Sequence record: PZ154896.1
DNA length: 64,000 nucleotides
Direction: 5' to 3' (one strand)
Source: a phage
Shown here: positions 1-64,000 of the stretch, one piece after another
How positions within the stretch are numbered: the first letter of the stretch is position 1
How the letters are laid out: each line of letters begins with the position of its first letter
Notes under the pieces: generated by a model
What the model was told of the DNA's origin: nothing
What the model saw: only the letters and a program-made list of their open reading frames with translations
Database searches by the model: none
Made by a program: the position numbers and the translations under genes

Positions 1-2
1 AT

Positions 3-2320
<2,318 letters not shown>

Positions 2321-2346
2321 AATAAAGCAAATTAAGAGGAATTAAA

Positions 2347-4329
2347 ATGGCACTTCTCTCTCCGGGCGTTGAGCTCAAAGAAACTACCGTACAGAGTACT
2401 GTAGTTAATAACTCCACTGGTACCGCTGCCCTGGCTGGAAAATTCCAATGGGGACCTGCATTCCAGATTAAACAAATCACTGATGAAGTTGCATTGGTTG
2501 ATATGTTTGGTACTCCTAATACGGATACAGCAGATTATTTCATGTCTGCTATGAACTTCCTTCAATATGGTAATGACCTTCGTGTTGTACGCGCAGTTGA
2601 TCGTGATGCTGCTAAGAACTCATCTCCTGTAGCAGGCAATATTGAATTCACAATCTCTGCTGCTGGTAGTAACTATGCAGTTGGTGATAAAATTATCGTT
2701 AAGTATTTGACCGAAACTGTTGAAGCAGATGGTTATGTCACTTCAGTTGATGTCGATGGTAAAATTCTTAACATTTATATCCCAACCGGTAAAATTATTG
2801 CTCGTGCAAAAGAAATTAATGAATATCCGGCATTGGGTTCTAATTGGACCGCCGAAGTTGCCAGTTCTTCTTCTGGACTTTCTGGCGTTATTACAATTGG
2901 TTCTATCGTAACCGATTCAGGTATTCTGTTAACTGAAGTTGAAACTTCTGAAGAAGCTATTACTTCTCTAACTTTCCAAGAATCTATTAAAAAATACGGT
3001 GTCCCAGGCGTAGTTGCTCTTTATCCTGGTGAACTTGGCGACCAGCTCGAAATTGAAATCGTATCTAAAGCAGACTATGACAAAGGTGCTTCAGCCCAGT
3101 TAAAAATTTATCCTGATGGTGGTACTCGTGCATCTACTGCTAAAGCAATCTTTGGATATGGCCCACAAACTGATGACCAATATGCAATTATCGTTCGTCG
3201 TAACGATGCTGTAGTTCAGAGCGTAATTCTTTCTACTAAGCGTGGTGAACGCGATATTTATGGTAGTAATATCTTTATTGATGATTTCTTTGCTAAAGGC
3301 GCAAGCAATTATATTTTCGCTACTGCACAAGGTTGGCCAAAAGGTTTCTCTGGCGTAATCAAACTGAGCGGTGGCTTATCATCTAATGAAACGGTTGACG
3401 CTGGTGATTTAATGGAAGCTTGGGATTTGTTTGCTGACCGTGAATCTGTTAATGCGCAGTTGTTTATTGCCGGTTCTTGTGCAGGTGAATCTTTAGAAGT
3501 TGCTTCTACAGTTCAGAAACATGTTGTAGCAATTGGTGATTCTCGCCAAGATTGTTTGGTTCTTTGCTCACCGCCACGTGCAACTATAGTTGGTATTCCT
3601 GTTAATCGTGCAGTTGATAATCTGGTTGATTGGCGTACTGCGTCAGGAACTTACACTGATAATAACTTTAATATAAGTTCTACTTATGCTGCTATTGACG
3701 GTAACTATAAATATCAATATGACAAATATAATGACGTGAATCGTTGGGTTCCATTAGCTGCTGATATTGCTGGTCTTTGTGCTCGCACAGACAATATTTC
3801 TCAGCCTTGGATGTCTCCTGCCGGTTATAACCGTGGACAAATTCTTAACGTTATTAAGCTTGCAATTGAAACTCGCCAACCACAGCGTGATCGTTTGTAT
3901 CAGGAAGCTATTAACCCTGTTACTGGTACCGGTGGTGATGGGTATGTTCTGTATGGTGATAAAACTGCCACTTCTGTTCCTTCACCATTTGACCGTATTA
4001 ACGTTCGTCGTTTGTTCAATATGGTTAAAACGAACATTGGTTCAGCATCTAAATATCGCCTGTTTGAATTGAACAACGCATTTACCCGTTCTTCTTTCCG
4101 TACAGAGACTTCTCAATATCTACAGGGTATTAAAGCTCTTGGTGGTGTATATAACTTTAAAGTTGTTTGTGATACTACCAATAACACCCCAGCAGTTATC
4201 GACCGTAATGAATTTGTAGCTACTTTCTACTTACAACCTGCCCGCTCGATAAATTATATTACGTTGAACTTTGTAGCAACAGCAACTGGTGCCGATTTCG
4301 ACGAACTAATTGGTACTGTAAGTGGCTAA
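2347..4329 (+). CDS. 18: contractile tail sheath protein
   Basis: 660 aa vs 659 in T4; SD AAGAGGA upstream; late promoter upstream. Confidence 0.95.
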   Translation: MALLSPGVELKETTVQSTVVNNSTGTAALAGKFQWGPAFQIKQITDEVALVDMFGTPNTDTADYFMSAMNFLQYGNDLRVVRAVDRDAAKNSSPVAGNIEFTISAAGSNYAVGDKIIVKYLTETVEADGYVTSVDVDGKILNIYIPTGKIIARAKEINEYPALGSNWTAEVASSSSGLSGVITIGSIVTDSGILLTEVETSEEAITSLTFQESIKKYGVPGVVALYPGELGDQLEIEIVSKADYDKGASAQLKIYPDGGTRASTAKAIFGYGPQTDDQYAIIVRRNDAVVQSVILSTKRGERDIYGSNIFIDDFFAKGASNYIFATAQGWPKGFSGVIKLSGGLSSNETVDAGDLMEAWDLFADRESVNAQLFIAGSCAGESLEVASTVQKHVVAIGDSRQDCLVLCSPPRATIVGIPVNRAVDNLVDWRTASGTYTDNNFNISSTYAAIDGNYKYQYDKYNDVNRWVPLAADIAGLCARTDNISQPWMSPAGYNRGQILNVIKLAIETRQPQRDRLYQEAINPVTGTGGDGYVLYGDKTATSVPSPFDRINVRRLFNMVKTNIGSASKYRLFELNNAFTRSSFRTETSQYLQGIKALGGVYNFKVVCDTTNNTPAVIDRNEFVATFYLQPARSINYITLNFVATATGADFDELIGTVSG

Positions 4330-4341
4330 TAAGACGCCTGA

Positions 4342-4363
4342 TGGGCTATTTCGGTAGCCCATA
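4342..4363 (+). terminator. hairpin after gene 18
   Basis: 8-bp stem ATGGGCTA/TAGCCCAT with 6-nt loop. Confidence 0.45.
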
Positions 4364-4370
4364 TAAATAT
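4363..4370 (+). promoter_or_regulatory. late promoter TATAAATA for gene 19
   Basis: exact motif in 18-19 intergenic region. Confidence 0.6.
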
Positions 4371-4442
4371 AACTATATCGTTTAAAAATTAATTCTATGG
4401 GCATCTGGTTAATCCTAAGCCCATATTACTACAGAGGCTAAT

Positions 4443-4934
4443 ATGTTTGTAGATGACGTAACTCGTGCCTTCGAATCAGGTGATTTCGCTCGCCCTAACC
4501 TGTTTGAAGTAGAAATCTCTTATCTTGGGCAAAACTTTAGCTTCCAGTGTCGTGCTACGGCTCTTCCTGCTGCGATCGTTGAAAAGGTTCCTGTTTCTTA
4601 TATGAACCGTAAAATTAACGTGGCCGGTGATCGTACATTCGATGATTGGACTATTACAGTAATGAACGATGATGCTCATAGCATTCGTCAGAAATTTGTT
4701 GATTGGCAAGGTATTGCAGCAGGACAAGGTAATGAAATTACCGGTGGTAAACCTGCTGAATATAAAAAGACTGCTATCGTTCGTCAATTTGCTCGTGATG
4801 CTAAAACCGTCACTAAAGAAGTTGAAATTGTCGGCTTGTGGCCTACTAACGTTGGTGAAGTATCTCTTGACTGGGACAGCAATAACGAGATTGAAACGTT
4901 CGAAGTAACTCTTGCTCTTGATTGGTGGGAATAA
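4443..4934 (+). CDS. 19: tail tube protein
   Basis: 163 aa; position and size as T4 gp19. Confidence 0.93.
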   Translation: MFVDDVTRAFESGDFARPNLFEVEISYLGQNFSFQCRATALPAAIVEKVPVSYMNRKINVAGDRTFDDWTITVMNDDAHSIRQKFVDWQGIAAGQGNEITGGKPAEYKKTAIVRQFARDAKTVTKEVEIVGLWPTNVGEVSLDWDSNNEIETFEVTLALDWWE

Positions 4935-4940
4935 TCTGGT

Positions 4941-4956
4941 TGGGGAGAAATCCCCA
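4941..4956 (+). terminator. GNRA-tetraloop hairpin after gene 19
   Basis: TGGGGA-GAAA-TCCCCA. Confidence 0.45.
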
Positions 4957-4982
4957 GCTTCCCGTGATGACGGAGAAGTCCA

Positions 4983-4990
4983 TATAAATA
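4983..4990 (+). promoter_or_regulatory. late promoter TATAAATA for gene 20
   Basis: exact motif about 30 nt before ATG. Confidence 0.6.
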
Positions 4991-5018
4991 TAACTATAAT
5001 TCCCATTCGGAGAATACA

Positions 5019-6590
5019 ATGAAATTTAATATCTTAAGTTTGTTTGCTCCATGGGCAAAAATGGACGAACGTGATTACAAAGACCAAGAAAAAGAAAATT
5101 TAGAATCTATCACCACACCAAAATTGGACGACGGCGCTAAAGAATATGAAGTATCTGAAAATGAAGCACAGCAAACATATAATGCTATGTTTCAGAGAAT
5201 GTTCGGTAGTCAAGAACCAGGGCTCAAATCAACCCGTGAATTAATCGATACGTATCGAAATTTGATGACGAACTATGAAGTGGATAACGCGGTCTCTGAA
5301 ATAGTTTCCGATGCTATCGTGTATGAAGATGATACAGAAGTCGTTTCTATAAATTTAGACAACACAAAATTTAGTCCAAATATCAAATCAATGATGTTGG
5401 ATGAATTTAACGAAGTGTTAAATCATTTATCTTTCCAACGTAAAGGTTCAGATCATTTTAGACGTTGGTATGTGGATTCTCGAATTTTCTTCCATAAAAT
5501 TATTGACCCTAAACGCCCTAAAGAAGGTATTAAAGAGCTTCGTCGTTTAGACCCACGTCAAGTTCAATATGTCCGTGAAGTTATTACAACCACTGAAGCC
5601 GGTGTTAAAATAGTCAAGGGTTATAAAGAATATTTCATTTATGACACATCACAAGAATCTTATGCTTGCGATGGTCGCATATATGAAGCTGGCACAAAAA
5701 TAAAAATCCCTAAAGCCGCGATTGTTTATGCCCATTCTGGTTTAGTTGATTGTTGTGGTAAAAATATCATCGGTTATTTGCATCGGGCTATTAAGCCAGC
5801 GAACCAATTAAAACTTCTTGAAGATGCCGTAGTAATTTATCGTATTACTCGTGCTCCCGATCGTCGTGTATGGTACGTTGATACAGGTAATATGCCTTCA
5901 AGAAAAGCAGCAGAACATATGCAACATGTTATGAATACGATGAAAAACCGTATTGCATATGATGCTACTACAGGCAAGATTAAAAACCAGCAGCATATTA
6001 TGTCGATGACCGAAGATTATTGGTTACAACGACGTGATGGTAAAGCAGTAACAGAAGTTGACACATTACCAGGTGCAGATAATACTGGAAATATGGAAGA
6101 TGTACGTTGGTTCCGTAATGCGCTTTATATGGCTTTACGTATTCCTATTACCCGTATTCCAAGTGACCAAGGTGGTATACAGTTTGATGCTGGTACTTCT
6201 ATTACACGAGATGAATTGACATTTGGTAAATTTATTCGTGAGCTGCAACATAAATTTGAAGAGATATTCCTAGACCCGCTTAAAACTAATTTAATTCTTA
6301 AAGGAATTATTACAGAAGATGAGTGGAATGATGAAATAAATAATATTAAGATAAAATTTCATCGGGATAGTTATTTCTCGGAATTAAAGGATGCTGAGAT
6401 TCTGGAGCGTCGCATTAATATGCTTCAGATGGCCGAACCATTTATTGGTAAATATATTTCTCACAGAACAGCTATGAAAGATATTCTTCAGATGTCTGAC
6501 GAGGAAATTGAACAAGAGGCTAAGCAAATTGAAGAAGAGTCGAAAGAGGCTCGTTTCCAAGACCCCGACCAAGAACAAGAGGATTTTTAA
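5019..6590 (+). CDS. 20: portal vertex protein
   Basis: 523 aa; position after gene 19 and size as T4 gp20. Confidence 0.94.
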
Positions 6591-6826
6591 TGGACGATTT
6601 AATTCAAGCTATTAAATCAAACGACCTCGTTGCTACTCGAAAGTTTTTTGAAAGTGCAATGGCAGAAAAAACGGTTCGTTTGATTGAAGCACGCAAAGCA
6701 GAAATCGCTTCTCAATTTTTGATTGAAGGCGAAGAACCTGAAGAAGAAAAGAAAGCTAAAGCTTCGGAAGACGACGCTGATGAAGGCGATGACGACGAAG
6801 ACGAAGATGATGAGGACGATGAATAA
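6590..6826 (+). CDS. 67: prohead core protein with poly-acidic C-terminal tail
   Basis: 78 aa; position between 20 and 68; C-terminal D/E run. Confidence 0.8.
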
Positions 6827-7251
6827 TGTATCTTATCCCTGAATCTTATGAATTGGTACTCGAAAATGTCGAAGCACTTATTCCTGAAGCACAGGGCCGA
6901 ATCGATGCATTGTCTTCTGCTCTCGATATTGACGATATAAATACTATTATCGAGAACATGCTTGAAACTGAAACGGATTTAGCTGTTGCAATGGCTTCCA
7001 TTATTAATGAAGAACAGTTAAATGAGTTTATCGTTAAACATGTTTCTTCTCGTGGTGAAGTCACTCGCACTAAAGACCGTAAAACTCGTGAACGTAACGC
7101 GTTCCAAACAACTGGTCTTTCTAAAGCAAAACGTAGACAAATCGCTCGTAAGGTCGTTAAAGCTAAAAAAGCTAACCCTTCAGGCCAAGTTAAAGGCTTG
7201 CGTAAGCGTAAAAAAGCTCTTAAACGTCGTAAAGCATTAGGATTAAGCTAA
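6826..7251 (+). CDS. 68: prohead core protein
   Basis: 141 aa; basic C-terminus; synteny with T4 gene 68. Confidence 0.8.
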
Positions 7252-7892
7252 TGAATAAACCCGAGTTACTTATTGAAACTTGGGGTCAACCCGGTGAGAT
7301 TATTGATGGCGTTCCAATGTTGGAATCTCATGATGGAAAAGATTCTGGCTTAAAACCAGGGCTTTATATAGAAGGTATTTTTCTTCAGGCAGAGGTTGTT
7401 AACCGAAATAAACGTTTATATCCTAAACGTGTTTTGGAAAAAGCAGTAAGTGACTATATTAAAGAACAAGTCGAAACCAAACAAGCCCTTGGAGAATTAA
7501 ACCATCCACCTCGTGCAAATGTTGACCCCATGCAAGCCGCTATCATTATTGAAGATATGTGGTGGAAAGGAAACGATGTATATGGACGTGCTAGAATTAT
7601 TGAAGGCGACCATGGTCCCGGCGATAAATTAGCTGCTAATATACGCGCTGGTTGGATTCCAGGTGTTTCCTCTCGTGGTCTTGGTTCTTTAACCGACACC
7701 AATAAAGGGTACCGTATCGTGAACGAAGGATTTAAATTAACCGTCGGCGTAGATGCCGTATGGGGACCTTCTGCTCCAGATGCTTGGGTTACTCCTAAAC
7801 AAATATCAGAATCAGAAAATTCGGTGGAAATCACCAAAAACAGTGCTGATGAAGCATTTAAAGCTCTCACAGAGAGTTTAAAAGCATTATAA
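7251..7892 (+). CDS. 21: prohead protease
   Basis: 213 aa; synteny and size as T4 gp21. Confidence 0.9.
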   Translation: MNKPELLIETWGQPGEIIDGVPMLESHDGKDSGLKPGLYIEGIFLQAEVVNRNKRLYPKRVLEKAVSDYIKEQVETKQALGELNHPPRANVDPMQAAIIIEDMWWKGNDVYGRARIIEGDHGPGDKLAANIRAGWIPGVSSRGLGSLTDTNKGYRIVNEGFKLTVGVDAVWGPSAPDAWVTPKQISESENSVEITKNSADEAFKALTESLKAL

Positions 7893-7895
7893 ATA
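7888..7895 (+). promoter_or_regulatory. late promoter TATAAATA for gene 22
   Basis: exact motif overlapping gene 21 stop. Confidence 0.6.
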
Positions 7896-7925
7896 ATAAT
7901 GTAATCTAAACCACAGGACACTAAA

Positions 7926-8738
7926 ATGATCAAAGAACAACTTTTGAAAGAAGCTCAAAACATCGAGACTTCAGTTGCTCTTAATAGTGTTTTCGAATCA
8001 GTAGAACTGTCTCCGGACGTTAAAGCTAATTTCAGCACTGTATTCGAAGCCACCGTTAAGCAGGAAGCAGTCAAACTGGCTGAATCTCATATCAAAGCCA
8101 TCGCCGAAAAGGCCGAAGAAGAAGTTGAAAAGGCTAAAGAAGATGCTGAAGAGAAAGCTGATAAAAAATTGGCTGAACAAGCTTCTAAATTCCTAGACCA
8201 TCTTGCAAAAGAATGGCTCGCAGAAAACCAAATCGCAGTTGATAAAGGCATTAAAGCTGATTTGTTCGAATCCATGCTTGGTGGTCTGAAAGAACTGTTT
8301 GTTGAACATAACGTTGTTGTTCCAGAAGAATCTGTAGATGTTGTAGCAGAAATGGAAGAAGAGCTGGCCGAACATAAAGAAGAAACCGCTCGTTTGTTCG
8401 AAGAAGTTACCAAACGTGATGCATATATCAATTACGTTCAGCGTGAAACCGCTATTAATGAAAGCGTAAAAGACCTGACTGAATCTCAGAAAGAAAAAGT
8501 TATTGGCCTGGTTGAAGGTATGGATTATTCTGACGCATTTGGTACTAAGTTAACTGCTATTGTAGAAATGGTTAAAGGTTCTACTAAAGAAGAAGCCGCT
8601 ATTACCGAAAATATAAATACAGTTGACAATGACGCTGCCGGTCTTAATTTTGTTGCCGAAGCAGTTGACACTACCACAACTCAGGTAGAACAGAATTCTA
8701 ATGTAAGTTTATATGCGAAAGTCGCATCTCGTTTCTAA
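7926..8738 (+). CDS. 22: prohead scaffolding core protein
   Basis: 270 aa; highly acidic coiled-coil-like composition; synteny. Confidence 0.9.
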   Translation: MIKEQLLKEAQNIETSVALNSVFESVELSPDVKANFSTVFEATVKQEAVKLAESHIKAIAEKAEEEVEKAKEDAEEKADKKLAEQASKFLDHLAKEWLAENQIAVDKGIKADLFESMLGGLKELFVEHNVVVPEESVDVVAEMEEELAEHKEETARLFEEVTKRDAYINYVQRETAINESVKDLTESQKEKVIGLVEGMDYSDAFGTKLTAIVEMVKGSTKEEAAITENINTVDNDAAGLNFVAEAVDTTTTQVEQNSNVSLYAKVASRF

Positions 8739-8755
8739 TTTAAAGGTTAACACAA

Positions 8756-10324
8756 ATGACTACTATCAAAACTAAAGCTCAGCTCGTAGACAAATGGAAA
8801 GAACTGCTGGAAGGTGAAGGCCTGCCGGAAATCGCTAATAGCAAGCAGGCTATTATCGCTAAAATCTTCGAAAACCAGGAAAAAGATTTCGAAGTATCCC
8901 CTGAATATAAAGACGAGAAAATCGCTCAGGCATTTGGTTCTTTCTTGACCGAAGCTGAAATTGGTGGGGACCATGGTTATAATGCTCAGAACATCGCAGC
9001 AGGTCAAACCTCTGGTGCAGTAACCCAAATTGGGCCGGCAGTTATGGGTATGGTTCGTCGTGCTATTCCTAATCTGATCGCTTTTGATATTTGTGGTGTT
9101 CAGCCTATGAACAGCCCTACCGGTCAGGTATTTGCTCTCCGTGCAGTATATGGTAAAGACCCTATCGCTGCTGACGCTAAAGAAGCTTTCCATCCGATGT
9201 ATGCTCCAGACGCGATGTTCTCTGGTCAGGGTGCTGCTAAGAAATTCCCAGCTCTGGCTGCTAGCACACAAACCGTTGTAGGTGATATCTATACTCACTT
9301 CTTCCAGGACACTGGTACTGTGTATCTACAAGCTTCCGCTGTAGTAACAATTGATGCTGGTGCTACCGATGCAACTAAATTAGATGCTGAAATTAAGAAA
9401 CAAATGGAAGCTGGTGCACTGGTAGAAATCGCTGAAGGTATGGCTACTTCTATCGCTGAACTTCAGGAAGGCTTCAATGGTTCTACCGACAACCCGTGGA
9501 ATGAAATGGGCTTCCGTATCGACAAACAAGTTATTGAAGCTAAATCTCGTCAGCTGAAAGCAGCTTACTCCATCGAATTGGCACAAGACCTCCGTGCAGT
9601 ACACGGTATGGATGCTGATGCTGAACTGAGCGGTATTCTTGCTACTGAAATTATGCTGGAAATCAACCGTGAAGTTGTTGACTGGATTAACTACTCCGCT
9701 CAGGTTGGTAAATCTGGTATGACTAATATCGTTGGTTCTAAAGCTGGTGTATTTGACTTCCAGGACCCGATTGATATCCGTGGTGCTCGTTGGGCCGGTG
9801 AAAGCTTTAAAGCTCTGTTGTTCCAGATTGATAAAGAAGCAGTTGAAATTGCTCGTCAAACCGGTCGTGGTGAAGGTAACTTCATTATCGCTTCCCGTAA
9901 CGTAGTTAACGTACTGGCTTCAGTTGATACTGGTATTTCTTACGCTGCACAGGGTCTGGCTTCTGGTTTTAATACCGACACTACTAAATCTGTATTTGCC
10001 GGTGTACTTGGTGGTAAATACCGCGTATATATCGACCAGTATGCTAAACAGGATTACTTCACCGTTGGTTACAAAGGCGCTAACGAAATGGATGCAGGTA
10101 TTTACTATGCTCCTTACGTTGCACTTACCCCACTGCGTGGTTCCGATCCTAAGAACTTCCAGCCGGTAATGGGCTTTAAAACTCGTTACGGTATCGGTGT
10201 CAACCCGTTTGCTGAAAGTTCCCTGCAGGCTCCAGGTGCTCGCATCCAGTCCGGTATGCCGTCTATCCTGAACAGCCTTGGTAAGAACGCTTACTTTAGA
10301 CGCGTCTACGTTAAAGGAATTTAA
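8756..10324 (+). CDS. 23: major capsid protein
   Basis: 522 aa vs 521 in T4; strongly biased codon usage typical of a highly expressed gene. Confidence 0.97.
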   Translation: MTTIKTKAQLVDKWKELLEGEGLPEIANSKQAIIAKIFENQEKDFEVSPEYKDEKIAQAFGSFLTEAEIGGDHGYNAQNIAAGQTSGAVTQIGPAVMGMVRRAIPNLIAFDICGVQPMNSPTGQVFALRAVYGKDPIAADAKEAFHPMYAPDAMFSGQGAAKKFPALAASTQTVVGDIYTHFFQDTGTVYLQASAVVTIDAGATDATKLDAEIKKQMEAGALVEIAEGMATSIAELQEGFNGSTDNPWNEMGFRIDKQVIEAKSRQLKAAYSIELAQDLRAVHGMDADAELSGILATEIMLEINREVVDWINYSAQVGKSGMTNIVGSKAGVFDFQDPIDIRGARWAGESFKALLFQIDKEAVEIARQTGRGEGNFIIASRNVVNVLASVDTGISYAAQGLASGFNTDTTKSVFAGVLGGKYRVYIDQYAKQDYFTVGYKGANEMDAGIYYAPYVALTPLRGSDPKNFQPVMGFKTRYGIGVNPFAESSLQAPGARIQSGMPSILNSLGKNAYFRRVYVKGI

Positions 10325-10352
10325 TGCTTTAACGTTAAAATACATAACCTTA

Positions 10353-10372
10353 TGGGAGACTTCGGTCTCCCA
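10353..10372. terminator. bidirectional UUCG-tetraloop terminator between gene 23 and the convergent antisense gene
   Basis: TGGGAGAC-TTCG-GTCTCCCA followed by TTCTTGTTT. Confidence 0.65.
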
Positions 10373-10386
10373 TTCTTGTTTCTATA

Positions 10387-10653
10387 CTATGCAATCTTAA
10401 CTCGGCGGTTGATGATATCACGGAAGTCAATACGATTTTCTTGGATTTTCAGCCAGTTACCAGATTTGTCTTTGGTATGGGTAGAATATTCACCGTTCCA
10501 CCAGAAGTCGGTTTCATAAGCCAAGGCTTCGTATTTCTTAACCAATGCATTAACTGCATTACCGTTAGGATTGGTACCAAATTTTTCTACCAGAGCTTTG
10601 ATGTCTTTGTCAAGGTTAGAAAGTGTGGTACGGATAAAGTTTAATTTGTTCAT
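10387..10653 (-). CDS. hypothetical protein, antisense to the head gene cluster
   Basis: 88 aa from second ATG, which has SD GAGGAGA; the first ATG of the track ORF (10668) has no SD; own early-type promoter upstream and hairpin terminator downstream. Confidence 0.55.
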   Translation of the reverse strand: MNKLNFIRTTLSNLDKDIKALVEKFGTNPNGNAVNALVKKYEALAYETDFWWNGEYSTHTKDKSGNWLKIQENRIDFRDIINRRVKIA

Positions 10654-10682
10654 TTTTAATCTCCTCATGTTTTGATAGGTCT

Positions 10683-10712
10683 ATAGTAACACAACGCTTT
10701 TTGTGTGTAAAC
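10683..10712 (-). promoter_or_regulatory. early sigma70-type promoter (GTTTAC-N18-TACTAT) for the antisense 88-aa gene
   Basis: -35 GTTTAC and -10 TACTATAG on - strand. Confidence 0.5.
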
Positions 10713-10718
10713 CACTTT

Positions 10719-10726
10719 TATAAATA
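10719..10726 (+). promoter_or_regulatory. late promoter TATAAATA for gene 24
   Basis: exact motif about 30 nt before ATG. Confidence 0.6.
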
Positions 10727-10756
10727 AAATTATATTCTCAATAAGGAAAAAATGCA

Positions 10757-12040
10757 ATGAGTAAAATCCAAAAATTATTGCGTGAATCTACAACGTCTAC
10801 TAGCAACTCAATTGGTCGCCCAAATCTCGTTGCTTTGACTCGCGCTACGACTAAATTAATATATTCTGACATTGTAGCAACACAAAGAACTAATCAACCT
10901 GTTGCTGCTTTTTATGGTATCAAATATCTTAACCCAGATAACGAATTCACATTTAAAACTGGCGCTACTTATGCAGGCGAAGTTGGATATGTAGACCGAG
11001 AAAAAATTACTGAGCTCACAGAAGAATCAAAAGTCACACTAAATAAAGGCGATTTTTTCAAATATAATAATATCGTCTATAAAGTGTTAGAAGATACACC
11101 GTTTGCAGATATTCAAGAAAGTGATCTAGAATTAGCTCTTCAGATTGCAATCGTTCATTTAAAGGTACGGTTATTTTCAGATGCAGCGGTAACAAGCAAA
11201 TTTGAAAGCTCGGGTAGCGAAATTTCTGATGCAAGATTCCAGATTAATAAATGGCAAACTTCAGTCAAATCTCGTAAACTTAAAACTGGCCTCACGGTTG
11301 AATTAGCGCAAGATTTGGAAGCGAATGGATTTGATGCCCCTAACTTCTTAGAAGATTTGCTTGCTACTGAAATGGCTGATGAAATTAATAAAGATATTCT
11401 TCAGTCTTTAATTACTGTATCGAAACGTTATAAAGTTACTGGAATTACTGACACTGGATTTATTGACTTGAGCTATGCATCCGCTCCAGAAGCAGGTCGT
11501 TCATTATATCGAATGGTGTGTGAAATGGTATCACACATTCAAAAAGAGACAACTTATACTGCAACGTTTTGTGTAGCCTCAGCTCGTGCAGCTGCTATTC
11601 TTGCTGCTTCCGGTTGGTTAAAACATAAGCCAGAAGATGACAAGTATCTTTCACAAAATGCTTATGGATTCTTGGCAAATGGATTACCTCTTTACTGCGA
11701 TACCAACAGCCCATTAGATTATGTTATTGTGGGTGTTGTAGAAAATCTCGGCGAAAAAGAAATTGTAGGGTCCATCTTTTATGCTCCATACACTGAAGGA
11801 GTAGATTTAGATGACCCAGAACATGTTGGTGCATTTAAAGTTGTAGTTGATCCGGAAAGCTTGCAACCGTCTATCGGATTATTGGTTAGATATGCTTTAT
11901 CAGCAAATCCTTACACAGTAGCAAAAGATGAAAAAGAAGCGAGAATAATTGATGGCGGGGACATGGATAAAATGGCAGGACGTTCAGACTTGTCTGTTTT
12001 ACTCGGTGTTAAACTACCAAAAATTATCATTGATGAATAA
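10757..12040 (+). CDS. 24: capsid vertex protein
   Basis: 427 aa as in T4 gp24; late promoter upstream. Confidence 0.93.
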   Translation: MSKIQKLLRESTTSTSNSIGRPNLVALTRATTKLIYSDIVATQRTNQPVAAFYGIKYLNPDNEFTFKTGATYAGEVGYVDREKITELTEESKVTLNKGDFFKYNNIVYKVLEDTPFADIQESDLELALQIAIVHLKVRLFSDAAVTSKFESSGSEISDARFQINKWQTSVKSRKLKTGLTVELAQDLEANGFDAPNFLEDLLATEMADEINKDILQSLITVSKRYKVTGITDTGFIDLSYASAPEAGRSLYRMVCEMVSHIQKETTYTATFCVASARAAAILAASGWLKHKPEDDKYLSQNAYGFLANGLPLYCDTNSPLDYVIVGVVENLGEKEIVGSIFYAPYTEGVDLDDPEHVGAFKVVVDPESLQPSIGLLVRYALSANPYTVAKDEKEARIIDGGDMDKMAGRSDLSVLLGVKLPKIIIDE

Positions 12041-12046
12041 AAAAAA

Positions 12047-12064
12047 GGGGACCTTACGGTCCCC
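12047..12064. terminator. bidirectional intrinsic terminator between genes 24 and rnlB
   Basis: GGGGACC-TTAC-GGTCCCC flanked by A8 upstream and T10 downstream. Confidence 0.8.
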
Positions 12065-12072
12065 TTTTTTTT

Positions 12073-13080
12073 TTATGATACTAATTCAATCCATGCAGGA
12101 CGCAGAACATCTTGCACCATTCGGACCAATTCTTTCTTAACAAGATTCGGATTATCAGATGATGTTAATACAATACCTTCACGAGAAGTTTCTTCCAGAA
12201 TATCTTGAACAGTCAATCCCATCACTTTGCCAAAATCTTTTGGCGTTACAGTCCCAATCTTAGAAATCACATTATTAACACGATTTAATGTAACATAACA
12301 AGCTAGAACATTAAGCAAGTTTTTGTCAATTTCGGTTAATGGAACCTGAGTTTTAATAGGCTTATCAGACTTTTTCTTTTCACTGAATTTAGAGTTCTTG
12401 CACTTAATAGCTACACGAGTACCGTTTGGCAGCCATTTAGGGAAACAAGGCTTCAGAACATAACCTTCTGCTGTATTATCGCCAATAACATTAGCATCAA
12501 ATACACAATTATTTGCTTCGACAAGGTCTTCTGACGCAGTAGCATTATAAGCGGCTAAGACTGAATCAAGGTCATTTGGAATCATGATAAGAGAATCAAA
12601 TGTTCCACGACCAAGCATTGGTGCCATTTTAAAACCAAACGTATTACAGAAATCTTGCATTTCGTAATCACTCATATAATAAGTATCATCACTTTCCGTG
12701 TTTATGATGATATCGAACACATAAAAATCTTTTTCACCGTAGTCAACACCTTTCTGGATTCCACCACCGGCGAATTCACCAAAGACTTGATATGACACCG
12801 GCACTGAAGTTGAAATACTTTCCATGACTTCTTGAACACCTTTAATAGCTTTATCATACTTCTTGAGTACGATTTCATAGCCGTAAAAATCTTCTGCTGG
12901 AAGAATAGGGCCTGTGCGCTTGGCGCATGTGACGTTGTCACGTTCAATTATTAACGAGAAGTTGGTCCCATGGATTTTCTCACGTGCTACCCAAACACCG
13001 GTAGTCAAACCATTAGTGTAGAGTTTTTCAATAAACTTAGAGTTGTAGTGGTTTTCAAGACTGCTGTATTTCTTAAACAT
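12073..13080 (-). CDS. rnlB: RNA ligase 2
   Basis: 335 aa; full-length match to T4 Rnl2 including ligase KxHGxN motif (KIHGTN). Confidence 0.94.
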
Positions 13081-13171
13081 AAATCACCATTATAAATAAT
13101 AATATCAAAATAATTAGCAGAGACTCTATCTCTGACCCAATGTTTAATTTGAATGGATAGAACCTAGATTC

Positions 13172-13198
13172 ATTATACCATCAAAAAATGTAAAGCAT
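13172..13198 (-). promoter_or_regulatory. candidate MotA-dependent middle promoter for rnlB
   Basis: - strand ATGCTTTA (MotA-box-like) 13 nt upstream of TATAAT. Confidence 0.35.
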
Positions 13199-13199
13199 A

Positions 13200-13451
13200 C
13201 TAGAACTTGATTTCTATCCAGTGCCCATCACGCTGGTCGTGATTAATTTTGTACTGAAAGCCGTTATCACGGAACCACTCCCCGATTTGCTCGGTGATAG
13301 TTAAATCATTCTTTGACGGATAGTATGTAAATTGTGTCTGGCCTTTGTCAGCGGCTTTCTCTGCCATCACAGAGAAGTTAGCAATAAAATCTTTCAACAA
13401 ATTGGCTTTAGTGGCCAGGGCCCTTTCTCTTAATTCCTGTGCAAAACTCAT
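13200..13451 (-). CDS. hypothetical protein (position of T4 24.2)
   Basis: 83 aa ORF; synteny only. Confidence 0.55.
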   Translation of the reverse strand: MSFAQELRERALATKANLLKDFIANFSVMAEKAADKGQTQFTYYPSKNDLTITEQIGEWFRDNGFQYKINHDQRDGHWIEIKF

Positions 13452-13654
13452 TTCTTCACCTTTCTGTTAATCAAACGTTTACGGTATACAACTTTTTCTT
13501 TTGCTTTAAACTTTGACCGAGCTGTCTCGGCTTTAGTCCATAGTAATCCAACTTCTTTAGGTTGTAAACCGATTTTTTGAGCAATTTCTACGAATGAAAA
13601 TCCCGCCTCATGTAATGTATAAACTTCAACTTCAACTCTCATAATCAATCCCAT
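13448..13654 (-). CDS. hypothetical protein (position of T4 24.3)
   Basis: 68 aa ORF; overlapping stop/start with downstream gene. Confidence 0.5.
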   Translation of the reverse strand: MGLIMRVEVEVYTLHEAGFSFVEIAQKIGLQPKEVGLLWTKAETARSKFKAKEKVVYRKRLINRKVKK

Positions 13655-13721
13655 ATCATTTGGTTTGTGCCATTATACATCAATCTCAAGATGTGTTTTG
13701 TATGCTTTAAAAACGAAGAAA

Positions 13722-13735
13722 GGGGCCGAAGCCCC
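13722..13735 (-). terminator. tetraloop terminator after hoc
   Basis: GGGGC-CGAA-GCCCC; U-rich on - strand. Confidence 0.55.
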
Positions 13736-13741
13736 TTACGA

Positions 13742-14584
13742 TTATGGATAGGTATAGATGATACCAGTTTCTAAAGCAGTTTTATGGATGATGTATCCAT
13801 TACGTGATTCTTGAACATCAACTTCCGGATAGTCTTTCATCATCTTCTGAAGAGTGTAACGATGCAGGTAGTATTTACTATCTGGGTCGTCAGTTTTCCA
13901 ATCTTTACCTTCTTCAGTCATTTTTTGGATTTCATCCATAACCCACCAACCGCACCAGATATAAGCTGAAGTACGATGTGGAAGAGGATGAACATAAGGT
14001 AGTTCACCTTCTGGTTCTGGAGCAACTTTATCAGTTACCTGAACTTGACCTTCTGCTGTAATAGTTTTGCTATCATAATCAGTAGCAGTAATAGTTGCAG
14101 TAACTTCAATAGTTTGACTTCCAACAGATGAAGTATCAACGGTATATACATTAGTTGACCCTTCTACAGGAGAAGAATCTTTCTTCCATGAATATTCGAT
14201 TTGCGCTTCTTCAGGAGCATCGGTTACATTAGCAGTAAATGTAGCCGAAGCATCTTGATGAACGTTAATAGAAGGAGGAGTCAATGTAACCTGTGGATTC
14301 ATTGTCTTCTTATTAACCGTGATAGTCGTAGTAATTTCTGCTGTTTCAGCTTCAGTATCAGGAATAGTATTTGTTGCAACAACTTTAATTGTTTTTGTTC
14401 CAGCAGGTCCTTTTAACACATAATCAAAAGTTTCTGCCGATCCTACTTGAGGAGCACCGTCTACACTCCATGCATAGGTAATAGTTCCACCTCCAGTTTC
14501 ACCACTGGGAGTAGCAGTAAACTGCTTAGTCTCATCTATAACTCCAGTAGGTGTTTTAGGAGTTATATCAACTGTAAAAGCCAT
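13742..14584 (-). CDS. hoc: highly immunogenic outer capsid protein Hoc (short form)
   Basis: 280 aa; Ig-like repeats plus C-terminal capsid-binding domain matching T4 Hoc C-terminus; shorter than T4 Hoc (376 aa). Confidence 0.85.
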   Translation of the reverse strand: MAFTVDITPKTPTGVIDETKQFTATPSGETGGGTITYAWSVDGAPQVGSAETFDYVLKGPAGTKTIKVVATNTIPDTEAETAEITTTITVNKKTMNPQVTLTPPSINVHQDASATFTANVTDAPEEAQIEYSWKKDSSPVEGSTNVYTVDTSSVGSQTIEVTATITATDYDSKTITAEGQVQVTDKVAPEPEGELPYVHPLPHRTSAYIWCGWWVMDEIQKMTEEGKDWKTDDPDSKYYLHRYTLQKMMKDYPEVDVQESRNGYIIHKTALETGIIYTYP

Positions 14585-14593
14585 AAGTTATCC

Positions 14594-15262
14594 TTATTTT
14601 AATGTTACGAAAGAAGAATTACGAGATTCACGAATTAGAACTGATCCATCGCGATTAATATAATAAATTAAGCTAAATAATGTTTGGTGAGCAGAAGCAT
14701 GCACAAAACTAGTTGGGCGAGATTTCCAATCCGGGGTTTCGGCTATCCATTGATAAATCCACCAAGGAACAGTAACATATCCTGGGCTTTTGCCTAATTT
14801 AATGAGTGTAGGACTAAAATTTTCAGGCAGAACAAATGTTACTTCTTTATTTACCTCTGCCTCAGGCTCTTTTTCAGATTCAACAACCTGAGTAATTGCT
14901 TCTTCGAATTTATCATGGTCGAATTCTTTTTCTTGTTCGACAACTTCTAATACTTCAACTTGTTCTGTTGGAGAATCAAACAACAGAATAGCTTCTTCTT
15001 TAACTTCTTCGTTGGTGAAATTAACACCGTCCACATCATCTGCTGCAGTAATTAAATCGGTGATAGATAATCCATCAGTTTCAGGTAATGGTTCATCAGC
15101 CAGTGCGTTAAGAGCTTCTTCGATATCAATAACAATATTATCGAATGATTTTGTTTTCTTAACACTAATACCAAATTGTTTCGCATATTCGAACAGTTTA
15201 GCTTTGGCTTCCTTTTTATCAGAAAGAGCACGTAACTCTTCAATATAGTCTTTATCGATCAT
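14594..15262 (-). CDS. inh: inhibitor of prohead protease
   Basis: 222 aa; synteny with T4 inh between hoc and uvsW; acidic. Confidence 0.7.
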   Translation of the reverse strand: MIDKDYIEELRALSDKKEAKAKLFEYAKQFGISVKKTKSFDNIVIDIEEALNALADEPLPETDGLSITDLITAADDVDGVNFTNEEVKEEAILLFDSPTEQVEVLEVVEQEKEFDHDKFEEAITQVVESEKEPEAEVNKEVTFVLPENFSPTLIKLGKSPGYVTVPWWIYQWIAETPDWKSRPTSFVHASAHQTLFSLIYYINRDGSVLIRESRNSSFVTLK

Positions 15263-15275
15263 GATATTTCCTCAT

Positions 15276-15283
15276 TATAAATA
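15276..15283 (+). promoter_or_regulatory. late promoter TATAAATA for uvsW
   Basis: exact motif in inh-uvsW intergenic region. Confidence 0.6.
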
Positions 15284-15312
15284 TAACTATATTTATTACA
15301 TGGTAATTTGAC

Positions 15313-16827
15313 ATGACTGACATTAAAGTACATTTTTATGATTTTAGTCACGTGCGCATTGAATGCGACGAAAGTACGTTTTACGAACTTCGTGACTTTT
15401 TTAGCTTTGAAGCTGACGGGTATAAATTTAACCCAAAATATCGATATGGGCAATGGGATGGTAGAATTCGACTTTTAGATTATAACCGTTTGTTACCATA
15501 TGGACTTGTAGGACAAATAAAAAAGTTCTGTAACAATATGAGTTATTCTGTATGGATTGACCCTAAAATCTTTGAGACCGAAGATCTTACCAGGGAAGAT
15601 TTTGACGCATGGCTTTCTAAACATGAAATTTATTCGGGCAACGCCAAAATCGAACCACATTGGTATCAAAAAGATGCAGTATACGAAGGACTAGTTAATC
15701 GTCGTCGAATTTTAAACCTTCCGACATCAGCAGGTAAATCACTAATCCAAGCACTTTTAGCTCGATATTATCTAGAGAATTATGAAGGTAAAATTCTCAT
15801 TATCGTCCCTACAACAGCATTGACAACCCAGATGGCTAATGATTTTGTTGATTATCGCTTGTTTAGTCATTCGATGATTAAGAAAATTGGCGGCGGTGCT
15901 GATAAAGCGGACAGAGCTAAAAACGACGCTCCAATTATTGTTGGTACATGGCAAACAGTAGTTAAGCAGCCTAAAGAATGGTTCTCTCAATTCGGTATGA
16001 TGATGAATGATGAATGCCACTTAGCCACAGGCAAAAGTATTTCTTCAATCATCTCAGGATTAAATAATTGCATGTTTAAATTCGGTTTATCTGGCTCATT
16101 AAGAGACGGAAAAGCCAATGTAATGCAGTACGTAGGTATGTTCGGCGAAATCTTCCGTCCTGTTAGCACGTCTAAATTAATGGAAGACGGACAGGTAACT
16201 GAGCTTAAGATTAATAGTATTTTCCTTCGTTATCCGGACGAATTCACTGTTAAATTAAAAGGTAAAACATACCAAGAAGAAGTTAAAATTATTACCGGAC
16301 TAAAACGACGTACAAAGTGGATTGCTCAACTTTCAGTCAAATTGGCTAAGAAAGACGAAAACGCTTTTGTAATGTTTAAACACGTTACACACGGTAAAGA
16401 AATATTTGAAGCTATTAAAGAGCTTGGATACGAAAAAGTTTATTACGTATCAGGTGAAGTTGATACTGAAACACGTAACGCGCTTAAAGTCATGGCAGAA
16501 AATGGTAAAGGCATTATTATTGTCGCATCATATGGAGTATTCTCTACTGGTATTTCAGTCAAGAATCTTCATCATGTTATTTTCGCCCATGGTGTTAAAT
16601 CAAAAATTATCGTACTTCAAACCGTAGGTCGTGTGCTTCGTAAGCATGGTTCTAAAGCTGTTGCTACAGTTTGGGATCTCATAGATGACGCAGGTGTAAA
16701 ACCTAAATCATTAAATACTAAAAAGAAGTATACTCATCTTAATTACTTGTTAAAACACGGTATTGATCGTATCCAACGTTACGCTGATGAGAAATTTAAC
16801 TATGTAATGAAAACAATTAATTTATAA
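15313..16827 (+). CDS. uvsW: UvsW RNA-DNA and DNA-DNA helicase
   Basis: 504 aa; SF2 helicase motifs (GKS Walker A, DECH box); synteny; late promoter upstream. Confidence 0.93.
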   Translation: MTDIKVHFYDFSHVRIECDESTFYELRDFFSFEADGYKFNPKYRYGQWDGRIRLLDYNRLLPYGLVGQIKKFCNNMSYSVWIDPKIFETEDLTREDFDAWLSKHEIYSGNAKIEPHWYQKDAVYEGLVNRRRILNLPTSAGKSLIQALLARYYLENYEGKILIIVPTTALTTQMANDFVDYRLFSHSMIKKIGGGADKADRAKNDAPIIVGTWQTVVKQPKEWFSQFGMMMNDECHLATGKSISSIISGLNNCMFKFGLSGSLRDGKANVMQYVGMFGEIFRPVSTSKLMEDGQVTELKINSIFLRYPDEFTVKLKGKTYQEEVKIITGLKRRTKWIAQLSVKLAKKDENAFVMFKHVTHGKEIFEAIKELGYEKVYYVSGEVDTETRNALKVMAENGKGIIIVASYGVFSTGISVKNLHHVIFAHGVKSKIIVLQTVGRVLRKHGSKAVATVWDLIDDAGVKPKSLNTKKKYTHLNYLLKHGIDRIQRYADEKFNYVMKTINL

Positions 16828-16852
16828 GGGCTTCGGCCCTTAGGAGATAAAA

Positions 16853-17086
16853 ATGGTACTTGAATTTAAACAATTTTTATACGAAGCATCTATTGACGAA
16901 TTCATGGGTAAAATTGCTAGTTGTCATACCTTAGAAGGGCTTGAAGAATTGGAAGCTTATTATAAGAAACGTATAAAAGAAACGGAATTAAAAGATACAG
17001 ATGATATTTCTGTCAGGGATGCCTTAGCAGGTAAGCGTGCCGAACTTGAAGGCGACGATGATGAGGATGAGGAAGAAGACTTCTAA
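16853..17086 (+). CDS. uvsW.1: UvsW.1 small acidic-tailed protein
   Basis: 77 aa; SD TAGGAGA upstream; C-terminal D/E run; synteny. Confidence 0.7.
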   Translation: MVLEFKQFLYEASIDEFMGKIASCHTLEGLEELEAYYKKRIKETELKDTDDISVRDALAGKRAELEGDDDEDEEEDF

Positions 17087-17142
17087 TTAAAAAAGGCCCG
17101 ACCTTTTTGGAAGGGCCAAAAACCATAGGCAAAAAGGTAACA

Positions 17143-17310
17143 CTATAGTAAAAGTTGGGTTTCGTTCAATTGCTCTTCTGAACTTTCTGAAACCGGCATT
17201 TGTTGGACATAATTATAACAAGGCCCAGGATGTGCTGGACCTTTGTCTGTTTCAACAACCAATGCAGAATCGATTGGAGTTTTACAGACAACACAAATCT
17301 TATCTGACAT
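17143..17310 (-). CDS. small hypothetical protein with CxxC...C motif (below ORF-track cut-off)
   Basis: 55 aa hand-translated (MSDKICVVCKTPIDSALVVETDKGPAHPGPCYNYVQQMPVSESSEEQLNETQLLL); SD AGGAGG 6 nt before ATG; TATAAATA on - strand about 30 nt upstream. Confidence 0.5.
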   Translation of the reverse strand: MSDKICVVCKTPIDSALVVETDKGPAHPGPCYNYVQQMPVSESSEEQLNETQLLL

Positions 17311-17339
17311 GATTGCCTCCTAAGTTGAAATTACATATC

Positions 17340-17347
17340 TATTTATA
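17340..17347 (-). promoter_or_regulatory. late promoter TATAAATA (- strand) for the 55-aa ORF
   Basis: exact motif on - strand overlapping uvsY.-2 stop. Confidence 0.5.
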
Positions 17348-17567
17348 TCACTCGCATACACATATCGATACCCATATCTTTTGTATAAAAATACTCGTCG
17401 ATGTACCCGGCAAACTTCCCTTTAATATAAAGGACGTCTTCGCCACAAGGGTGGTCTGCCAGAATACGAATATCCTGACGACGTAGATGATACTTTTCCA
17501 TTAAGAATTTAATTTCAGTTTCAAATTCTTCATCATTATTAAAGGCATCTTCAATTGAATAACGCAT
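17343..17567 (-). CDS. hypothetical protein (position of T4 uvsY.-2)
   Basis: 74 aa; start overlaps uvsY stop. Confidence 0.6.
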   Translation of the reverse strand: MRYSIEDAFNNDEEFETEIKFLMEKYHLRRQDIRILADHPCGEDVLYIKGKFAGYIDEYFYTKDMGIDMCMRVI

Positions 17568-17980
17568 TATTGCCCCGCTTCAAATTCTCGCATATCCTGG
17601 ATATGTTTAAGTGCAAAACTACGAGACTTAACTGCGTCAAGTGCACCACTACAGAACTCAAGTAAAATTCCCCAGTATTGTAAAGTAGTCTCTATTTTAA
17701 GCACATCTTTATCTGCAGCCAGGACAGTTTTCATTTCAGATTTCTCGTATCGGTCCATACTGAATTCATCACCGTCACCTCGTCCCGAGTAGTAGTCTAA
17801 TCTTGCTTTTAGAGCAGTTTTCTTCTGAGTCTCTATACGCAACATTTCTTTACGAATAAATGAGTGCTTACGTAGCCATTTGCTGTATAACTTAACATTA
17901 TTCGCTGTCTCATATTGCAACTTTGTCATATCAATAGCTAAGTCTGCGTCTAACTCTTCCTGTAAATCTTCCAGCTTCAT
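17567..17980 (-). CDS. uvsY: UvsY recombination mediator
   Basis: 137 aa from internal Met (MKLEDLQEEL...), matching T4 UvsY length and sequence; the longer 164-aa track ORF is rejected. Confidence 0.9.
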   Translation of the reverse strand: MKLEDLQEELDADLAIDMTKLQYETANNVKLYSKWLRKHSFIRKEMLRIETQKKTALKARLDYYSGRGDGDEFSMDRYEKSEMKTVLAADKDVLKIETTLQYWGILLEFCSGALDAVKSRSFALKHIQDMREFEAGQ

Positions 17981-18035
17981 AATGTTCTCTCTTTTAACTA
18001 ATAATCTCCCGGCTGTATCGGAAGGACCTAAAACC

Positions 18036-18061
18036 ATTATACACAGGTTGCCTTGAAGCAT
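18036..18061 (-). promoter_or_regulatory. candidate MotA-dependent middle promoter for uvsY
   Basis: - strand ATGCTTCA about 12 nt upstream of TATAAT, in the 25-uvsY intergenic region. Confidence 0.35.
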
Positions 18062-18459
18062 TACACTCTATTGCTTGACGCTAACTGAAGTTTAATTTGT
18101 TCAATATCGTCAGGGTTATCTACGACCGAAAATCTAATCTCTACTATAACCGTATAGTCATCATATACTGGCGTTACACTTACAGAAAGTTTGTCGATGC
18201 GTGGCTCATAGTTACGGACGGCTGCCTGGATATTACGCTCAATCGTATCGGCTGTAAGCGGTGTCATGTTCTCGAAAAGTTCGTCGACCAAATCGCATCC
18301 AAATTCAGGGTCGAAGGGGCGTGAGCCTTTTCTAGTTGTCACTATGCCAAGAAGACTATTTTTAATAGAACGAAGTCCTACAGAACGAGCAACGTCCTTG
18401 TTCCAATCCATACGCATTTCTGGGTCGATATCTGAATAAAGTTTATTGATATTAGACAT
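18061..18459 (-). CDS. 25: baseplate wedge protein
   Basis: 132 aa as in T4 gp25; synteny. Confidence 0.88.
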   Translation of the reverse strand: MSNINKLYSDIDPEMRMDWNKDVARSVGLRSIKNSLLGIVTTRKGSRPFDPEFGCDLVDELFENMTPLTADTIERNIQAAVRNYEPRIDKLSVSVTPVYDDYTVIVEIRFSVVDNPDDIEQIKLQLASSNRV

Positions 18460-19085
18460 TATAGTAACTCAAAGAATTCTTTGAGGCCTCGTATTGTGTG
18501 AACGTGTGACGCCCCACATTTGGGACATTTAATAGGGGTTGCCAGATAAATTGATGGCGATACCAAAAGATTTTTAATATTGATCATGTCATCTTCTGTT
18601 ATAAGGCCGTAAAGGTCGTTTATTTCTGCTTCAGTTAAATCTTCAACAGGGATAGACTCTCCATTGACAAAAACGGCCTCAATACATGAAGCAATCATTA
18701 ATGCTATATTTTTATCGTCAAATAATTTAGGTTGACGGAACTTAATTTTAATACCGCTGAACGAATACCAGGGATCGGCCTGTTCATCTAATTGAGTGTG
18801 CAATAAATTCATATAGACTTGAAATGAATGCCCACAGGAACAATTCCAGGTGTGTTCTTGATTCACTTCACCTAATGAATGTGCCCACAGATTTACCAAC
18901 AATAGCTCTGCTTCTTGTTTAGACAAGTTTTTAGCGTTAGAACAATTAGTGATAATATCGTTCACTGCTGATTCAATAGTACCGGTAGCCCGTGCACCTA
19001 TGAGTCCTAAATATTCTTTTAAAGTAAAGGCTCTACAATTCACTTCTTTATCGCCTAAACGTACGGTAAACGTATATTTGTACAT
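18459..19085 (-). CDS. 26: baseplate hub protein
   Basis: 208 aa as in T4 gp26; SD AAGGAG; divergent from gene 51. Confidence 0.85.
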   Translation of the reverse strand: MYKYTFTVRLGDKEVNCRAFTLKEYLGLIGARATGTIESAVNDIITNCSNAKNLSKQEAELLLVNLWAHSLGEVNQEHTWNCSCGHSFQVYMNLLHTQLDEQADPWYSFSGIKIKFRQPKLFDDKNIALMIASCIEAVFVNGESIPVEDLTEAEINDLYGLITEDDMINIKNLLVSPSIYLATPIKCPKCGASHVHTIRGLKEFFELL

Positions 19086-19103
19086 GTTAACTCCTTTATT
19101 GTG

Positions 19104-19115
19104 TATTTATAAATA
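19104..19115. promoter_or_regulatory. palindromic bidirectional late promoter (TATTTATAAATA) for divergent genes 26 and 51
   Basis: 12-nt perfect palindrome carrying TATAAATA on both strands between divergent baseplate operons. Confidence 0.6.
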
Positions 19116-19132
19116 ATAGAAAAGGAGTAATT

Positions 19133-19885
19133 ATGGCTAATATAATTCGTTGTAAATTACCGGATGGTGTTCATCGTTTTAAGCCGTTCACTGTGGCGGA
19201 TTATAGAGACTTTTTACTAGTTAGAAATGATATCGAACATCGTTCGCCGCAAGAACAAAAAGAAATAATTGCCGATCTGATTGATGATTATTTTGGCGAG
19301 TACCCTAAAACATGGCAACCATTTATATTCCTGCAAGTTTTTGCAGGCTCTATAGGCAAAACAAAAGTTCCTGTTATTTTCACTTGCCCTAAATGCTCTA
19401 AAGAAAAAACTGCACCATTTGAGATATATCAAAAAGAACTAGTCGAACCTGAACTTGATGTTGCTGGTATAAAAATACGTTTTTCTTTCCCTGAAAAGTT
19501 TTATGACAATAAAGCATTAATGATAAGTGAAAACATAAAAGAAATATATTATAATGATGAATGGTACCCATGGAATGATTTGACCGAAGAGAACCAAATC
19601 CAAGTAATAGAAGCAATAGACATTGACTCGCTCGAGAAGGTTATTGCTTCTATGAACCCTATTAATTTGACCCTTAGATTAGGTTGTTGTGAACGTCATG
19701 TTAAAACATATACTGATATCTTAGAGGTTTTTAAATTGTTAGTTAACCCTGATGAGATTTTTACATTCTATCAGATAAACCATTCACTAGTAAAGAGTCA
19801 ATACACATTGGATTCTATTATGCAAATGATTCCTGTTGAACGTGGTATTGCTTTAACATTAGTAGAAAAGGACCATAAAAAATGA
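19133..19885 (+). CDS. 51: baseplate hub assembly protein
   Basis: 250 aa; SD AAAGGAG; synteny. Confidence 0.85.
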
Positions 19886-21054
19886 CAGTATTCCAACGTC
19901 CAGGATATCCTAACTTAAGCGTTAAATTATATCAAGATTATTCGGCTTGGCAAGAAAATAGATATGTTGAACTCGCAGCAACAATAACAACTTTAACCAT
20001 GCGAGATTCGCTATATGGAAGAAATGAAGGGATTCTTCAATTTTATGACACTAAAAACATCCACACTAAAATGGATGGTAGACAGATAGTCCAAATCTCT
20101 GTTTCAAATTCAAACACACCTCTCCAAGTTAGAACTCGAATTTATGGATGTAGACATTATTCTGTGTCTGTGGACTCAAAAGGTGACAATATTATTGCAA
20201 TTGAGCTTGGAACAATACATTCTATAGAGAACCTTAAATTTGGGCGACCATTCTTCTCAGACGCAGGAGAATCTATACGTGAAATGTTAGGTGTCATATA
20301 TAAAGACCGTACGTTAATTACTCCGCCAATAAACACTATTAATGCTTATGTTCCTGATATTCCTTGGACAAGCACATTTGATGATTATTTGGCATATGTC
20401 AGAGAATTAGGACTTGCTACAGCGAGTGATAAGTTCGTATTCGTATGGCAAGATATTTTAGGCGTAAACATGATTGACTATGATACTCTTATTGGTCAGG
20501 AAGGCATTAAGATGGTTGTAGGTGAGCCAAATACTGTAGGTCAGTATATTCAAGAGCTTGAGTATCCATTGGTATGGGATTTCACCTGGATGACTAAAGC
20601 TAACCAATTTACAAGAGACCCTATTAAAAACGCCACGATATTCGCTCATTCATTTTTAGATACATCTATTCCGGTTATTGTTACAGGCGATGGTGATAAT
20701 GCTATTCTTGTGTCAAGATCAGGTGGATATTCCGAAATGACCTATCGTAATGGATTTGAAGAAGCAAGTCGTCTTCAGACAATGGCTCAATATGACGGAT
20801 ATGCTAAATGCACTACTACAGGTAATTTTAACATAACGCCTGCTACTAAAATTATATTTGTTGACCAAAAGAACCAATTCAAATCCGAATTTTACGTGGA
20901 TGAAGTTATTCATGAGTTATCAAATAACAACTCACAAACTCATCTGTACATGTTTACCAACTCGATGGTGTTAGAACCTGTTAACCCAGTTAAGGTTAAA
21001 AATGAACTTAAATCTGATTCTACCTCTAAAGAAAATAATTCTACCACAGTCTAA
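19882..21054 (+). CDS. 27: baseplate hub protein
   Basis: 390 aa vs 391 in T4. Confidence 0.9.
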
Positions 21055-21535
21055 TAAAAAGGTAATGATTCCCAAATTAGGGCTCAAACATTATAATCTT
21101 TTAAAGGACGTTAAAGGCCCTGATGAAAACATGAAAATCTTAGCAGATTCTATTTGTAAAAATATGAGTCCAGCAGATTTTGATTTTGCATGTCTACACA
21201 TATTGGAATTTAATAACAAACTTAAGTCTGAAGTTGAAAAAGATGGATTCACTTATAAACTAGATGACGTCTATGTATGCCAACGAACAGAATTCCAATT
21301 TCAAGGTAATACTTTTTATTTTAGACCCCCAGGCAAATTTGAACAATTCGCTACAATCAGTGAAATGCTATCAAATTGCTTAATAAAAGTTAATGACGAA
21401 GAGAAAGAAATTTCTTTCCTTGAGATGCCTGCTTTTGTAATCAAATGGGCAGAAGACCTTTCGACAACTATTGCTATTCCAGGCCCTAATGGCCCTATTA
21501 AGGGTATAGCAGAAATTATTGGATTGCTTGAATGA
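21002..21535 (+). CDS. 28: baseplate hub distal protein
   Basis: 177 aa; full-length match to T4 gp28; overlaps gene 27 by 53 nt. Confidence 0.88.
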
Positions 21536-23304
21536 AACCTGAAGAAATGAAATCCATGCGTAGAAATAAGGTCATTGCCGATAATAAACCACAAAAAGTA
21601 GCTGCAACAGCAGCTACTGATTCATTAGAAGCATTGAATGACATTTCATCAAAACTAGACGATGTCCAAGCCGCGTCTGAACTCACATCACAAAGTGTAG
21701 AAGATAAAGGCAATGGAATTATTGAATCAATTGGAGACTTAAAGAATTCGACAGATAATACTGCTGAAGGCACAGAGCTTATCGCAGAAGTTATTGAAAA
21801 ACAAACTGAAGTCACTAAAAGTATAAACGAAGTTTCTAGTGCAATAAGCTCCAAGTTAGACCGATTAGCTACATTATTAGAGCAAAAATTACAAACATCT
21901 ACCGCTATTCAAAATACAGGAGGCACCTCTCTTGAAGTAATTGAGAACGCAATACCTGTTAAAGTGGTTGATAACGAAACTTATGATGAGTTGTTTAAAG
22001 CATTACCTACACCTGAAAAGATTGATAATAAGCCAGACGAAGATTTCTTCCCAGCCCCGGTTCAAGAAAGTGCTAATTCTACTTCTGATTCTAAAGGCGG
22101 GATTAGCTTTAAATTGAGCGATAAAATTGCAATGCTCACCAAAACAGTTCAAGCCGGGTTTAATAAATCAATATCAATTTCAGACAGAATTGCTGGAATG
22201 CTTTTCAAATACACTATAACGGCTGCTATTGAAGCAGCAAAAATGGCCGCACTTATTCTTGGTATTGTTATCGGTATTGATTTATTGATAGTCCATTTCA
22301 AATATTGGACAGACAAGTTCACTTCTGCCTGGGATTTATTTGATGAAAACTTTACTAAATTCTCCGATGAAGCTAAAGAGTGGGGTAAATTCTTAAGTGA
22401 TATATTCACTTCTATTGACTCTATAAAACAATTGTGGGAAGCTGGAGACTGGGGTGGTTTAACTGTTGCTATTGTCAAAGGTGTAGGAACAGCATTAATG
22501 AACTTAGGTGAACTAATTCAATTAGGAATGGCTAAACTCTCCGCGTCTATATTGCGTGCTATAGGTTTTGGTGATACCGCAGACGAAATAGAAGGACGTG
22601 CTTTGGAAGGATTCCAAGAAACTACTGGGAACACATTAAAGAAAGAAGACCAAGAGAAAGTCGCTAAATATCAAATGAAGCGTGACGACGGGGAATTAGG
22701 AACCGTTTCTAAAGGTCTTGATATGTTACAACGCGGCAAAACATTCGTTACTAACTGGGTTCGTGGTAATGACAATAAAGAAGAGTTTAGTACAAGCGAT
22801 GAGCGTGCTGCGGAATCGGCAAAATTAAAAGAGTTACCTGAAGAGGAGCGTAAAGAGGCGTATATAAAAGCTAATGAAACTCGTGCGGCACTAGTTAGAT
22901 TTGAGGATTATATCGATAAAATCGATATGACTAATCCAGAAAATGCTAAAAACGTCGAGAAGTCTTATGCTGATTTAAGTAAACTTATTAAAGACCCTGA
23001 ACTTAATAAAACTCCTGTTGTTAAAAAGGAATTAGATGCTAGATTTGAAAAGCTAAATAATAAAATGGCTGAAGCCAAAAAAGCTCAGACGACAGTTAAG
23101 CCTGAATCTTCGACTAAATCTCCGGAAGCAAAACAAGTTCAGTCAATAGAGAAAGGACGTGCTTCTGAATCTAAACAACAGCAACCGGTAGCGGCGATTA
23201 GTAACACAAATAATGTCGTCAAAAAGAATACCGTAGTCCAGAATATGACCCCTGTAACAAGTACAACGGCTCCTGGAATTTTCCATGCCACCGGTGTTAA
23301 TTAA
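21532..23304 (+). CDS. 29: tail-length tape measure / baseplate hub protein
   Basis: 590 aa as in T4 gp29; synteny. Confidence 0.9.
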   Translation: MKPEEMKSMRRNKVIADNKPQKVAATAATDSLEALNDISSKLDDVQAASELTSQSVEDKGNGIIESIGDLKNSTDNTAEGTELIAEVIEKQTEVTKSINEVSSAISSKLDRLATLLEQKLQTSTAIQNTGGTSLEVIENAIPVKVVDNETYDELFKALPTPEKIDNKPDEDFFPAPVQESANSTSDSKGGISFKLSDKIAMLTKTVQAGFNKSISISDRIAGMLFKYTITAAIEAAKMAALILGIVIGIDLLIVHFKYWTDKFTSAWDLFDENFTKFSDEAKEWGKFLSDIFTSIDSIKQLWEAGDWGGLTVAIVKGVGTALMNLGELIQLGMAKLSASILRAIGFGDTADEIEGRALEGFQETTGNTLKKEDQEKVAKYQMKRDDGELGTVSKGLDMLQRGKTFVTNWVRGNDNKEEFSTSDERAAESAKLKELPEEERKEAYIKANETRAALVRFEDYIDKIDMTNPENAKNVEKSYADLSKLIKDPELNKTPVVKKELDARFEKLNNKMAEAKKAQTTVKPESSTKSPEAKQVQSIEKGRASESKQQQPVAAISNTNNVVKKNTVVQNMTPVTSTTAPGIFHATGVN

Positions 23305-23312
23305 GGATTATT

Positions 23313-24422
23313 ATGATTAGTGTAAAAGAAATAGTAGTAGATGCAAAGGATTTAAATAAAGCAATCCCAGTCTCAGAAAGTGCTGGGCAAAGCACTAAAA
23401 CCGAAACAACTACTAAAACTTATGTTGCTCAATTTCCTACAGGAAGAGCAGCCGGAAACGACTCCACAGGAGACTTCCAGGTAACAGACCTTTATAAGAA
23501 TGGATTATTATTTACCGCGTACAATATGTCTGCACGCGATTCAGGATCCCTCAGGAATTTACGTCCGGCGTATGCCGGCACTTCATCTAACGGTATCATA
23601 TCGGATTTAACTGATAATGTGAAAGATGCAGTGACTAAATTCTCTAATGGGTTGCTTCCTGCCGGAGCTAATAAACCTACTATAAATAAAACTCCTGTTG
23701 CTAATATACTTTTGCCACGTTCCAAATCCGACGTTGATACAACTTCACATCGTTTTAATGATGTCGGTGATAGCCTTATTACTAAAGGTGGAGGTACTGC
23801 TACGGGTGTTTTAAGTAACATTGCTTCTACTGCAGTTTTTGGTGCATTAGATTCTATTACTCAAGGGCTTATGGCTGATAATAACGAACAGATTTATACG
23901 ACTTCTCGTAGTATGTATGGCGGTGCTGAGAACCGTACTAAAGTCTTTACATGGGATTTAACTCCACGTTCAACTGAAGACCTTATGGCTATTATAAACA
24001 TTTACCAATATTTTAACTATTTCTCATATGGTGAGACCGGTAAATCACAATACGCCCAAGAGATTAAAAGTTATTTAGACGAATGGTACCGTTCAACGTT
24101 TATTGAGCCTATGACGCCTGATGATGCAGTAAAAAATAAGACATTGTTTGAAAAGATTACTGCGTCATTAACAAATGTATTAGTTGTAAGCAACCCTACA
24201 ATTTGGATGGTTAAAAACTTTGGTTATACATCTAAATTTGATGGATTAACTGACGTATTTGGCCCATGTCAAATTCAAAGCGTACGTTTTGATAAAACTC
24301 CAAATGGACAATTTAATGGTCTTGCTGTTGCTCCTAACTTACCATCAACATTTACGTTAGAGATAACAATGCGAGAAATTATTACATTAAACCGTTCTTC
24401 ACTTTATGCGGGGACTTTCTAA
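23313..24422 (+). CDS. 48: baseplate tail tube cap
   Basis: 369 aa; synteny. Confidence 0.88.
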   Translation: MISVKEIVVDAKDLNKAIPVSESAGQSTKTETTTKTYVAQFPTGRAAGNDSTGDFQVTDLYKNGLLFTAYNMSARDSGSLRNLRPAYAGTSSNGIISDLTDNVKDAVTKFSNGLLPAGANKPTINKTPVANILLPRSKSDVDTTSHRFNDVGDSLITKGGGTATGVLSNIASTAVFGALDSITQGLMADNNEQIYTTSRSMYGGAENRTKVFTWDLTPRSTEDLMAIINIYQYFNYFSYGETGKSQYAQEIKSYLDEWYRSTFIEPMTPDDAVKNKTLFEKITASLTNVLVVSNPTIWMVKNFGYTSKFDGLTDVFGPCQIQSVRFDKTPNGQFNGLAVAPNLPSTFTLEITMREIITLNRSSLYAGTF

Positions 24423-25384
24423 TGTACTCTTTAGAAGAATTTAATAACCAAGCTATAAATGCAGATTTCCAACGAAACAATATGTTTAGTTGTGTATTTG
24501 CTACTACACCATCGACTAAATCATCTTCACTAATTTCGTCAATTGGTAGTTTTGCTTATAATAACTTAGGGTTGGATTCAGATTGGCTAGGATTGTCTCA
24601 AGGTGATATCAATCAGGGCGTAACAACCCTGATTACAGCAGGAACACAGAAATTAATTCGAAAATCAGGTATAAGTAAATATCTGATTGGAGCAATGAGT
24701 CAACGTACGGTACAAAGCTTGTTAGGTGAGTTCACAGTAGGAGCTTATCTGATAGACTTCTTCAATATGGCATATAATAATACAGGTTTAATGATTTATT
24801 CTGTAAAAATGCCTGAGAACCGATTATCGTATGAAACGGATTTCAACTATAACTCCCCGAACATCCGAATTACCGGCCGTGAAATGGACCCGTTAGTAAT
24901 AAGCTTTAGAATGGATTCCGAAGCATCTAACTTTAGAGCAATGCAAGACTGGGTAAACTCAGTCCAAGACCCTGTAACAGGTCTTCGCGCTTTACCACAA
25001 GACGTCGAAGCAGATATTCAGGTTAATTTACATGCACGAAATGGTTTACCACATACCGCTGTCATGTTCACTGGATGTATTCCTGTTAGTGTCTCTTCTC
25101 CTGAGTTAACGTATGACGGTGATAATCAGATAACAGTTTTTGATGTAACATTTGCTTATCGCGTTATGCAATCAGGTGCTGTAAATAGACAGGCTGCTTT
25201 AGAATGGCTGGAATCAGGACTTATTAGTAGCGTTTCAGGAATGTTTGGAAATAATCAGAATGATTCTGGTCTAGGAAGTGCAGTATCAAGACTTTCTAGA
25301 TTAGGTGGGACTGCTGGAGGTGTGTCTAATATAAACACATTGACAGGTGTGGTGAATTCTGCGTCAAGAGTTTTAGGACTATAA
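24422..25384 (+). CDS. 54: baseplate tail tube initiator
   Basis: 320 aa as in T4 gp54. Confidence 0.88.
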   Translation: MYSLEEFNNQAINADFQRNNMFSCVFATTPSTKSSSLISSIGSFAYNNLGLDSDWLGLSQGDINQGVTTLITAGTQKLIRKSGISKYLIGAMSQRTVQSLLGEFTVGAYLIDFFNMAYNNTGLMIYSVKMPENRLSYETDFNYNSPNIRITGREMDPLVISFRMDSEASNFRAMQDWVNSVQDPVTGLRALPQDVEADIQVNLHARNGLPHTAVMFTGCIPVSVSSPELTYDGDNQITVFDVTFAYRVMQSGAVNRQAALEWLESGLISSVSGMFGNNQNDSGLGSAVSRLSRLGGTAGGVSNINTLTGVVNSASRVLGL

Positions 25385-25391
25385 AGAAAAA

Positions 25392-25408
25392 GGGAGACAA
25401 CGTCTCCC
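25392..25408. terminator. hairpin between convergent gene 54 and alt-upstream gene
   Basis: GGGAGAC...GTCTCCC followed by TTT. Confidence 0.5.
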
Positions 25409-25417
25409 TTTAGGGGT

Positions 25418-25711
25418 TTATTTACGGAATGAAAGGAATGCTGGTGCTCGGAATGGAGTATCATCTTTAGAGTATTTAACTAATACGACCATTGGTACCT
25501 CTGTTTCTAAATGACCCGTCACTACACCGACAAAAATTTGATCAGTGTGTTCAGGGTCACGAAAGTTTTTAAGAGGTTCCATAGCAATATGGAATGCACC
25601 TGGGAATACTCGATTCAATTCGTCAATCACAGCTTCGTTAAAAGCATCATCCGCTGGGATAACATCTTCAACTACTAGTTCTTGACCATTAAAGCGAAGC
25701 ATAGATTTCAT
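25418..25711 (-). CDS. hypothetical protein (alt-upstream small gene)
   Basis: 97 aa from internal ATG with SD GAGGAAA; early promoter upstream. Confidence 0.55.
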   Translation of the reverse strand: MKSMLRFNGQELVVEDVIPADDAFNEAVIDELNRVFPGAFHIAMEPLKNFRDPEHTDQIFVGVVTGHLETEVPMVVLVKYSKDDTPFRAPAFLSFRK

Positions 25712-25740
25712 AACGTTTTCCTCATGTTGTTGATGGGATG

Positions 25741-25770
25741 ATAATATCACACATCCATGTGTTTGTAAAC
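25741..25770 (-). promoter_or_regulatory. early promoter (GTTTAC-N18-TATTAT)
   Basis: consensus elements on - strand overlapping alt 3' end. Confidence 0.5.
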
Positions 25771-27857
25771 TATCCTTGGACAAATTTAAACGGAACTGAT
25801 TCTAAATCCATTAAAGATGCTAACAATTTCAATCCTTTAGGAGCACTAGTTTTTTCTACAAATGAAGAGAACGATACCGGCTCATCCGATTCGATTTCAC
25901 CCGTCATAGCAACCACCTCGCCTGTTTCCATGAGAACATCACCATCGTAAATGACAGCTTCGTCCAACTGGTCTGAGGACATGACTTCAGCTTGAATAAA
26001 TTTAAGGTTGGATTCTAAACCTGCACCAGTGTCAGATGACGCATCCGTAATTTTATTTATCTGCAAGAGAATGCCTCTAGGCAAAATAATTTCTTGCTCA
26101 TTAGGGTGATTACTCAACTGTCCAGGATAAATCACGTTAACTTTATGGGCGCCATCAATAGCCCATCCAACGTTAACACGGATTTGGTCTGGTGCATGCA
26201 TAGCTGTTCTTACTTGACTAGGAGAAATAGTAACACCTTCGTCATTATTATCAATGTTAAGCTCTTTGCGAACTTCTTCAGGAGCAAGTCCAAGGGCAAC
26301 GTTCTCTTTAAACCCACCGAAAATAATAGGAGCTAGTGAAGTGGAAACATAGTTTCTGAAGTAGAATACCTTATTTTTAACCATTGCTTCGTAAATAGGC
26401 ATTCTGATAGACTGGGCTCTATATAACGTTAGTCCTTCAGGTAAACGGTCTCCATTTAAAAACGCTGAATCAAGACCATCAATAGCGCGTTTAACTTCAT
26501 CTTCATCTGCAACATCGTAAAAATCTGGTTTATAACGACCTAACAACATATTATTGATATCCGTATACGCAGAAGAGGCATATTCACGAATAGCTCGTTT
26601 TTCAGCAACAGAGTATTGATTAGGGACCCGATTCATTGTTATATTAAAGGTGCCTCTAGCCGATTCTCGTGCATAAGTATACATCACATTAGACAAGAAC
26701 GCTGATTTACGTTGTTTCCAAGTTCTTTCAGATACTTCAGCTAAAACGTCGTCGGGCAGTTGGAAATTATCACGTCTAAAATCTTCAAACCATTCGTCTT
26801 TAATAGAGTCTGCAATTTCATTTGCAGCTTCAACAAAAGCAGCTAATGCTTTAACAGATGTTGTTTTTTCAGTTTTAATTTTCTTAGCAAACTTTTCTAA
26901 AGTTGGCTTAATAACACTACCATAAGAAACTTCATCAGCAAATTTAAAGGATTCACCAATACGATTATAAATCTTATTTTCGATATCAGCAACTAAAGTG
27001 CCTTTTGCTGTGGACGATGCTTGGGCTAGTACGATTTCATATGCTTCAGGAAGTAATTCGGCTGTAGCTGGGCCACTAACTTCTTTAGCAGAATTTTCAT
27101 ATTTCTGGAATAACTCACCTTCTTGGCGGTCAGCTTCTAAAGATTGACTTGCTGCAATAGCACGACGAGAAATTTTAGTACGAGCAATAACAGGCTTATC
27201 TTTACGTTTTTCTTCTACAGCAGCAATAGAACCAGCGATAGCCGTTTCTTTGGTGACCATTTCACCAGTCTTTTTACTCACATAAACTTCGCCAACATCA
27301 GAATCTACTTTCGTATACAACTCTGTGTTAATGTTAGGGATGCCTTTAATATCTTCAATGTTGGCATTTTTACGAACCATCATCACATAGGTGTGTTTAC
27401 CTGTGAATTGATACATTGCCGACAATACTTTAAAACGACCACCGGTTTTAGTAGAAACTAAACGAGCAAGAAGAGTTTGAAGTTGTTGTCCACGTCCTTT
27501 CAATTTCTTGGTAGGGAATCGGAACAGAACTGCATCCATACGAAGAGCTTTAACCTGTTCATATACTGTATTGAAAATGGTGTTGATTGCATCAATAGGA
27601 GCAGGACCAAGGCCGTTTTTCAATTCAGCGAGATTACCCTTTTCAGACAGACTCATAATAACAACATGAGCGTATTTGTCGCCAAGTTTAACTTGTTTTA
27701 CAGCATCGCCTTCAGAAAGGTAAGAGAATAAGCGAACTACGATGTTTGTATCAACATCACCAATTTTCCAGACTTGTGGAACTTTAGCTTTAGGGTTCAA
27801 ATTGACGACAGGAAGACTGCCTTCAGATTCAAACACTTCATTTAATTGTTCAGACAT
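25770..27857 (-). CDS. alt: Alt ADP-ribosyltransferase (virion-packaged)
   Basis: 695 aa; synteny; ART-like motifs (R..S..E pattern: YRAQSI, YVSTSLA). Confidence 0.9.
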   Translation of the reverse strand: MSEQLNEVFESEGSLPVVNLNPKAKVPQVWKIGDVDTNIVVRLFSYLSEGDAVKQVKLGDKYAHVVIMSLSEKGNLAELKNGLGPAPIDAINTIFNTVYEQVKALRMDAVLFRFPTKKLKGRGQQLQTLLARLVSTKTGGRFKVLSAMYQFTGKHTYVMMVRKNANIEDIKGIPNINTELYTKVDSDVGEVYVSKKTGEMVTKETAIAGSIAAVEEKRKDKPVIARTKISRRAIAASQSLEADRQEGELFQKYENSAKEVSGPATAELLPEAYEIVLAQASSTAKGTLVADIENKIYNRIGESFKFADEVSYGSVIKPTLEKFAKKIKTEKTTSVKALAAFVEAANEIADSIKDEWFEDFRRDNFQLPDDVLAEVSERTWKQRKSAFLSNVMYTYARESARGTFNITMNRVPNQYSVAEKRAIREYASSAYTDINNMLLGRYKPDFYDVADEDEVKRAIDGLDSAFLNGDRLPEGLTLYRAQSIRMPIYEAMVKNKVFYFRNYVSTSLAPIIFGGFKENVALGLAPEEVRKELNIDNNDEGVTISPSQVRTAMHAPDQIRVNVGWAIDGAHKVNVIYPGQLSNHPNEQEIILPRGILLQINKITDASSDTGAGLESNLKFIQAEVMSSDQLDEAVIYDGDVLMETGEVVAMTGEIESDEPVSFSSFVEKTSAPKGLKLLASLMDLESVPFKFVQG

Positions 27858-27896
27858 AGTGTTTTCCTTTTAGTAATAATTTATATTTATGCCAAA

Positions 27897-27914
27897 AAGA
27901 GCCCGAAGGCTCTT
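27897..27914 (-). terminator. tetraloop terminator upstream of alt
   Basis: AAGAGCC-CGAA-GGCTCTT; U-run on - strand. Confidence 0.55.
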
Positions 27915-28122
27915 AATCCACAATTGGGAGCAAAGTACGATAAACTTCAAAATTAGGGCCTTTTTCGTACTTATCAAAACTGTCCATAAAAATACGATAG
28001 GAATCGTTATTAGGAAAATCTAATATAACCTGAGAGCAACAGGTGGAAACATCTCCACCATCCTTCTTAGCTACAATAACTGTTTCTAAATAAGCTTTCA
28101 TTATAAACCTGTCTGGGACCAC
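27913..28122 (-). CDS. hypothetical protein (position of T4 alt.1)
   Basis: 69 aa; hairpin terminator immediately downstream. Confidence 0.5.
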   Translation of the reverse strand: MVPDRFIMKAYLETVIVAKKDGGDVSTCCSQVILDFPNNDSYRIFMDSFDKYEKGPNFEVYRTLLPIVD

Positions 28123-29594
28123 GGTCCAAATACGTCTTCAAATGAATCCGCTTCTGTTTTATCAAAACGGAACCCTTTAATAATTGGAAGGAAAATACCT
28201 ACAGTACCTTCACGGCCTTTAGAATGAACCCAACCATTACATTCACAATCAGCGATACGTCCAATTAATTTACCTTCACGAGCTTCGGTCATTAATCGTT
28301 CACGGTCTAAATCATGACGCTCGTCTAAAGGAATAAGAACCTTTACACCATCAACTGTTTTATGAGTTGTATCTTTAAAACCTGAACCACAATCAGTTGT
28401 AATACGACGACAACGTGATACGAGTTCGACACCACCCAATTTGTTAGGGTCTTTAGAGTGTTCATAGTATCCTACAACTTCTAAAGCGATATCAATAACT
28501 TCTTTAAATTTAATTAGGTTCTTAGAGCGTTTGTTTTCCCAATATGAATCACGGTTTTTAAGGATAATACCTTCAAGACCTTGGTCAACATATTTTTTAT
28601 AAACCACTTTAGCTTCGTCAAGATTACGAACTAACTGATTTTCGATAGGTTCAATTCGTTTAAAGCCTTCAGCCATATTTTCAAGAGCAGCAAAACGAAC
28701 ATCGTATTTCTGACCTTTAATTTTGCCATCAGAATAGACTTCATCTAAAGGAACATAGTCCCAGGCTTGAAGAACCATACCTTCCGCTTCTTTAGGAGAA
28801 ATAGTCCCTTGAAGAGATTTATTTGCTAAACCATTTGAAGTGCTACGGTCTGCAACTTGTACTTCTTCGGATTCTTCATTATCACCAAATAAGAACGACA
28901 GGTCATTTCCTGAGCTCACAGCCTTTTTAATATCAAATGAATGATAAACTAATTCACCGTCGATTAAAACCCCATTAGGGTGTCTTTCACGAGCTTCTTT
29001 AGTCATTTCCATTAGTTCATCCGCTAATAGAGTAAGACCATGGTATTCGTTACCAGCACGAGAAAAGAATTGAACACCATCATCGCGAACTTCAGCGAAA
29101 CAACGAGCACCGTCTGCTTTTAATTGGGCAAATGCAGGCCATTTAATATTTTTAGTAATCAATTTCTCGTCATATGCAGATGCTAACATCTGTGGTTGCA
29201 ATTGAATAAGTCCAGGCCACACCTTATTCGCGATAGACACTGAAGCACCTACTTCAAGGTCGCGCATCATTACACGACGAAGGACTTCTACATCATCAGG
29301 TTTACCATCAGCGATATAACCCATGAGCTCTTTAATTGCAGCATTACCAGTGAGTTTACGAGTGGCTAATGTGAACTCAATAAAATCCAACATGTCATCT
29401 AATTCAAGAAGTCCATACGCTTGAGACCTTTCACCAGGTCCTGGCCATTTCTTAATATAATACTGGATACCACGTGCATATGTTAAACGGTACACACGTT
29501 CAAGTAATTTGTTGTCCTTATTTTTCTTAAGGATTTCTTGTTTTGTTTTAGTAGAACCGATCGCAGCTATTTGGTTTAAAATATCTAAAATCAT
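28101..29594 (-). CDS. 30: ATP-dependent DNA ligase
   Basis: 497 aa; N-terminus and adenylation motif KADGAR match T4 DNA ligase. Confidence 0.95.
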   Translation of the reverse strand: MILDILNQIAAIGSTKTKQEILKKNKDNKLLERVYRLTYARGIQYYIKKWPGPGERSQAYGLLELDDMLDFIEFTLATRKLTGNAAIKELMGYIADGKPDDVEVLRRVMMRDLEVGASVSIANKVWPGLIQLQPQMLASAYDEKLITKNIKWPAFAQLKADGARCFAEVRDDGVQFFSRAGNEYHGLTLLADELMEMTKEARERHPNGVLIDGELVYHSFDIKKAVSSGNDLSFLFGDNEESEEVQVADRSTSNGLANKSLQGTISPKEAEGMVLQAWDYVPLDEVYSDGKIKGQKYDVRFAALENMAEGFKRIEPIENQLVRNLDEAKVVYKKYVDQGLEGIILKNRDSYWENKRSKNLIKFKEVIDIALEVVGYYEHSKDPNKLGGVELVSRCRRITTDCGSGFKDTTHKTVDGVKVLIPLDERHDLDRERLMTEAREGKLIGRIADCECNGWVHSKGREGTVGIFLPIIKGFRFDKTEADSFEDVFGPWSQTGL

Positions 29595-29860
29595 TTGATG
29601 TCCTCGATTTTGGTTACGGTTCTATTATAAGCCACTTCATCTAGAAGCGATTTCAGCGTTTTCTGATAAGTGGTAATCCATTTACCGAGTCCTTCAACAT
29701 AGTATTCTGAAATGTAGATGAACCCTTGTTCAACACACTCTTTAAATATTTCTGCGTCTTTTACTGAACGAAACAACGGCCAGTCTCGAAAGAACATGTT
29801 AACATGACCGTAGTCACGTGTGGTGTTTTTGCCATCTGTAATATCATGAACTACAAACAT
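29591..29860 (-). CDS. hypothetical protein (30.1 position)
   Basis: 89 aa ORF; synteny. Confidence 0.55.
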   Translation of the reverse strand: MFVVHDITDGKNTTRDYGHVNMFFRDWPLFRSVKDAEIFKECVEQGFIYISEYYVEGLGKWITTYQKTLKSLLDEVAYNRTVTKIEDIK

Positions 29861-29869
29861 AATTAACCC

Positions 29870-30685
29870 TTAACAATTTGTAGACCAAGTCCATTTGGAC
29901 GAATCTAAAGGAAAGTTTTGAATCGTCCACCATGGCCGCATATCGGTTGGTCCTTGGGTTCGCCAGGTATACGGATTCGACGGAGCGCCAATTTGATTAG
30001 GCCATGCACCTGGACTTGTTGTACCAGATTCTTTAAGCAAATCCGCCAATCGTTTTAAAAGGTCTTCACGATCTGAATCTGAATTATGCTCGGGTGGAAC
30101 CAAACGAGATTCAATATCATCCCACGTGTGTACACGTTGTGCAGTACGAGGAATGGCATCACGTTCACCACGAGCCAACCAATAAATCGGTACATTAAGA
30201 ATTTCTGCTGCATGGTCGCAATGATGAGCTAAATCGTCAACGTAACAAATCACGTTATATTTTGTTTTAGCTAGTTCGAATAATTGTTCCTTTGAAGAAT
30301 CATGACCACACATCATTACTTCAGAGAAAGCGCCTGGGAACAAAGCATTCAAATTAAATTGTCTATTCAATCGAGCATCAATTGAATCACCTAGCGCCGT
30401 CACGGCTACAAAATTATAGTCTTCTTTTAGTTTATTGATAACTCGAAGAGCATCCGAATAAGGCGCTAAGTAACGAATAAAATCAGAGCTATTATATTTT
30501 TCTATTAATTGTTTACCAAGGTTATCGTCGGTATTGAACAGTTTACCAGGAGAAATAAATTTTTCGTCCTGAATCATTTTTAAAATATGTTCTAATGGAA
30601 GATTATATTTTTGGGCAAAATAAGGAAGTCCAGATTGCCAGCTTAAACATACACCATCAATATCAGTCAAAATAGTAGGTTTCAT
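29870..30685 (-). CDS. HAD-like hydrolase-fold protein (30.2 position)
   Basis: 271 aa; N-terminal DxDGV motif typical of HAD phosphatases; Trp-rich C-terminus. Confidence 0.6.
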   Translation of the reverse strand: MKPTILTDIDGVCLSWQSGLPYFAQKYNLPLEHILKMIQDEKFISPGKLFNTDDNLGKQLIEKYNSSDFIRYLAPYSDALRVINKLKEDYNFVAVTALGDSIDARLNRQFNLNALFPGAFSEVMMCGHDSSKEQLFELAKTKYNVICYVDDLAHHCDHAAEILNVPIYWLARGERDAIPRTAQRVHTWDDIESRLVPPEHNSDSDREDLLKRLADLLKESGTTSPGAWPNQIGAPSNPYTWRTQGPTDMRPWWTIQNFPLDSSKWTWSTNC

Positions 30686-31149
30686 AAAGAGTCTCTTAAT
30701 AGGTTTAACACATCAATAAATTCAGCTTCGGTTAGTATTGTATCATCTTTTGTTAGACCACTAGCCATGCTGTGCTTCAAAATTTTTCCTTTAGAGGCTT
30801 GTAAGGCATCACGAAACCCCTTGTTTTGGATCGCGGCTTCAAAATACGCATTTGTGTATAATTCTTTCCACGCTTCAGAGTATCTTGAAAATGGAACTCC
30901 TAACCAGAAGAGAGTCCCACGGTCCTGAGCTCTTGCATAAGACCTTCCAGCTTGCTGTGCAGCCAATCCAGACATCCCAAATATGCGTCTTTGCTGTTCA
31001 ACAATTTTCACCTTACATCCTTGGAGAAATCCTTCAAGTCCTCCGAATTGAATACCATCCATAACAAAAGGCCATTGAGCAAAGTTACTTAATGCGCATG
31101 ACGGCCATTTGAAATTGCTTCTTATTTCTAATTCAGACATCTTTAACAC
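30682..31149 (-). CDS. hypothetical protein (30.3 position)
   Basis: 155 aa ORF; synteny. Confidence 0.55.
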   Translation of the reverse strand: MLKMSELEIRSNFKWPSCALSNFAQWPFVMDGIQFGGLEGFLQGCKVKIVEQQRRIFGMSGLAAQQAGRSYARAQDRGTLFWLGVPFSRYSEAWKELYTNAYFEAAIQNKGFRDALQASKGKILKHSMASGLTKDDTILTEAEFIDVLNLLRDSL

Positions 31150-31345
31150 TTATAATTTCAACATCAGCCCAATGACCGTAACTAGGCAGACGGTCTTCAA
31201 TAGATAAACCACCGTCATTTTTAAGCATTTTAATTGTCTTGATAAACGGTTCATCCTGTGGATGAATAGGCGAGCAGTCAGTCACACGATAAGTAACTTC
31301 AACCATTTCCGTGCCTAACAATTTCTGGATTAGTTTATTCAACAT
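31133..31345 (-). CDS. hypothetical protein
   Basis: 70 aa ORF in same-strand operon. Confidence 0.5.
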   Translation of the reverse strand: MLNKLIQKLLGTEMVEVTYRVTDCSPIHPQDEPFIKTIKMLKNDGGLSIEDRLPSYGHWADVEIISVKDV

Positions 31346-31346
31346 A

Positions 31347-31541
31347 TTATCCTCGCTTTAAACATTTGATTACAGACAGTTCACCACCCATGCGAACGTC
31401 TTCAGTTCCATCGACCCATAGGACGGTGTAGGCTTCTTTAATTTGAGTATTACCTAATTTAAAAGCAGGTAGAACCTTTGAAATCATTCCAGGAATACCT
31501 ATGCCTTTTAACTGGACCGTTTGCGATAAAAATAGTTGCAT
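31347..31541 (-). CDS. hypothetical protein
   Basis: 64 aa ORF; tight packing. Confidence 0.5.
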   Translation of the reverse strand: MQLFLSQTVQLKGIGIPGMISKVLPAFKLGNTQIKEAYTVLWVDGTEDVRMGGELSVIKCLKRG

Positions 31542-31828
31542 TAGAACCTCATCTGGAAACCGTGTGATTTAACATTACCACCGTAGATGTCAGAGGTATT
31601 GACTTCACGGGCGACACTTGGGTCGATATTGATACCACGGTTGAGCTTAGTGATTGCCAGGGTATCACGTCCATTAACAGTACGGAATTCTACCGGGCAT
31701 ACAACATCAGCATAAGCCTTAATAGATTCACGAGTAGGTTGTTTGTCAGCAGGAACATCTTTACCCGCTTTAGAGAAAACAACTTCACAGAAATTTTTAC
31801 GAGTATCAAAATAAGTGGTCATAAACAT
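31541..31828 (-). CDS. hypothetical protein
   Basis: 95 aa from internal ATG preceded by SD GAGGA; the longer track ORF would begin inside a terminator hairpin. Confidence 0.5.
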   Translation of the reverse strand: MFMTTYFDTRKNFCEVVFSKAGKDVPADKQPTRESIKAYADVVCPVEFRTVNGRDTLAITKLNRGINIDPSVAREVNTSDIYGGNVKSHGFQMRF

Positions 31829-31843
31829 AATATTTTCCTCAAA

Positions 31844-31859
31844 GGAGGCCGAAGCCTCC
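31844..31859. terminator. tetraloop hairpin between early genes
   Basis: GGAGGC-CGAA-GCCTCC with T-run on + side. Confidence 0.4.
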
Positions 31860-31869
31860 ATTTTTAAGA

Positions 31870-32235
31870 TTAGATATCGAATTCGTTCAGAACTACATCA
31901 AAGATTGCTTCCAGGTGTTCAGGTTTAGCTCGATTGCTCAGGATGTGACGAATCCAAGTTTTGACCAGAAGCTTACGATTAACACCATTCCAGCAAGGAT
32001 GGGTACCTAAATCACGTTGACGGAAATCGTCATCTAATGCAATTTTGAAGTTGGAACCTTCCATCGTGATTGAAACCGTGATGCCATTTTCAAATCGCAT
32101 ATAAACGTAATTAGGAGTCATATACTGCTCAATTTCACATACTGAACCGTTATTATGCTTCCATAAGCAAATTGTATCGATAGAACCAGCAATACCGTTA
32201 GAAACATATTTACGTTCGAAGTTGATGTAGTTCAT
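31870..32235 (-). CDS. hypothetical early protein
   Basis: 121 aa; SD GGAGAATAAA-ATG; early promoter upstream. Confidence 0.55.
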   Translation of the reverse strand: MNYINFERKYVSNGIAGSIDTICLWKHNNGSVCEIEQYMTPNYVYMRFENGITVSITMEGSNFKIALDDDFRQRDLGTHPCWNGVNRKLLVKTWIRHILSNRAKPEHLEAIFDVVLNEFDI

Positions 32236-32276
32236 TTTATTCTCCAGATGTTTAAGTTGTTTGTTGGTACAGGTCT

Positions 32277-32305
32277 ATAATAACATAACCTGTACCAAAG
32301 TAAAC
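32277..32305 (-). promoter_or_regulatory. early promoter (GTTTAC-N17-TATTAT)
   Basis: consensus elements; -10 bracketed by inverted repeat TGGTACAGG/CCTGTACCA. Confidence 0.5.
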
Positions 32306-32309
32306 ATTT

Positions 32310-32681
32310 TTATTTGATTTTTGTCCACTTAGCTGAATCAATAACACCTTTTGCTTTAATCTTCTCGATTAATGACTCTGCACGATTTCTGGCATTTTCG
32401 TACCATACAACATCTTCAGAGTAACCAGTCTCTTCATCTTCGTAAGTTTTAGAACGAATACAACCATAAACTGTAGAATTCAGACGGTAAATTTCACCAG
32501 TGAAAAAGTTTTCAATTTCGATATGATAACAAAAATCGTCTGAAGGGCCATCAGGAGTTGTACAATAAACCACATCACCTTGAACTGAACGAACCATCCA
32601 CTGTAACTCGTTAACAACTTGAGATTTATATCCATCATGGTCACGGCATTTAATTGTAGCATTTAAATTGATAGTGTTCAT
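32310..32681 (-). CDS. hypothetical early protein
   Basis: 123 aa; same SD/start context as neighbour; early promoter upstream. Confidence 0.55.
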   Translation of the reverse strand: MNTINLNATIKCRDHDGYKSQVVNELQWMVRSVQGDVVYCTTPDGPSDDFCYHIEIENFFTGEIYRLNSTVYGCIRSKTYEDEETGYSEDVVWYENARNRAESLIEKIKAKGVIDSAKWTKIK

Positions 32682-32723
32682 TTTATTCTCCGGTTGTTTT
32701 TATTGATTAGGTGGTACAAGTCT

Positions 32724-32752
32724 ATAGTAACACATCCTACAGGAGAGTAAAC
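32724..32752 (-). promoter_or_regulatory. early promoter (GTTTAC-N17-TACTAT)
   Basis: consensus elements upstream of 32310..32681 gene. Confidence 0.5.
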
Positions 32753-32789
32753 ATCTTTTTTAAACTTTTTCTGCCCTAAACGCACAAAA

Positions 32790-32807
32790 GGGAGACCGAA
32801 GTCTCCC
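32790..32807 (-). terminator. tetraloop terminator after the 59-aa basic ORF
   Basis: GGGAGAC-CGAA-GTCTCCC; UUUUG on - strand. Confidence 0.6.
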
Positions 32808-32812
32808 TAAAA

Positions 32813-32992
32813 TTATGCAACAACCTTTCCAAAACGAGAAGCATCATCTCGAAGAACTGCACGTGCTCTGCGCATGATCTTCTCAACTGTTTGATTAATA
32901 CGAGAGTTCGACCCACGCTTGTATCCAGCGCGTTTAGAGGTACCATCAACTTTCTTTTCAACTGCTTTCTTTGCTTTAGCTTGTTTTGCCAT
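32813..32992 (-). CDS. small highly basic protein (below ORF-track cut-off)
   Basis: 59 aa hand-translated (MAKQAKAKKAVEKKVDGTSKRAGYKRGSNSRINQTVEKIMRRARAVLRDDASRFGKVVA); tetraloop terminator immediately downstream. Confidence 0.45.
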   Translation of the reverse strand: MAKQAKAKKAVEKKVDGTSKRAGYKRGSNSRINQTVEKIMRRARAVLRDDASRFGKVVA

Positions 32993-33357
32993 TATAAATT
33001 CTCTTTAATGAAAATGCAGGACTTATTGACATTGCCTGCGCAAGCCCTCAAGGGGAACATAGGTTTTCGGATATTTAACGACAGGATAACCATAAACCCG
33101 TCATCATACCTTATAGCTCTTATCTGTTGCACACCGTTAGCTTAAAGGTTCCGGGTTCGATTTCTCGAGGATAAGATATATACTGATGGATATATAGGCC
33201 TTTAGGCGTACTCCCGATTGGCCATCACCTCGGGGTAGCATGCACTTGCCGCTATAAGAATAACATTCAAGAGGTACACCGTAAAACTGCCGGGGTCTTA
33301 AAACTATAATGATTCGCAAATCATTAATCAGACAGTTCGACGGCTCCTCGATTTAAC

Positions 33358-33606
33358 TTACTTCAGGGTAATAACAAAATGACGAACTGCTTTACGTGCG
33401 GCAGAAGCCAGAGGCTTAGCATATTTCAATTCATCTTTCTGGACCAGGATATCGCGAAGATCGGCTTGTGCTGGATTCAGATGTTTGAAATACTGTAAGA
33501 TTTCAAGAGCTTCGGCTTCAACATCAATAGATGCACCGTAATTGTCATGGCCATTATTCCATGCATGGCGTTGCAGTTCAAGAGCGTGTTGTAATTGTTT
33601 AATCAT
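33358..33606 (-). CDS. rIII: rIII lysis inhibition accessory protein
   Basis: 82 aa as in T4 RIII; synteny adjacent to gene 31. Confidence 0.85.
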   Translation of the reverse strand: MIKQLQHALELQRHAWNNGHDNYGASIDVEAEALEILQYFKHLNPAQADLRDILVQKDELKYAKPLASAARKAVRHFVITLK

Positions 33607-33730
33607 TTTAAATTCTCAATTCGAGATAATATTTAGTAGCCACGTTCTTCTGAATTTCACCTTCTTTCGACAAGTCTCTCAGTTGTAGGCTACCGCTTAG
33701 AAGAGTGTTCTCTTCATATAGTTATTTATA

Positions 33731-34063
33731 TCACTTATAAAGACACGGAATAGCTTTATAGTGGCATGTTACGAATTTCTGTTTAATTTCTTTAGGTTGT
33801 TTAAGACCTAAAGCCACAAATGGATGTGGAACATTTCGAATTTGTCCAACTGGTAGTGGAGTCAAATCACCGACTTCAACAAAACCTTCAGGAACATCAG
33901 GACCTACAGAATGAACTACACATAGTTCAGGAACTTCACCTTGAACACGTTTACCAATCACAAGTCCTGATTCTGTAACTTCTTCATCACCTGCTTGAGC
34001 GGGTTCAGAAACCAGAATGACATATTCACCAACAGCACGAATTGGGAGTTGTACTTCAGACAT
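33731..34063 (-). CDS. 31: head assembly co-chaperonin (GroES analogue)
   Basis: 110 aa; near-identical to T4 gp31 as recalled. Confidence 0.94.
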
Positions 34064-34120
34064 CTTATTTCCTTGTTGTTTGACGATAGATTAATAATAC
34101 CATACTATTCGTAAAGCATA

Positions 34121-34429
34121 TTACATAAGAAGCAAACGTTCTACAGGAGTACCATCAACCGAAATTACTTTATCAAGGCGGAAAGAACGCCACTGACCTA
34201 ACTTGGTGTCGAATGCTCGAACTGATTCACGAGGTTCATAACGAACTTCTGTTGCTGGATTGTTATTTTCATATTTGACTTCAAGTTCATCGCGCGAAGC
34301 AAACATAGTGCGTACCTCACCGTTAGCCTTTTCAAATACAACACAATGAACGCCTACAGACAGAATAGTTTTAATACGTTCACGAAGAACCATAGTTTCT
34401 TGTTCAGTTAAAATCATATTATTCACCAC
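34121..34429 (-). CDS. hypothetical protein (31.1 position)
   Basis: 102 aa ORF; synteny. Confidence 0.6.
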   Translation of the reverse strand: MVNNMILTEQETMVLRERIKTILSVGVHCVVFEKANGEVRTMFASRDELEVKYENNNPATEVRYEPRESVRAFDTKLGQWRSFRLDKVISVDGTPVERLLLM

Positions 34430-35000
34430 AAAAGTTTCGGATTTGTTCCCAATTCAGGGAACGAAGATTATTACGAGAGTACTGAATTACTTCAATACCG
34501 GCTTGTTTTAGAATGTCTGCCCAATTTTCAGGAGATCGATCGTATAATTCTGCGTATACAACCTTTTTAATACCTGACTGCGTAATAGCTTTAGTGCAAT
34601 CAGGACATGGAGAAAGCGTCGTATATAACGTAGCACCTTCAATAGAATTACCTTTACGAGCTGCAAACAAAATTGCATTCAATTCTGCATGGATTTCATT
34701 ATTAGCAGACCATGCACTATGAGCGGCCCGATGTTCTTTAGCCAAAACAAAATTATCCACCCGTCCAAATGCTGTAGTGCCTTCTTTATGTCCAGCAACG
34801 ATGACCGGGCTTGGTTTATTCTTCAACCAACCGTTTTCGGATGCATGTTCACAACAGTTAACGCCACCTGCTGGTGAGCCATTATATCCAGTAGAGATAA
34901 TGCGTCCATCTTTTTCAATGACGGCACCAACTTTCCATGAACAACATTTTGATTCTTGAGAAATCAGATATGCAATCTGAAGGTATGTGCTAGCTTTCAT
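34419..35000 (-). CDS. cd: dCMP deaminase
   Basis: 193 aa; zinc-binding HAE and PCxxC motifs; synteny. Confidence 0.93.
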   Translation of the reverse strand: MKASTYLQIAYLISQESKCCSWKVGAVIEKDGRIISTGYNGSPAGGVNCCEHASENGWLKNKPSPVIVAGHKEGTTAFGRVDNFVLAKEHRAAHSAWSANNEIHAELNAILFAARKGNSIEGATLYTTLSPCPDCTKAITQSGIKKVVYAELYDRSPENWADILKQAGIEVIQYSRNNLRSLNWEQIRNFCGE

Positions 35001-35992
35001 TATTGAACCTTATTAATATAAGTTAACAGCTCTTTAGTTTGTTCCCAACCGATGCACGCATCGGTAACGGAAACGCCATAGGACATATTATCAGAAATTT
35101 TTTGATTTCCTTCATGTAGGAATGATTCTATCATAATTCCTTTGACAAAATCATTAGCTGCTAAATTTTTACCAATACCAATTTGATTGCTATAATACCC
35201 ATCAGCGTTTGCGTGGCTACAGTCAACCATTACATAATGATTCAGACCTAATGCACTTGCTTTGTTAGAAGCTTCTTGAATATCAGAAGAATGATAGTTC
35301 GGGCCGTTAGTCCCGCCACGCAATACGATATGCGTATTCTGATTACCTTCAGCTTCAACAATGCCTACAGTACCATCGACGTCCATACCCATATACCGAT
35401 GAGGCCAGGCGGCACTATACATCGCGTCTGTAGCTACTTTAATAGAACCATTGGTTGCGTTCTTGAAGCCTACGCACATCGGTAGACCTGAAGCAATTTC
35501 ACGATGTGTCTGACTTTCAGTCGTACGGGCGCCAATAGCAACCCATGAGAAAATACCAGAAAGATACTTAATCGTGAATGGGTCTAATACTTCAGTTGCT
35601 AATGGAAGTCCCATACGTAGAAGTTTACGACACAATGTTCGTGCAACTATAAGACCGTGGTTCATATCAAAACTTCCGTCAAGATATGGATCATTTACAA
35701 GACCTTTCCAACCTACGGTAGTTCGAGGCTTTTCAAAATAAACGCGCATCACTAACAGAACATTAGGAAGACGAGTTTGAAGTTCAGCCAGACGTTTGCC
35801 GTATTCAACAGCAGCAATAGGGTCATGAATTGAACAAGGACCTACAACAATAAGTTTGCGTGGGTCTTCACCGTTCATAATCGAATTAACTTGTTCGCGA
35901 TGAGAAGCCACTTGTGATGCGTAAGCTTCCGACAAAGGAATAATCTCAGCCAGTTCTTTTGGAGAAATAAGTTTTCTGACGACAGGTAACAT
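35000..35992 (-). CDS. 3-deoxy-7-phosphoheptulonate (DAHP) synthase, class I AroG/AroF-like
   Basis: 330 aa; GPCSIHD, KPRTTVGWKGL, GARTTESQTHRE, DCSHAN motifs align along the length with E. coli AroG; SD AAGGA; stop overlaps cd start (TAATG). Confidence 0.9.
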   Translation of the reverse strand: MLPVVRKLISPKELAEIIPLSEAYASQVASHREQVNSIMNGEDPRKLIVVGPCSIHDPIAAVEYGKRLAELQTRLPNVLLVMRVYFEKPRTTVGWKGLVNDPYLDGSFDMNHGLIVARTLCRKLLRMGLPLATEVLDPFTIKYLSGIFSWVAIGARTTESQTHREIASGLPMCVGFKNATNGSIKVATDAMYSAAWPHRYMGMDVDGTVGIVEAEGNQNTHIVLRGGTNGPNYHSSDIQEASNKASALGLNHYVMVDCSHANADGYYSNQIGIGKNLAANDFVKGIMIESFLHEGNQKISDNMSYGVSVTDACIGWEQTKELLTYINKVQ

Positions 35993-36112
35993 AACAATCC
36001 TTAGGAGATATAAACAGATTCTGATTCAACAATACCTTTAACCGGATTAGACAGGCTAAGTTGGTAGTGCTAAGATTTATGACCATTCTCGATAGTAATG
36101 AGATAGCTCTCA

Positions 36113-36349
36113 TTATAGTGTTCCATATACTCGAGTTGCTTCAACAAGACCATCACTGCCTAATTTAAGGCTAGTAATCTGGTCACCATCTTTAGGATTA
36201 ACGATTATGAGAAAAGAACGAGGAGATTCTTGAATAACTCGTAATGTTGCATCTTGGAAACGTTCAGACACTTTATTGATGAGTGCTTGAGCAAATTCTT
36301 TTACTTTAATCTGAAATTCGTGTACTGTAATTGGGTTTTCACTTAGCAT
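36113..36349 (-). CDS. hypothetical protein
   Basis: 78 aa; early promoter immediately upstream. Confidence 0.5.
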   Translation of the reverse strand: MLSENPITVHEFQIKVKEFAQALINKVSERFQDATLRVIQESPRSFLIIVNPKDGDQITSLKLGSDGLVEATRVYGTL

Positions 36350-36377
36350 TTCTATTTCCTCATTTGTTGGTAGAGTT

Positions 36378-36407
36378 ATAGTATCACAACTCCACCATGT
36401 TGTAAAC
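36378..36407 (-). promoter_or_regulatory. early promoter (GTTTAC-N18-TACTAT) heading the operon that includes the DAHP synthase gene
   Basis: consensus elements; no terminator hairpin between here and the DAHP synthase gene. Confidence 0.5.
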
Positions 36408-36409
36408 CA

Positions 36410-36685
36410 TTAAATTGCTTTGCATTCAATTTTTTGTGTACCGAAATTGATATCACATTGGATAACTAAATCGCCGTCAAGATCAAATACCACTATGACG
36501 TGTGCAGACCCAGGGAGAAGAGTAATAGCAATAGAATCTACTTGGTCTGGGAGCAAAGCATTGAGTACATGAGTTAGTTGAGCATGAACTCTGAGTTCGG
36601 CTGCATTATCAAGCACTTCAAACATATTATTAGCAATAATCTGACTGAAGACCACCTTTACAATTTCAGAATAAGTTGGGAACAT
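36410..36685 (-). CDS. hypothetical protein
   Basis: 91 aa ORF in co-directional cluster. Confidence 0.5.
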   Translation of the reverse strand: MFPTYSEIVKVVFSQIIANNMFEVLDNAAELRVHAQLTHVLNALLPDQVDSIAITLLPGSAHVIVVFDLDGDLVIQCDINFGTQKIECKAI

Positions 36686-36692
36686 AATTACC

Positions 36693-36917
36693 TCAGTGTA
36701 CAGTATTTACTTTAACTCGAACAACAAATCGCTCGGTTGGTTCACCTACAGGAACAAACTCTACATGATATTCACCTTTGTAACGAGTATTCAGATCATT
36801 ACGAATTCCTGCGAGTTTGTTGATTAATGTAGGACTCATATTAAGTCCCACTAGTTTACGAAGCATTTTGTATGCTTCATCTTCGATTTCATGATGTTTA
36901 TCGTACATAGTTTTCAT
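36693..36917 (-). CDS. hypothetical protein
   Basis: 74 aa ORF. Confidence 0.5.
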   Translation of the reverse strand: MKTMYDKHHEIEDEAYKMLRKLVGLNMSPTLINKLAGIRNDLNTRYKGEYHVEFVPVGEPTERFVVRVKVNTVH

Positions 36918-37088
36918 TTAACCATTCAATTGCCTGGTCGACGTTATCAAATATACTGCCGTCCAACCATTCTTCATGTTCATAGTCCAGCACATCAATA
37001 CCGAACCGTCCATTTACTAAAGGCCATACTACAAACAAATATTCTTTATGCTGTTCGATGGCCTCAATCACTTCATATAATCGTTTCA

Positions 37089-37089
<1 letters not shown>
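36898..37089 (-). CDS. hypothetical protein
   Basis: 63 aa ORF; stop adjacent to pseT start. Confidence 0.45.
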
Positions 37090-38175
<1,086 letters not shown>

Positions 38176-38176
<1 letters not shown>

Positions 38177-38475
38177 TATTTTATTCCTAAGAAAATTTCA
38201 AGAATACGAATGTTATGCTCGCGCCGGTCTTTATTAATTTCAGCAACGTTTTTATTAATTGACGTACTTCTAACGTTTGAAGAAATAAATTTAATCATAT
38301 GACTTTTGAGTTGTTGCAAATCCAACCCTTTTTCTTTAGCAGCTTTACGAAGAGCTTTACCTGCTTCATCTAGTGCCTTTGCTGCATCTTTGTCATAATT
38401 GCCGAGTGACATTCCACGACAGATATCAATATACTCATCAGACCGTTTGATGTAATTCTCTAGTAATGTTTTCAT
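38176..38475 (-). CDS. hypothetical protein
   Basis: 99 aa ORF. Confidence 0.5.
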
Positions 38476-38532
38476 TTAGATTTCCTCAATTATCCATAGG
38501 AGCATTATACTCTGCTCCTGAGAGTTTGTAAA

Positions 38533-38757
38533 CTATTTTACTAAAGATTCAATATACTCGTGAAGAGCTTTAGTCGCTACTGCCCACTTATTCTGATATT
38601 CATTTTTCAGATTAGCACGAGACTGAACTAACAATCGGTCATTAGTCGGAGGCAAAGATTCTAATCGTTGAATCTGGCGCCCATAAATCATAGCCGCCAT
38701 TTCAGATTCATAGATAAGCCCTTTAATGTATTCATGTTGTTCTTTAGTCATTGGCAT
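38533..38757 (-). CDS. hypothetical protein
   Basis: 74 aa ORF. Confidence 0.5.
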   Translation of the reverse strand: MPMTKEQHEYIKGLIYESEMAAMIYGRQIQRLESLPPTNDRLLVQSRANLKNEYQNKWAVATKALHEYIESLVK

Positions 38758-39038
38758 TTTTCCTCTTTTAAACCACTACGATAATAACATATCATAGTCT
38801 TCTGGTCGTGTACATATCTTTTTACGTCGTTTAACCAGATACGAAATTCTTGAGAGTCTTCAAATGGCATTCCAACCCACGGATTACCATCAATAACCTT
38901 TACTTGCCATTTCTGGTTATATTCAACAATAGATTCAGGCCACGGCGGATGTAAAGTTTCTTTAGGGCTTAAGGGCACATCCTGGGCACATCCGGCCAAA
39001 ATGCCAATAGATAATACAACTGCGGTTAATTTAATCAT
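38748..39038 (-). CDS. outer-membrane spanin (o-spanin) lipoprotein candidate
   Basis: 96 aa; N-terminal signal peptide with lipobox LAGC; start overlaps upstream gene. Confidence 0.65.
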   Translation of the reverse strand: MIKLTAVVLSIGILAGCAQDVPLSPKETLHPPWPESIVEYNQKWQVKVIDGNPWVGMPFEDSQEFRIWLNDVKRYVHDQKTMICYYRSGLKEEKCQ

Positions 39039-39391
39039 TCTGAGAGCTTCCTGAGGTCTTCTGCAAAGGAATCGAAGGACCTGTTGATTTGTTTTTCGAC
39101 CAATCCTGGTTTACTTGCCACCACGTTCTTCTTCTTCGAATCCTTACGGAGCTTTTCATTTTCGGCCTTAAGTTGGTCAACTAAAACACGGTTCTTATAA
39201 GTCATTTCTTCGATTGACTGATATTGAACCTTGAAGTCGTCTAATACTTTAGCATTGTTTTTAGCGGTCTCTTTGACAGAAGCTAATTCAGTATTCAACG
39301 AATCAACTTTGTTGTTTAAGACCACTATTGTTATCGTAGAAACTAGAGCAAAAGCTGCTACTATAGCATAAATCGGATTTACTTTAAGCAT
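39035..39391 (-). CDS. inner-membrane spanin (i-spanin) candidate
   Basis: 118 aa; N-terminal transmembrane helix then charged coiled-coil-like region; immediately upstream of the lipoprotein gene. Confidence 0.65.
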   Translation of the reverse strand: MLKVNPIYAIVAAFALVSTITIVVLNNKVDSLNTELASVKETAKNNAKVLDDFKVQYQSIEEMTYKNRVLVDQLKAENEKLRKDSKKKNVVASKPGLVEKQINRSFDSFAEDLRKLSE

Positions 39392-39879
39392 GTTTTAATA
39401 ATCTCAATGATTTCATCTCGGGATAAACCATTAATAAGAACGGTTTTCAAACCATCACACTGGATTTTGTACGATTCAAACAATACACACAACTCTTCTG
39501 CTGTATGATATGGACTTGAAATTCCGAGGCGGTTGAATTTGTCGGTAAGAGGGTCGCAAATAATGTAGAATTTTATACCTGCGATATGTACATTTGGTTG
39601 ACTAATATTAATGAACACATTAGCGTCATATTTAGTCAAATTGTTTTGAAGAAATTCTACCATGGCATTAACTGCTTCTGGCATCGCTTCACGTTTCTCT
39701 TCGGCGTAACGTGTTGAATATTCCTTTTGCTTTAACTTCTTTTTAGCATTTTTCGCTAGAGTAGTACGAAGGTCCGTAAGATAACCAACTGCACGGCCTT
39801 TCTTAAAGACCCGGATTCCATCTGTAGAATCACCAAATGCTGCCACAACCATATCGTTAGTAATCAATTGCATATTCAT
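39379..39879 (-). CDS. alc: Alc, inhibitor of host transcription
   Basis: 166 aa from internal ATG with SD AGGAGA; early promoter sits between the track start (39942) and this ATG; position upstream of rnlA. Confidence 0.8.
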   Translation of the reverse strand: MNMQLITNDMVVAAFGDSTDGIRVFKKGRAVGYLTDLRTTLAKNAKKKLKQKEYSTRYAEEKREAMPEAVNAMVEFLQNNLTKYDANVFINISQPNVHIAGIKFYIICDPLTDKFNRLGISSPYHTAEELCVLFESYKIQCDGLKTVLINGLSRDEIIEIIKTCLK

Positions 39880-39909
39880 AATTTTCTCCTCGTGATGTTG
39901 ATAAAAACC

Positions 39910-39939
39910 ATAGTAACACCTTCCTTGGTGTTTGTAAAC
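39910..39939 (-). promoter_or_regulatory. early promoter (GTTTAC-N18-TACTAT) for alc
   Basis: consensus elements about 30 nt upstream of SD-supported alc ATG. Confidence 0.5.
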
Positions 39940-39941
39940 CA

Positions 39942-41075
<1,134 letters not shown>

Positions 41076-41093
41076 TCAGTTAGTTTTTTTTAA

Positions 41094-41123
41094 ATTGTAC
41101 CACAATCCTTGTGGCATGTAAAC
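41094..41123 (-). promoter_or_regulatory. early promoter (GTTTAC-N18-TACAAT) for rnlA
   Basis: consensus elements in denA-rnlA junction. Confidence 0.45.
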
Positions 41124-41533
41124 TACTTTTTCTTATGTTGGATATTCCAAGGCGGGTTGAACTTTTTGATAAAAAGCGGTTCTTCAAGGTCCATTGTTGC
41201 GATGGTCATTGAACCAAGTTCGTTGGTGACTGAAAGGTCAAAACATTGGCGGGCCCAGAATTCAACCTTTTTGCCTTGCATTAAGGCATCCAAAATCATA
41301 AGTGATTTTCTTGAATCTGAAGTCTGGTCTTTTCGATTTATGGCTGTTCGATAATAGTTAATGCGTTTCTTTAAATTCTTGGTTTTACCAATATACACAA
41401 GTTCGTCATCTATAGCAATAGCGTATATGACATTTTTCTTATTAGGGACATCAACTGTTTTAATTGTTGCATCTTCTAATAGCTCCAATTCTGTATATTT
41501 AATAAAGGAATATTCGGCGGCAATATCTTTCAT
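41123..41533 (-). CDS. denA: endonuclease II (GIY-YIG family)
   Basis: 136 aa as in T4 EndoII; GIY-YIG-like motif (VIYAIAIDDELVYIGKT). Confidence 0.85.
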   Translation of the reverse strand: MKDIAAEYSFIKYTELELLEDATIKTVDVPNKKNVIYAIAIDDELVYIGKTKNLKKRINYYRTAINRKDQTSDSRKSLMILDALMQGKKVEFWARQCFDLSVTNELGSMTIATMDLEEPLFIKKFNPPWNIQHKKK

Positions 41534-41541
41534 AATAAAGT

Positions 41542-41555
41542 GGGACCGAAGTCCC
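41542..41555 (-). terminator. tetraloop hairpin between nrdB and denA
   Basis: GGGAC-CGAA-GTCCC. Confidence 0.45.
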
Positions 41556-41559
41556 GTCC

Positions 41560-42738
41560 TTAGAAATATTTTTTGTATGAATTGATTACATTTTGGTCTA
41601 CATCATTATCAATTTGTGCGACAAGATAAGAACTGATTTCAACTTCCTGAGGAGCTGCTTGAACTAAATCAGAGTTCAGATATTCACGAATCCAAGGATA
41701 TGGATGCTTGGTCGGAGCATCAGTGATTGGGCATGGTAAACCACACTGTTTCATACGAGACACAGTCAAGTAATCAACAAAAGCACACATACTCTGCGTA
41801 TTGATACCTGGACATGTACCGTCTTTAAAGAGGTGTGCAGCCCATTCCTTCTCTTGTCTATTTACTTCCATAAAAATGTCAACTGCTTCTTGTTCACATT
41901 CTTTAGCAATTTGAACCCACTCATCACCATCAGTACCAGATTGAAGTTGACGGATAATGTACTGAGTACCCTTGAGGTGGAGTTGTTCGTCACGAGCAAT
42001 GAACTTCATAATCTTTGCATTGCCTTCCATAATTTCCATATTTTTATGGAAGTTAAAGGTACATGCAAATGATACGTAAAAACGAATAGCTTCTAAGGCG
42101 TTGATAACATGCAAACAGAGATAAAGAGACTTCATTAAATCACGCTTAGCAGCGGCTTCTTGCTTAATAGCACGTTCTAATTGAAAGTCTGCATTAATTG
42201 ACGCTTTGGCTAGTTCCGTGAATTCTTTCTGGTTTTCCCAATGACGAGTCTTGACTAGAACATCATCGTAATATTTACCTATTGATTCAGCTCGTTTCAT
42301 GATTGCTTCGTCTAATACAATTTCATCAAATACCTTAGATGGGTCTGTATAAAGATTTCGCATAATATGAGTATACGAACGAGAGTGAATAGTTTCGCTG
42401 AATGTCCATGTTGCAACCCACGTATCTAATGAAGGGTCAGAAATCAGTGCCATAAGTACCGCAGATGGGGCCCTGCCTTGGATAGAATCTAATAATGATT
42501 GATACTTAAGATTGTTTGTAAAGATGTCCTGTTGGAACTGAGGAAGCTTATTGAACTGCGCAGAGTCCAACATCAAGTTTACCTCTTCTGGGCGCCAGAA
42601 AAATGACAATTGTTTTTCGGTCAAATCTTCAAAAACTTTATGGCGTTGAATATCATAACGCGCAATACCAAGACCAGAACCAAAGAACATCGGTTCATTC
42701 AAAACATCGACTTGTTGTGTGTTAAAAACTGTACTCAT
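41560..42738 (-). CDS. nrdB: ribonucleotide reductase small subunit
   Basis: 392 aa; uninterrupted ORF matching T4 NrdB exons; no intron. Confidence 0.95.
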   Translation of the reverse strand: MSTVFNTQQVDVLNEPMFFGSGLGIARYDIQRHKVFEDLTEKQLSFFWRPEEVNLMLDSAQFNKLPQFQQDIFTNNLKYQSLLDSIQGRAPSAVLMALISDPSLDTWVATWTFSETIHSRSYTHIMRNLYTDPSKVFDEIVLDEAIMKRAESIGKYYDDVLVKTRHWENQKEFTELAKASINADFQLERAIKQEAAAKRDLMKSLYLCLHVINALEAIRFYVSFACTFNFHKNMEIMEGNAKIMKFIARDEQLHLKGTQYIIRQLQSGTDGDEWVQIAKECEQEAVDIFMEVNRQEKEWAAHLFKDGTCPGINTQSMCAFVDYLTVSRMKQCGLPCPITDAPTKHPYPWIREYLNSDLVQAAPQEVEISSYLVAQIDNDVDQNVINSYKKYF

Positions 42739-42791
42739 TATATTTTCTCACTTAGTTTAACTCATCCATGAGTAAATTATAATCAAAAGTC

Positions 42792-45047
42792 TTAAAGCTT
42801 ACAAGCAGAACAATCTTCAGCTTTAGGTGTTTCTAATTCATAGTCATCTGTACCTGACCCATCACGAGTGTTATGATAGTAGAGGTTTTTTCCGCCAAAG
42901 TACCAGAAGTAAAGTAGATCGTCAAGCATTACTGACATTGGTACTTTACCTTTCTCAAATACTGCAGGGTCATAGTAAGTATTAGCAGAAGCAGATTGGC
43001 ACACCCATTTCAACATGATAGCAACTTGGGTCAAATAAGGTTTATTACCTTTCTTGGCAAGTTTCCACGCGTAGTCGTAAAGACTCATGTTATGTTCTAT
43101 ATTAGGAACAACCTGACGGAAGTTGCCTTCTTTAGATTCTTTAATACTTACTGGACCACGCGGGGGCTCAATCCCGTTTGTAGAGTTTGATACTTGGCTG
43201 CTTGACTCACAAGGCATGAGTGCAGACAACGTTGAGTTACGAATTCCGTGTTCTTTGAGTTCAGCTCGAAGTTCTTCCCAGTCACAGACGTAGTTCGGGG
43301 CTGCGATTTGGTCAATCTTTTTATTGTACCAGTCGATAGGTAATTCGCCTCTAGACCATTTAGTGTCTGAATAATACTCACAACATCCTTTTTCTTTGGC
43401 GAGTTTGATTGAAGCTTTGATAAGGCCATATTGCAATCTCTCAAACAATTCATGAGTCAAATCGTTAGCGTCTTCATATGAAGCAAAGTTAGAAGCTAAC
43501 CATGCGGCATAGTTCGTCACACCAACACCGAGGTTTCGACGCTTTTTAGCTTTTAAAGCTTCTGGAACCGGATAATCTTGATAGTCTAACAGGTTATCAA
43601 GTGCACGTACTTGTACTTCAGCAAGTTCATTAATTTTATCTTGGTCTTGCCAATCAAATTTATCTAATACAAAAGCAGATAATGTGCATAAACCAATTTC
43701 AGCATCAGGACCATTCACATCATTAGTTGGAATAGCGATTTCACAACATAAGTTACTCTGACGAATTGGAGCTTTTTCACGAATAAATGGAGTGTAGTTA
43801 TTCGTGTTATCAACAAACTGTGGATAAATTCGAGCAGTGCCAGAACGTTCAGTCATGAACAATTCAAAGAGTTCTAGTGCTTTGATTCTTTTCTTTCTGA
43901 TTGTTGGGTCTTTTTCAGCTTTCTCATAAAGCTCACGGAATTTATCTTGATCTTCAAAGAACGAGTAGTATAGTTCGCCTGACATTTCGTGAGGGCTAAA
44001 TAAAGTAATATAATCATTTTTACCAAGGCGTTCCATCATAAGGTCATTAATCTGAATTCCGTAGTCCATATGACGAATACGGTTTTCATCCACGCCTTTG
44101 TTATTTTTCAGAACTAATAGGTTCTCTACTTCTAAGTGCCACATCGGATAATACGCTGTAGCAGCACCACCACGAATACCACCTTGAGAACAAGATTTTA
44201 CTGCAGTTTGGAAATGTTTCCAGAATGGAATAACACCTGTATGTCGAACTTCACCCATACCGATCTTAGAACCTTCTGCACGAAGCATACCAACGTTGAT
44301 ACCGATACCAGCTCGTTTAGAAATATATTCAATAATTGATGCTGAAGTTTTGTTAATAGATTTTAACGAATCACCGGCTTCAATAACTACACAACTAGAG
44401 AACTGGCGAGTTGGAGTACGAGCACCTGCCATAATTGGAGTAGGCAATGAAACTTGATGAGTAGAAACGGCATCATAAAAACGAATAATATGTTTCAAAC
44501 GGTCATGAGTTTCGTCTTGATGTAAGGCCATACCAATAGCCATGATAGCAAACTGTGGAGTTTCATAAATCTTCCCAGTTGTTTTATCTTTAACTAGATA
44601 TTTTTCTTTAAGCTGCATAGCACCAGCATAAGTCAGGTCAAAGTCTCGTTCATGTTTAATCTGTGAATCGAGATAAATGATTTCTTCTGCTGAATATTGA
44701 GACAACAGCTCAGGGTCATATTTGCCTTCATTAACACAGTAAGAAATATGGTCGATAAAAGCAGGCGGTTCAAACTGTCCGTATACATCTTTACGAAGTG
44801 CAAACATTAGCCCTTTGGCGGCGACATACTGATAATCAGGTTCTTCGACAGAAATCGAGTTAGCTGCAACTTTAATACAAATCTTCTGAATATCTTTGGT
44901 GCTCATCCCGTCGACAAGATGGGGTTTAATTTCTTCGTACAATTCATATGGGTCAATTTGTGTTCCTTCACATTGCCAAGTTAAAACTTGAATAATTTTC
45001 TGTGCATCAAAATTTTGGGATACCCCACTGCTCTTAGTTACTTGCAT
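42792..45047 (-). CDS. nrdA: ribonucleotide reductase large subunit
   Basis: 751 aa; class Ia RNR alpha; synteny. Confidence 0.96.
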   Translation of the reverse strand: MQVTKSSGVSQNFDAQKIIQVLTWQCEGTQIDPYELYEEIKPHLVDGMSTKDIQKICIKVAANSISVEEPDYQYVAAKGLMFALRKDVYGQFEPPAFIDHISYCVNEGKYDPELLSQYSAEEIIYLDSQIKHERDFDLTYAGAMQLKEKYLVKDKTTGKIYETPQFAIMAIGMALHQDETHDRLKHIIRFYDAVSTHQVSLPTPIMAGARTPTRQFSSCVVIEAGDSLKSINKTSASIIEYISKRAGIGINVGMLRAEGSKIGMGEVRHTGVIPFWKHFQTAVKSCSQGGIRGGAATAYYPMWHLEVENLLVLKNNKGVDENRIRHMDYGIQINDLMMERLGKNDYITLFSPHEMSGELYYSFFEDQDKFRELYEKAEKDPTIRKKRIKALELFELFMTERSGTARIYPQFVDNTNNYTPFIREKAPIRQSNLCCEIAIPTNDVNGPDAEIGLCTLSAFVLDKFDWQDQDKINELAEVQVRALDNLLDYQDYPVPEALKAKKRRNLGVGVTNYAAWLASNFASYEDANDLTHELFERLQYGLIKASIKLAKEKGCCEYYSDTKWSRGELPIDWYNKKIDQIAAPNYVCDWEELRAELKEHGIRNSTLSALMPCESSSQVSNSTNGIEPPRGPVSIKESKEGNFRQVVPNIEHNMSLYDYAWKLAKKGNKPYLTQVAIMLKWVCQSASANTYYDPAVFEKGKVPMSVMLDDLLYFWYFGGKNLYYHNTRDGSGTDDYELETPKAEDCSACKL

Positions 45048-45135
45048 ATATTCCTCAGTATAGGTTGATAGACATTACTCCAAACGGGATAGTATTTATC
45101 CCGTTAATTTATTATACAACTTTTAAACTGAAGCG

Positions 45136-45390
45136 TTAATTATCCTCAGCAATAATTTCTTCGTATTCTTTAGGTGTCAAGACTGTGATATCGAAATAAA
45201 CCAACGGTTCTTTTTCTATACCGTAACCACCACAAAATTCACGATATTCATAAATTCGTTCGTGTGAATAACAAATGAATCGTTCACCTTTAATTGTGAT
45301 TTCACTATTCGGTGAAGGGATATCCAGTTCGGTAGGATTTTTCATTTCAAAAATTGTGGTGCCATATGAATTAATAAAACGTAAAATCAT
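45136..45390 (-). CDS. hypothetical protein between nrdA and td
   Basis: 84 aa ORF. Confidence 0.5.
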   Translation of the reverse strand: MILRFINSYGTTIFEMKNPTELDIPSPNSEITIKGERFICYSHERIYEYREFCGGYGIEKEPLVYFDITVLTPKEYEEIIAEDN

Positions 45391-45391
45391 T

Positions 45392-47077
<1,686 letters not shown>

Positions 47078-47079
47078 AA

Positions 47080-47343
47080 TTATTTCCTCAGATTTTTCTT
47101 AACAACTTTCCAATCAGCTTTAAACTGATCGACGTCAGAATGATAAATCCAGAATCCTGCACTTTCACCATCTTCGTAGAGTGGACATCCATCACATTCT
47201 TCGTTCCAACCCATTTCACGTAAAGCTTCTTCGGCTTGTTCAAGGAGTTCAGCGTCTTTACCAACTATGGTAAAGTACCATTTACCTCTAACTTCTGAAT
47301 CTTTGATGCTCTGGCGTTGCAATCTCATTTTATTCTCCTTCAC
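47080..47343 (-). CDS. hypothetical protein (frd.2 position)
   Basis: 87 aa ORF. Confidence 0.5.
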   Translation of the reverse strand: MKENKMRLQRQSIKDSEVRGKWYFTIVGKDAELLEQAEEALREMGWNEECDGCPLYEDGESAGFWIYHSDVDQFKADWKVVKKNLRK

Positions 47344-47391
47344 TTTTATTTGATAGGGGACTACTATAACATAGCCCTATCTTGTTATAAA

Positions 47392-47784
47392 CTACTTTTT
47401 AAAAGTTTTTTGCAAAAGTTTGATGATTTCGTCGACGTTGGTTTCATCTACGATACAATGTATTTTTGTTACACCTAAAGCTATACCTTTGTTGGTAGAT
47501 TGAGGCTTTACTAAATCTACCTCAGTAAAGTATTTGAACTCGTCAGGATAAATCTCAAAATAAGTTTCAATTTCACCAGCGGCAGAACATACAGTACCGT
47601 CTTCCATAGTTACACTTACTACGTTTGGCGTATCGTCATCATAATCAGGTTCCATTCCGTTTACAACAAAACTAGGCCCGTGGAGTTCAATCAATTTTAA
47701 CATCTTAGCGTTATTGTGTGGCGCTTCTTGAACAAAGTCGTCTTTAAACAAAGGGTTAATGATATAAGATTTTCCGATTTTCAT
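47392..47784 (-). CDS. hypothetical protein (frd.3 position)
   Basis: 130 aa; SD GAGGAAA; early promoter upstream. Confidence 0.55.
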   Translation of the reverse strand: MKIGKSYIINPLFKDDFVQEAPHNNAKMLKLIELHGPSFVVNGMEPDYDDDTPNVVSVTMEDGTVCSAAGEIETYFEIYPDEFKYFTEVDLVKPQSTNKGIALGVTKIHCIVDETNVDEIIKLLQKTFKK

Positions 47785-47813
47785 TTTGATTTCCTCATGT
47801 TGTTGATAGAACT

Positions 47814-47842
47814 ATAATATCACATCTATGGAAGAAGTAAAC
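47814..47842 (-). promoter_or_regulatory. early promoter (GTTTAC-N17-TATTAT)
   Basis: consensus elements between gene 32 terminator and 47392..47784 gene. Confidence 0.5.
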
Positions 47843-47873
47843 AACTTTTTTGACAATTTACAGATACTCAAAA

Positions 47874-47891
47874 GGGAGACCGAAGTCTCCC
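47874..47891 (-). terminator. tetraloop terminator after gene 32
   Basis: GGGAGAC-CGAA-GTCTCCC, identical to the element at 32790; UUUUG on - strand. Confidence 0.65.
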
Positions 47892-47897
47892 GATTTA

Positions 47898-48797
47898 TTA
47901 TAGACCAGCTAACAGGTCGTCGAGGTCGCCATCATCAGAGGATGAGGTACTCATGAAGTCGTCTTCAGTTTTTGCAGAACTAAAGGCTTCCATGTCTTTA
48001 TCAAAATCGTCGAGGTCAGAAGCAACTTTATCTGCAACAGAAGCTGCGGCAGCTGCTGCACCACCAAGAGCGGCAGTACCAAGAACTTGAGTAAATTTAG
48101 TATTCAATTCTTCAAACGATTTGAACTTATCTTTAGAAGTCATTTCAGAAAGGTCAACCATTTGTTCGAACAATTCTTTCTGGAAAGATTCATCATCAAT
48201 GTTTGGAATCGCAGATTGATTCAGGAATTTAGATTCGTCGTAGTTACTGAAACCAGAAACCTGTTTAACTTTCAGCACAAAGTTAGCACCTTCCCATGGG
48301 CAAGTTACATCAACAGGAGTTTCACCCATTTCAGTATCGACTGCAATCATTGCATTAATTTTGTCCCAAATCTTTTTACCAAAACGGTATTTGAATACTT
48401 TACCTTCATTATCTGGAGCTTGTGGGTCTTTAACAACCAGGATATTAGCCCAATAAGAAGTTTTACGTTTCAGTTGAGAATATTCTGTTTTGTTTGTATT
48501 GTACAGGTCATTTTTACTAATGTACTGACATACCGGACAAGAGTCATAATCACCATGTGTAGATGAACAGGTTTCAATATACCATTTACCATTTTTCTTG
48601 AACCCGTGGTTAACAAGAATTGCAAACGGAAGTGCGTCATCTGTTTTTGCCGGCAGGAAACGAATTACCGCTTGACCATTACCGGATGCATCGAGTTTCA
48701 GCTTCCATTCACCTTTATCTTCTGAAGAGAAACCTTTGTTACCATTCAGTTTAGCCATCTGAGCTGCGAGGTCTGCGGTACTTTTACGTTTAAACAT
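47898..48797 (-). CDS. 32: single-stranded DNA-binding protein
   Basis: 299 aa; zinc ligands (H..C..C..C region); acidic C-terminal tail; synteny. Confidence 0.95.
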
Positions 48798-48870
48798 TTT
48801 ATTTGCCTTTATTTAGATTAATTAAATTTTACAGTTGGTTGCTACGACACTTATACCTCGTAGCTGGTAT
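48798..48870 (-). promoter_or_regulatory. gene 32 mRNA leader: candidate translational operator
   Basis: hairpin GCTACG...CGTAGC followed by unstructured A/U-rich tract (AAAUUUAAUUAAUCUAAAUAAAGG) before AUG, the layout known for T4 gp32 autoregulation. Confidence 0.45.
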
Positions 48871-48874
48871 GATT

Positions 48875-48882
48875 TATTTATA
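48875..48882 (-). promoter_or_regulatory. late promoter TATAAATA (- strand) for gene 32
   Basis: exact motif on - strand about 80 nt before gene 32 ATG. Confidence 0.5.
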
Positions 48883-48911
48883 AAGTAATTTTAACACACA
48901 AGAAATAAAGC

Positions 48912-49565
48912 TTAATACTTACATGATTTGATTGTTTCTATGAACAATTTCTTAGCAGCATTTCCATCGATTTGAAGTATTTTTCGATATGCCTTTAATT
49001 TGGTAGAATAATTTTGCCAGACTAAGTTATCGGTGAGTTCGTCGTGCTTATCTATAATATTCAAAAATGAGTCCAACAATAAGAAAGTCTCAAATGAAAT
49101 TATATTGCTTTGTAGCAATTTGAATATGTAGCTCGACTGAACGTTGTTATTATAATCAAATATCTCTTGAAGCGCACTAACTTCAACTTTCTTACTGAAA
49201 TAGTAGATGTTACGTACATCTTCAGCAAACGTCTCTTTAGCTTGTTTGAGACGTCCAATATATTCCCTATAGAAAACTAATGCATCAGCGTCTGATATCT
49301 CACCAATCCATGCGTCTTGGTTAGCAACTAAGTTGCTTATGAATATCAAGGTGAGTTCCTTCAATTTATATTTCTCTGATAGTTTTTCAAAGAAATATTT
49401 ATCTCGGCGTTTTTGATACGCATTATCCGAAACACGCATGCACCAGTTATATTTGATTACGTCATACCGACCATTAAAATGTTGTTTGCACATCAAGTAT
49501 AGTTTGTATACCGATTTTCCGTTAATATAACGTTCTCCATCAGGAGGCATGCGTATTTTAATCAT
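48912..49565 (-). CDS. 59: helicase loader
   Basis: 217 aa as in T4 gp59. Confidence 0.9.
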   Translation of the reverse strand: MIKIRMPPDGERYINGKSVYKLYLMCKQHFNGRYDVIKYNWCMRVSDNAYQKRRDKYFFEKLSEKYKLKELTLIFISNLVANQDAWIGEISDADALVFYREYIGRLKQAKETFAEDVRNIYYFSKKVEVSALQEIFDYNNNVQSSYIFKLLQSNIISFETFLLLDSFLNIIDKHDELTDNLVWQNYSTKLKAYRKILQIDGNAAKKLFIETIKSCKY

Positions 49566-49900
49566 AATAAGAAATCTAACGTATTAGTTTTTTCACCACG
49601 AGCAACTGATGGGCGAAGCATGTTTTCGTCAATTGCTTCGCTTGTAATTTTTTCAACAATTCCTGTAGGAATAAATTTAGCAAATTGTGTTTCTGGAATA
49701 GAATTTTCTTCCAAGAAAGCAGTTGTTGCTTCTAAATAAGACATACCAAATTGTTCAACCATGGATTCGATAATAAATCCGTTTTCTTGTCGGTCAAGCA
49801 ATTTAGCGATATCATCTTTATCGTGTTTTACTGCTAATTCTTGTTCAGATAAACCGGCCTCATCAACCGGTTTAATATCACTTAGTGAAAACTGTGTCAT
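49562..49900 (-). CDS. 33: late transcription accessory protein
   Basis: 112 aa as in T4 gp33; synteny. Confidence 0.85.
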   Translation of the reverse strand: MTQFSLSDIKPVDEAGLSEQELAVKHDKDDIAKLLDRQENGFIIESMVEQFGMSYLEATTAFLEENSIPETQFAKFIPTGIVEKITSEAIDENMLRPSVARGEKTNTLDFLL

Positions 49901-50165
49901 AAAGCTCGACTACCTCTTCGTTTTCAGCTTCAAATTGGTCACGAGCGTCTTTATGATAAAGAGCTAACAAACGATTAAACATTTTTCCATCGACGCCAAG
50001 CTCTTCTTTAGCACGAGTACGAATGTCTTTAATCAGTTCATTATAACCAGAAATTTTAAGTTTGTTATCGGAAGCTTCCTTGACTAGTTTAGCCAGTTCT
50101 TCACCATGCACATCTTGATTAAATTCAACTGCTTCTTTCTTAGCCATGTTTACCTCAGAATTCAT
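49878..50165 (-). CDS. dsbA: dsDNA-binding protein
   Basis: 95 aa; synteny between 33 and rnh. Confidence 0.75.
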   Translation of the reverse strand: MNSEVNMAKKEAVEFNQDVHGEELAKLVKEASDNKLKISGYNELIKDIRTRAKEELGVDGKMFNRLLALYHKDARDQFEAENEEVVELYDTVFTK

Positions 50166-51072
50166 TAATTACACTTGTTAATTTAGAAAGACCAGATTTT
50201 ACAAAGTATGAATAAATCTTGCCTTTAGGTTGTGGTTTATATGAGTTATAATACTCTATAATGGTTGAAGCAATATTATCAGGGATATAATCAAAATCAA
50301 TGAGAACCAAATTTTCTTGATACCGTTTATATTCTTCTGCACTTAATAATACTTCAGCTTGAGAACGGTCATTAGCAATTGCTTCAATAATCGTTGTTTT
50401 CATGCTTGGAGTTCGTTCACCATCAACTCTGGTAAACCAGAAGTCGCCACGAACTCGAACCGATGCAACGCCGTCTTTACGGTCACCTTTAAGAATTTTA
50501 GTCATGCAATCAATTTCAGCAGAACCGTTCTTAATTTTAACCCATTTTTTCTGTGGTGGTGACCACTGTTTAACGTTAGGATATTTGTGTAATTGTGTAA
50601 AGTCACCATCTGATGCAACAATACATACCTTATGTCCAGCTAATGACAAATATTTAGTTAATACACCGATATGGTCATCCGCTTCATACTTGTCAATATC
50701 CATTACAACGTATGGCATGTATTTCTTAATCTCATCAACAACTTGACGGAGAGCAGTAAAATATCCTTCCCAATCCCACTTTGAAGCTTCACGATCGGTT
50801 TTACGATTTTTCTTGTAATAGTAAGCAAAGTCACGACGCCAATAACCTGAAGTAGCATTATCCATACACAATACAAATTTTGTATAACCTTGCTTACGGA
50901 ACATAACTACGTTTTTACGAATTGAATTCAAGATTACATGGCGAACCATCGGAACAGTAATTTTATCGCCGTCTTCAAAGTTGTTTAATGCGGCTGCTAA
51001 TGCAATGTTACTAAAGTCGGCAAGTGCAATACCTTCTTTGTAATCTTCATCCAACATCATTTCTAAATCCAT
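50155..51072 (-). CDS. rnh: RNase H / 5'-3' exonuclease
   Basis: 305 aa as in T4 RNase H; FEN-like acidic residues. Confidence 0.93.
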   Translation of the reverse strand: MDLEMMLDEDYKEGIALADFSNIALAAALNNFEDGDKITVPMVRHVILNSIRKNVVMFRKQGYTKFVLCMDNATSGYWRRDFAYYYKKNRKTDREASKWDWEGYFTALRQVVDEIKKYMPYVVMDIDKYEADDHIGVLTKYLSLAGHKVCIVASDGDFTQLHKYPNVKQWSPPQKKWVKIKNGSAEIDCMTKILKGDRKDGVASVRVRGDFWFTRVDGERTPSMKTTIIEAIANDRSQAEVLLSAEEYKRYQENLVLIDFDYIPDNIASTIIEYYNSYKPQPKGKIYSYFVKSGLSKLTSVINEF

Positions 51073-51103
51073 ATGAACCTCTGTTCAGTTAGTCAACTTG
51101 ACT

Positions 51104-51133
51104 ATAGTAACATACTCATTTGAAAGCGTAAAC
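51104..51133 (-). promoter_or_regulatory. early promoter (GTTTAC-N18-TACTAT) for rnh
   Basis: consensus elements on - strand. Confidence 0.5.
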
Positions 51134-51136
51134 TGG

Positions 51137-51144
51137 TATAAATA
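51137..51144 (+). promoter_or_regulatory. late promoter TATAAATA for gene 34
   Basis: exact motif about 30 nt before ATG; lies back-to-back with the rnh early promoter. Confidence 0.6.
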
Positions 51145-51174
51145 AGTATTATTGAAACAATAAAGGAAAAACGA

Positions 51175-54100
51175 ATGGCCGACATCAAACGTAAGTTCAG
51201 AGCCGAAGACGGTCTGGACGCCGGTGGCGACAAGATTGTTAACGTAGCATTAGCCGACCGTACAGTAGGTACTGATGGCGTAAACGTTGACTTCCTGGTA
51301 CAAGAAAACACCGTTCAAGTATATGATTCTACGCGCGGATATAACAAAGGATTTGTTGTTCTTTATGACAACCGTTTATATCAAGCAATAAATGATATCG
51401 TGTCTCCTTCCGGGGCATTTAACCTTTTACAATGGCGTGCAGTTCGTACTGATGCACAATGGATAACTGTCGCTTCCGGGACTTATCAACTTTCTTCAGG
51501 TGATTCTATTTCGGTTAACACTGGTGCCGGCAATGATATGGTTTTCACATTGCCAAATGCGCCGGTTGATGGTGATACTGTTGTTTTGGCTGATATTGGT
51601 GGAAGAACCGGGACAGTTAAAGTACAGATTAACGCGTCTGTGCAGAGTATTTTAAACTTTAGAGGTGAACAAGTTCGTACAGTTTTAATGACGCGCCCAC
51701 GTTCACAACTATTGTTTGTGTTTAGTAATCGTTTGTGGCAGATGTATATTACCGATTATGGTAAAGAATCAATCACTGTTACACCTGCGACACCATATCA
51801 AGCACAAGCAAATGATTTTATCGTTCGTCGTTTTACTAGTGCAGCACCAATCAACATTACACTTCCACGTAATGCTAACAATGGTGATATAATCAGCCTA
51901 ATCGATTTAGATAGATTAAACCCACTGTATCATACAATTGTTAAAACATTTGACGATACAACGTCTATTGGTGAAGTCGGGACTCATATTGCCGAAGGCA
52001 GAAATGACTCTGACGCGTTTTTTGTTTTTGATGCTGCAAATAGTTTATGGCGTATATGGGAAGGCGACCAGAAACCGCGTCTTCGTATTATCCGTGCGGA
52101 TTCAAATATTCGTCCAAATGAAGAAGTTCTTATTTTTGGCACAAATAACGCTACAACCGGAACTATTAATCTTACGCTACCTACCGGAATTTTGAGTGGT
52201 GACACTGTTAAAATTTCAATGAACTACATGCGTAAAGGCCAAACAGTAAAAATTAAAGCTGCCGAAGGTGATACAATTGCTTCTTCTGTTGCGTTGCTTC
52301 AGTTCCCTAAACGTTCTGAATATCCACCTGATGCTCAATGGGTCTCTGTTACTGAACTAGAATTCAATGGCACTACTTCATATGTTCCTGTATTAGAATT
52401 ATCGTATATCGAAGACACCGTTGCTGGTACACGTTATTGGGTTGTGCAACAGAATGTCCCTACGGTAGAACGTGTTGATGCTGGAACTGATGCTACACGA
52501 GCTCGTTTAGGTGTTATTGCTCTTGCTACTCAAGCGCAAGCAAATGTTGATTTAGAGAATACTCCAGCTAAAGAAGTTGCTATTACTCCTGAAACGTTGG
52601 CAAATCGTACAGCAACTGAAACTCGTCGTGGTATCGCCAAAATTGCTACAACAGCACAAGTTAACCAGAATTCCACAGCAACATTTGTGGATGATACTAT
52701 TGTTACGCCTAAAAAACTAAATGAGCGTACAGCAACTGAAACTCGTCGCGGTCTTGCTGAAATTGCTACTCAGGCTGAAACCGATGCTGGTCTTGATGAC
52801 ACAACGATTATTACGCCTAAGAAATTACAGGCACGTCAGGGTTCCGAAACACTATCGGGTATAGTTAAATATGTATCGACTACTTCTGCTACTCCTGCTG
52901 AAACTCGTGGGGCTGCAGGCACTAACGTTTATAATAAAACCGTAAATAATTTAACTATTTCTCCTAAAGCCCTTGACCAATATAAAGCAACTTATGCCCA
53001 ACAAGGTGCAGTAATTTTAGCTATTGATAGTGAAGTAATTGCTGGACAATCTCAGTCTGGATACTCTCATGCTGTAGTAACTCCTGAAACACTACATAAG
53101 AAAACTTCTACTGATGGACGTATTGGTTTAATTGAAATTGCTACGCAAGCAGAAACTAATGCTGGGACTGATTATACACGTGCAGTAACGCCTAAGACGT
53201 TAAATGATAGGAGAGCGACGGAAGGATTATCCGGCATAGCCGAAATTGCTACGCAAGTTGAATTTGATACTGGAACTGATGATACTCATATCTCGACTCC
53301 ACTGAAAATTAAAACTCATTTTGATTCTTCTGACCGTACCAGTGTTAATTCTGATTCCGGACTTATTGAAGAAGGAACCTTGTGGAACCATTATACTCTT
53401 GATATTTCTAAAGCAAATGAAACACAACGTGGTACACTTCGCGTAGCGACCCAGGCAGAATCTAATGCAGGAACTTTAGATGATGTTCTTATTACTCCTA
53501 AAAAGCTTTTAGGGACTAAGTCCACTGAAACGTCTGAAGGTGTAATTAAGGTTGCTACTCAGGCTGAAACTGTAACAGGAACGTCAGCAAATACTGCTGT
53601 ATCTCCAAAAAATTTAAAATGGATTGTACAGAGTGAACCTACTTGGGCTGCTACTACGGCGATAAGAGGTTTTGTTAAAACTTCATCTGGTTCTATTACA
53701 TTCGTTGGTAATGATACAGTCGGTTCTACACAGAACTTAGAGCTATACGAGAAAAATAGCTATGCAGTATCACCGTATGAATTAAACCGTGTATTAGCAA
53801 ATTACTTGCCATTAAAAGCAAAAGCTGCTGACGCAAATTTATTAGATGGCCTAGATTCATCTCAGTTCATTCGTAGGGACATTGCACAGACGGTTAATGG
53901 TTCACTAACCTTAACCCAACAAACGAATCTGAGTGCCCCTCTTGTATCATCTAGTACTGCTACGTTTGGTGGTTCGGTTTCGGCAAATAGTACATTAACT
54001 ATTTCTAACTCTGGAACAGCAACTCGTCTGATTTTTGAGAAAGGACCTCAAACTGGAACTAACCCAGCACAGACGATGACTATCAGAGTTTGGGGAAATC

Positions 54101-55050
54101 AGTTTGGTGGCGGTTCAGATACAACACGTTCTACTGTATTTGAAGTTGGTGATGAAACGTCTAATCACTTTTATTCTCAACGTAATAAAGCTGGGAATAT
54201 AACGTTTAGTATCAATGGTACTGTGATGCCGATAAATGTTAACGCTTCAGGTTCTTTGAACGCGAACGGCGTTGCAACATTTGGTAGTTCAGTTACTGCT
54301 AATGGTGAATTCATCAGCAAGTCCGCAAACGCATTTAGAGCTATTAGTGGTGATTACGGATTCCTTATTCGCAATGATGGCACTAATACCTATTTTTTGC
54401 TAACCCATCCAGGAGGCCAGACCGGCGGATTTAATGGATTACGTCCTTTGGCTATTAATAATGCATCTGGTCAAGTAACGATTGGTGAAAGCTTAATCAT
54501 TGCCAAAGGTGCTACTATAAATTCAGATGGTTTAACTGTTAACTCAAGAATTCGTTCTCAGGGTTCTAAAACTGCTGATTTATACACTCGTGCTCCTACT
54601 GCTGATACAGTCGGATTCTGGTCAATCGATATTAACGATTCAGCCACTTATAACCAATTCCCGGGTTATTTTAAAATGGTTGAAAAAACTAATGAAGTGA
54701 CTGGGCTTCCATATTTAGAACGTGGCGAAGAAGTTAAATCTCCTGGTACATTGACTCAGTTTGGTAATACACTTGATTCACTTTACCAAGATTGGATTAC
54801 TTATCCAACGACACCGGAAGCACGTACAACCCGTTGGACACGTACATGGCAGAAAACTAAAAATTCTTGGTCAAGTTTTGTTCAGGTATTTGATGGTGGA
54901 AACCCTCCTCAGCCATCTGATATTGGTGCTTTACCTTCTGATAATGCAACAATCGGAAACTTGACAATAAGGGATTTCTTAAGGATTGGTAATGTCCGCA
55001 TTATTCCAGACCCTGTGAATAAATCTGTTAAATTCGAGTGGATTGAATAA
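51175..55050 (+). CDS. 34: long tail fibre proximal subunit
   Basis: 1291 aa vs 1289 in T4; internal repeated ATETRRG..IAT..A motifs. Confidence 0.93.
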   Translation: MADIKRKFRAEDGLDAGGDKIVNVALADRTVGTDGVNVDFLVQENTVQVYDSTRGYNKGFVVLYDNRLYQAINDIVSPSGAFNLLQWRAVRTDAQWITVASGTYQLSSGDSISVNTGAGNDMVFTLPNAPVDGDTVVLADIGGRTGTVKVQINASVQSILNFRGEQVRTVLMTRPRSQLLFVFSNRLWQMYITDYGKESITVTPATPYQAQANDFIVRRFTSAAPINITLPRNANNGDIISLIDLDRLNPLYHTIVKTFDDTTSIGEVGTHIAEGRNDSDAFFVFDAANSLWRIWEGDQKPRLRIIRADSNIRPNEEVLIFGTNNATTGTINLTLPTGILSGDTVKISMNYMRKGQTVKIKAAEGDTIASSVALLQFPKRSEYPPDAQWVSVTELEFNGTTSYVPVLELSYIEDTVAGTRYWVVQQNVPTVERVDAGTDATRARLGVIALATQAQANVDLENTPAKEVAITPETLANRTATETRRGIAKIATTAQVNQNSTATFVDDTIVTPKKLNERTATETRRGLAEIATQAETDAGLDDTTIITPKKLQARQGSETLSGIVKYVSTTSATPAETRGAAGTNVYNKTVNNLTISPKALDQYKATYAQQGAVILAIDSEVIAGQSQSGYSHAVVTPETLHKKTSTDGRIGLIEIATQAETNAGTDYTRAVTPKTLNDRRATEGLSGIAEIATQVEFDTGTDDTHISTPLKIKTHFDSSDRTSVNSDSGLIEEGTLWNHYTLDISKANETQRGTLRVATQAESNAGTLDDVLITPKKLLGTKSTETSEGVIKVATQAETVTGTSANTAVSPKNLKWIVQSEPTWAATTAIRGFVKTSSGSITFVGNDTVGSTQNLELYEKNSYAVSPYELNRVLANYLPLKAKAADANLLDGLDSSQFIRRDIAQTVNGSLTLTQQTNLSAPLVSSSTATFGGSVSANSTLTISNSGTATRLIFEKGPQTGTNPAQTMTIRVWGNQFGGGSDTTRSTVFEVGDETSNHFYSQRNKAGNITFSINGTVMPINVNASGSLNANGVATFGSSVTANGEFISKSANAFRAISGDYGFLIRNDGTNTYFLLTHPGGQTGGFNGLRPLAINNASGQVTIGESLIIAKGATINSDGLTVNSRIRSQGSKTADLYTRAPTADTVGFWSIDINDSATYNQFPGYFKMVEKTNEVTGLPYLERGEEVKSPGTLTQFGNTLDSLYQDWITYPTTPEARTTRWTRTWQKTKNSWSSFVQVFDGGNPPQPSDIGALPSDNATIGNLTIRDFLRIGNVRIIPDPVNKSVKFEWIE

Positions 55051-55058
55051 GAGGTATT

Positions 55059-56186
55059 ATGGAAAAATTTATGGCTAAGTTTGGACAAGGATACGTCCAA
55101 ACGCCATTTTTATCGGAAAGCAATTCAGTACGATTTAAATTAAGCATAGCGGGCTCTTGTCCGCTATCAACAACTCCTACTTATATTAAGTTCCAAGATA
55201 ATCCACTTGGGTCCCAGGTTTTTTCCGTTGGATTAAACGTTCGTGTAATAAATCCTACAACAGGTGCAGTAGTTGAATCTAAGTCATATAATTTCTCTAC
55301 TGAAAACGACACCACGTCAAGTGCATTTGTTACTTTCATGGACGCATATGCTTCTAATTTTATATTTGCTCTTGTTACTAACGCTAAAACAAACTTTCCA
55401 CCCGAAGTTCTTGCATGGTTTACTAAAGCTGGGAGTTCTGTTATTCCATTAGCCCAACAAGTTTTAAATATAGTGGACATTTCTTATTCGGCGTTTTATA
55501 TTTCTGGTAAGAATGCTATAGCACTAGAGCATATTAAGTATAGTAATAAGAAAACTTCAACTGACTATAGTACACCACTTGATGTTGTGTACGACACGAT
55601 CGATGATATTGGTGCTACCGGCTTCCCTAGCCGTACATACGAATCAACAGACACATTTTTATCTGCTGTTGGAGGTACTAATAATGAAATTAAAAGGATG
55701 CCTACAACATCCCTTATTACACCTCTCGCTGGGTATAAATTGAAGCCTGGAGATTTCCTTTATATGAAATTCCAACTAATGGCCGATGCCGATTTGTTAG
55801 CACAAGGGACGACACGACTTTCTATTCGTTTCTTTAAATCTCCTTCTACTTCACCTATTTCATTTAAAGATATAAACTTTGATGGGGGCGCAGGTGAATG
55901 GAAGATATATGAAGACTACATAGAAATTCCTGTTGGTGCTGACGGGTTCACGATTTATTGTTATCGTACAGCTCCGGTCGGGCAAGGTGGATTAAGAAAC
56001 GTTATATTCACTGAAGTATCATGTAATGGAAGCGTTTCAAAACCTGCTGAGTTTGGTATAAATGGTATTCGTGTAAATTATGTTTCAGAATCTTTAAGTG
56101 CCCCAGACATAATGACATTACCTACTCAATCTTCAACTGATACTGGTAAGGTATTTGGACAAGAATTTAAAGAAGCATCAGAATAA
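55059..56186 (+). CDS. 35: long tail fibre hinge connector
   Basis: 375 aa; synteny. Confidence 0.85.
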   Translation: MEKFMAKFGQGYVQTPFLSESNSVRFKLSIAGSCPLSTTPTYIKFQDNPLGSQVFSVGLNVRVINPTTGAVVESKSYNFSTENDTTSSAFVTFMDAYASNFIFALVTNAKTNFPPEVLAWFTKAGSSVIPLAQQVLNIVDISYSAFYISGKNAIALEHIKYSNKKTSTDYSTPLDVVYDTIDDIGATGFPSRTYESTDTFLSAVGGTNNEIKRMPTTSLITPLAGYKLKPGDFLYMKFQLMADADLLAQGTTRLSIRFFKSPSTSPISFKDINFDGGAGEWKIYEDYIEIPVGADGFTIYCYRTAPVGQGGLRNVIFTEVSCNGSVSKPAEFGINGIRVNYVSESLSAPDIMTLPTQSSTDTGKVFGQEFKEASE

Positions 56187-56191
56187 ATTTA

Positions 56192-56209
56192 GGGAGCCCG
56201 AAGGCTCCC
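56192..56209 (+). terminator. tetraloop terminator after gene 35
   Basis: GGGAGCC-CGAA-GGCTCCC followed by ATTTTT. Confidence 0.6.
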
Positions 56210-56216
56210 ATTTTTG

Positions 56217-56224
56217 TATAAATA
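56217..56224 (+). promoter_or_regulatory. late promoter TATAAATA for gene 36
   Basis: exact motif following the gene 35 terminator hairpin. Confidence 0.6.
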
Positions 56225-56248
56225 TGGTATACATATAAGGAGACAACT

Positions 56249-56908
56249 ATGGCCGATTTAAAAGCTGGTAGTACAACTGGCGGTGCTGTTATATGGCACC
56301 AAGGTAATTTCCCTTTAATGCCAGCAGGTGATGACGTCCTGTATAAAACGTTTAAACTCTATTCAGAATATAATAAACCACAAGCGGCTGATAACGATTT
56401 CGTTTCTAAAGCTAATGGCGGTACTTATCTAGGCCGAGTTATCTTTAACAAGGGTATTCAAGTCCCGGCAGCTGGCAATGGTCTGACCGGGGTGTTTGTT
56501 GGGCCAGGTGATGGAGCAACTTATGATAAGGTTAACCTTGATATAGTATCTTGGTATGGTATCGGATTTAAATCATCTCAAGGAACAGGACCCAGGACAA
56601 TTGTTTTTAACGTTCGTGACGGTGAAATTTCGGCCCGTGGTAATATAAATTCACAGCGTCAAGTGCGAGCTGAAGCCGCAGCGCCCATTGCAGCAAATGA
56701 TCTCACAAGAAAAGATTATGTTGATGGACGAATAAATATTGTTACGGATAACGCAAATTCCCGTGTATTGCGTTCTGGCGATACCATGACTGGTACTTTA
56801 ACAGCACCAAACTTTTTCTCACAGAATCCGGCGTCTGAGGCTAATCATGTTCCTCGTTTCGACCAGATTGTAATTAAAGATTCTGTTCAAGATTTCGGCT
56901 ATTATTAA
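56249..56908 (+). CDS. 36: long tail fibre distal connector
   Basis: 219 aa; late promoter and SD AAGGAG upstream. Confidence 0.85.
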
Positions 56909-56916
56909 GAGGACTT

Positions 56917-59900
56917 ATGGCTACATTAAAACAGATACAATTTAAAAGAAGCAAAGTGGCAGGAGTTAATCCTACTGCAGCACAATTAGCCGAAGGCGAA
57001 TTAGCGATAAACTTAAAAGATCGAACTCTTTTTACTAAAGACGACCTCGGTAATATTATTAGCCTAGGCTTTGCTAAAGGCGGGGATATTAACGGTAATG
57101 TAACTCAAAATGGTGATTATTTACAAAACGGGACATTTAACCTTAACGGTAACCAGTTTGTTTATGCAGGAAAGTATATTGAATTCTTGCCAAAAACTGC
57201 TGGAAATGGCGCTTGGGCTAACCAACACACAAATAAAGCCCCTATCTTTACAGATTTGAGTTCAACTACTTCAACTTCTGAATACCACCCTTTGATTAAG
57301 CAACGTTATAAAGACGGTACTTTTTCAGTAGGTACATTAGTAAGCGAAGGCTCATTTAGAGTTCATTATATTGATTCTACAGCTCCAGACAATTCTAAAC
57401 ACTGGGTCTTTAACCGTAATGGTAATTTTATTGTAGATTCTGGTAGTATTGAGGTCCGCGCAGGTAATATTTCTGCGTCAGGCAATATTAACTCCGCTAA
57501 TGGTATAGTTTCTGCTCCACAAGTTAATACGAAAACCATTGTTTTAGACACAAAAGCATTCGGACAATATGATTCACAGTCATTAGTTCAATATGTTTAT
57601 CCTGGAACAGGTGAAGAAAATGGTATAAACTATCTTCGTAAAGTTCGAGCTAAATCAGGCGGAACTATTTACCATGAAATCGCTTCAGCTCAAACTGGTA
57701 AGAATGATGAAATTTCTTGGTGGACCGGAAATACACTTACTACTAAATTAATGGGTCTTCGTAATGATGGCGCAATGGTATTACGTCGTTCACTTGCTAT
57801 TGGCACAATTACCACTGATGAAAATACCAATAACTACGGCTCTCCTACTCCAATGGGAGAAAGATATATTGCTTTGGGCGATGCTGCCACTGGTTTAAAA
57901 TACATTAAGCAGGGTGTTTATGATTTAGTAGGTAATTGGAATTCTGTCGCATCTATTACACCTGACAGTTTCCGTAGTACTCGTAAAGGTATATTTGGTC
58001 GTTCCGAGGACCAAGGCACAACTTGGATTATGCCTGGAACCAACGCCGCTCTTTTATCAGTTCAAACACAAGCTGATAATAACAATGCTGGAGACGGTCA
58101 AACACATATCGGGTACAATGCTGGCGGTAAAATGAACCACTATTTCCGCGGTACAGGTCAGATGAATATCAATACCCAACAAGGTATGGAAATTAACCCC
58201 GGTATTTTGAAATTGGTAACTGGCTCTAATAATGTACAGTTTTATGCTGACGGCACTATTTCCTCTATCCAACCTGTTAAATTAGACAACGAATTATTTT
58301 TAAATAGTTCTAATAATACCGAAGGCCTTAAATTTGGTGCCCCTAGCAAAGTTGATGGCTCGAGAACTATCCAATGGAACGCCGGGACCCGTGCAGGACA
58401 AAATAAAAGTTATCTGACTATGAAAGCTTGGGGTAATGCATTCGACCCTACTGCCGGTAATCGTGAAACCGTATTTGAATTGTATGATGGTCAGGGCTAT
58501 CATTTTTATTCTCAACGTTTAGCTCCAACGGGTTCTGAAACTGTGGGTTCTCTTCAATTTAGAATTTCTGGCGCTTTACGTGTGGGTGGTGGTATTATAT
58601 CGGCCGGTTCTATTGTTAGTGAATCAAGTTTAGTTGCAAATAATGGATTATCTGTAAACGGACAAGCTAAATTTGGTGGAACAGCAAATGCATTGAGAAT
58701 TTGGAACGCCGAATATGGCGCAATTTTCCGTCGTTCAGAAACGGCATTGCACATTATTCCTACTCTTAAAGACCAAGGAGAAAATGGTGAAATAGGTAAT
58801 CTTCGTCCATTGAGCATCGCACTTCATAACGGTATGGTACAAATGCGTCATTCTGTCACGTTAGGTGATGATGGTGCTGGCGGTAATATGATTACAGTGG
58901 ACAATGATAACAAACTTGTTGTTGTTACTAGTAATTCTCGCATAAGTCCAAATTTCCGCATGCAAATAGGCCACTCGTCTTATATTGAGGCCGAATGCAC
59001 TAACTCTGTTCGCCCGGCGGGTGCTGGTTCGTTTGCTTCACAGAATAACGAAAATGTTCGTGCACCGTTCTATATGAATATCAACCGTGGCGATAATAGT
59101 ACTTATGTTCCTATTTTGAAACAACGTTATGTCCAAGGTAATAGTTGTTATTCGTTAGGGACCTTGATTAACGGCGGTAACTTTAGAGTTCATTATCATG
59201 AAGGTGGAGATAATGATTCGACCGGTCCTTTAATTAAAGACTTTGGATGGGAATTCAATAGAACCGGTGATTTTATTTCTCCTGGTAAATTGGGTGCAGG
59301 TACAGTTCGTATTGGTACTGATGGTAATATTACTGGTGGTTCTGGTAATTTTGCTAACTTGAATACCACAATAAATAACCTTAAGACGGATATTGTCTCA
59401 AGTTATCCAATTGGTGCTCCGATTCCTTGGCCTACTGATACACCTCCTGAAGGTTATGCCATCATGGAAGGCCAGACGTTTGATACTGACTTGTATCCTA
59501 AGTTAGCTGCGGTGTATCCTTCCGGCGCTCTGCCTGATATGCGTGGTCAAACTATCAAGGGTAAACCATCTGGGCGTGCTGTATTAAGTACAGAAGAAGA
59601 CGGTGTTAAGTCACATAGCCATAGTGCAAGTGCATCAAGCACGGATTTAGGTACTAAGACCACTTCTAGTTTTGATTACGGTAGCAAAACGACTTCAAGC
59701 TTTGATTATGGTACTAAAACCAGTAATACTACTGGTAACCATAACCATACAGTGAGTGGTAATACTAGTGCCGCTGGTAACCACCAGCACTCACAAACTG
59801 GCCCAAGGGGTCCTAATAACCAACCAACAGGAATATATCCTAATGGAGCTACTGCAATTAGTGGATCCCAGGTTCTTTCTTTTGCCACAAGCGACAAAAT

Positions 59901-60162
59901 CGTGCCTGGTATAGGCCAATATATTGCAAAGTCATCGACAGAAGGTAACCATACCCACTCTTGGTCAGGAACTACTAGCACCACAGGTAACCATGCCCAC
60001 ACTGTCGGTATTGGTGCACATACACATACTGTAGGCATAGGTGCTCATACTCACACGGTAGCTATTGGTTCCCATGGTCATACAATAACCGTAAATGCCA
60101 CAGGAAATACAGAAAACACAGTTAAAAACGTTGCTTTTAACTATATCGTTCGTTTAGCATAA
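56917..60162 (+). CDS. 37: long tail fibre distal subunit (receptor-binding)
   Basis: 1081 aa; C-terminal His-x-His boxes and conserved C-terminus NYIVRLA as in T4 gp37. Confidence 0.93.
59640..59730 (+). repeat. in-frame tandem repeats in gene 37 ([10 protein letters not shown] units)
   Basis: about 2.5 copies of a 30-nt unit encoding [10 protein letters not shown] / [10 protein letters not shown] / GTKTSN. Confidence 0.6.
59990..60080 (+). repeat. in-frame His-box tandem repeats in gene 37 (HTVGIGAHT units)
   Basis: 27-nt units encoding [33 protein letters not shown]. Confidence 0.6.
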
Positions 60163-60166
60163 GGAG

Positions 60167-60184
60167 AAGGGACTTCGGTCCCTT
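60167..60184 (+). terminator. UUCG-tetraloop terminator after gene 37
   Basis: AAGGGAC-TTCG-GTCCCTT followed by TTT, upstream of gene 38. Confidence 0.6.
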
Positions 60185-60192
60185 TTTATAAT

Positions 60193-60744
60193 ATGAAACT
60201 CTATCACTATTATTTTGACACTAAAGAATTTTACAAAGAAGAAAATTATAAACCATTAAAAGGCGTAGGATTTCCGGCTCATTCGACACCAAAAAAACCT
60301 TTAGACCCTAAAGAAGGCTATGCTGTTATATTTGACGAACGCGAACAAGAATGGGTATATGTTGAAGACCATCGTGGAAAAACAGTATGGACTTATGATA
60401 AGCAAAAAATTGTTATTGACACTCCAGGTGCTCTTCAAAATGTTACTACAGAAGAACCTGGTGAATTTGACATTTGGACCGACGACGGGTGGAAGGAAGA
60501 TGAAGCATATAAACGCGTAGTTCAACGTGATAAGAAAATTCATGAACTCTATAAATTATTCAGTGTTTTAAGTTCTCTTATTGGCGCAGAGGTTGCTAAT
60601 AGAGAAGAAAAACGAAAATTTAAAGAGCTCAAAAAATTCTTTGCCCTTTTAGAAAAACATGAACATCTTGGCGGCGAATTCCCTAAATTCCCTGACCTTG
60701 AAAACAAATCTATTTTCAAAGCGATTATAAATATCTTTAAGTAA
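60193..60744 (+). CDS. 38: tail fibre assembly chaperone (T4-type gp38)
   Basis: 183 aa; full-length match to T4 gp38. Confidence 0.9.
   Translation: MKLYHYYFDTKEFYKEENYKPLKGVGFPAHSTPKKPLDPKEGYAVIFDEREQEWVYVEDHRGKTVWTYDKQKIVIDTPGALQNVTTEEPGEFDIWTDDGWKEDEAYKRVVQRDKKIHELYKLFSVLSSLIGAEVANREEKRKFKELKKFFALLEKHEHLGGEFPKFPDLENKSIFKAIINIFK
60726..60733 (+). promoter_or_regulatory. late promoter TATAAATA for holin t
   Basis: exact motif within 3' end of gene 38, 20 nt before t ATG; SD AAGGAGG. Confidence 0.6.
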
Positions 60745-60753
60745 GGAGGTATT

Positions 60754-61413
60754 ATGGCAACACCAAAAGTATCATTTTCGCCTAGTGATATTCTATTTGG
60801 GTTGCTAGATCGTATTTTCAAAGATAACGCTACTGGAAAGGTTTTAATGTCTCGAGTAGCGGTAATTATTCTTTTGTTCCTAATGGCACTAATATGGTAC
60901 AAAGGAAGTATTTTGCTGGATTATTATGTAAGAGCTAAGTATGATACTTATACTGAAATAATCCAAAAAGAACGAGCTTTACGTTTTGAATCTGCGGCTC
61001 TAGAACAACTGCAAATAGTTCATATCTCATCTGGTGCAGATTTTAGTGCTGTGTATTCTTTCAGACCTAAAAACTTAAATTATTTCGTCGACCTTATAGC
61101 TTACGAAGGCAAACTACCTAGCACAATTTCTGAAAAGTCCCTTGGCGGATTCCCTGTGGATAAAACGGCCAATGAATATATAATTCATTTAAGTGGCCGT
61201 CATTTCTCATCTAAATCAGAATTTGCATTTTTGCCTACAAAATCTAAGACTGCCGAACTTTCTTATATGTATAGTTGCCCATACTTTAATTTGGATAACA
61301 TCTATGCTGGAACTGTGACGATGTATTGGTATAAGGGGAGTAATATACTTGAGGAAGACCGCTTAGCGGCTATATGCAACCAAGCGGTCCGAATACTAGG
61401 AAGGGCTAAATAA
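60754..61413 (+). CDS. t: holin
   Basis: 219 aa; single N-terminal TMD and large periplasmic domain; full-length match to T4 T. Confidence 0.93.
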   Translation: MATPKVSFSPSDILFGLLDRIFKDNATGKVLMSRVAVIILLFLMALIWYKGSILLDYYVRAKYDTYTEIIQKERALRFESAALEQLQIVHISSGADFSAVYSFRPKNLNYFVDLIAYEGKLPSTISEKSLGGFPVDKTANEYIIHLSGRHFSSKSEFAFLPTKSKTAELSYMYSCPYFNLDNIYAGTVTMYWYKGSNILEEDRLAAICNQAVRILGRAK

Positions 61414-61686
61414 TTAGTTGTTAGAATACATCGCTAAATGACGATAAATATTTTCAAAACCTTCATTGAATTCACTAATCAGTGTTTTCTTTTCTTCGGC
61501 AGTTAAATTTGTAATTAGTTTTCTGAACGAATTCTGATTTAGCTGCCGACCATCTTTTTTAATTCCAATCTCATTCAAGAATCCGATGAAACTTGCTCGG
61601 TCTTCAACAATATCTTCCCTAGAGAATTTAATCAAAATAGAAGCAATAGTAATAATTTCGCGTACGATTTCAATGTCTTTATTCAT
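61414..61686 (-). CDS. asiA: anti-sigma70 factor
   Basis: 90 aa; full-length match to T4 AsiA. Confidence 0.9.
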   Translation of the reverse strand: MNKDIEIVREIITIASILIKFSREDIVEDRASFIGFLNEIGIKKDGRQLNQNSFRKLITNLTAEEKKTLISEFNEGFENIYRHLAMYSNN

Positions 61687-61732
61687 AACGTTTTATTCAT
61701 TCCACTTAGTTGATACGGATATAGTACCATTA

Positions 61733-61948
61733 TCAGTGTTGATTGTAAATGGCTTTTTCTACGCTTTTAACGTAATTGGTATAGTCTTCCTGTTCATACG
61801 AGTGTAAGGCCAAGAACTGAACTAATAGTTCATTATAGACTAAAGCCTCACGCTCACGTTCGGCCTCTACTACGTTCTGAAGATTATGACTCATATCGTT
61901 CCTTATAACTATCAATATAGTCCTGTATGTCGAAGAATGATATTTCAT
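61733..61948 (-). CDS. hypothetical protein
   Basis: 71 aa track ORF; overlaps next ORF in another frame, so the start is uncertain. Confidence 0.4.
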   Translation of the reverse strand: MKYHSSTYRTILIVIRNDMSHNLQNVVEAEREREALVYNELLVQFLALHSYEQEDYTNYVKSVEKAIYNQH

Positions 61949-62183
61949 ATTCTAGGGCATTAAGAGCCCGTTCTTCAGTATAGTCAGAACCAAAGACGAT
62001 AGTGATTTCGCCAGGCTTCATGTGATTGAAATCAACACTAAAAGGAATACGAGAACATACTTCGTCTGCCATATCTGCAACAACACTACGATATACTTCT
62101 CGGTTAACCTGATAAAGCTCTGCAAGTTCTTCACAACGAATAACAAGTTCAGTGGCAGGATTTTCTTTGATTTTAGTAAGCAT
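61884..62183 (-). CDS. hypothetical protein (candidate arn-region gene)
   Basis: 99 aa; lies between asiA and motA where T4 carries arn and arn.1-4; sequence not recognised with confidence. Confidence 0.45.
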   Translation of the reverse strand: MLTKIKENPATELVIRCEELAELYQVNREVYRSVVADMADEVCSRIPFSVDFNHMKPGEITIVFGSDYTEERALNALEYEISFFDIQDYIDSYKERYES

Positions 62184-62257
62184 AGTCTTTACCCTTATGT
62201 TTTTGTTTGCGTTTAGATTGAAGTTCTGATTTCTTCTTGTCCTTATGGACGGAAGCC

Positions 62258-62482
62258 TTATTGAAATCGTGTTTTGCTACAAGATTGTTCATAATGTTTT
62301 ATAACCTCGTTTAAACATTTATCGGTAAAAGAAAACTTTTTAGCCACAGAACATTCGATAATGTGCTCTTTCAAATCTTTAGAGTCAGTATATCCCATCT
62401 CAGTAATAAAGTGGCGAATTAAAGCTTTATTCTTATCATTAACAGAATTAAAATAATCTGCTTTAGAATCAATTATTCTCAT
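62258..62482 (-). CDS. hypothetical protein
   Basis: 74 aa ORF. Confidence 0.45.
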   Translation of the reverse strand: MRIIDSKADYFNSVNDKNKALIRHFITEMGYTDSKDLKEHIIECSVAKKFSFTDKCLNEVIKHYEQSCSKTRFQ

Positions 62483-62750
62483 CGTCTAATTTCCTTAATT
62501 GATATTGCAACGAGCTAATAATTTCTTCGTTCATTTTAATATACATGTCGCGCAAGAAAGGTTTTAACCCACCGCGAATAATTGCTAACGTATCACCTTT
62601 ACATAAATTAACCAAATAAGGATGGTCTAAAGCGTCCCAACCAGGCTGATTAGCATACATACCATAGTTTTCTTCCATCATATGATTAAGACGTTTGATA
62701 TCTTGGATACGCGATTCAATAGCATCTTTCTGGAGTTGTTTAATATTCAT
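62469..62750 (-). CDS. hypothetical protein
   Basis: 93 aa ORF. Confidence 0.45.
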   Translation of the reverse strand: MNIKQLQKDAIESRIQDIKRLNHMMEENYGMYANQPGWDALDHPYLVNLCKGDTLAIIRGGLKPFLRDMYIKMNEEIISSLQYQLRKLDDENN

Positions 62751-63211
62751 TAATAAAGGTCCTCTGAATAAAGTTCTTTCTCACTTCCACCACGTTCAAT
62801 ACGTACCTGTCCAGCATACGTTGCAATAATCATTGCTTCTTCGCGAGTCCAGTAATTAGAGTATTGGTCAATAAAGCCTTGGTCGTCACCACAAACTTGT
62901 TGCGAGACTAATTGAGGACCAACTATGTCAAGTACTTCAGCCATATCTTTAGAGTAATGACGAACTCCAGGAATAACCAGAGTTCCACCACTCTTCAATT
63001 TAAACCTATTAGCTGCACATACTATAACACGTTGAACTTTTTGGTCATTATTCCAATAGCACGTTTGCCAACAGATTTCAGGAACTTCATTCATTATATC
63101 ATCAGCAGAATAATTATAACCGTAGGACTGGAATTTTTCTGCTAGACTTTCAGGGGTCTCACGAGACAAGGCCAAATCTAATAGCTCTAAACGTTCTTTA
63201 AATGATTTCAT
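62750..63211 (-). CDS. hypothetical protein
   Basis: 153 aa ORF. Confidence 0.5.
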
Positions 63212-63552
63212 TTAAACCATTCCTTAATACATTGCCAAATAGATTTTTGTGCTTGTTTATTTACACCAATCGAACGAATAACCGGTTGTGACTGCTGATA
63301 TTCTTTATAATCTTCTTTATAGATTTCGTAAGCTGCATCAACAAATGAACTGATAGCTGCCATAAAGTTTTTACGTATACCGCCAGGAGCTACTCCATTA
63401 GGGAATTCAGAATTTTCGCGAATAATTAAATATAACCCAGCTTTAACTTTAACTATAGTTCCAAGATAAGCCCCGTGGTACCAAATATCCCATCCTTCCT
63501 GAGTAGGTTCTGCACATTTACGAAGTTCGTTAATAATATTCAGCTTATTCAT
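63208..63552 (-). CDS. hypothetical protein (motA.1 position)
   Basis: 114 aa ORF immediately downstream of motA. Confidence 0.5.
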
Positions 63553-63562
63553 TATGTATTCC

Positions 63563-64000
63563 TCACAGTACGTTAGTTACAAGGGTAATGATTTCTTTGG
63601 ACACATTAGGGAAGTCAATGTAAGTATATTTACCACCGATCTTAATCTTAACATCATTTTCAAGAGAAGTAAACAGCTTTGATTCAGTTTCTGACATGTT
63701 GTATGCAAATATTCTAAGACAACCATCTCGACGAATTTCGATCTGACGAATACCTAGAACTCGTTTTGCAAATCGAACTTCCAAGTTACTACGGTTTTCA
63801 CCAATTTCTTTAACTTCAACTTTATCTTTAATATTTTCAAAAACAAAGTTTGCTAATTCATGCATTTCGGGAGTAACTCCACGTGCTTTTCTAGTGTTAC
63901 GTTTCTGAAGAAGTTCTGGAGCATTTTCTTGGGCAAAGAGGTCTGCAGCTTTTTGGATAATATCCATTGCTTCGCCTGTTGCTATAAGTCCATCACCAGA
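63563..64000 (-). CDS. motA: MotA middle-transcription activator, C-terminal part (5' end beyond window)
   Basis: frame stays open to the window edge; SGDGLIATGEAMDIIQKAADLFAQENAPELLQKR matches the T4 MotA linker/C-terminal region. Confidence 0.8.
   Translation of the reverse strand, partial: SGDGLIATGEAMDIIQKAADLFAQENAPELLQKRNTRKARGVTPEMHELANFVFENIKDKVEVKEIGENRSNLEVRFAKRVLGIRQIEIRRDGCLRIFAYNMSETESKLFTSLENDVKIKIGGKYTYIDFPNVSKEIITLVTNVL

Follow-up and report, generated by a model that had tools for sequence, protein, structure and literature searches.

The window analyzed here is a stretch of 64,000 nucleotides (record PZ154896.1) from a T4-like Mosigvirus phage, in which the 481 bases around the locus of interest share 99.4% identity with Escherichia phage vB_EcoM_SQ17. 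The locus is a gap of 432 bp between two plus-strand genes, gene 23 encoding the major capsid protein on its left (8756–10324) and gene 24 encoding the capsid vertex protein on its right (10757–12040), with rnlB on the minus strand as the next gene after gene 24. The gap contains an ORF on the minus strand, which is read as a protein of 93 aa from its first ATG (10387–10668) or of 88 aa from its second (10387–10653, stop codon included). The 88-aa coding sequence draws on the ORF list, a match to the protein family phrog_6003, the annotation of SQ17, the dN/dS ratio, and an AlphaFold2 model, and corresponds to JS98 orf173 and VR7ORF190c. The initial annotation had described an 88-aa ORF running antisense in the gap that separates the late genes 23 and 24, and all of the elements that it named are found in place. 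A plus-strand ORF of 67 aa that starts with TTG (10441–10644) was discarded, as it is unannotated and the low dN/dS belongs to the minus-strand frame.

Expression signals of the antisense gene

The ORF is preceded by a predicted T4-type early (sigma-70) promoter on the minus strand (10683–10712), GTTTAC-N18-TACTAT, in which a spacer of 18 nt separates the −35 element GTTTAC (10707–10712) from the −10 box TACTAT (10683–10688), and a TG directly before the −10 box extends it. The AT-rich sequence TTTATTTATAAAAG precedes the −35 element. Every hallmark of a T4-type early promoter, namely GTTTAC, the 18-nt spacer, a −10 box of the form TAnnnT, and an AT-rich upstream region, is present. In T4 early promoters, GTTTAC occupies positions −36 to −31 and the −10 box positions −12 to −7 (Nolan et al. 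2006, PMC1524935); the spacing of the ORF promoter agrees with this layout, and the predicted transcription start is at ∼10676. The homologous early and late promoters of RB69 were predicted in 2006 as Pe:109605 on the minus strand and Pl:109573 on the plus strand, respectively (PMC1524935, supplement). A middle promoter dependent on MotA was also considered and discarded. The MotA box TGCTTtA lies 11–13 nt upstream of the −10 box in T4 middle promoters (PMC1524935), and the box-like TGGTTTA at this locus stands 19 nt from TACTAT.

The same promoter type recurs throughout the window. The pattern GTTTAC-N16-19-TAnnnT occurs at 15 sites, against 4.2 expected, and none of 100 shuffled sequences reaches 15. 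All except one of these sites are on the minus strand (14/15), and a minus-strand ORF follows 11 of the 15. Within these 11 early units, the ATG is located 27–31 nt past the −10 box in eight, and a leader of the form ACATGAGGA(A/G)A is found in at least four early units other than that of the ORF, 27–31 nt after the −10 box. The second ATG of the ORF, at +29 nt from the −10 box and behind the leader ACATGAGGAGA, fits this pattern exactly. At the level of sequence, the promoter and leader of the ORF are shown to match the other early units of the phage.

The start codon at 10653 is preceded at a distance of 6 nt by the Shine–Dalgarno sequence GAGGAGA (10660–10666, minus strand), which is conserved in an alignment of eight phages. 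The strong Shine–Dalgarno on the second ATG and the T4-type early promoter that the initial annotation assigned to the gene are both borne out in the sequence. In the alignment of the upstream regions of these eight phages, GTTTAC, the late-promoter sequence discussed below, and the start codon are invariant, and the promoter spacer is variable. The upstream ATG (10666–10668) is overlapped by GAGGAGA and embedded in the context CATGAGGA. As this first ATG is part of a stereotyped ribosome-site context found in other early units, the start is assigned to the second ATG, giving the protein of 88 aa. The 93-aa start was discarded on the same ground, and public annotations also start at the 88-aa ATG.

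On the plus strand, the late promoter of gene 24, TATAAATA (10719–10726), is located 30 nt before the gene 24 ATG and has Pl:109573 as its counterpart in RB69. It abuts the −35 side of the early promoter and doubles as its AT-rich upstream region, so that the back-to-back arrangement of the two promoters noted initially is visible in the sequence. On the other side of the ORF, a GC-rich hairpin of 9 bp (10352–10373), which can form on both strands, is situated between the stop codons of gene 23 and the ORF. Its stability is −15.5 and −17.9 kcal/mol on the two strands, with a z-score of about −3.5 on each, and its stem is maintained by compensatory changes in VR7 and SP18 (GGGACC...GGTCCC). The plus-strand form has a UUCG loop and a U-rich tail and is the intrinsic terminator of gene 23. 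The minus-strand form has a CGAA loop with no U-tract after it, and is a stable 3′ hairpin. The hairpin is therefore common to both genes, as initially annotated, but the tetraloop terminator itself, with its UUCG loop and U-rich tail, is confined to the gene 23 strand. Termination on the ORF strand is surmised rather than evident, given the CGAA loop and the lack of a U-tract there.

These signals suggest a course of expression. The host sigma-70 RNA polymerase would transcribe the ORF in the first minutes of infection from ∼10676, and translation would begin at the second ATG. The RNA may end at, or be stabilized by, the hairpin that serves as the gene 23 terminator. Expression would cease when late transcription takes over, at which stage read-through from gene 23 would be antisense to the ORF.

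Conservation and selection

A total of 131 phage records match the protein by tblastn, and in 130 the coverage is at least 80%; for comparison, 1384 phage records harbor a homologue of gp24. The match to phrog_6003 has an E-value of 2.8e-49 and aligns residues 6–93 of the 93-aa reading with positions 1–88 of the 90-position profile. Annotated proteins of MX01, JS10, AnYang, and KIT01, as well as SQ17, match the 88-aa protein at 100% identity. All of the Tevenvirinae cases examined have the gene in the 23–24 gap, oriented opposite to its neighbors. They comprised SQ17, KAW3E185, and AV112 (Mosigvirus, AV112 carrying a divergent allele), JS98, VR5, and Bp7 (Dhakavirus), VR7 and SP18 (Gaprivervirus), and two metagenomic T4-like contigs. 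Both position and sequence are thus kept across three genera of the Tevenvirinae, the outcome of a conservation check that the initial annotation had proposed.

Nei–Gojobori dN/dS ratios range from 0.05 to 0.12 for pairs with unsaturated dS; for the window and JS98, dS is 0.33 and dN is 0.032. Conservation in 131 records together with these ratios establishes the ORF as a genuine protein-coding gene, and purifying selection on it is shown by the sequence comparison. The selection bears on a different reading of the locus, in which the protein is irrelevant and the effect comes from antisense transcription that interferes with read-through from gene 23 or with the late promoter of gene 24. The geometry of the gap is suitable for such interference, with early and late promoters that stand back-to-back and share an AT-rich region, and with transcription that converges with that of gene 23 at the shared hairpin. 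However, selection at the amino-acid level is strong, with dN/dS of about 0.1, a confident common fold is predicted to be kept between alleles only 32–41% identical, and RB14 manages with a gap of 82 bp and no early promoter. An antisense function in place of the protein is accordingly very improbable.

The gene was initially called unrecognised, which does not hold. More than 100 genomes carry it as an annotated hypothetical protein, for example as the JS98 and VR7 genes named above, it forms the family phrog_6003, and its RB69 promoter pair has been predicted since 2006. It is already catalogued, and is an ordinary gene rather than a new discovery. The description of the protein as having no recognisable motifs holds for Pfam, NCBIfam, and PADLOC, but not for the PHROG collection, where the match to phrog_6003 is strong. 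The phrog_6003 proteins of Mosigvirus, Dhakavirus, and Gaprivervirus share the family, slot, strand, promoter, and hairpin of the copy in the window, which shows no difference of substance from the other members. A literature search found no paper that names the gene, its PHROG identifier, or its protein accessions, and found no transcriptome of a Mosigvirus; a preprint on essentiality by HIDEN-SEQ has no mention of T-even phages or segD. Overall, the gene matters little on its own account, being a further example of the conserved hypothetical early genes that T4-like phages carry.

Exchange of the cassette between genera

Comparison with close and distant relatives reveals that the gap has a different history from its surroundings. 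The window and the Mosigvirus AV112 are 97–100% identical through gene 23 to the hairpin and again from ∼10750 into gene 24, whereas between ∼10375 and ∼10750 they are only ∼45% identical by three-way alignment and sliding identity. The two Mosigvirus alleles of the ORF have a protein identity of 32%. The opposite pattern is seen with the Dhakavirus JS98, which is 80–100%, mostly 93–100%, identical to the window over the coding part and leader (∼10352–10690), with ∼95% for the ORF itself, and only 45–90% identical in the flanks. An identity of ∼45% to AV112 between flanks of 97–100%, combined with ∼95% to JS98, indicates that the unit from hairpin to promoter (∼370 bp) was replaced as a block. 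The exchanged segment spans 10375–10750 and comprises the ORF, its leader, and its promoter. The swapping of this cassette between genera as an exchangeable module is shown in the sequence comparisons. It provides a clean natural case of a promoter-to-terminator module exchanged between phage genera within an otherwise rigid block of capsid genes.

The gene is also lost or damaged in several phages. Two frameshifts interrupt the RB69 copy, for which the fragments RB69ORF189c and RB69ORF188c are annotated, and truncated versions of the ORF are found in mogra and 310Ecol104PP. Absence from T4 and RB14 and the frameshifts in RB69 indicate that the gene is dispensable. Consisting of a promoter, a leader, a gene of 88 codons, and a shared hairpin, the unit in the gap very probably represents a self-contained accessory early-gene cassette.

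The distribution of the protein extends beyond the Tevenvirinae. Homologues that are 34–41% identical are present in the Acinetobacter phage ABPH49 (Vequintavirinae) and in one metagenomic contig, whose copy is most similar to that of ABPH49. Both of these rV5-like homologues are located within arrays of small genes on the same strand. HMMER, run exhaustively against 1.84 billion representatives, returned only nine hits, from which two long proteins, P0025 and P0026, were dismissed as they match only via repeats (of the SNSNGNQ type in P0025).

Relationship to segD and the states of the gap

In T4, as the initial annotation stated, the gap contains segD; this gene is oriented like the ORF, which T4 lacks. 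The T4 locus resembles that of the window in the gap itself, the antisense orientation, the position of a homologous promoter, and the type of hairpin downstream. It differs in that the cargo is unrelated and the window has no endonuclease gene, and relatives of the window have both genes in tandem. The tandem arrangement of the ORF and a SegD orthologue is found in KAW3E185, JK45, F2, AV109, and others. In these phages the orthologue, a GIY-YIG protein of 219 aa that is 58% identical to T4 SegD, lies exactly between the ORF stop codon and the hairpin, and its ATG is 4 nt past the ORF stop codon, without a ribosome site of its own.

The initial proposal that a different gene occupies the segD slot as a replacement is contradicted by these tandem arrangements; the ORF and segD are not alternatives, since both are present together in close relatives. 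In RB14, a Tequatrovirus without segD, the 82-bp gap consists of the hairpin and the late promoter only, with no early promoter. The layouts of RB14, T4, the window, and the KAW3E185 type therefore define four states of the slot: empty, promoter with segD, promoter with the ORF, and promoter with the ORF and segD. This comparison of the gap across T4-like phages, which had been suggested as a check, leaves no room for a simple substitution of the ORF for segD. Judged from these sequences, the early promoter is found only where cargo is present and travels with the cargo.

The T4 homologue of the early promoter, ATTTAC-N18-TATTAT, stands directly before segD, with TATTAT at 107253–107258 on the minus strand of NC_000866. 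According to Edgell et al. (2010, PMC2988022), a promoter for segD could not be identified. An omics study of T4 classified segD as an early RNA and a middle protein, the protein being detected by mass spectrometry (PMC9697503, supplement), which gives indirect experimental support for early activity at this promoter position. The position of the homologous promoter suggests where transcription of T4 segD, said to be without a promoter, may originate.

The tandem state raises the question of whether the ORF is mainly a landing pad or expression platform of SegD, supplying promoter and coupled ribosomes, or being spread by co-conversion at homing. Several observations are consistent with such a role, including the tandem segD placed 4 nt after the ORF with no ribosome site, the use of a homologous promoter by T4 segD, and the movement of the cassette between Mosigvirus and Dhakavirus. 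In addition, among the records inspected, from Mosigvirus as well as Dhakavirus, the allele that occurs together with SegD in the slot is of the JS98 type. However, the ORF occurs without an endonuclease gene, and still under purifying selection, in the window, SQ17, JS98, VR5, Bp7, VR7, SP18, and AV112, and the rV5-like homologues have no adjacent endonuclease. T4 SegD is reported not to home (Sokolov 2018), and this counts against the platform role as well. The protein itself has no similarity to SegD, as hhalign against the KAW3E185 orthologue gives a probability of 0.4%, and Pfam finds no GIY-YIG catalytic domain in it. The same hhalign result led to the dismissal of a degenerate endonuclease fragment as the origin of the ORF. 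Service to SegD is thus an improbable main function.

Comparison with known mobile cassettes

The cassette resembles a moron in the sense of Hendrix, as an insert in a conserved module that has its own promoter and hairpin and is absent from the relatives T4 and RB14. Another precedent exists among T4-type phages. In RB49 and phi1, ORFan cassettes are flanked by early-promoter and stem-loop elements, termed PeSLs (Arbiol et al. 2010, PMC2839356), and PeSL and ORFan cassettes of T4-type phages are described further by Comeau et al. (2014, PMC4122927). The shared features are a database-orphan gene with its own early promoter and stem-loop between undisturbed conserved genes, and a unit whose presence varies among close relatives, some lacking it and others having something else in its place. 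An inverted repeat in the promoter spacer may be a further parallel, to the commonest PeSL class.

The inverted repeat in the spacer of the ORF promoter is ACACAA/TTGTGT, with 6 bp. Across the 11 early promoters of the window, the best spacer stem averages 4.36, compared with 2.90 in shuffled spacers (none of 2000 as high) and 3.41 in cross-paired halves (25 of 5000 at least as high). These stems are short and AT-rich, and are not obviously kept in the homologous promoters of JS98, VR7, and AV112.

Several differences set the cassette apart from typical PeSLs. The promoter element is present on one flank only, the other boundary being the gene 23 terminator hairpin; downstream of the cassette there is no promoter, and PeSL repeats do not flank it on both sides. 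The spacer stem in the window is 6 bp and AT-rich, whereas the PeSLs of RB49 are polyG/polyC. Finally, the cassette of the window is inside a core virion module rather than a hyperplastic region. The fit to PeSLs is partial.

Protein fold and putative function

The 88-aa protein has a mass of 10.3 kDa, a pI of 9.5, and a GRAVY of −0.71, and is basic and soluble, with no cysteine, signal peptide, or hydrophobic span. The family shares this character: pI values are 9.2–10.1 and net charges +3 to +8 in 18 of 19 members, and most members are without cysteine. Residues M1, K3, F6, N30-G31-N32, A45, and Q71 are invariant, and L14, L21, and N35 nearly so. An AlphaFold2 model built from a 19-sequence alignment (pLDDT 93.7, pTM 0.79) predicts an alpha-alpha-beta hairpin-alpha arrangement, with helices at 3–25, 31–48, and 77–87 and a beta hairpin formed by residues 52–61 and 67–71. 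An independent model of the ABPH49 homologue in BFVD superposes on it with a TM-score of 0.90.

Outside the family, neither sequence nor fold provides a relative. Foldseek finds no match below an E-value of 3 in the PDB, and a sequence profile search of the PDB yields E-values of 0.1 or worse, the best of them to designed helical proteins. Pfam gives only DUF5380 at a sub-threshold E-value of 0.075–0.12, a hit seen only with near-identical members of the family. Nothing meaningful is found for the protein in NCBIfam or PADLOC, and nothing near threshold for either strand in Rfam. By sequence search and modeled structure, the relatives of the protein are confined to its own tiny family. The checks by remote homology and structure prediction proposed initially yielded a protein family and a confident model, and no match that indicates a target or activity.

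The location of the gene between two capsid genes, which is strictly conserved in the Tevenvirinae, brings to mind a function in assembling the head, whether as a chaperone, as a scaffold accessory, or as an internal protein that is packaged. The tripeptide L-V-E at residues 21–23 also resembles a site of the gp21 protease. Against this role, the gene is on the opposite strand under an early-type instead of a late promoter, T4 and RB14 build the same head without it, and it is frameshifted in RB69. The rV5-like homologues lie in small-gene arrays with no capsid gene in the 8-kb neighborhoods inspected. The LxE motif is not conserved in the family, and is placed in the middle of helix 1 in the model. 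Internal and prohead-targeted proteins of T4 have an N-terminal leader for capsid targeting, at the end of which stands a conserved gp21 site of the form L/I-x-E. A capsid internal or prohead-targeted protein was discarded on similar grounds, as L21-V22-E23 is replaced in the family members P0010 and P0017 (QLNAES and QFRAEF, respectively) and lies mid-helix. Head assembly and antisense regulation are alike disfavored by the early promoter, by the lack of the gene in T4 and RB14, and by the strong amino-acid selection, and a part in building the head has very little probability.

Small early proteins of the T-even phages, such as AsiA, Arn, Dmd, TifA, and Alc, act in host takeover or counter-defense. 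The protein encoded in the gap resembles them in a size of ∼10 kDa, an early-type promoter, dispensability, patchy presence, and rapid divergence, and differs from them in having no sequence or structural match to any solved structure. It bears no catalytic signature, and would most probably act as a stoichiometric binder of a host protein or nucleic acid. An early accessory cassette encoding a binder for host takeover or counter-defense is probably the best explanation of the locus overall. The specific role of the protein as a binder or counter-defense factor, taken by itself, is a tentative proposal with somewhat less than even prospects. It is suggested by the small size, the lack of catalytic motifs, the patchy presence, the divergence of alleles amid near-identical flanks, and the small-gene arrays of the rV5-like homologues. 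The basis of the binding and counter-defense role is confined to analogy and to this pattern of distribution.

A basic regulator that binds nucleic acid, acting on host or phage transcription or on RNA rather than as an inhibitor of protein–protein type, would account for other features of the family. These include the pI range and the positive net charge of nearly all members, the invariant polar residues K3, N30-G31-N32, and Q71 with the nearly invariant N35, and the predicted combination of a helical core and a beta hairpin. Such a regulator is unlikely, though it deserves more credit than the other alternatives discussed. A bolder form of the counter-defense proposal is more doubtful still. 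In this form, the protein would be the founding member of an undescribed fold family of early counter-defense or host-takeover factors, the divergence of its alleles would reflect an arms race with a host target, and SegD homing would account for part of the cassette's movement among T-even genera and to rV5-like phages.

As a confidently folded, family-restricted small protein, the gene product is a reasonable candidate for counter-defense or host-takeover screens. The consistently basic charge of the family would suit the binding of nucleic acid and that of protein equally.

Mosaic structure of the cassette

The cassette, consisting of the ORF with its leader and early promoter, differs in its affinities from the sequence on either side of it. 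The flanks of the interval 10375-10750 are 97-100% identical to the Mosigvirus AV112, while the interval itself shares ∼45% identity with AV112 and ∼95% with the Dhakavirus JS98. One breakpoint lies at the hairpin shared with gene 23, and the other is close to the late promoter and ribosome site of gene 24.

States of the 23-24 slot

The slot between genes 23 and 24 is occupied differently across T4-like phages. In KAW3E185, a SegD orthologue with 58% identity to the T4 homing endonuclease SegD is inserted exactly between the stop codon of the ORF and the hairpin (comparison locus L002, 2584-3243). This arrangement recurs in JK45, F2, AV109/114/115/116, LF82-x, ATK47/48, and mobillu. The ATG of the SegD orthologue lies 4 nt past the ORF stop and has no ribosome site, an arrangement which, at the level of sequence, suggests that the orthologue is translationally coupled to the upstream ORF. 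We infer that the segD-only layout of T4 could be derived from the tandem of ORF and segD by a deletion between the similar start contexts TTAAAAATGAA and GTAAAATATGAA.

A 2010 review reported no identifiable promoter for segD (PMC2988022). Omics data from T4 place segD RNA in the early class, and the SegD protein was detected (PMC9697503 supplement). Immediately 5' of segD on the minus strand, T4 carries ATTTAC-N18-TATTAT (NC_000866 107253-107282; L007 2754-2783), which by sequence comparison occupies the position homologous to the early promoter of the window, and this sequence is a candidate for the segD promoter that the review could not locate.

In RB14, genes 23 and 24 are separated by just 82 bp (L019 2624-2705) containing the hairpin and the late promoter; both the early promoter and the gene are absent from this gap, which resembles an unoccupied, or 'empty', slot. 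RB69 carries pieces of an RB69-type allele of the ORF, annotated as RB69ORF188c (41 aa) and RB69ORF189c (29 aa) (NC_004928 109291-109531; L018 292-532) and split by one +1 and one -1 frameshift with AV112 as reference. The split copy is either a pseudogene or the product of sequencing errors in the 2003 record.

Two tandem paralogues of gene 24 adjoin the slot in Dhakavirus and Gaprivervirus phages and in two metagenomic relatives (L005 1-2395; L008 1-1399; L009; L010; L012 1337-3901; L015 1338-3897); the window, T4, and RB69 each have a single gene 24.

Early promoters of the window

Early promoters are predicted on the minus strand of the window with the first base of the -35 box at 10712, 13569, 25770, 32305, 32752, 36407, 38533, 39939, 41123, 47842, and 51133. 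Their common layout is GTTTAC-N17-19-TA(C/T)(T/A)AT, in most cases with an ATG 27-31 nt past the -10 box that is often preceded by a ACATGAGGAAA leader. The spacers hold covarying inverted repeats, such as CCACAA/TTGTGG and ACTCT/AGAGT. This organization partly resembles the PeSL (early promoter plus stem-loop) elements of T4-type phages.

Homologues and database entries

Non-Tevenvirinae homologues with 34-41% identity to the ORF are present in the Acinetobacter phage ABPH49 of the Vequintavirinae (L004 3001-3267), where the start codon is GTG, and at L014 4001-4264. Both sit within arrays of small same-strand genes, with neighbors that include DUF7222, Phage_T7_0_6, and Phage_g100 proteins.

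One source names a 90-aa family member, P0019 (ENA/JGI contig k123_278436, 173 kb), 'NADPH-dependent curcumin reductase CurA', evidently a mis-annotation as the gene occupies the 23-24 slot in a T4-like contig. Two further entries, P0018 (104 aa) and P0023 (160 aa), consist of ORF-family fragments fused to unrelated sequence and are probably assembly or gene-calling chimeras.

Follow-up and report, generated by a model that had tools for sequence, protein, structure and literature searches.

A 12-nt palindrome between the divergent baseplate operons of an RB69-like phage: very probably two overlapping late promoters

Why does a perfect 12-nt palindrome lie at the very point where two baseplate operons of a T4-type phage diverge, and what could be its function there? 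The palindrome, TATTTATAAATA, occupies positions 19104-19115 of the window, that is, of the whole 64-kb (64,000 nt) stretch of phage DNA that was analysed, and is embedded in the context ttgtg TATTTATAAATA atag. A perfect dyad at exactly this place had been claimed in a sequence-only reading of the same DNA, and it was found again on reading the letters of both strands. It very probably represents back-to-back gp55-dependent late promoters of the T4 type, driving genes 26-25 in one direction and genes 51-27-28-29-48-54 in the other, promoter activity at this site being carried over from work on relatives. The promoter pair is already known, having been predicted or annotated in RB69-type genomes as the homologue of a long-described T4 feature.

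Genomic setting of the palindrome

The phage is RB69-like (Mosigvirus), of the T4 type, and is approximately 99% identical to several Mosigvirus records while being a different isolate. With a 1.5-kb query centred around the palindrome, 158 phage records were matched, all of them RB69-like and the best with 99% identity. Its gp51 matches that of several Mosigvirus phages at 100% identity, that of RB69 at 99.6% and that of T4 at about 72%. The genes on both sides of the palindrome are the following:

18061-18459, minus strand: gene 25, baseplate wedge, 132 aa (PF04965; RB69 annotation); downstream of gene 26 in one leftward unit
18459-19085, minus strand: gene 26, baseplate hub, 208 aa (PF12322, E 2.7e-60; RB69 gp26 annotation)
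19133-19885, plus strand: gene 51, baseplate hub assembly protein, 250 aa (PF12322, E 4.6e-59)
19882-25384, plus strand: genes 27, 28, 29, 48 and 54, downstream of gene 51 (Pfam and RB69 annotation), namely
19882-21054, plus strand: gene 27
to 21535, plus strand: gene 28
21532-23304, plus strand: gene 29
23313-24422, plus strand: gene 48
24422-25384, plus strand: gene 54

The palindrome falls inside the 47-bp gap which separates the start codons of gene 26 on the minus strand and gene 51 on the plus strand. Its proposed location between divergent baseplate operons, with genes 25-26 on the minus strand and genes 51-27-28-29-48-54 on the plus strand, is in agreement with both the Pfam matches and the RB69 annotation. 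Genes 26 and 51 are themselves paralogues, both showing full-length PF12322 matches (E ~1e-60) and sharing 25% identity over about 200 aa (E 1e-10); the putative bidirectional promoter is thus the centre of a head-to-head paralogue pair.

An exact search recovered TATTTATAAATA as a single copy in the 64-kb window, where 0.05 copies are expected by chance and where at least one copy was obtained in 5 of 100 dinucleotide-preserving shuffles. When one mismatch was allowed, one other, unrelated site was found in the window and the counts stayed at chance level. Therefore, TATTTATAAATA is not a repeated element, and the argument in its favour is one of conservation and not of repetition. The window being composed of 62% A+T, the 12-mer taken alone is only modestly improbable and, consequently, the case for a function rests on its context and conservation. 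An AT-rich palindrome arisen by chance and devoid of function would find its best support in this base composition and in the shuffles where the 12-mer reappeared; against it, the palindrome sits exactly at the junction of the divergent late operons and at promoter-typical distances from the genes on either side. The probability of such a chance origin is practically negligible, for reasons that become clear from the comparison with other phages given below.

Late-promoter boxes, predicted starts and ribosome-binding sites

The palindrome is made up of two copies of the late-promoter box TATAAATA, one on the plus strand at 19108-19115 and the other on the minus strand at 19104-19111, which have the TATA at 19108-19111 in common. 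The overlap of 4 nt that had been proposed for the two -10-like elements is confirmed by these shared positions. In late promoters the box occupies positions -13 to -6 (Nolan et al. 2006, PMC1524935), and the transcript starts listed below were predicted by applying this rule to each strand:

19083-19135, both strands: quasi-palindromic cassette of 53 bp, arranged as ATG-SD-start-box/box-start-SD-ATG, both start codons included
19104-19115, both strands: palindrome TATTTATAAATA, the union of the two late-promoter boxes with their 4-nt overlap
19108-19115, plus strand: TATAAATA box (-13 to -6) of the putative gene 51 late promoter, 17 nt before the gene 51 ATG
19104-19111, minus strand: TATAAATA box (-13 to -6) of the putative gene 26/25 late promoter, 18 nt before the gene 26 ATG
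19121, plus strand: predicted gene 51 transcript start, an A located 6 nt past the box; leader of about 12 nt
19097-19099, minus strand: predicted gene 26 transcript start, nominal +1 at 19098; leader of about 13 nt
19122-19127, plus strand: Shine-Dalgarno AAGGAG of gene 51, from the sequence
19091-19096, minus strand: Shine-Dalgarno AAGGAG of gene 26 (CTCCTT on the plus strand), from the sequence

The plus-strand start predicted at 19121 coincides with the opening A of AAAGGAG. On the minus strand, the nominal start at 19098 is a T with an A of that strand on each side, at 19097 and 19099, so that the real gene 26 start is probably off by one base; the predicted leader of gene 26 reads (U)AAAGGAGUUAACAUG. 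Both boxes are found directly upstream of an AAGGAG ribosome-binding site, and the predicted start sites of the two promoters are 23 bp apart. Since the dyad sits between both predicted starts, it would be transcribed by neither promoter. A hairpin or cruciform role for TATTTATAAATA is not favoured, stability not being expected of a loopless 12-bp dyad composed entirely of A and T.

The mirror arrangement extends outward to the arms of the cassette, 19083-19097 (CATGTTAACTCCTTT) and 19121-19135 (AAAGGAGTAATTATG), which are 15 nt each and 80% complementary. By string logic, perfect divergent TATAAATA boxes are self-consistent with overlaps of 4 nt or 2 nt only, and the 12-mer is the tightest arrangement in which both of them keep the consensus; the 14-mer TATTTATATAAATA is a form in which both TATAAATA boxes are intact and the dyad of the 12-mer is broken. 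The 6 nt following the box, where melting of a late promoter takes place, are ATAGAA on the plus strand (5 of 6 being A/T) and CACAAT on the minus strand (4 of 6), which agrees with the A/T-rich segment of such promoters but is not distinctive in DNA of 62% A+T.

TATAAATA is present in 19 copies in the window for 7.0 +/- 2.7 expected, a 2.7-fold excess that was reached in none of the 100 shuffles. Twelve of the 19 copies, including both boxes of the palindrome, are positioned 17-30 nt before an ATG on the same strand. The 17 and 18 nt measured for the palindrome are the shortest box-ATG distances in the window, the ten other gene-preceding copies being located at 20-30 nt. The junction thus displays what is seen in late promoters, namely two perfect boxes, each followed on its own strand by baseplate genes at a distance within the 17-30 nt range of the window, as well as what defines a divergent pair, with boxes of opposite strands sharing 19108-19111 and oriented away from each other, the minus box facing gene 26 and the plus box facing gene 51.

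Copies of TATAAATA at 3706, 6936, 8612, 23681 and 13091 (plus strand) and at 33723 and 48875 (minus strand) are intragenic or lie from 77 to more than 2000 nt away from the next start on the same strand, the copy at 13091 being intergenic and facing minus-strand genes and the one at 23681 being internal to the stretch of genes 27 to 54. These out-of-place copies may act as late promoters, internal or antisense, or may simply be matches without function. Another copy, at 17340-17347 on the minus strand, is followed by AGGAGG and by the ATG of a 55-aa ORF (17143-17310, uvsY.-2 homologue), and OL960576 carries a late-promoter annotation at the homologue of this box.

The presence of two perfect boxes could also result from a single working box, the other TATAAATA having been completed by four chance bases and the genes on that side being transcribed from elsewhere. 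The additional TATT comes at little cost in AT-rich DNA, a composition estimate giving about 1% per site and about 0.2 expected over 19 sites. Furthermore, activity is not proven for every T4 consensus site: 50 late-promoter sites are listed in T4 in the review of Geiduschek and Kassavetis, some of them without demonstrated in vivo activity. Genes 26 and 25 could also, in principle, be reached by minus-strand read-through from early or middle transcription. Such an arrangement with one working box is nonetheless very unlikely, as the window search gave no further TATAAATA upstream of either gene 26 or gene 51 besides the boxes of the palindrome, and as the start and Shine-Dalgarno contexts on both sides are mirror images of each other.

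Other classes of phage promoters were considered as well. A scan for sigma-70-type promoters, early or middle, showed none over the palindrome beyond the chance level; its single consensus-like site lies downstream (19117-19146) and does not exceed what chance would give, so this candidate was rejected. By sequence reading, no MotA-box-like TGCTT was seen near -30 on either side of the palindrome.

The 26/51 junction across T4-type phages

In T4, the identical 12-mer is located at NC_000866.4 116450-116461, 17 nt before gene 51. Within a GenBank panel picked to cover the range of gp51 identity, the exact 12-mer was recovered in 11 genera, namely Tequatrovirus, Mosigvirus, Karamvirus, Gelderlandvirus, Gaprivervirus, Dhakavirus, Kagamiyamavirus, Jiaodavirus, Lazarusvirus, Zedzedvirus and Muldoonvirus. 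IMG/VR was scanned with a gp51 alignment, yielding 59 loci, 51 with genes 26 and 51 head to head and 8 in which they are colinear. The exact 12-mer was present in 45 of the 51 divergent loci, down to a gp51 identity of 38%.

Around this core, very little is kept in common. Among 29 distinct contexts carrying the 12-mer, the most common base at the adjoining positions reaches a frequency of only 0.38-0.5, and the conserved blocks beyond these flanks are motifs belonging to the opposite gene (Shine-Dalgarno and start site), with no conserved -35 element. Across loci, 16-33 nt separate the 12-mer from the ATG on its left side and 15-24 nt on its right side. The core is fixed while its surroundings drift, and the 12-mer is gone where the divergent arrangement is gone.

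The position of the 12-mer, together with its invariance across genera, excludes chance, and a palindrome without function is effectively refuted by this conservation, the 12-mer being invariant in phages whose gp51 is just 38-50% identical. None of the 12 bases, those of both outer tetranucleotides included, varies across the 11 genera while their neighbours drift, which also argues against a single working box completed by chance. In addition, both divergent transcripts were reportedly mapped in T4 by Scarlato, Storlazzi, Gargano and Cascino in 1989, which would be against transcription of one side from elsewhere. Since each of the 12 positions lies in at least one box, selection on two promoters explains the conservation.

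Elsewhere, three variant architectures were encountered, at the positions given here:

Aeromonas T4-type phages, TATTTAAATA sites: L012 at ~655-704; L014 at ~654-698; L058, L060 and L064 just upstream of 1201
Krischvirus junctions: L011 at 627-698; L059, L061 and L063
Colinear loci: L015, L016 and L017 around 670-701; L068-L074 and L077 upstream of 1201

In the Aeromonas phages (Tulanevirus, 3 of the 51 divergent IMG/VR loci), TATTTAAATA, a palindrome of 10 nt, takes the place of the 12-mer; it reads TTTAAATA on either strand, corresponding to two boxes with one mismatch each and an overlap of 6 nt. In Krischvirus (RB49-like, also 3 of the 51), the palindrome is broken: the plus strand carries TATAAATA and, 8 nt ahead of it, TATTTAG, whose opposite-strand reading CTAAATA is situated 30 nt before the gene 26 ATG. 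On sequence grounds, the Krischvirus junction looks like a non-overlapping form of the divergent pair. The retention of a separate element per strand in this lineage suggests that each direction needs its own box and not the palindrome as such, and a box-like element kept on each strand despite the loss of the palindrome is a further argument against the use of one box only.

In the Slopekvirus and Pseudotevenvirus types (8 of the 59 IMG/VR loci), genes 54-51-26-25 follow one another on one strand and there is no divergent junction. Before gene 51 of the colinear loci (Slopekvirus, Pseudotevenvirus, POP12), neither TATAAATA nor another late box or motif of this kind was found. At most of these loci, gene 51 is instead preceded by a terminator-like GC-rich hairpin and T-run (GGGGC...GCCCCTTTT), and only 3 bp precede gene 51 in POP12. 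The colinear and divergent gene orders therefore imply a rearrangement between lineages, with a breakpoint at the 51/26 boundary.

The variant junctions also bear on the possibility that the palindrome is kept mainly as the site of a dimeric protein, DsbA or another regulator, that would control the baseplate genes, its promoter role being secondary. A perfect dyad inside a 53-bp quasi-palindrome is what such a protein could recognise, and T4 DsbA is reported to bind, though weakly, A/T-rich sites overlapping late promoters. However, the overlapping 8-bp boxes already constrain 12 of the 12 positions, leaving no need for an extra constraint, and the outer symmetry results from two paralogous genes having their Shine-Dalgarno and ATG signals in mirror image. 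The lineages in which this palindrome is broken retain a box per strand, separate in Krischvirus and with one mismatch each in Tulanevirus, and DsbA itself is non-essential, has a micromolar affinity and is without effect in the in vitro late system. Conservation for a dimeric protein is consequently highly improbable, and two overlapping late promoters are the preferred reading of the palindrome.

Predicted behaviour of the promoter pair and comparison with known systems

Concerning previous records of this promoter pair, the T4 GenBank and RefSeq entries have no promoter feature annotated at the 26/51 locus. The 1989 work of Scarlato and colleagues in T4 is said to describe overlapping promoters for the divergent transcription of a base plate gene cluster, and lists of T4 late promoters are said to be found in Miller et al. 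2003. In RB69, late promoters were predicted at Pl:118620 (plus strand, 118620-118662) and Pl:118672 (minus strand, 118630-118672) by Nolan et al. 2006 (PMC1524935, Additional file 5), and by coordinate transfer both of these cover the homologous palindrome at RB69 118641-118652. Both boxes are also annotated as T4-type late promoters at the homologous site of OL960576 (Mosigvirus SA79RD, GenBank). The bidirectional late promoter put forward from the sequence is accordingly supported by this RB69 prediction and OL960576 annotation, in addition to the typical spacing of its boxes, its strict conservation and its absence at colinear loci.

Other late promoters predicted close together on opposite strands can be found in the same Additional file 5 of Nolan et al. 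2006, at 80613(+)/80684(-) in RB69, 144977(+)/145030(-) in RB49, 122785(+)/122835(-) in Aeh1, and 165866(+)/165930(-) and 32617(+)/32662(-) in RB43. In view of these pairs, back-to-back late promoters may be a recurring design.

The way in which two such promoters would operate on the same DNA can be deduced from published T4 work, in which gp55 replaces sigma-70 and reads the flipped non-template bases -12, -9 and -8 in the open complex. According to the review of Geiduschek and Kassavetis, late promoters have no -35 element, the closed complexes are without sequence specificity, and gp55 homologues are present in every sequenced T4-related genome. The plus box (19108-19115) would direct gp55-RNA polymerase to start near 19121 and to transcribe gene 51, then genes 27-28-29-48-54, and the minus box (19111-19104) would direct a start near 19098 for gene 26, then gene 25. 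Either mRNA would carry a leader of about 12-13 nt that begins just before AAGGAG.

In the activated complex described in T4, gp33 and the gp45 clamp are found at the upstream edge, the footprint is extended by 13 bp and gp33 cross-links near -39/-35. With starts 23 bp apart and an upstream reach of about -39, a complex assembled on one promoter would therefore cover the box and the start of the other and about 15 bp beyond, and the coexistence of two complexes would be excluded. From this footprint geometry, a single DNA copy would fire in one direction at a time. The mutually exclusive initiation suggested for this site is thus plausible, being geometrically sound and reasonable as a deduction from published T4 footprints.

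The orientation of the gp45 clamp sets the polarity of late-promoter activation in T4, and the direction of firing would probably be set here by the orientation of the arriving clamp. As each promoter would be activated by one clamp orientation only, the two would draw on separate clamp populations rather than engage in simple competition, the DNA being what they share. It is an unlikely extension of this deduction that the tightest overlap has been retained almost everywhere, in preference to a 2-nt overlap or to separate boxes, as a switch, whereby expression of genes 26-25 versus 51-27-28-29-48-54 would be split according to the strand that bears the nick or primer end, e.g. by the direction of replication. 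If true, the stoichiometry between gp26 and gp51, which are paralogous hub-assembly proteins, would be coupled to replication. The conservation of the 12-mer does not require a switch, since purifying selection on two 8-bp boxes explains it.

As a discovery, the promoter pair carries little weight, being the homologue of a long-described T4 feature. Its interest resides in the compactness of a natural bidirectional promoter, in which 12 bp serve two operons inside a 47-bp mirror-symmetric cassette, and in its possible use as a test bed where an oriented sliding clamp would choose between promoters on the same DNA. The comparison also shows which features are under selection, with a core that is invariant in at least 11 genera and three variant architectures elsewhere. 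The breadth of the conservation, the catalogue of variant architectures, the paralogy of genes 26 and 51 and the mirror-symmetric 53-bp cassette are what the present analysis adds.

Taken together with known systems, the nearest counterpart is the pair of 26/51 late promoters of T4, which has the identical 12-mer, the same flanking genes (26-25 leftward and 51-27-28-29... rightward) and the same 17 nt to the gene 51 ATG. The two phages belong to Tequatrovirus and Mosigvirus respectively, the gap is 50 bp in T4 versus 47 bp here and the flanking bases differ, with no difference in kind. RB69 and OL960576 represent the same locus in the same genus, the intergenic sequence of RB69 being identical to that of the window and both strands being called late promoters, these calls consisting of computational predictions or annotations and not of transcript maps. 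The other T4-type head-to-head 26/51 junctions likewise present late-box-like elements on both strands.

Outside of T4-type phages, symmetric bidirectional sigma-70 promoters, in which -10 elements of opposite strands overlap, are reported to have been described in bacteria by Warman et al. in 2021. The likeness with the phage junction consists in one short AT-rich dyad that serves as the -10 region and in divergent starts separated by no more than about two helical turns. The phage promoters, on the other hand, would be recognised by gp55 through an 8-bp box at -13 to -6 without a -35 element, with starts 23 bp apart, and would need gp33 and an oriented gp45 clamp.

Follow-up and report, generated by a model that had tools for sequence, protein, structure and literature searches.

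Comparative analysis points to a conserved structured RNA between genes rIII and 30.9 of T4-type phages

The gap between rIII and 30.9

What occupies the 365 bp (positions 32993-33357) that separate the minus-strand genes rIII and 30.9 of this phage? The window, the whole 64-kb stretch of DNA that was analyzed, is a T4-like genome segment of the Tequatrovirus type, and the gene order rIII-30.9 is likewise annotated in T4 and its relatives. The original prediction had described the gap as an ORF-poor island that could encode a small structured RNA, serve as a regulatory region, or be the scar of a lost mobile element. Its limits were correct: rIII ends at 33358, the 59-amino acid gp30.9 starts at 32992, and the gap between them is non-coding, with no conserved ORF. 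The only ORFs in it are a 60-amino acid TTG ORF (33137-33319, minus strand), upstream of which no Shine-Dalgarno sequence could be read, and a 46-amino acid GTG ORF (32992-33132, minus strand). A promoter scan called no minus-strand promoter within the gap, and a strict terminator scan called no terminator there, the hairpin GCAGG..CCUGC included. In the direction of transcription, the gap and its flanks contain the following features.

33358..33606, minus strand: rIII, the upstream flank (PHROG 1457, E 1.1e-41; also annotated as rIII in relatives)
33264..33357, minus strand: rIII-proximal non-coding module with an AT-rich hairpin (minimum free energy -25.9 kcal/mol; z -2.89; none of 200 shuffles folded as well)
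33110..33258, minus strand: the core, a predicted structured RNA of 149 nt with P1 as its closing helix (covariance model match of 190.7 bits, RNAalifold structure, covariation, and cross-genus identity)
33069..33107, minus strand: hairpin module H (AUGAUGACGGG..CCUGUCGUUAAAUAUCC), with compensatory stem changes and a conserved loop and 3' tail
33039..33058, minus strand: conserved motif GUUCCCCUUGAGGGCUUGCG, an invariant block in alignment A1 that occurs once in the window
32993..33040, minus strand: terminator-like hairpin GCAGG..CCUGC (33017-33040), then AUUUUCAUU, then the 30.9 ribosome-binding region (read from the sequence and fold)
32813..32992, minus strand: gene 30.9, the downstream flank, encoding a small basic protein (PHROG 1427, E 2.4e-31; same place in T4)

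All three inverted repeats to which the original prediction had drawn attention are present, but none of them forms the structure of the core. Two lie in the flanking modules, namely GCAGG..CCUGC and the AT-rich hairpin TAATGATT-CGCA-AATCATTA (33307-33326, within the rIII-proximal module). The arms of the third, CTCGAGG and CCTCGGG, had been taken for a pair; they are not partners in the fold, where one falls in P4/P5 and the other in P2b.

The flanking modules are distributed independently of the core. The rIII-proximal module is retained in T4, Mosigvirus, and Dhakavirus, and module H, a hairpin that may have its own role in protein binding or processing, persists in core-less T4. The motif GU(A/U)CCC(C)UUGNGGG(G)CUUG is found 3' of the RNA both in the rIII-30.9 gap (window 33039-33058, minus strand) and at the uvsY-uvsW locus described below (L128 1697-1716; L130 1610-1630; L124 ~1130-1150, minus strand), and it is also kept in T4 and RB16, both of which are core-less. 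The gap spacers have the appearance of mosaics, assembled from small hairpin modules that are shuffled and common to two loci. When the window was searched for a second copy or a repeat family, the GUUGCC..GGCAAG hairpin of relatives gave only a chance-level match.

Several other features of the neighborhood were recorded. A 23-nt module, AGGTGATTCGCTACCTTAGTGCG, is identical at 22 of 23 positions in Mosigvirus LH01 (L121 ~667-689, just 3' of the rIII stop) and Yersinia phage JC221 (L124 ~1160-1185, minus strand, just 3' of the RNA), two loci that are otherwise unrelated and non-coding; T4 carries a variant, and the window lacks the module. Just 3' of the 30.9 stop, the window has a terminator-like hairpin capped by a UUCG tetraloop (GGGAGAC-UUCG-GUCUCCC, 32790-32811, minus strand). 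On the rIII side, a 330-amino acid DAHP synthase (35000-35992, minus strand; Pfam DAHP_synth_1, E 2e-74) adjoins the dCMP deaminase gene. This shikimate-pathway enzyme is not among the T4 genes in the stretch shown beyond cd and is likewise annotated in phage NHEP29.

Fold, strand, and family of the predicted core RNA

The original prediction had named comparison with the orthologous region of related phages as a check, and this comparison was decisive. We aligned 20 and later 28 homologues and obtained a consensus of 44 pairs, on which pair statistics were computed for the 26 distinct sequences. Pairing was canonical in 98.2% of the resulting cells, and 29 of the 44 pairs showed compensatory changes on both sides. 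None of 500 shuffles matched the observed pairing values, and when the partners were slid by 1-3 columns as a control, pairing fell to 26-42%. The single-sequence fold of the gap center was no better than chance (z -1.63, with 12 of 200 shuffles as good), so the case for structure rests on covariation. Judged from these alignments, the center of the gap is a conserved, strand-specific, non-coding RNA fold, and the structured-RNA option of the original prediction thereby gains strong support.

In the consensus model, P1 closes a four-way junction of P1-P4 with zero linker nucleotides, and P4 leads into a three-way junction with the GNRA hairpin P5, helix P6, and the joiner J6/4. The covariance model finds a single copy of the core in the 64-kb window, with the following elements.

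33251..33258, minus strand: 5' strand of P1, CUUAUAGC, pairing with 33110-33117 (GCUAUAAG); 5 of 5 modeled pairs change on both sides
33197..33250, minus strand: P2 arm, supported by covariation, with a GGC/GCC helix, an invariant internal loop, and a long hairpin GCUACCCCGAGG..GGGAGUACGC
33177..33196, minus strand: P3 hairpin UAUAUAU-CCAUCA-GUAUAUA; 4 of 7 pairs compensatory, e.g. U-A to C-G
33118..33176, minus strand: P4 arm, UCUUAUCC / GAUAAGA, enclosing P5, P6, and J6/4; 5 of 7 P4 pairs compensatory
33157-33168, minus strand: P5 hairpin UCGA-GAAA-UCGA; 3 of 4 pairs compensatory
33131-33156, minus strand: P6 with loop GAACCUUUAAGCUAA; 2 of 5 pairs compensatory
33125-33130, minus strand: joiner J6/4, GCAACA, with an invariant GCAAC part

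The helices have changed extensively. P1 alone occurs as AUAGC/GCUAU, UAAAC/GUUUA, UGUAG/CUACG, and other variants across homologues, and 8 of 10 pairs of helix 3 in the P2 arm are compensatory. Within this changing framework, ~50 unpaired nucleotides, located in the P2 internal loop, the P6 loop, and J6/4, do not vary across subfamilies whose helix sequences are wholly different. The 8x6 internal loop of P2 places AAGNGCAU opposite CUNANG, with loop nucleotides that are invariant at both locus types; the P6 loop comprises 15 nt, of which GGA-CC and GCUAAC do not vary; and the 20-base stretch GCUAACGGUGNGCAACAGAU of the P4 arm is invariant in every rIII-30.9 copy. The P5 loop is a GNRA tetraloop (GAAA or GUAA) in most rIII-30.9 copies and has lost this character in the uvsY-locus copies.

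Tertiary contacts were sought in the same data. An all-against-all covariation search of alignment columns for pseudoknots was dominated by the difference between the two locus types and gave no usable signal, and a possible AAGG:CCUU loop-loop contact had no covariation support. An 11-nt GAAA tetraloop receptor suspected by eye in the P2 internal loop was rejected: it is not canonical, and the P5 GNRA loop is lost at the uvsY locus.

The alignments also discriminate between the strands. Read as antisense, 58 G-U cells become A-C mismatches and the canonical share drops from 98.2% to 93.2%; the alifold energy of the alignment is -40.5 kcal/mol in the sense orientation versus -27.0 in the antisense one. 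The orientation of the element is that of the adjoining genes at both loci. From this comparative evidence, the predicted functional strand is the minus strand, the same as that of rIII and 30.9. The plus-strand string GGTTCGATT is the complement of P5/P6.

Some depositors have annotated a small protein-coding gene here, with hypothetical proteins of 49-67 amino acids placed over the element in NHEP29, CLB_P2, and Mineola, and the window itself has the 60-amino acid TTG ORF. These annotations are not credible because at least one stop codon interrupts each of the six frames inside the element in all 26 distinct homologues. No conserved open frame remains, the annotated ORFs vary in length and limits between phages, no Shine-Dalgarno sequence precedes the TTG ORF of the window, and the substitutions follow the pairing of the helices instead of the periodicity of codons. 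We regard a coding function as having next to no probability.

The search for known RNA families that the original prediction had proposed returned none. ARAGORN reported no tRNA or tmRNA gene in the whole window, and this class was rejected. At gathering thresholds, Rfam 15, whose 4227 models cover ribozymes, riboswitches, Y RNA, 6S, and group I introns among others, gave no match. At E <= 10, no match fell inside the core, whether we searched 1 kb or the core with ~10-15 nt of flank; the latter search matched only C/D-box-like AUGAUGA strings in the flank. The only weak matches in the 1-kb search came from the hairpin at 32790-32811 and corresponded to the terminators at the ends of unrelated sRNA families. 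Comparison with Escherichia coli 16S, 23S, and 5S rRNA, both for similarity and for antisense complementarity, gave z values between -1.3 and 1.8 and thus no significant resemblance. No host copies or spacers were present in 5,426 E. coli genomes, and two pattern scans of 185,579 bacterial and archaeal species, with one genome each, produced one chance match, which the covariance model rejected. A full-text literature search by topic and by sequence found no description of the RNA. The family thus seems to be new with respect to the catalogues searched, a comparison that excludes the more than 10,000 unnamed candidates of PMC10690425.

Conservation, genomic contexts, and empty sites

The region is matched by ~1,000 phage records. 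In Jiaodavirus, Kanagawavirus, Moonvirus, and further phages that infect Klebsiella, Enterobacter, and Citrobacter, the central part of the gap (query 125-259) shows 91-95% identity; the gap flanks of these phages can no longer be aligned by blastn, and the element still lies between rIII and 30.9. Nucleotide identity of the core between genera is 94-98%, compared with 66-89% for the rIII, 30.9, 31, and 30.8 coding sequences of the same genera; the rIII protein is only 75.6% identical to that of the Klebsiella phages. The core is the best-conserved sequence of its neighborhood across at least eight genera, whose hosts include Escherichia, Klebsiella, Enterobacter, Citrobacter, Salmonella, Serratia, Edwardsiella, and Yersinia. 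Besides selection, recent exchange among co-infecting phages could partly account for this degree of conservation. The lysine- and arginine-rich gp30.9 shares 88-98% identity with its counterparts in four other lineages, among them some whose rIII is 67-76% identical, but only 55-65% in others. It accompanies the RNA at the rIII-30.9 locus but is also encoded by T4, which lacks the RNA, so no link between the two is established.

Three genomic contexts were found. In the rIII-30.9 gap, the core lies upstream of module H in Tequatrovirus, Dhakavirus, and Moonvirus and downstream of module H in Jiaodavirus and Kanagawavirus. The third context is a second locus, where homologues scoring 79-91 bits lie 3' of uvsY and uvsY.-2 on the same strand in Slopekvirus (phiEap-3, CPRSB), Pseudotevenvirus Citrof4, Yersinia phage JC221, and two metagenomic contigs. 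In Slopekvirus and Pseudotevenvirus, the RNA faces the convergent genes uvsW.1/uvsW and ends ahead of a strong bidirectional terminator, with no same-strand gene downstream. In JC221, a 39-amino acid same-strand ORF is annotated ~220 nt beyond the RNA. A metagenome scan returned near-identical T4-like copies only and no new context.

The JC221 locus (L124 960-1640, minus strand) also stands out in its own right. Between the uvsY.-2 homologue and the gene annotated next to it, ~680 nt contain the RNA and many hairpins, with at most one short conserved ORF. JC221_170, a coding sequence annotated on the opposite strand over the RNA, is probably spurious.

Empty alleles exist at both loci: T4 and Mosigvirus lack the core at rIII-30.9, and RB16 lacks it at the uvsY-uvsW site. 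At the rIII locus, the covariance model detected no core in T4, Roskildevirus, Acinetobacter phages, or an Aeromonas phage. The T4 site is missing exactly the stretch from P1 to P1 and a few bases, the filled junctions reading GAATGTTATT|core|GTATGATG and the empty one GAATGTGAATGATG; a direct reading of these junctions disclosed no target-site duplication. The core thus behaves as a self-contained cassette, inserted in at least three contexts and absent from several alleles; it is modular, dispensable, and not tied to any single neighboring gene. The notion of a scar left by a lost mobile element has to be inverted: the window carries the intact element and T4 the empty site. No transposase or endonuclease was found in the annotated neighborhoods, and no partner protein co-varied with the RNA across the two loci.

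In Mosigvirus LH01 (L121) and SA79RD (L122), an unrelated ~50-nt cassette, ..CTATCACGCGTCAGAAAAAGGTTATCTGTCTAAGTCGTGG.., occupies exactly the core site, where T4 is empty.

Possible functions and comparison with known systems

The stop codon of rIII directly abuts P1 in Moonvirus CF1, and no minus-strand promoter was called in the gap; the RNA is therefore most simply part of the transcript of the upstream gene. One point against the model favored below is that some phages have a -10-like sequence in the AT-rich 5' strand of P1, e.g. TGTATAAT in L047; a transcript that started from it would lack P1. That ~50 unpaired nucleotides have been kept while the helices around them changed argues for a specific partner (a protein or ligand) or for catalysis rather than for a mere barrier to nucleases. 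Such covariation and invariant loops in a 149-nt fold are normally the sign of a specific molecular partner, and this consideration favors an autonomous, stable RNA with an accessory role. Any function must be accessory, since T4 and many relatives manage without the element.

On balance, we consider it somewhat probable, as a model, that the core is an autonomous structured RNA, probably stable, that derives from the rIII-containing transcript and binds a protein or small ligand. The RNA would be made within this leftward transcript, cut free from it as a stable species, and act autonomously. Its invariant loops would bind the protein or ligand, and it might contribute an accessory function such as host takeover or counter-defense, which are the usual roles of patchily distributed phage cassettes, without controlling 30.9. 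We infer action in trans by exclusion. A bolder version, which we put forward only tentatively, is that the RNA represents a new functional class, either a decoy or inhibitor with which T-even-type phages neutralize an immunity protein or some factor of the host, or else a ribozyme or ligand-binding RNA of a new kind, that moves between phage genomes as a self-contained cassette. If this were true, a mobile RNA of a new class would explain the patchy distribution, the three insertion contexts, and the extreme conservation of the loops.

The fold could instead be a compact cis element of a polycistronic mRNA, either a barrier to exonucleases or to scanning by RNase E or a signal for processing, and would thereby determine how stable the message of the upstream gene (rIII, uvsY.-2) or the downstream message is. 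A dispensable element with no evident promoter of its own, always placed in the sense orientation right after a gene and in transcribed spacer rich in other hairpins, would fit such a role. We nevertheless think it unlikely: a simple barrier would not need ~50 invariant unpaired nucleotides across subfamilies, the position of the core relative to neighboring modules and genes is not fixed, and a different gene precedes it at each locus. A further conceivable model is a new class of catalytic RNA, self-cleaving or not, that cuts the transcript between genes. Complex junctions and invariant internal-loop nucleotides are typical of ribozymes, the position is intercistronic, and T-even phages encode end-healing and RNA-ligase enzymes. 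However, the core alone matched no Rfam ribozyme at thresholds as lax as E <= 10, no candidate for a cleavage site emerged, and nothing in the results points specifically to catalysis, which makes this model very improbable.

A regulatory region had also been envisaged by the original prediction; for the core, a role in the regulation of 30.9 found no support, as the same RNA occurs where no gene follows. In the most explicit form of this role, the core would be a riboswitch or protein-binding leader that uses the terminator-like hairpin at 33017-33040 to govern 30.9 and the 30.x genes. The multi-junction fold and invariant loop nucleotides are what such a leader would have, and in the window the core does lie in the 5' region of 30.9, upstream of the hairpin and a U-rich tract that abuts the 30.9 ribosome-binding site; gp30.9 is itself basic and highly conserved. 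This model is hard to reconcile with the copies at the uvsY locus, the variable spacing, and the intact 30.9 leader of core-less T4. The Slopekvirus, Pseudotevenvirus, and JC221 copies sit at the end of the uvsY operon, the first two directly facing uvsW.1; T4 retains the hairpin as well as the leader; module H intervenes between core and hairpin in some genera and not in others; and an unsystematic look revealed no alternative pairing between P1 and the hairpin. Together, the three contexts and the empty sites argue against a leader or riboswitch, to which we give very little credence as a model, and for an autonomous, dispensable module.

Mobility by itself could suggest a selfish, MITE-like DNA cassette of no benefit to the phage, with P1 (CTTATAGC...GCTATAAG) as terminal inverted repeats and hairpins that act as DNA. 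Presence/absence polymorphism with break points at the ends of P1, three insertion contexts, near-identical copies across genera, and the presence of a different ~50-nt cassette at the same Mosigvirus site are all in keeping with this idea. Seven internal helices, however, covary with strand-specific G-U pairs and GNRA loops, which indicates selection on RNA. The element also shows no target-site duplication, has no transposase or endonuclease nearby, and is present once in the 64-kb window and once in each genome region searched. A purely selfish cassette thus appears highly improbable.

The autonomous RNA that we favor would matter for several reasons. T4-type phages are among the most intensively studied viruses, and the RNA has seemingly been overlooked, probably because T4 carries the empty allele. 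Many carrier phages are in use or have been proposed for therapy. Ready controls exist in nature, as some carrier phages hardly differ from non-carriers in other respects, and the function is thereby directly testable.

Among known systems, bacterial RNase P RNA offers a superficial likeness. Its specificity domain has a four-way junction, and the core shares a 10-nt identity, GUGCAACAGA, with J11/12 of E. coli M1 RNA. This string and CAAGGCC, both reminiscent of M1 RNA, had prompted us to consider mimicry of the specificity domain, which we rejected: similarity to the real rnpB was not significant (reached by 25 of 300 shuffles, z about 0), no Rfam RNase P model matched, the helix order differs, and only GUGCAAC of the string is kept in the uvsY-locus copies. 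Riboswitch aptamers and 5' leaders likewise combine multi-helix junctions with invariant unpaired nucleotides, and in the window the core precedes a gene and a terminator-like hairpin as they do. It differs from them in lacking a conserved downstream gene and, seemingly, a conserved expression platform: the same-strand gene 30.9 follows at one locus, and only the convergent uvsW.1 at the other (Slopekvirus, Pseudotevenvirus).

PeSL elements of T4-type phages resemble the core in behavior. Arbiol and colleagues reportedly described them in 2010 as mobile regulatory cassettes of ~50 bp composed of an early promoter and a simple stem-loop. Like them, the core is a short non-coding cassette that shuffles between T4-type genomes, in a spacer that is a mosaic of such modules; unlike them, it has no minus-strand promoter and a complex fold of 44 covarying pairs. 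The rnaC and rnaD RNAs of T4 (119 and 139 nt) are also small T-even phage RNAs on the early-gene strand, annotated as stable with no function given. They lie in the tRNA cluster and are present in T4, which is without the core, and they show no covariance-model similarity to it (best score 5 bits, E about 1, in an unfiltered full-model search of the T4 tRNA region).

Structured-RNA candidates from phages and bacteria have been catalogued in bulk, with more than 10,000 left unnamed (PMC10690425). GOLLD, ROOL, and other Rfam motif families are similar in kind to the RNA described here, being likewise phage-associated, defined by covariation, and endowed with conserved loops, with no ORF and no assigned function. 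The novelty that we propose is meant at the level of the RNA family and not of mechanism: relative to these orphan motifs, the core matches no Rfam 15 model and has a size and fold of its own, 149 nt organized around a four-way and a three-way junction.

Follow-up and report, generated by a model that had tools for sequence, protein, structure and literature searches.

In a 64,000-nt window of the phage record PZ154896.1, the whole stretch of DNA analysed here, which comes from a T4-like (Mosigvirus) coliphage, we identified a 330-aa coding sequence for a type I-alpha DAHP synthase at 35000..35992 on the minus strand (ORF listing with PF00793, TIGR00034, PDB, phrog_5045 and AF2 evidence), adjoining the dCMP deaminase gene. 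An earlier note on this DNA had reported the 330-aa ORF, without naming its strand, and a one-base overlap of its stop codon with the cd start, and we confirmed both: the TAA occupies 35002-35000 and the cd ATG 35000-34998, with one base in common (TAATG). The downstream gene, cd (34419..35000, minus strand), encodes a 193-aa dCMP deaminase (Pfam dCMP_cyt_deam_1, E 1.6e-26; 73% identity with T4 Cd). A Shine-Dalgarno-like AAGGA, read in the strand sequence CTAAGGATTGTTATG, was found 5 nt 5′ of the ATG at 35992 (35998..36002, minus strand). Upstream of the DAHP synthase gene lies a 78-aa cd.2-like gene (36113..36349, minus strand; DUF7320, phrog_1504; 64% identity with T4 Cd.2), which is the first gene after a sigma-70 or T4-early-type promoter-like site located between cd.3 and cd.2 (36378..36406, minus strand; GTTTACA-17 nt-TACTAT with TG). 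This site is a consensus match only, and the consensus scan gave a total count of promoter-like sites in the region not above the shuffled expectation; the T4 annotation places the early promoter Pe133295 at the matching position. The neighbourhood is made up of nucleotide-precursor genes, namely frd, td, nrdAB and cd. As had also been claimed, T4 has only small ORFs here, its pseT-cd interval consisting of cd.1 to cd.5 only. In the HX01 regions that match the window (all but about 7 kb at one end), no further gene is annotated with a shikimate function, and scanning the entire window for tRNAs and Rfam families returned no matches.

The cd.2 and DAHP synthase genes are separated by a 120-nt spacer (35993..36112, minus strand) containing an unannotated 55-aa ORF (35946-36113), whose opening 16 nt repeat the cd start in degenerate form. 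This ORF was rejected as a Cd.1 remnant, since neither blastp against T4 Cd.1 nor a PHROG search gave a match. The idea that the spacer carries a terminator, a regulatory RNA structure or an additional promoter was rejected: its RNA structure was not significant (fold z -0.98), no Rfam family was matched, and no sigma-70, MotA-box or late-promoter sequence looked convincing by eye. Alignment to the RB69 junction further showed that a 19-bp imperfect direct repeat flanks a 1113-bp DAHP synthase cassette. The upstream copy, ATAATGAGAGCTATCTCAT, is located at 36098..36116 (minus strand) and was also defined by three-way comparison, while the downstream copy, ATAATGAAAGCTAGCACAT, at 34985..35003 (minus strand), comprises the DAHP synthase stop and the first 14 nt of cd. 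The RB69 junction could be aligned to both copies, and its single copy is identical to the downstream one.

At every level tested, the protein is a type I-alpha (AroF/G/H-type) DAHP synthase, in line with the class I identity proposed before. PF00793 in Pfam matched with E 2e-74 (250 bits against a cut-off of 25.5), the NCBIfam equivalog TIGR00034 with 426.3 bits (cut-off 173.2), NF009395 with 454.5 bits (cut-off 343), and phrog_5045 in PHROGs with E 1.6e-181 over residues 1-330. The best PDB match was E. coli AroF (6agm, E 3e-104), and identity to E. coli AroF, AroG and AroH was 51, 48 and 44%, respectively. The isozyme-specific NCBIfam models for AroG (363.6 against 568 bits) and AroH (383.7 against 463 bits) remained below cut-off, in a listing that covered these two isozymes and from which an AroF-specific model is absent. 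The previously named motifs GPCSIHD, DCSHAN, ESFLHEGNQ and SVTDACIGW are all in the translation and contain the four metal ligands C53, H260, E289 and D311 (AroG C61, H268, E302 and D326), which are invariant across every aligned phage-clade and cellular sequence. The PEP/E4P binders R83, K88, R90, R156, K177 and R225 correspond to AroG R92, K97, R99, R165, K186 and R234, and the segment EKPRTTVGWKG, holding the KPRT motif, is the same in the phage enzyme and in E. coli. Of the positions involved in catalysis or substrate binding, 10 of 10 are unchanged both in the window protein and throughout the 29 phage-clade sequences. The AF2 model (pLDDT 93.5) predicted a (beta/alpha)8 barrel with the beta6a/beta6b hairpin (strands 198-203 and 209-214), and Foldseek aligned it to NmeDAH7PS of N. 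meningitidis, E. coli AroG and yeast Aro4 with a TM of 0.94-0.96 and an rmsd of 1.3-1.6. The KPRT motif and the equivalog-level HMM match led us to reject a different specificity such as that of KDO8P synthase. Sharing the TIGR00034 family, metal ligands, PEP/E4P binders and predicted barrel with hairpin with E. coli AroF (6AGM/6AGL), AroG (1KFL, 1QR7) and AroH, the phage enzyme probably condenses PEP with E4P.

We then turned to the distribution of the gene. By tblastn, 213 phage records carry it, about 140 at an identity of at least 95%, and they are mostly annotated as such; the nearest annotated phage homologue is 99.7% identical to the window protein. The phrog_5045 and GenBank entries named phospho-2-dehydro-3-deoxyheptonate aldolase in T4-like phages represent the same gene in the same cd.2-DAHPS-cd order (for example, HX01 YP_010247097, PNJ-9, phi25-307 'aroF', PEi20, vB_Kpn_F48, X20 and PM2). 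The caveat in the earlier note that prior annotation at this locus would reduce novelty applies in full: many T4-like phages are so annotated, the gene is already catalogued as a phage auxiliary metabolic gene, and the window adds nothing new as a gene. A search of the full-text literature turned up no paper studying a phage DAHP synthase biochemically or genetically; for phage phiC120, the domain is mentioned in passing and loosely linked to lipopolysaccharide synthesis (PMC8022965). Hits in 'Acinetobacter phage MD-2021a' were left out of the carrier set and rejected as an independent carrier, because the inspected contig, one of two, is bacterial chromosome (argC, clpS, clpA, fadH). The pseT-cd locus is the common site of the gene in Mosigvirus, Kanagawavirus, Marfavirus, Winklervirus and Bragavirus and on a metagenomic T4-like contig; T4, RB69 and about ten other Mosigvirus records do not have it. 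The gene is under purifying selection, with the ORF intact in about 200 records and a dN/dS of 0.14-0.22 against four other genera.

The phage homologues are monophyletic, forming one bipartition in 56 of 60 NJ bootstraps. Among cellular proteins, the closest hits reach only about 50-55% identity and belong to Planctomycetota, Kiritimatiellota-like bacteria and Gammaproteobacteria. The G+C content (40.9%; GC3 29%) is like that of the adjoining phage genes, compared with 52% in E. coli aroF and aroG, and the divergence of the DAHP synthase follows that of the flanking cd and gene 31. The view that the gene is embedded in the phage operon rather than recently inserted is thus upheld by its phage-like G+C, its distant cellular homologues, the locus shared by at least five genera and this co-divergence. 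Recent capture from an enterobacterial host was rejected, given 44-51% identity to E. coli AroH/G/F, a G+C of 41% against 52%, and best cellular hits that are so distant and spread over diverse phyla.

The N-terminus of the phage enzyme, MLPVVRKL (35969..35992, minus strand), starts at the equivalent of AroG I10 and AroF I11, to which L2 was aligned by MAFFT, and therefore the segment carrying AroG D6/D7 (AroF N8) is absent. The earlier note had put the loss relative to AroG at about 17 residues, which this alignment did not support: 8 residues are missing relative to AroG and 9 relative to AroF, and internal gaps (net 7; internal deletions of 5 and 2-3 residues) together with a C-terminus 5 residues shorter account for what remains of the 20-residue length difference. 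The residues before the AroG-L16 column number 5-9 in 29 of 29 phage-clade members, against 13-18 or more in cellular homologues. D6 and D7 belong to the Phe site of AroG, and D6G-D7A is a variant recovered by selection on 25 mM Phe (PMC6520568).

The allosteric-site loop is also remodelled (codons for residues 141-147 at 35552..35572, minus strand; from the alignment, with ATT AAG checked on the sequence), I141, K142, G146 and I147 being equivalent to AroG P150, Q151, D155 and L156. P171 (codon at 35480..35482, minus strand) takes the place of AroG S180/AroF S181 according to the alignment, and the beta6a/beta6b hairpin region, defined by alignment and model strands (35351..35395, minus strand), carries Y200 (AroG F209), G202 and A214 (AroG T223). 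G202 occupies the Ser/Gly selectivity position (AroG S211/AroF G212), at which Gly is the Tyr type, and a Pro stands at the AroF P148 equivalent, as in Tyr-sensitive enzymes. In AroG numbering, the regulatory site thus differs from E. coli AroF/AroG by P150I, Q151K, D155G, L156I, S180P, F209Y and T223A. Five of these changes (P150I, Q151K, D155G, S180P and F209Y) were found in every phage-clade homologue, at 57-98% identity, and the AroG residues were kept in most of 89 cellular homologues (P150 in 82, Q151 and D155 in 87 each, S180 and F209 in 86 each). An unbiased column scan of the phage clade against 98 cellular homologues identified 7 discriminating columns among about 330, namely AroG 150, 151, 155, 156, 180, 209 and 223, which cluster at the allosteric site; four of the seven belong to the 13 residues listed for the Phe site (hypergeometric P = 5e-5). 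Ile at 150, Lys at 151 and Tyr at 209 occurred in none of the 98 cellular homologues. Moreover, 11 of 12 pocket columns were at least 95% conserved within the phage clade, compared with 121 of 318 elsewhere (Fisher p 2.5e-4). The equivalents of AroG I10/I13, D146 and L179 and the selectivity-position Gly are retained, and the kept pocket residues include D137, L170 and V212.

AroG Q151/AroF Q152 and AroG S180/AroF S181 bind the main chain of the inhibitor, the serine through its side chain, and S180F AroG is feedback-resistant; allosteric roles and feedback-resistance status are likewise given for P150, Q151 and D155 (PMC9529685). Changes at AroG P150 (P150L), S180 (S180F), Q151 and D6/D7 have been tied to Phe resistance (PMC9529685, PMC6520568), and Q151A and S188F reduced Tyr inhibition of the C. 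glutamicum enzyme (PMC9529685). In the phage enzyme, the N-terminal inhibitor contacts, the Gln and Ser main-chain ligands, Pro150 and Asp155 were all found to be missing, suggesting that aromatic amino acids may have lost the ability to inhibit it. The feedback insensitivity proposed in the earlier note from the N-terminus alone hence gains support, as an inference, from the absence of D6/D7 together with five clade-wide substitutions. As a side observation, the salt-bridge partner of D155 is numbered K127 in the literature, while our alignment shows an invariant R127 and a variable K128.

Based on these results, we consider it probable that the gene encodes a constitutively active auxiliary metabolic enzyme that has lost the feedback site and feeds the aromatic supply of the infected cell. 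A Tyr-sensitive, AroF-like ancestor, with which the Pro at the AroF 148 equivalent and the selectivity-position Gly are consistent, would have been acquired once, long ago, by the T4-like phage lineage, and the standard aromatic amino acid feedback site would since have been lost through deletion of the inhibitor-clamping N-terminal residues and through P150I, Q151K, D155G, S180P and F209Y, which replaced residues that contact the main chain of the inhibitor or give the pocket its shape. The gene would be transcribed with the early nucleotide-metabolism genes, in the order promoter-like site, cd.2, DAHP synthase and cd, and cd is probably coupled to it translationally via TAATG. Phage shut-off of host transcription would block induction of the host aro genes. 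DAHP synthase is regarded as the flux-controlling entry step of the pathway, normally feedback-inhibited and repressed, and therefore a single phage enzyme, presumably active throughout infection, would push carbon via the host shikimate enzymes to chorismate. The result would be a sustained supply of Phe, Tyr, Trp and possibly chorismate-derived cofactors for phage protein synthesis. Counting against this explanation, the gene is dispensable, as is evident from its absence in RB69, about ten other Mosigvirus records and T4.

The invariance of the pocket, which might have been expected to drift after simple loss of the site, implies that it may still serve a structural purpose or bind another ligand. 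It is possible, though unlikely, that the remodelled pocket (I141, K142, G146, I147, P171, Y200 and A214, with the N-terminal lid removed) is a conserved new site for a different effector, such as an infection-specific phage metabolite, a nucleotide, or chorismate or prephenate, so that flux would respond to conditions in the infected cell and not to aromatic amino acid pools. The new residues are invariant while the clade diverges to about 57% identity, conservation is higher in the pocket than elsewhere in the protein, the AF2 model preserves the hairpin that forms the site, and the gene sits among nucleotide-precursor genes. However, no ligand is pointed to by any of the data, packing at the tight-dimer interface could explain the conservation just as well, and deletion of the N-terminal lid favours loss of the site over re-targeting.

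Retention of the AroG I10/I13, D146 and L179 equivalents and of the selectivity Gly means that residual Tyr binding is conceivable. An ordinary Tyr-sensitive, AroF-like enzyme that tolerates the substitutions, keeps its inhibition and merely adds copies during infection would fit the best match to AroF in both PDB and E. coli, the Gly and Pro of the Tyr type, the kept D137, L170 and V212, and the label used in some GenBank records, others of which call the product hypothetical. We nevertheless judge this improbable: AroF Q152 and S181 are replaced by Lys and Pro, the segment with AroF N8/AroG D6-D7 is missing, P150L, S180F and D6G-D7A are tied to lost Phe inhibition with Q151 also implicated, and the phage residues at 150, 151 and 209 are foreign to the cellular homologues. 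The regulatory-site residues thus do not support the 'Tyr-sensitive' label.

Alternatively, the benefit could lie in substrate use. By drawing off erythrose-4-phosphate (E4P), along with PEP, the enzyme would shift the non-oxidative pentose-phosphate pathway in the direction of pentose phosphates for nucleotides, comparable to the pentose-phosphate auxiliary genes of cyanophages, or would perturb PEP-dependent functions of the host. The position of the gene inside the nucleotide-precursor cluster and its translational coupling to cd fit such a drain circumstantially, and an enzyme free of regulation would drain substrate effectively; yet this is pure inference, the sequence does not separate it from a product-driven benefit, the cost of one PEP per E4P is high, and no supporting report was found in the literature, so we hold it to be very improbable. 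That the gene is a decaying or non-functional passenger, or has another superfamily specificity such as that of KDO8P synthase, can practically be dismissed: it is dispensable in RB69, T4 and some Mosigviruses, and the phiC120 paper hints at lipopolysaccharide, but the intact ORFs and low dN/dS speak against decay, and the invariant catalytic residues, the DAHPS-type KPRT motif and an equivalog HMM score far over cut-off against another specificity.

Naturally unregulated or dedicated DAHP synthases exist in cells, for instance the type I-beta enzyme of Pyrococcus furiosus, which has no regulatory extensions, and PhzC of phenazine clusters; by the same logic, a feedback-free DAHP synthase commits carbon to the shikimate pathway whatever the end-product pools. 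These cellular enzymes belong to other subfamilies (type I-beta and type II) and are unregulated through the absence of whole domains, whereas the phage enzyme combines a trimmed N-terminus with pocket substitutions. The phage enzyme can also be compared with engineered or selected feedback-resistant enzymes, namely aroG-fbr P150L, S180F, D146N and D6G-D7A and C. glutamicum AroF P155L/I and E154N/S: its natural changes at 150, 151, 180 and D6/D7 fall at sites where mutation relieves Phe or Tyr inhibition (PMC9529685, PMC6520568). Unlike those, the phage changes are combined and fixed clade-wide, they bring in Ile, Lys and Pro rather than Leu, Ala and Phe, and the insensitivity is predicted.

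The clade-wide signature resembles that of a naturally evolved feedback-resistant DAHP synthase that uses the types of change metabolic engineers introduce. If its loss of feedback inhibition is true, it would offer a stable, pre-optimised deregulated enzyme for shikimate-pathway engineering and would correct the 'Tyr-sensitive AroF' label of some phage records. The presence/absence polymorphism within Mosigvirus (RB69-type junction versus cassette) provides ready comparison strains. Were the pocket instead to serve a new effector, it would be a natural case in which a virus has re-wired the allosteric control of a gatekeeper enzyme in central metabolism. A constitutively active, feedback-free enzyme, which we favour, would show how a lytic phage secures its aromatic amino acid or chorismate supply after the shut-off of host transcription.

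The earlier note had described a 330-aa ORF for a class I DAHP synthase, lying within the phage early operon. Apart from the extent of the N-terminal truncation this description was borne out, and its interpretation is supported. The ORF occupies 35000..35992 on the minus strand, its translation holds each of the four motifs quoted there, and its stop codon TAA (35002-35000) shares one base with the ATG (35000-34998) of cd, the dCMP deaminase gene (193 aa, 34419..35000, minus strand), giving TAATG at 35002-34998. A Shine-Dalgarno-like AAGGA lies 5 nt 5′ of its start on the same strand. The minus-strand order is pseT (37988-37089), a 63-aa ORF, a 74-aa ORF, cd.3-like (DUF7355) and cd.2-like (DUF7320) genes, the DAHP synthase gene and cd, followed by a gene for a gp31.1-like WYL_2 protein, gene 31 and rIII. 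Between cd.3 and cd.2, a promoter-like site (GTTTACA, 17 nt, TACTAT; 36406-36378, minus strand), called by consensus match only, has the same position as the T4 early promoter Pe133295. The gp31.1-like ORF starts with GTG at 34429 and overlaps the cd end by 11 nt (34419-34429); in T4, cd and 31.1 are separated by a further gene, 31.2, that is absent from both the window phage and RB69. In the RefSeq record of HX01, a close Mosigvirus relative, two product names are apparently spurious: 'olfactory receptor-like protein' for the cd.2 homologue (HX01 locus 3644-3880; window 36113-36349) and 'tail fibers protein' for the gp31.1 homologue (WYL_2 / Sm-like SH3 fold; HX01 locus 5576-5872; window 34121-34429).

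In the profile search, the phage protein scored 426 bits with the NCBIfam equivalog TIGR00034 aroFGH (cut-off 173) and 454 bits with the subfamily model NF009395 (cut-off 343), matched Pfam DAHP_synth_1 at E 2e-74, and fell under the cut-offs of both the AroG- and AroH-specific models. The best solved relatives were E. coli AroF (6AGM, E 3e-104), N. meningitidis DAH7PS and E. coli AroG, and identity to the E. coli enzymes was 51% for AroF, 48% for AroG and 44% for AroH. All four metal ligands (C53, H260, E289, D311), the PEP/E4P binders (R83, K88, R90, R156, K177, R225) and the KPRT motif are intact. An AlphaFold2 model built from a 54-sequence alignment (pLDDT 93.5, pTM 0.92) matched type I-alpha DAH7PS structures at TM 0.94-0.96 and contained the beta6a/beta6b hairpin.

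The proposed loss of about 17 N-terminal residues proved wrong: phage L2 pairs with AroG I10 and AroF I11 in the alignment, so that 8-9 residues are missing, and internal gaps plus a shorter C-terminus account for the remainder of the 20-residue difference in length. The short N-terminus still matters, because it removes the counterparts of AroG D6 and D7. Both residues are part of the Phe-binding site in structure 1KFL, and a screen on 25 mM Phe yielded the D6G-D7A variant (PMC6520568). Every member of the phage clade, the 29 monophyletic phage homologues, has 5-9 residues before the AroG-L16 column, versus 13-18 or more in cellular homologues.

The alignment also revealed replacements in the allosteric pocket. 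AroG P150, whose P150L mutant is fully Phe-resistant, is I141 in the phage enzyme; Q151 and S180, which bind the inhibitor main chain, are K142 and P171 (S180F is resistant); D155, whose salt bridge stabilises the site, is G146; and F209, resistant as F209A/S, is Y200 (PMC9529685). As a guard against cherry-picking, we scanned all columns for those in which at least 90% of the phage clade carried one residue, at least 85% of 98 cellular homologues carried another, and the phage residue occurred in at most 5% of the cellular set. Only seven columns qualified (AroG 150, 151, 155, 156, 180, 209 and 223). Four of the seven fall within a list of 13 Phe-site residues, part of which follows the 1KFL description (hypergeometric P 5e-5). 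The other part of the list comes from PMC9529685 and PMC6520568. The scan columns outside the list are adjacent in sequence. Essentially all that sets the phage enzyme apart from its cellular counterparts thus lies in the regulatory site; the catalytic site is untouched.

The remodelled positions are invariant in the phage clade, and 11/12 of them are at least 95% conserved versus 121/318 columns elsewhere in the protein (Fisher p 2.5e-4). As judged from this conservation, the remodelled site is under constraint in its new state, which would mean either that it contributes to the structure of the dimer interface or that something else binds there. The same constraint keeps alive the alternative that the pocket now recognises another ligand as its effector, which we consider unlikely. 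Like AroF, the phage enzyme has the Pro of AroF 148 and, at the Ser/Gly selectivity position, a Gly; an ordinary Tyr-sensitive enzyme nevertheless seems quite improbable, and a substrate sink pulling the pentose-phosphate pathway very improbable. Compared with other genera, dN/dS was 0.14-0.22, which indicates purifying selection only qualitatively since dS is near saturation; that the gene is decaying, or that its product has another specificity, is scarcely credible.

The gene itself is already known, as more than 200 phage genomes have it annotated and PHROGs lists it (phrog_5045, category 'moron, auxiliary metabolic gene and host takeover'). By tblastn, 213 phage records carried a homologue. 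About 140 of them, at ≥95% identity, were Escherichia and Shigella Mosigvirus phages (e.g. HX01, ST0, JS09, PhAPEC2, phi25-307; closest match PNJ-9, 99.7%), mostly annotated as phospho-2-dehydro-3-deoxyheptonate aldolase, DAHP synthase or aroF. The window is likewise Mosigvirus, with 94-97% nucleotide identity to NHEP29, PHB12 and ZQ3 across 12 kb. The literature search yielded no functional study of a phage DAHP synthase; for phage phiC120 the domain is mentioned in passing. One record filed as phage, CAKLQH020000043.1 ('Acinetobacter phage MD-2021a'), in which the bacterial chromosomal genes argC, clpS, clpA and fadH surround aroF, looks like a mislabelled bacterial contig that adds falsely to the tally of phage DAHP synthases. 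Distant homologues (36-38% identity) with intact catalytic residues and non-canonical allosteric positions occur in two non-T4-like phage records, Aeromonas phage HJ05 (3899-5062) and human faecal phage scaffold MT835504 (5001-5990); these phages may each have acquired an unregulated enzyme independently, or the allosteric residues may just mirror those of the donor lineages.

The same pseT-cd locus holds the gene in Mosigvirus HX01, Kanagawavirus PEi26 (78% identity), Winklervirus X20 (68%), Marfavirus F48 (67%), Bragavirus PM2 (59%) and a 29-kb metagenomic T4-like contig (57%). T4 indeed has only small ORFs here, cd.1 to cd.5, and no DAHP synthase. Mosigvirus lacks cd.1; in X20 and PM2, DAHP synthase and cd are separated by a Cd.1 homologue (blastp E 7.5e-10 and 5.8e-6), so the slot of the gene is the cd.2/cd.1 gap. 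Identities of the enzyme, Cd and gp31 move together by genus (78/83/78% in PEi26, 59/65/44% in PM2), G+C (40.9%; GC3 29%) is at the level of adjacent phage genes versus 52% in E. coli aroF/aroG, the nearest cellular proteins reach only ~50-55% identity and come from diverse phyla, and the phage clade formed one bipartition in 56/60 neighbour-joining bootstraps. Together with dN/dS, these results point to one old acquisition followed by inheritance with the locus, and they support the earlier note's view that the gene is embedded rather than recent.

Within Mosigvirus, the gene is a presence/absence cassette. In 11 Mosigvirus records (RB69, ECO111 5-P, several mar005P1, JK36, JK42, moha) cd.2 abuts cd and DAHP synthase is absent, and the segment missing from these RB69-type phages is 1113 bp. 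In the window the cassette is flanked by a 19-bp imperfect direct repeat comprising the TAATG junction and the first 14 nt of cd, whose minus-strand copies, ATAATGAGAGCTATCTCAT upstream (36116-36098) and ATAATGAAAGCTAGCACAT downstream (35003-34985), agree at 16/19 positions. The RB69-type phages have a single copy, and that of RB69 (RB69 locus 8237-8255) is identical to the downstream one. The cassette may have been inserted with duplication of its target, or it may have been lost by deletion across the repeats. An unannotated 55-aa ORF (35946-36113, minus strand), whose start codon overlaps the cd.2 stop as TAATG, opens with the duplicated cd start (MRAIS vs MKAST), runs through the 120-nt spacer and terminates 47 nt into the DAHP synthase gene, out of frame with it. 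HX01 carries an intact version that differs by one amino acid, and PHROGs gave no match. The ORF may have arisen incidentally from the duplication or may serve to couple translation. The RB69 reference cd (NC_004928; RB69 locus 7660-8252) is annotated as 169 aa versus 193 aa in the window and T4; three single-base insertions near its 3′ end shift and then restore the frame. These insertions may stem from errors of early sequencing or may genuinely disrupt the C-terminus.

DAHP synthase catalyses the first reaction of the shikimate pathway and controls the flux through it; in E. coli it is feedback-inhibited and transcriptionally repressed. The phage gene sits in the T4-type early region, and the gene for Alc, the means of host transcription shut-off in T4-type phages, lies a few genes upstream. 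Upon this shut-off, the host would no longer be able to de-repress its own aro genes. In HX01, the regions that correspond by homology to most of the window have no further annotated shikimate gene, a result compatible with a single deregulated gatekeeper being enough. What is added here is a clade-wide, statistically supported regulatory-site signature, which makes the idea of feedback insensitivity a sharp, cheap experiment. We infer that the phage DAHP synthase, which is probably constitutively active and free of feedback, would sustain chorismate and aromatic amino acid synthesis in the infected cell.
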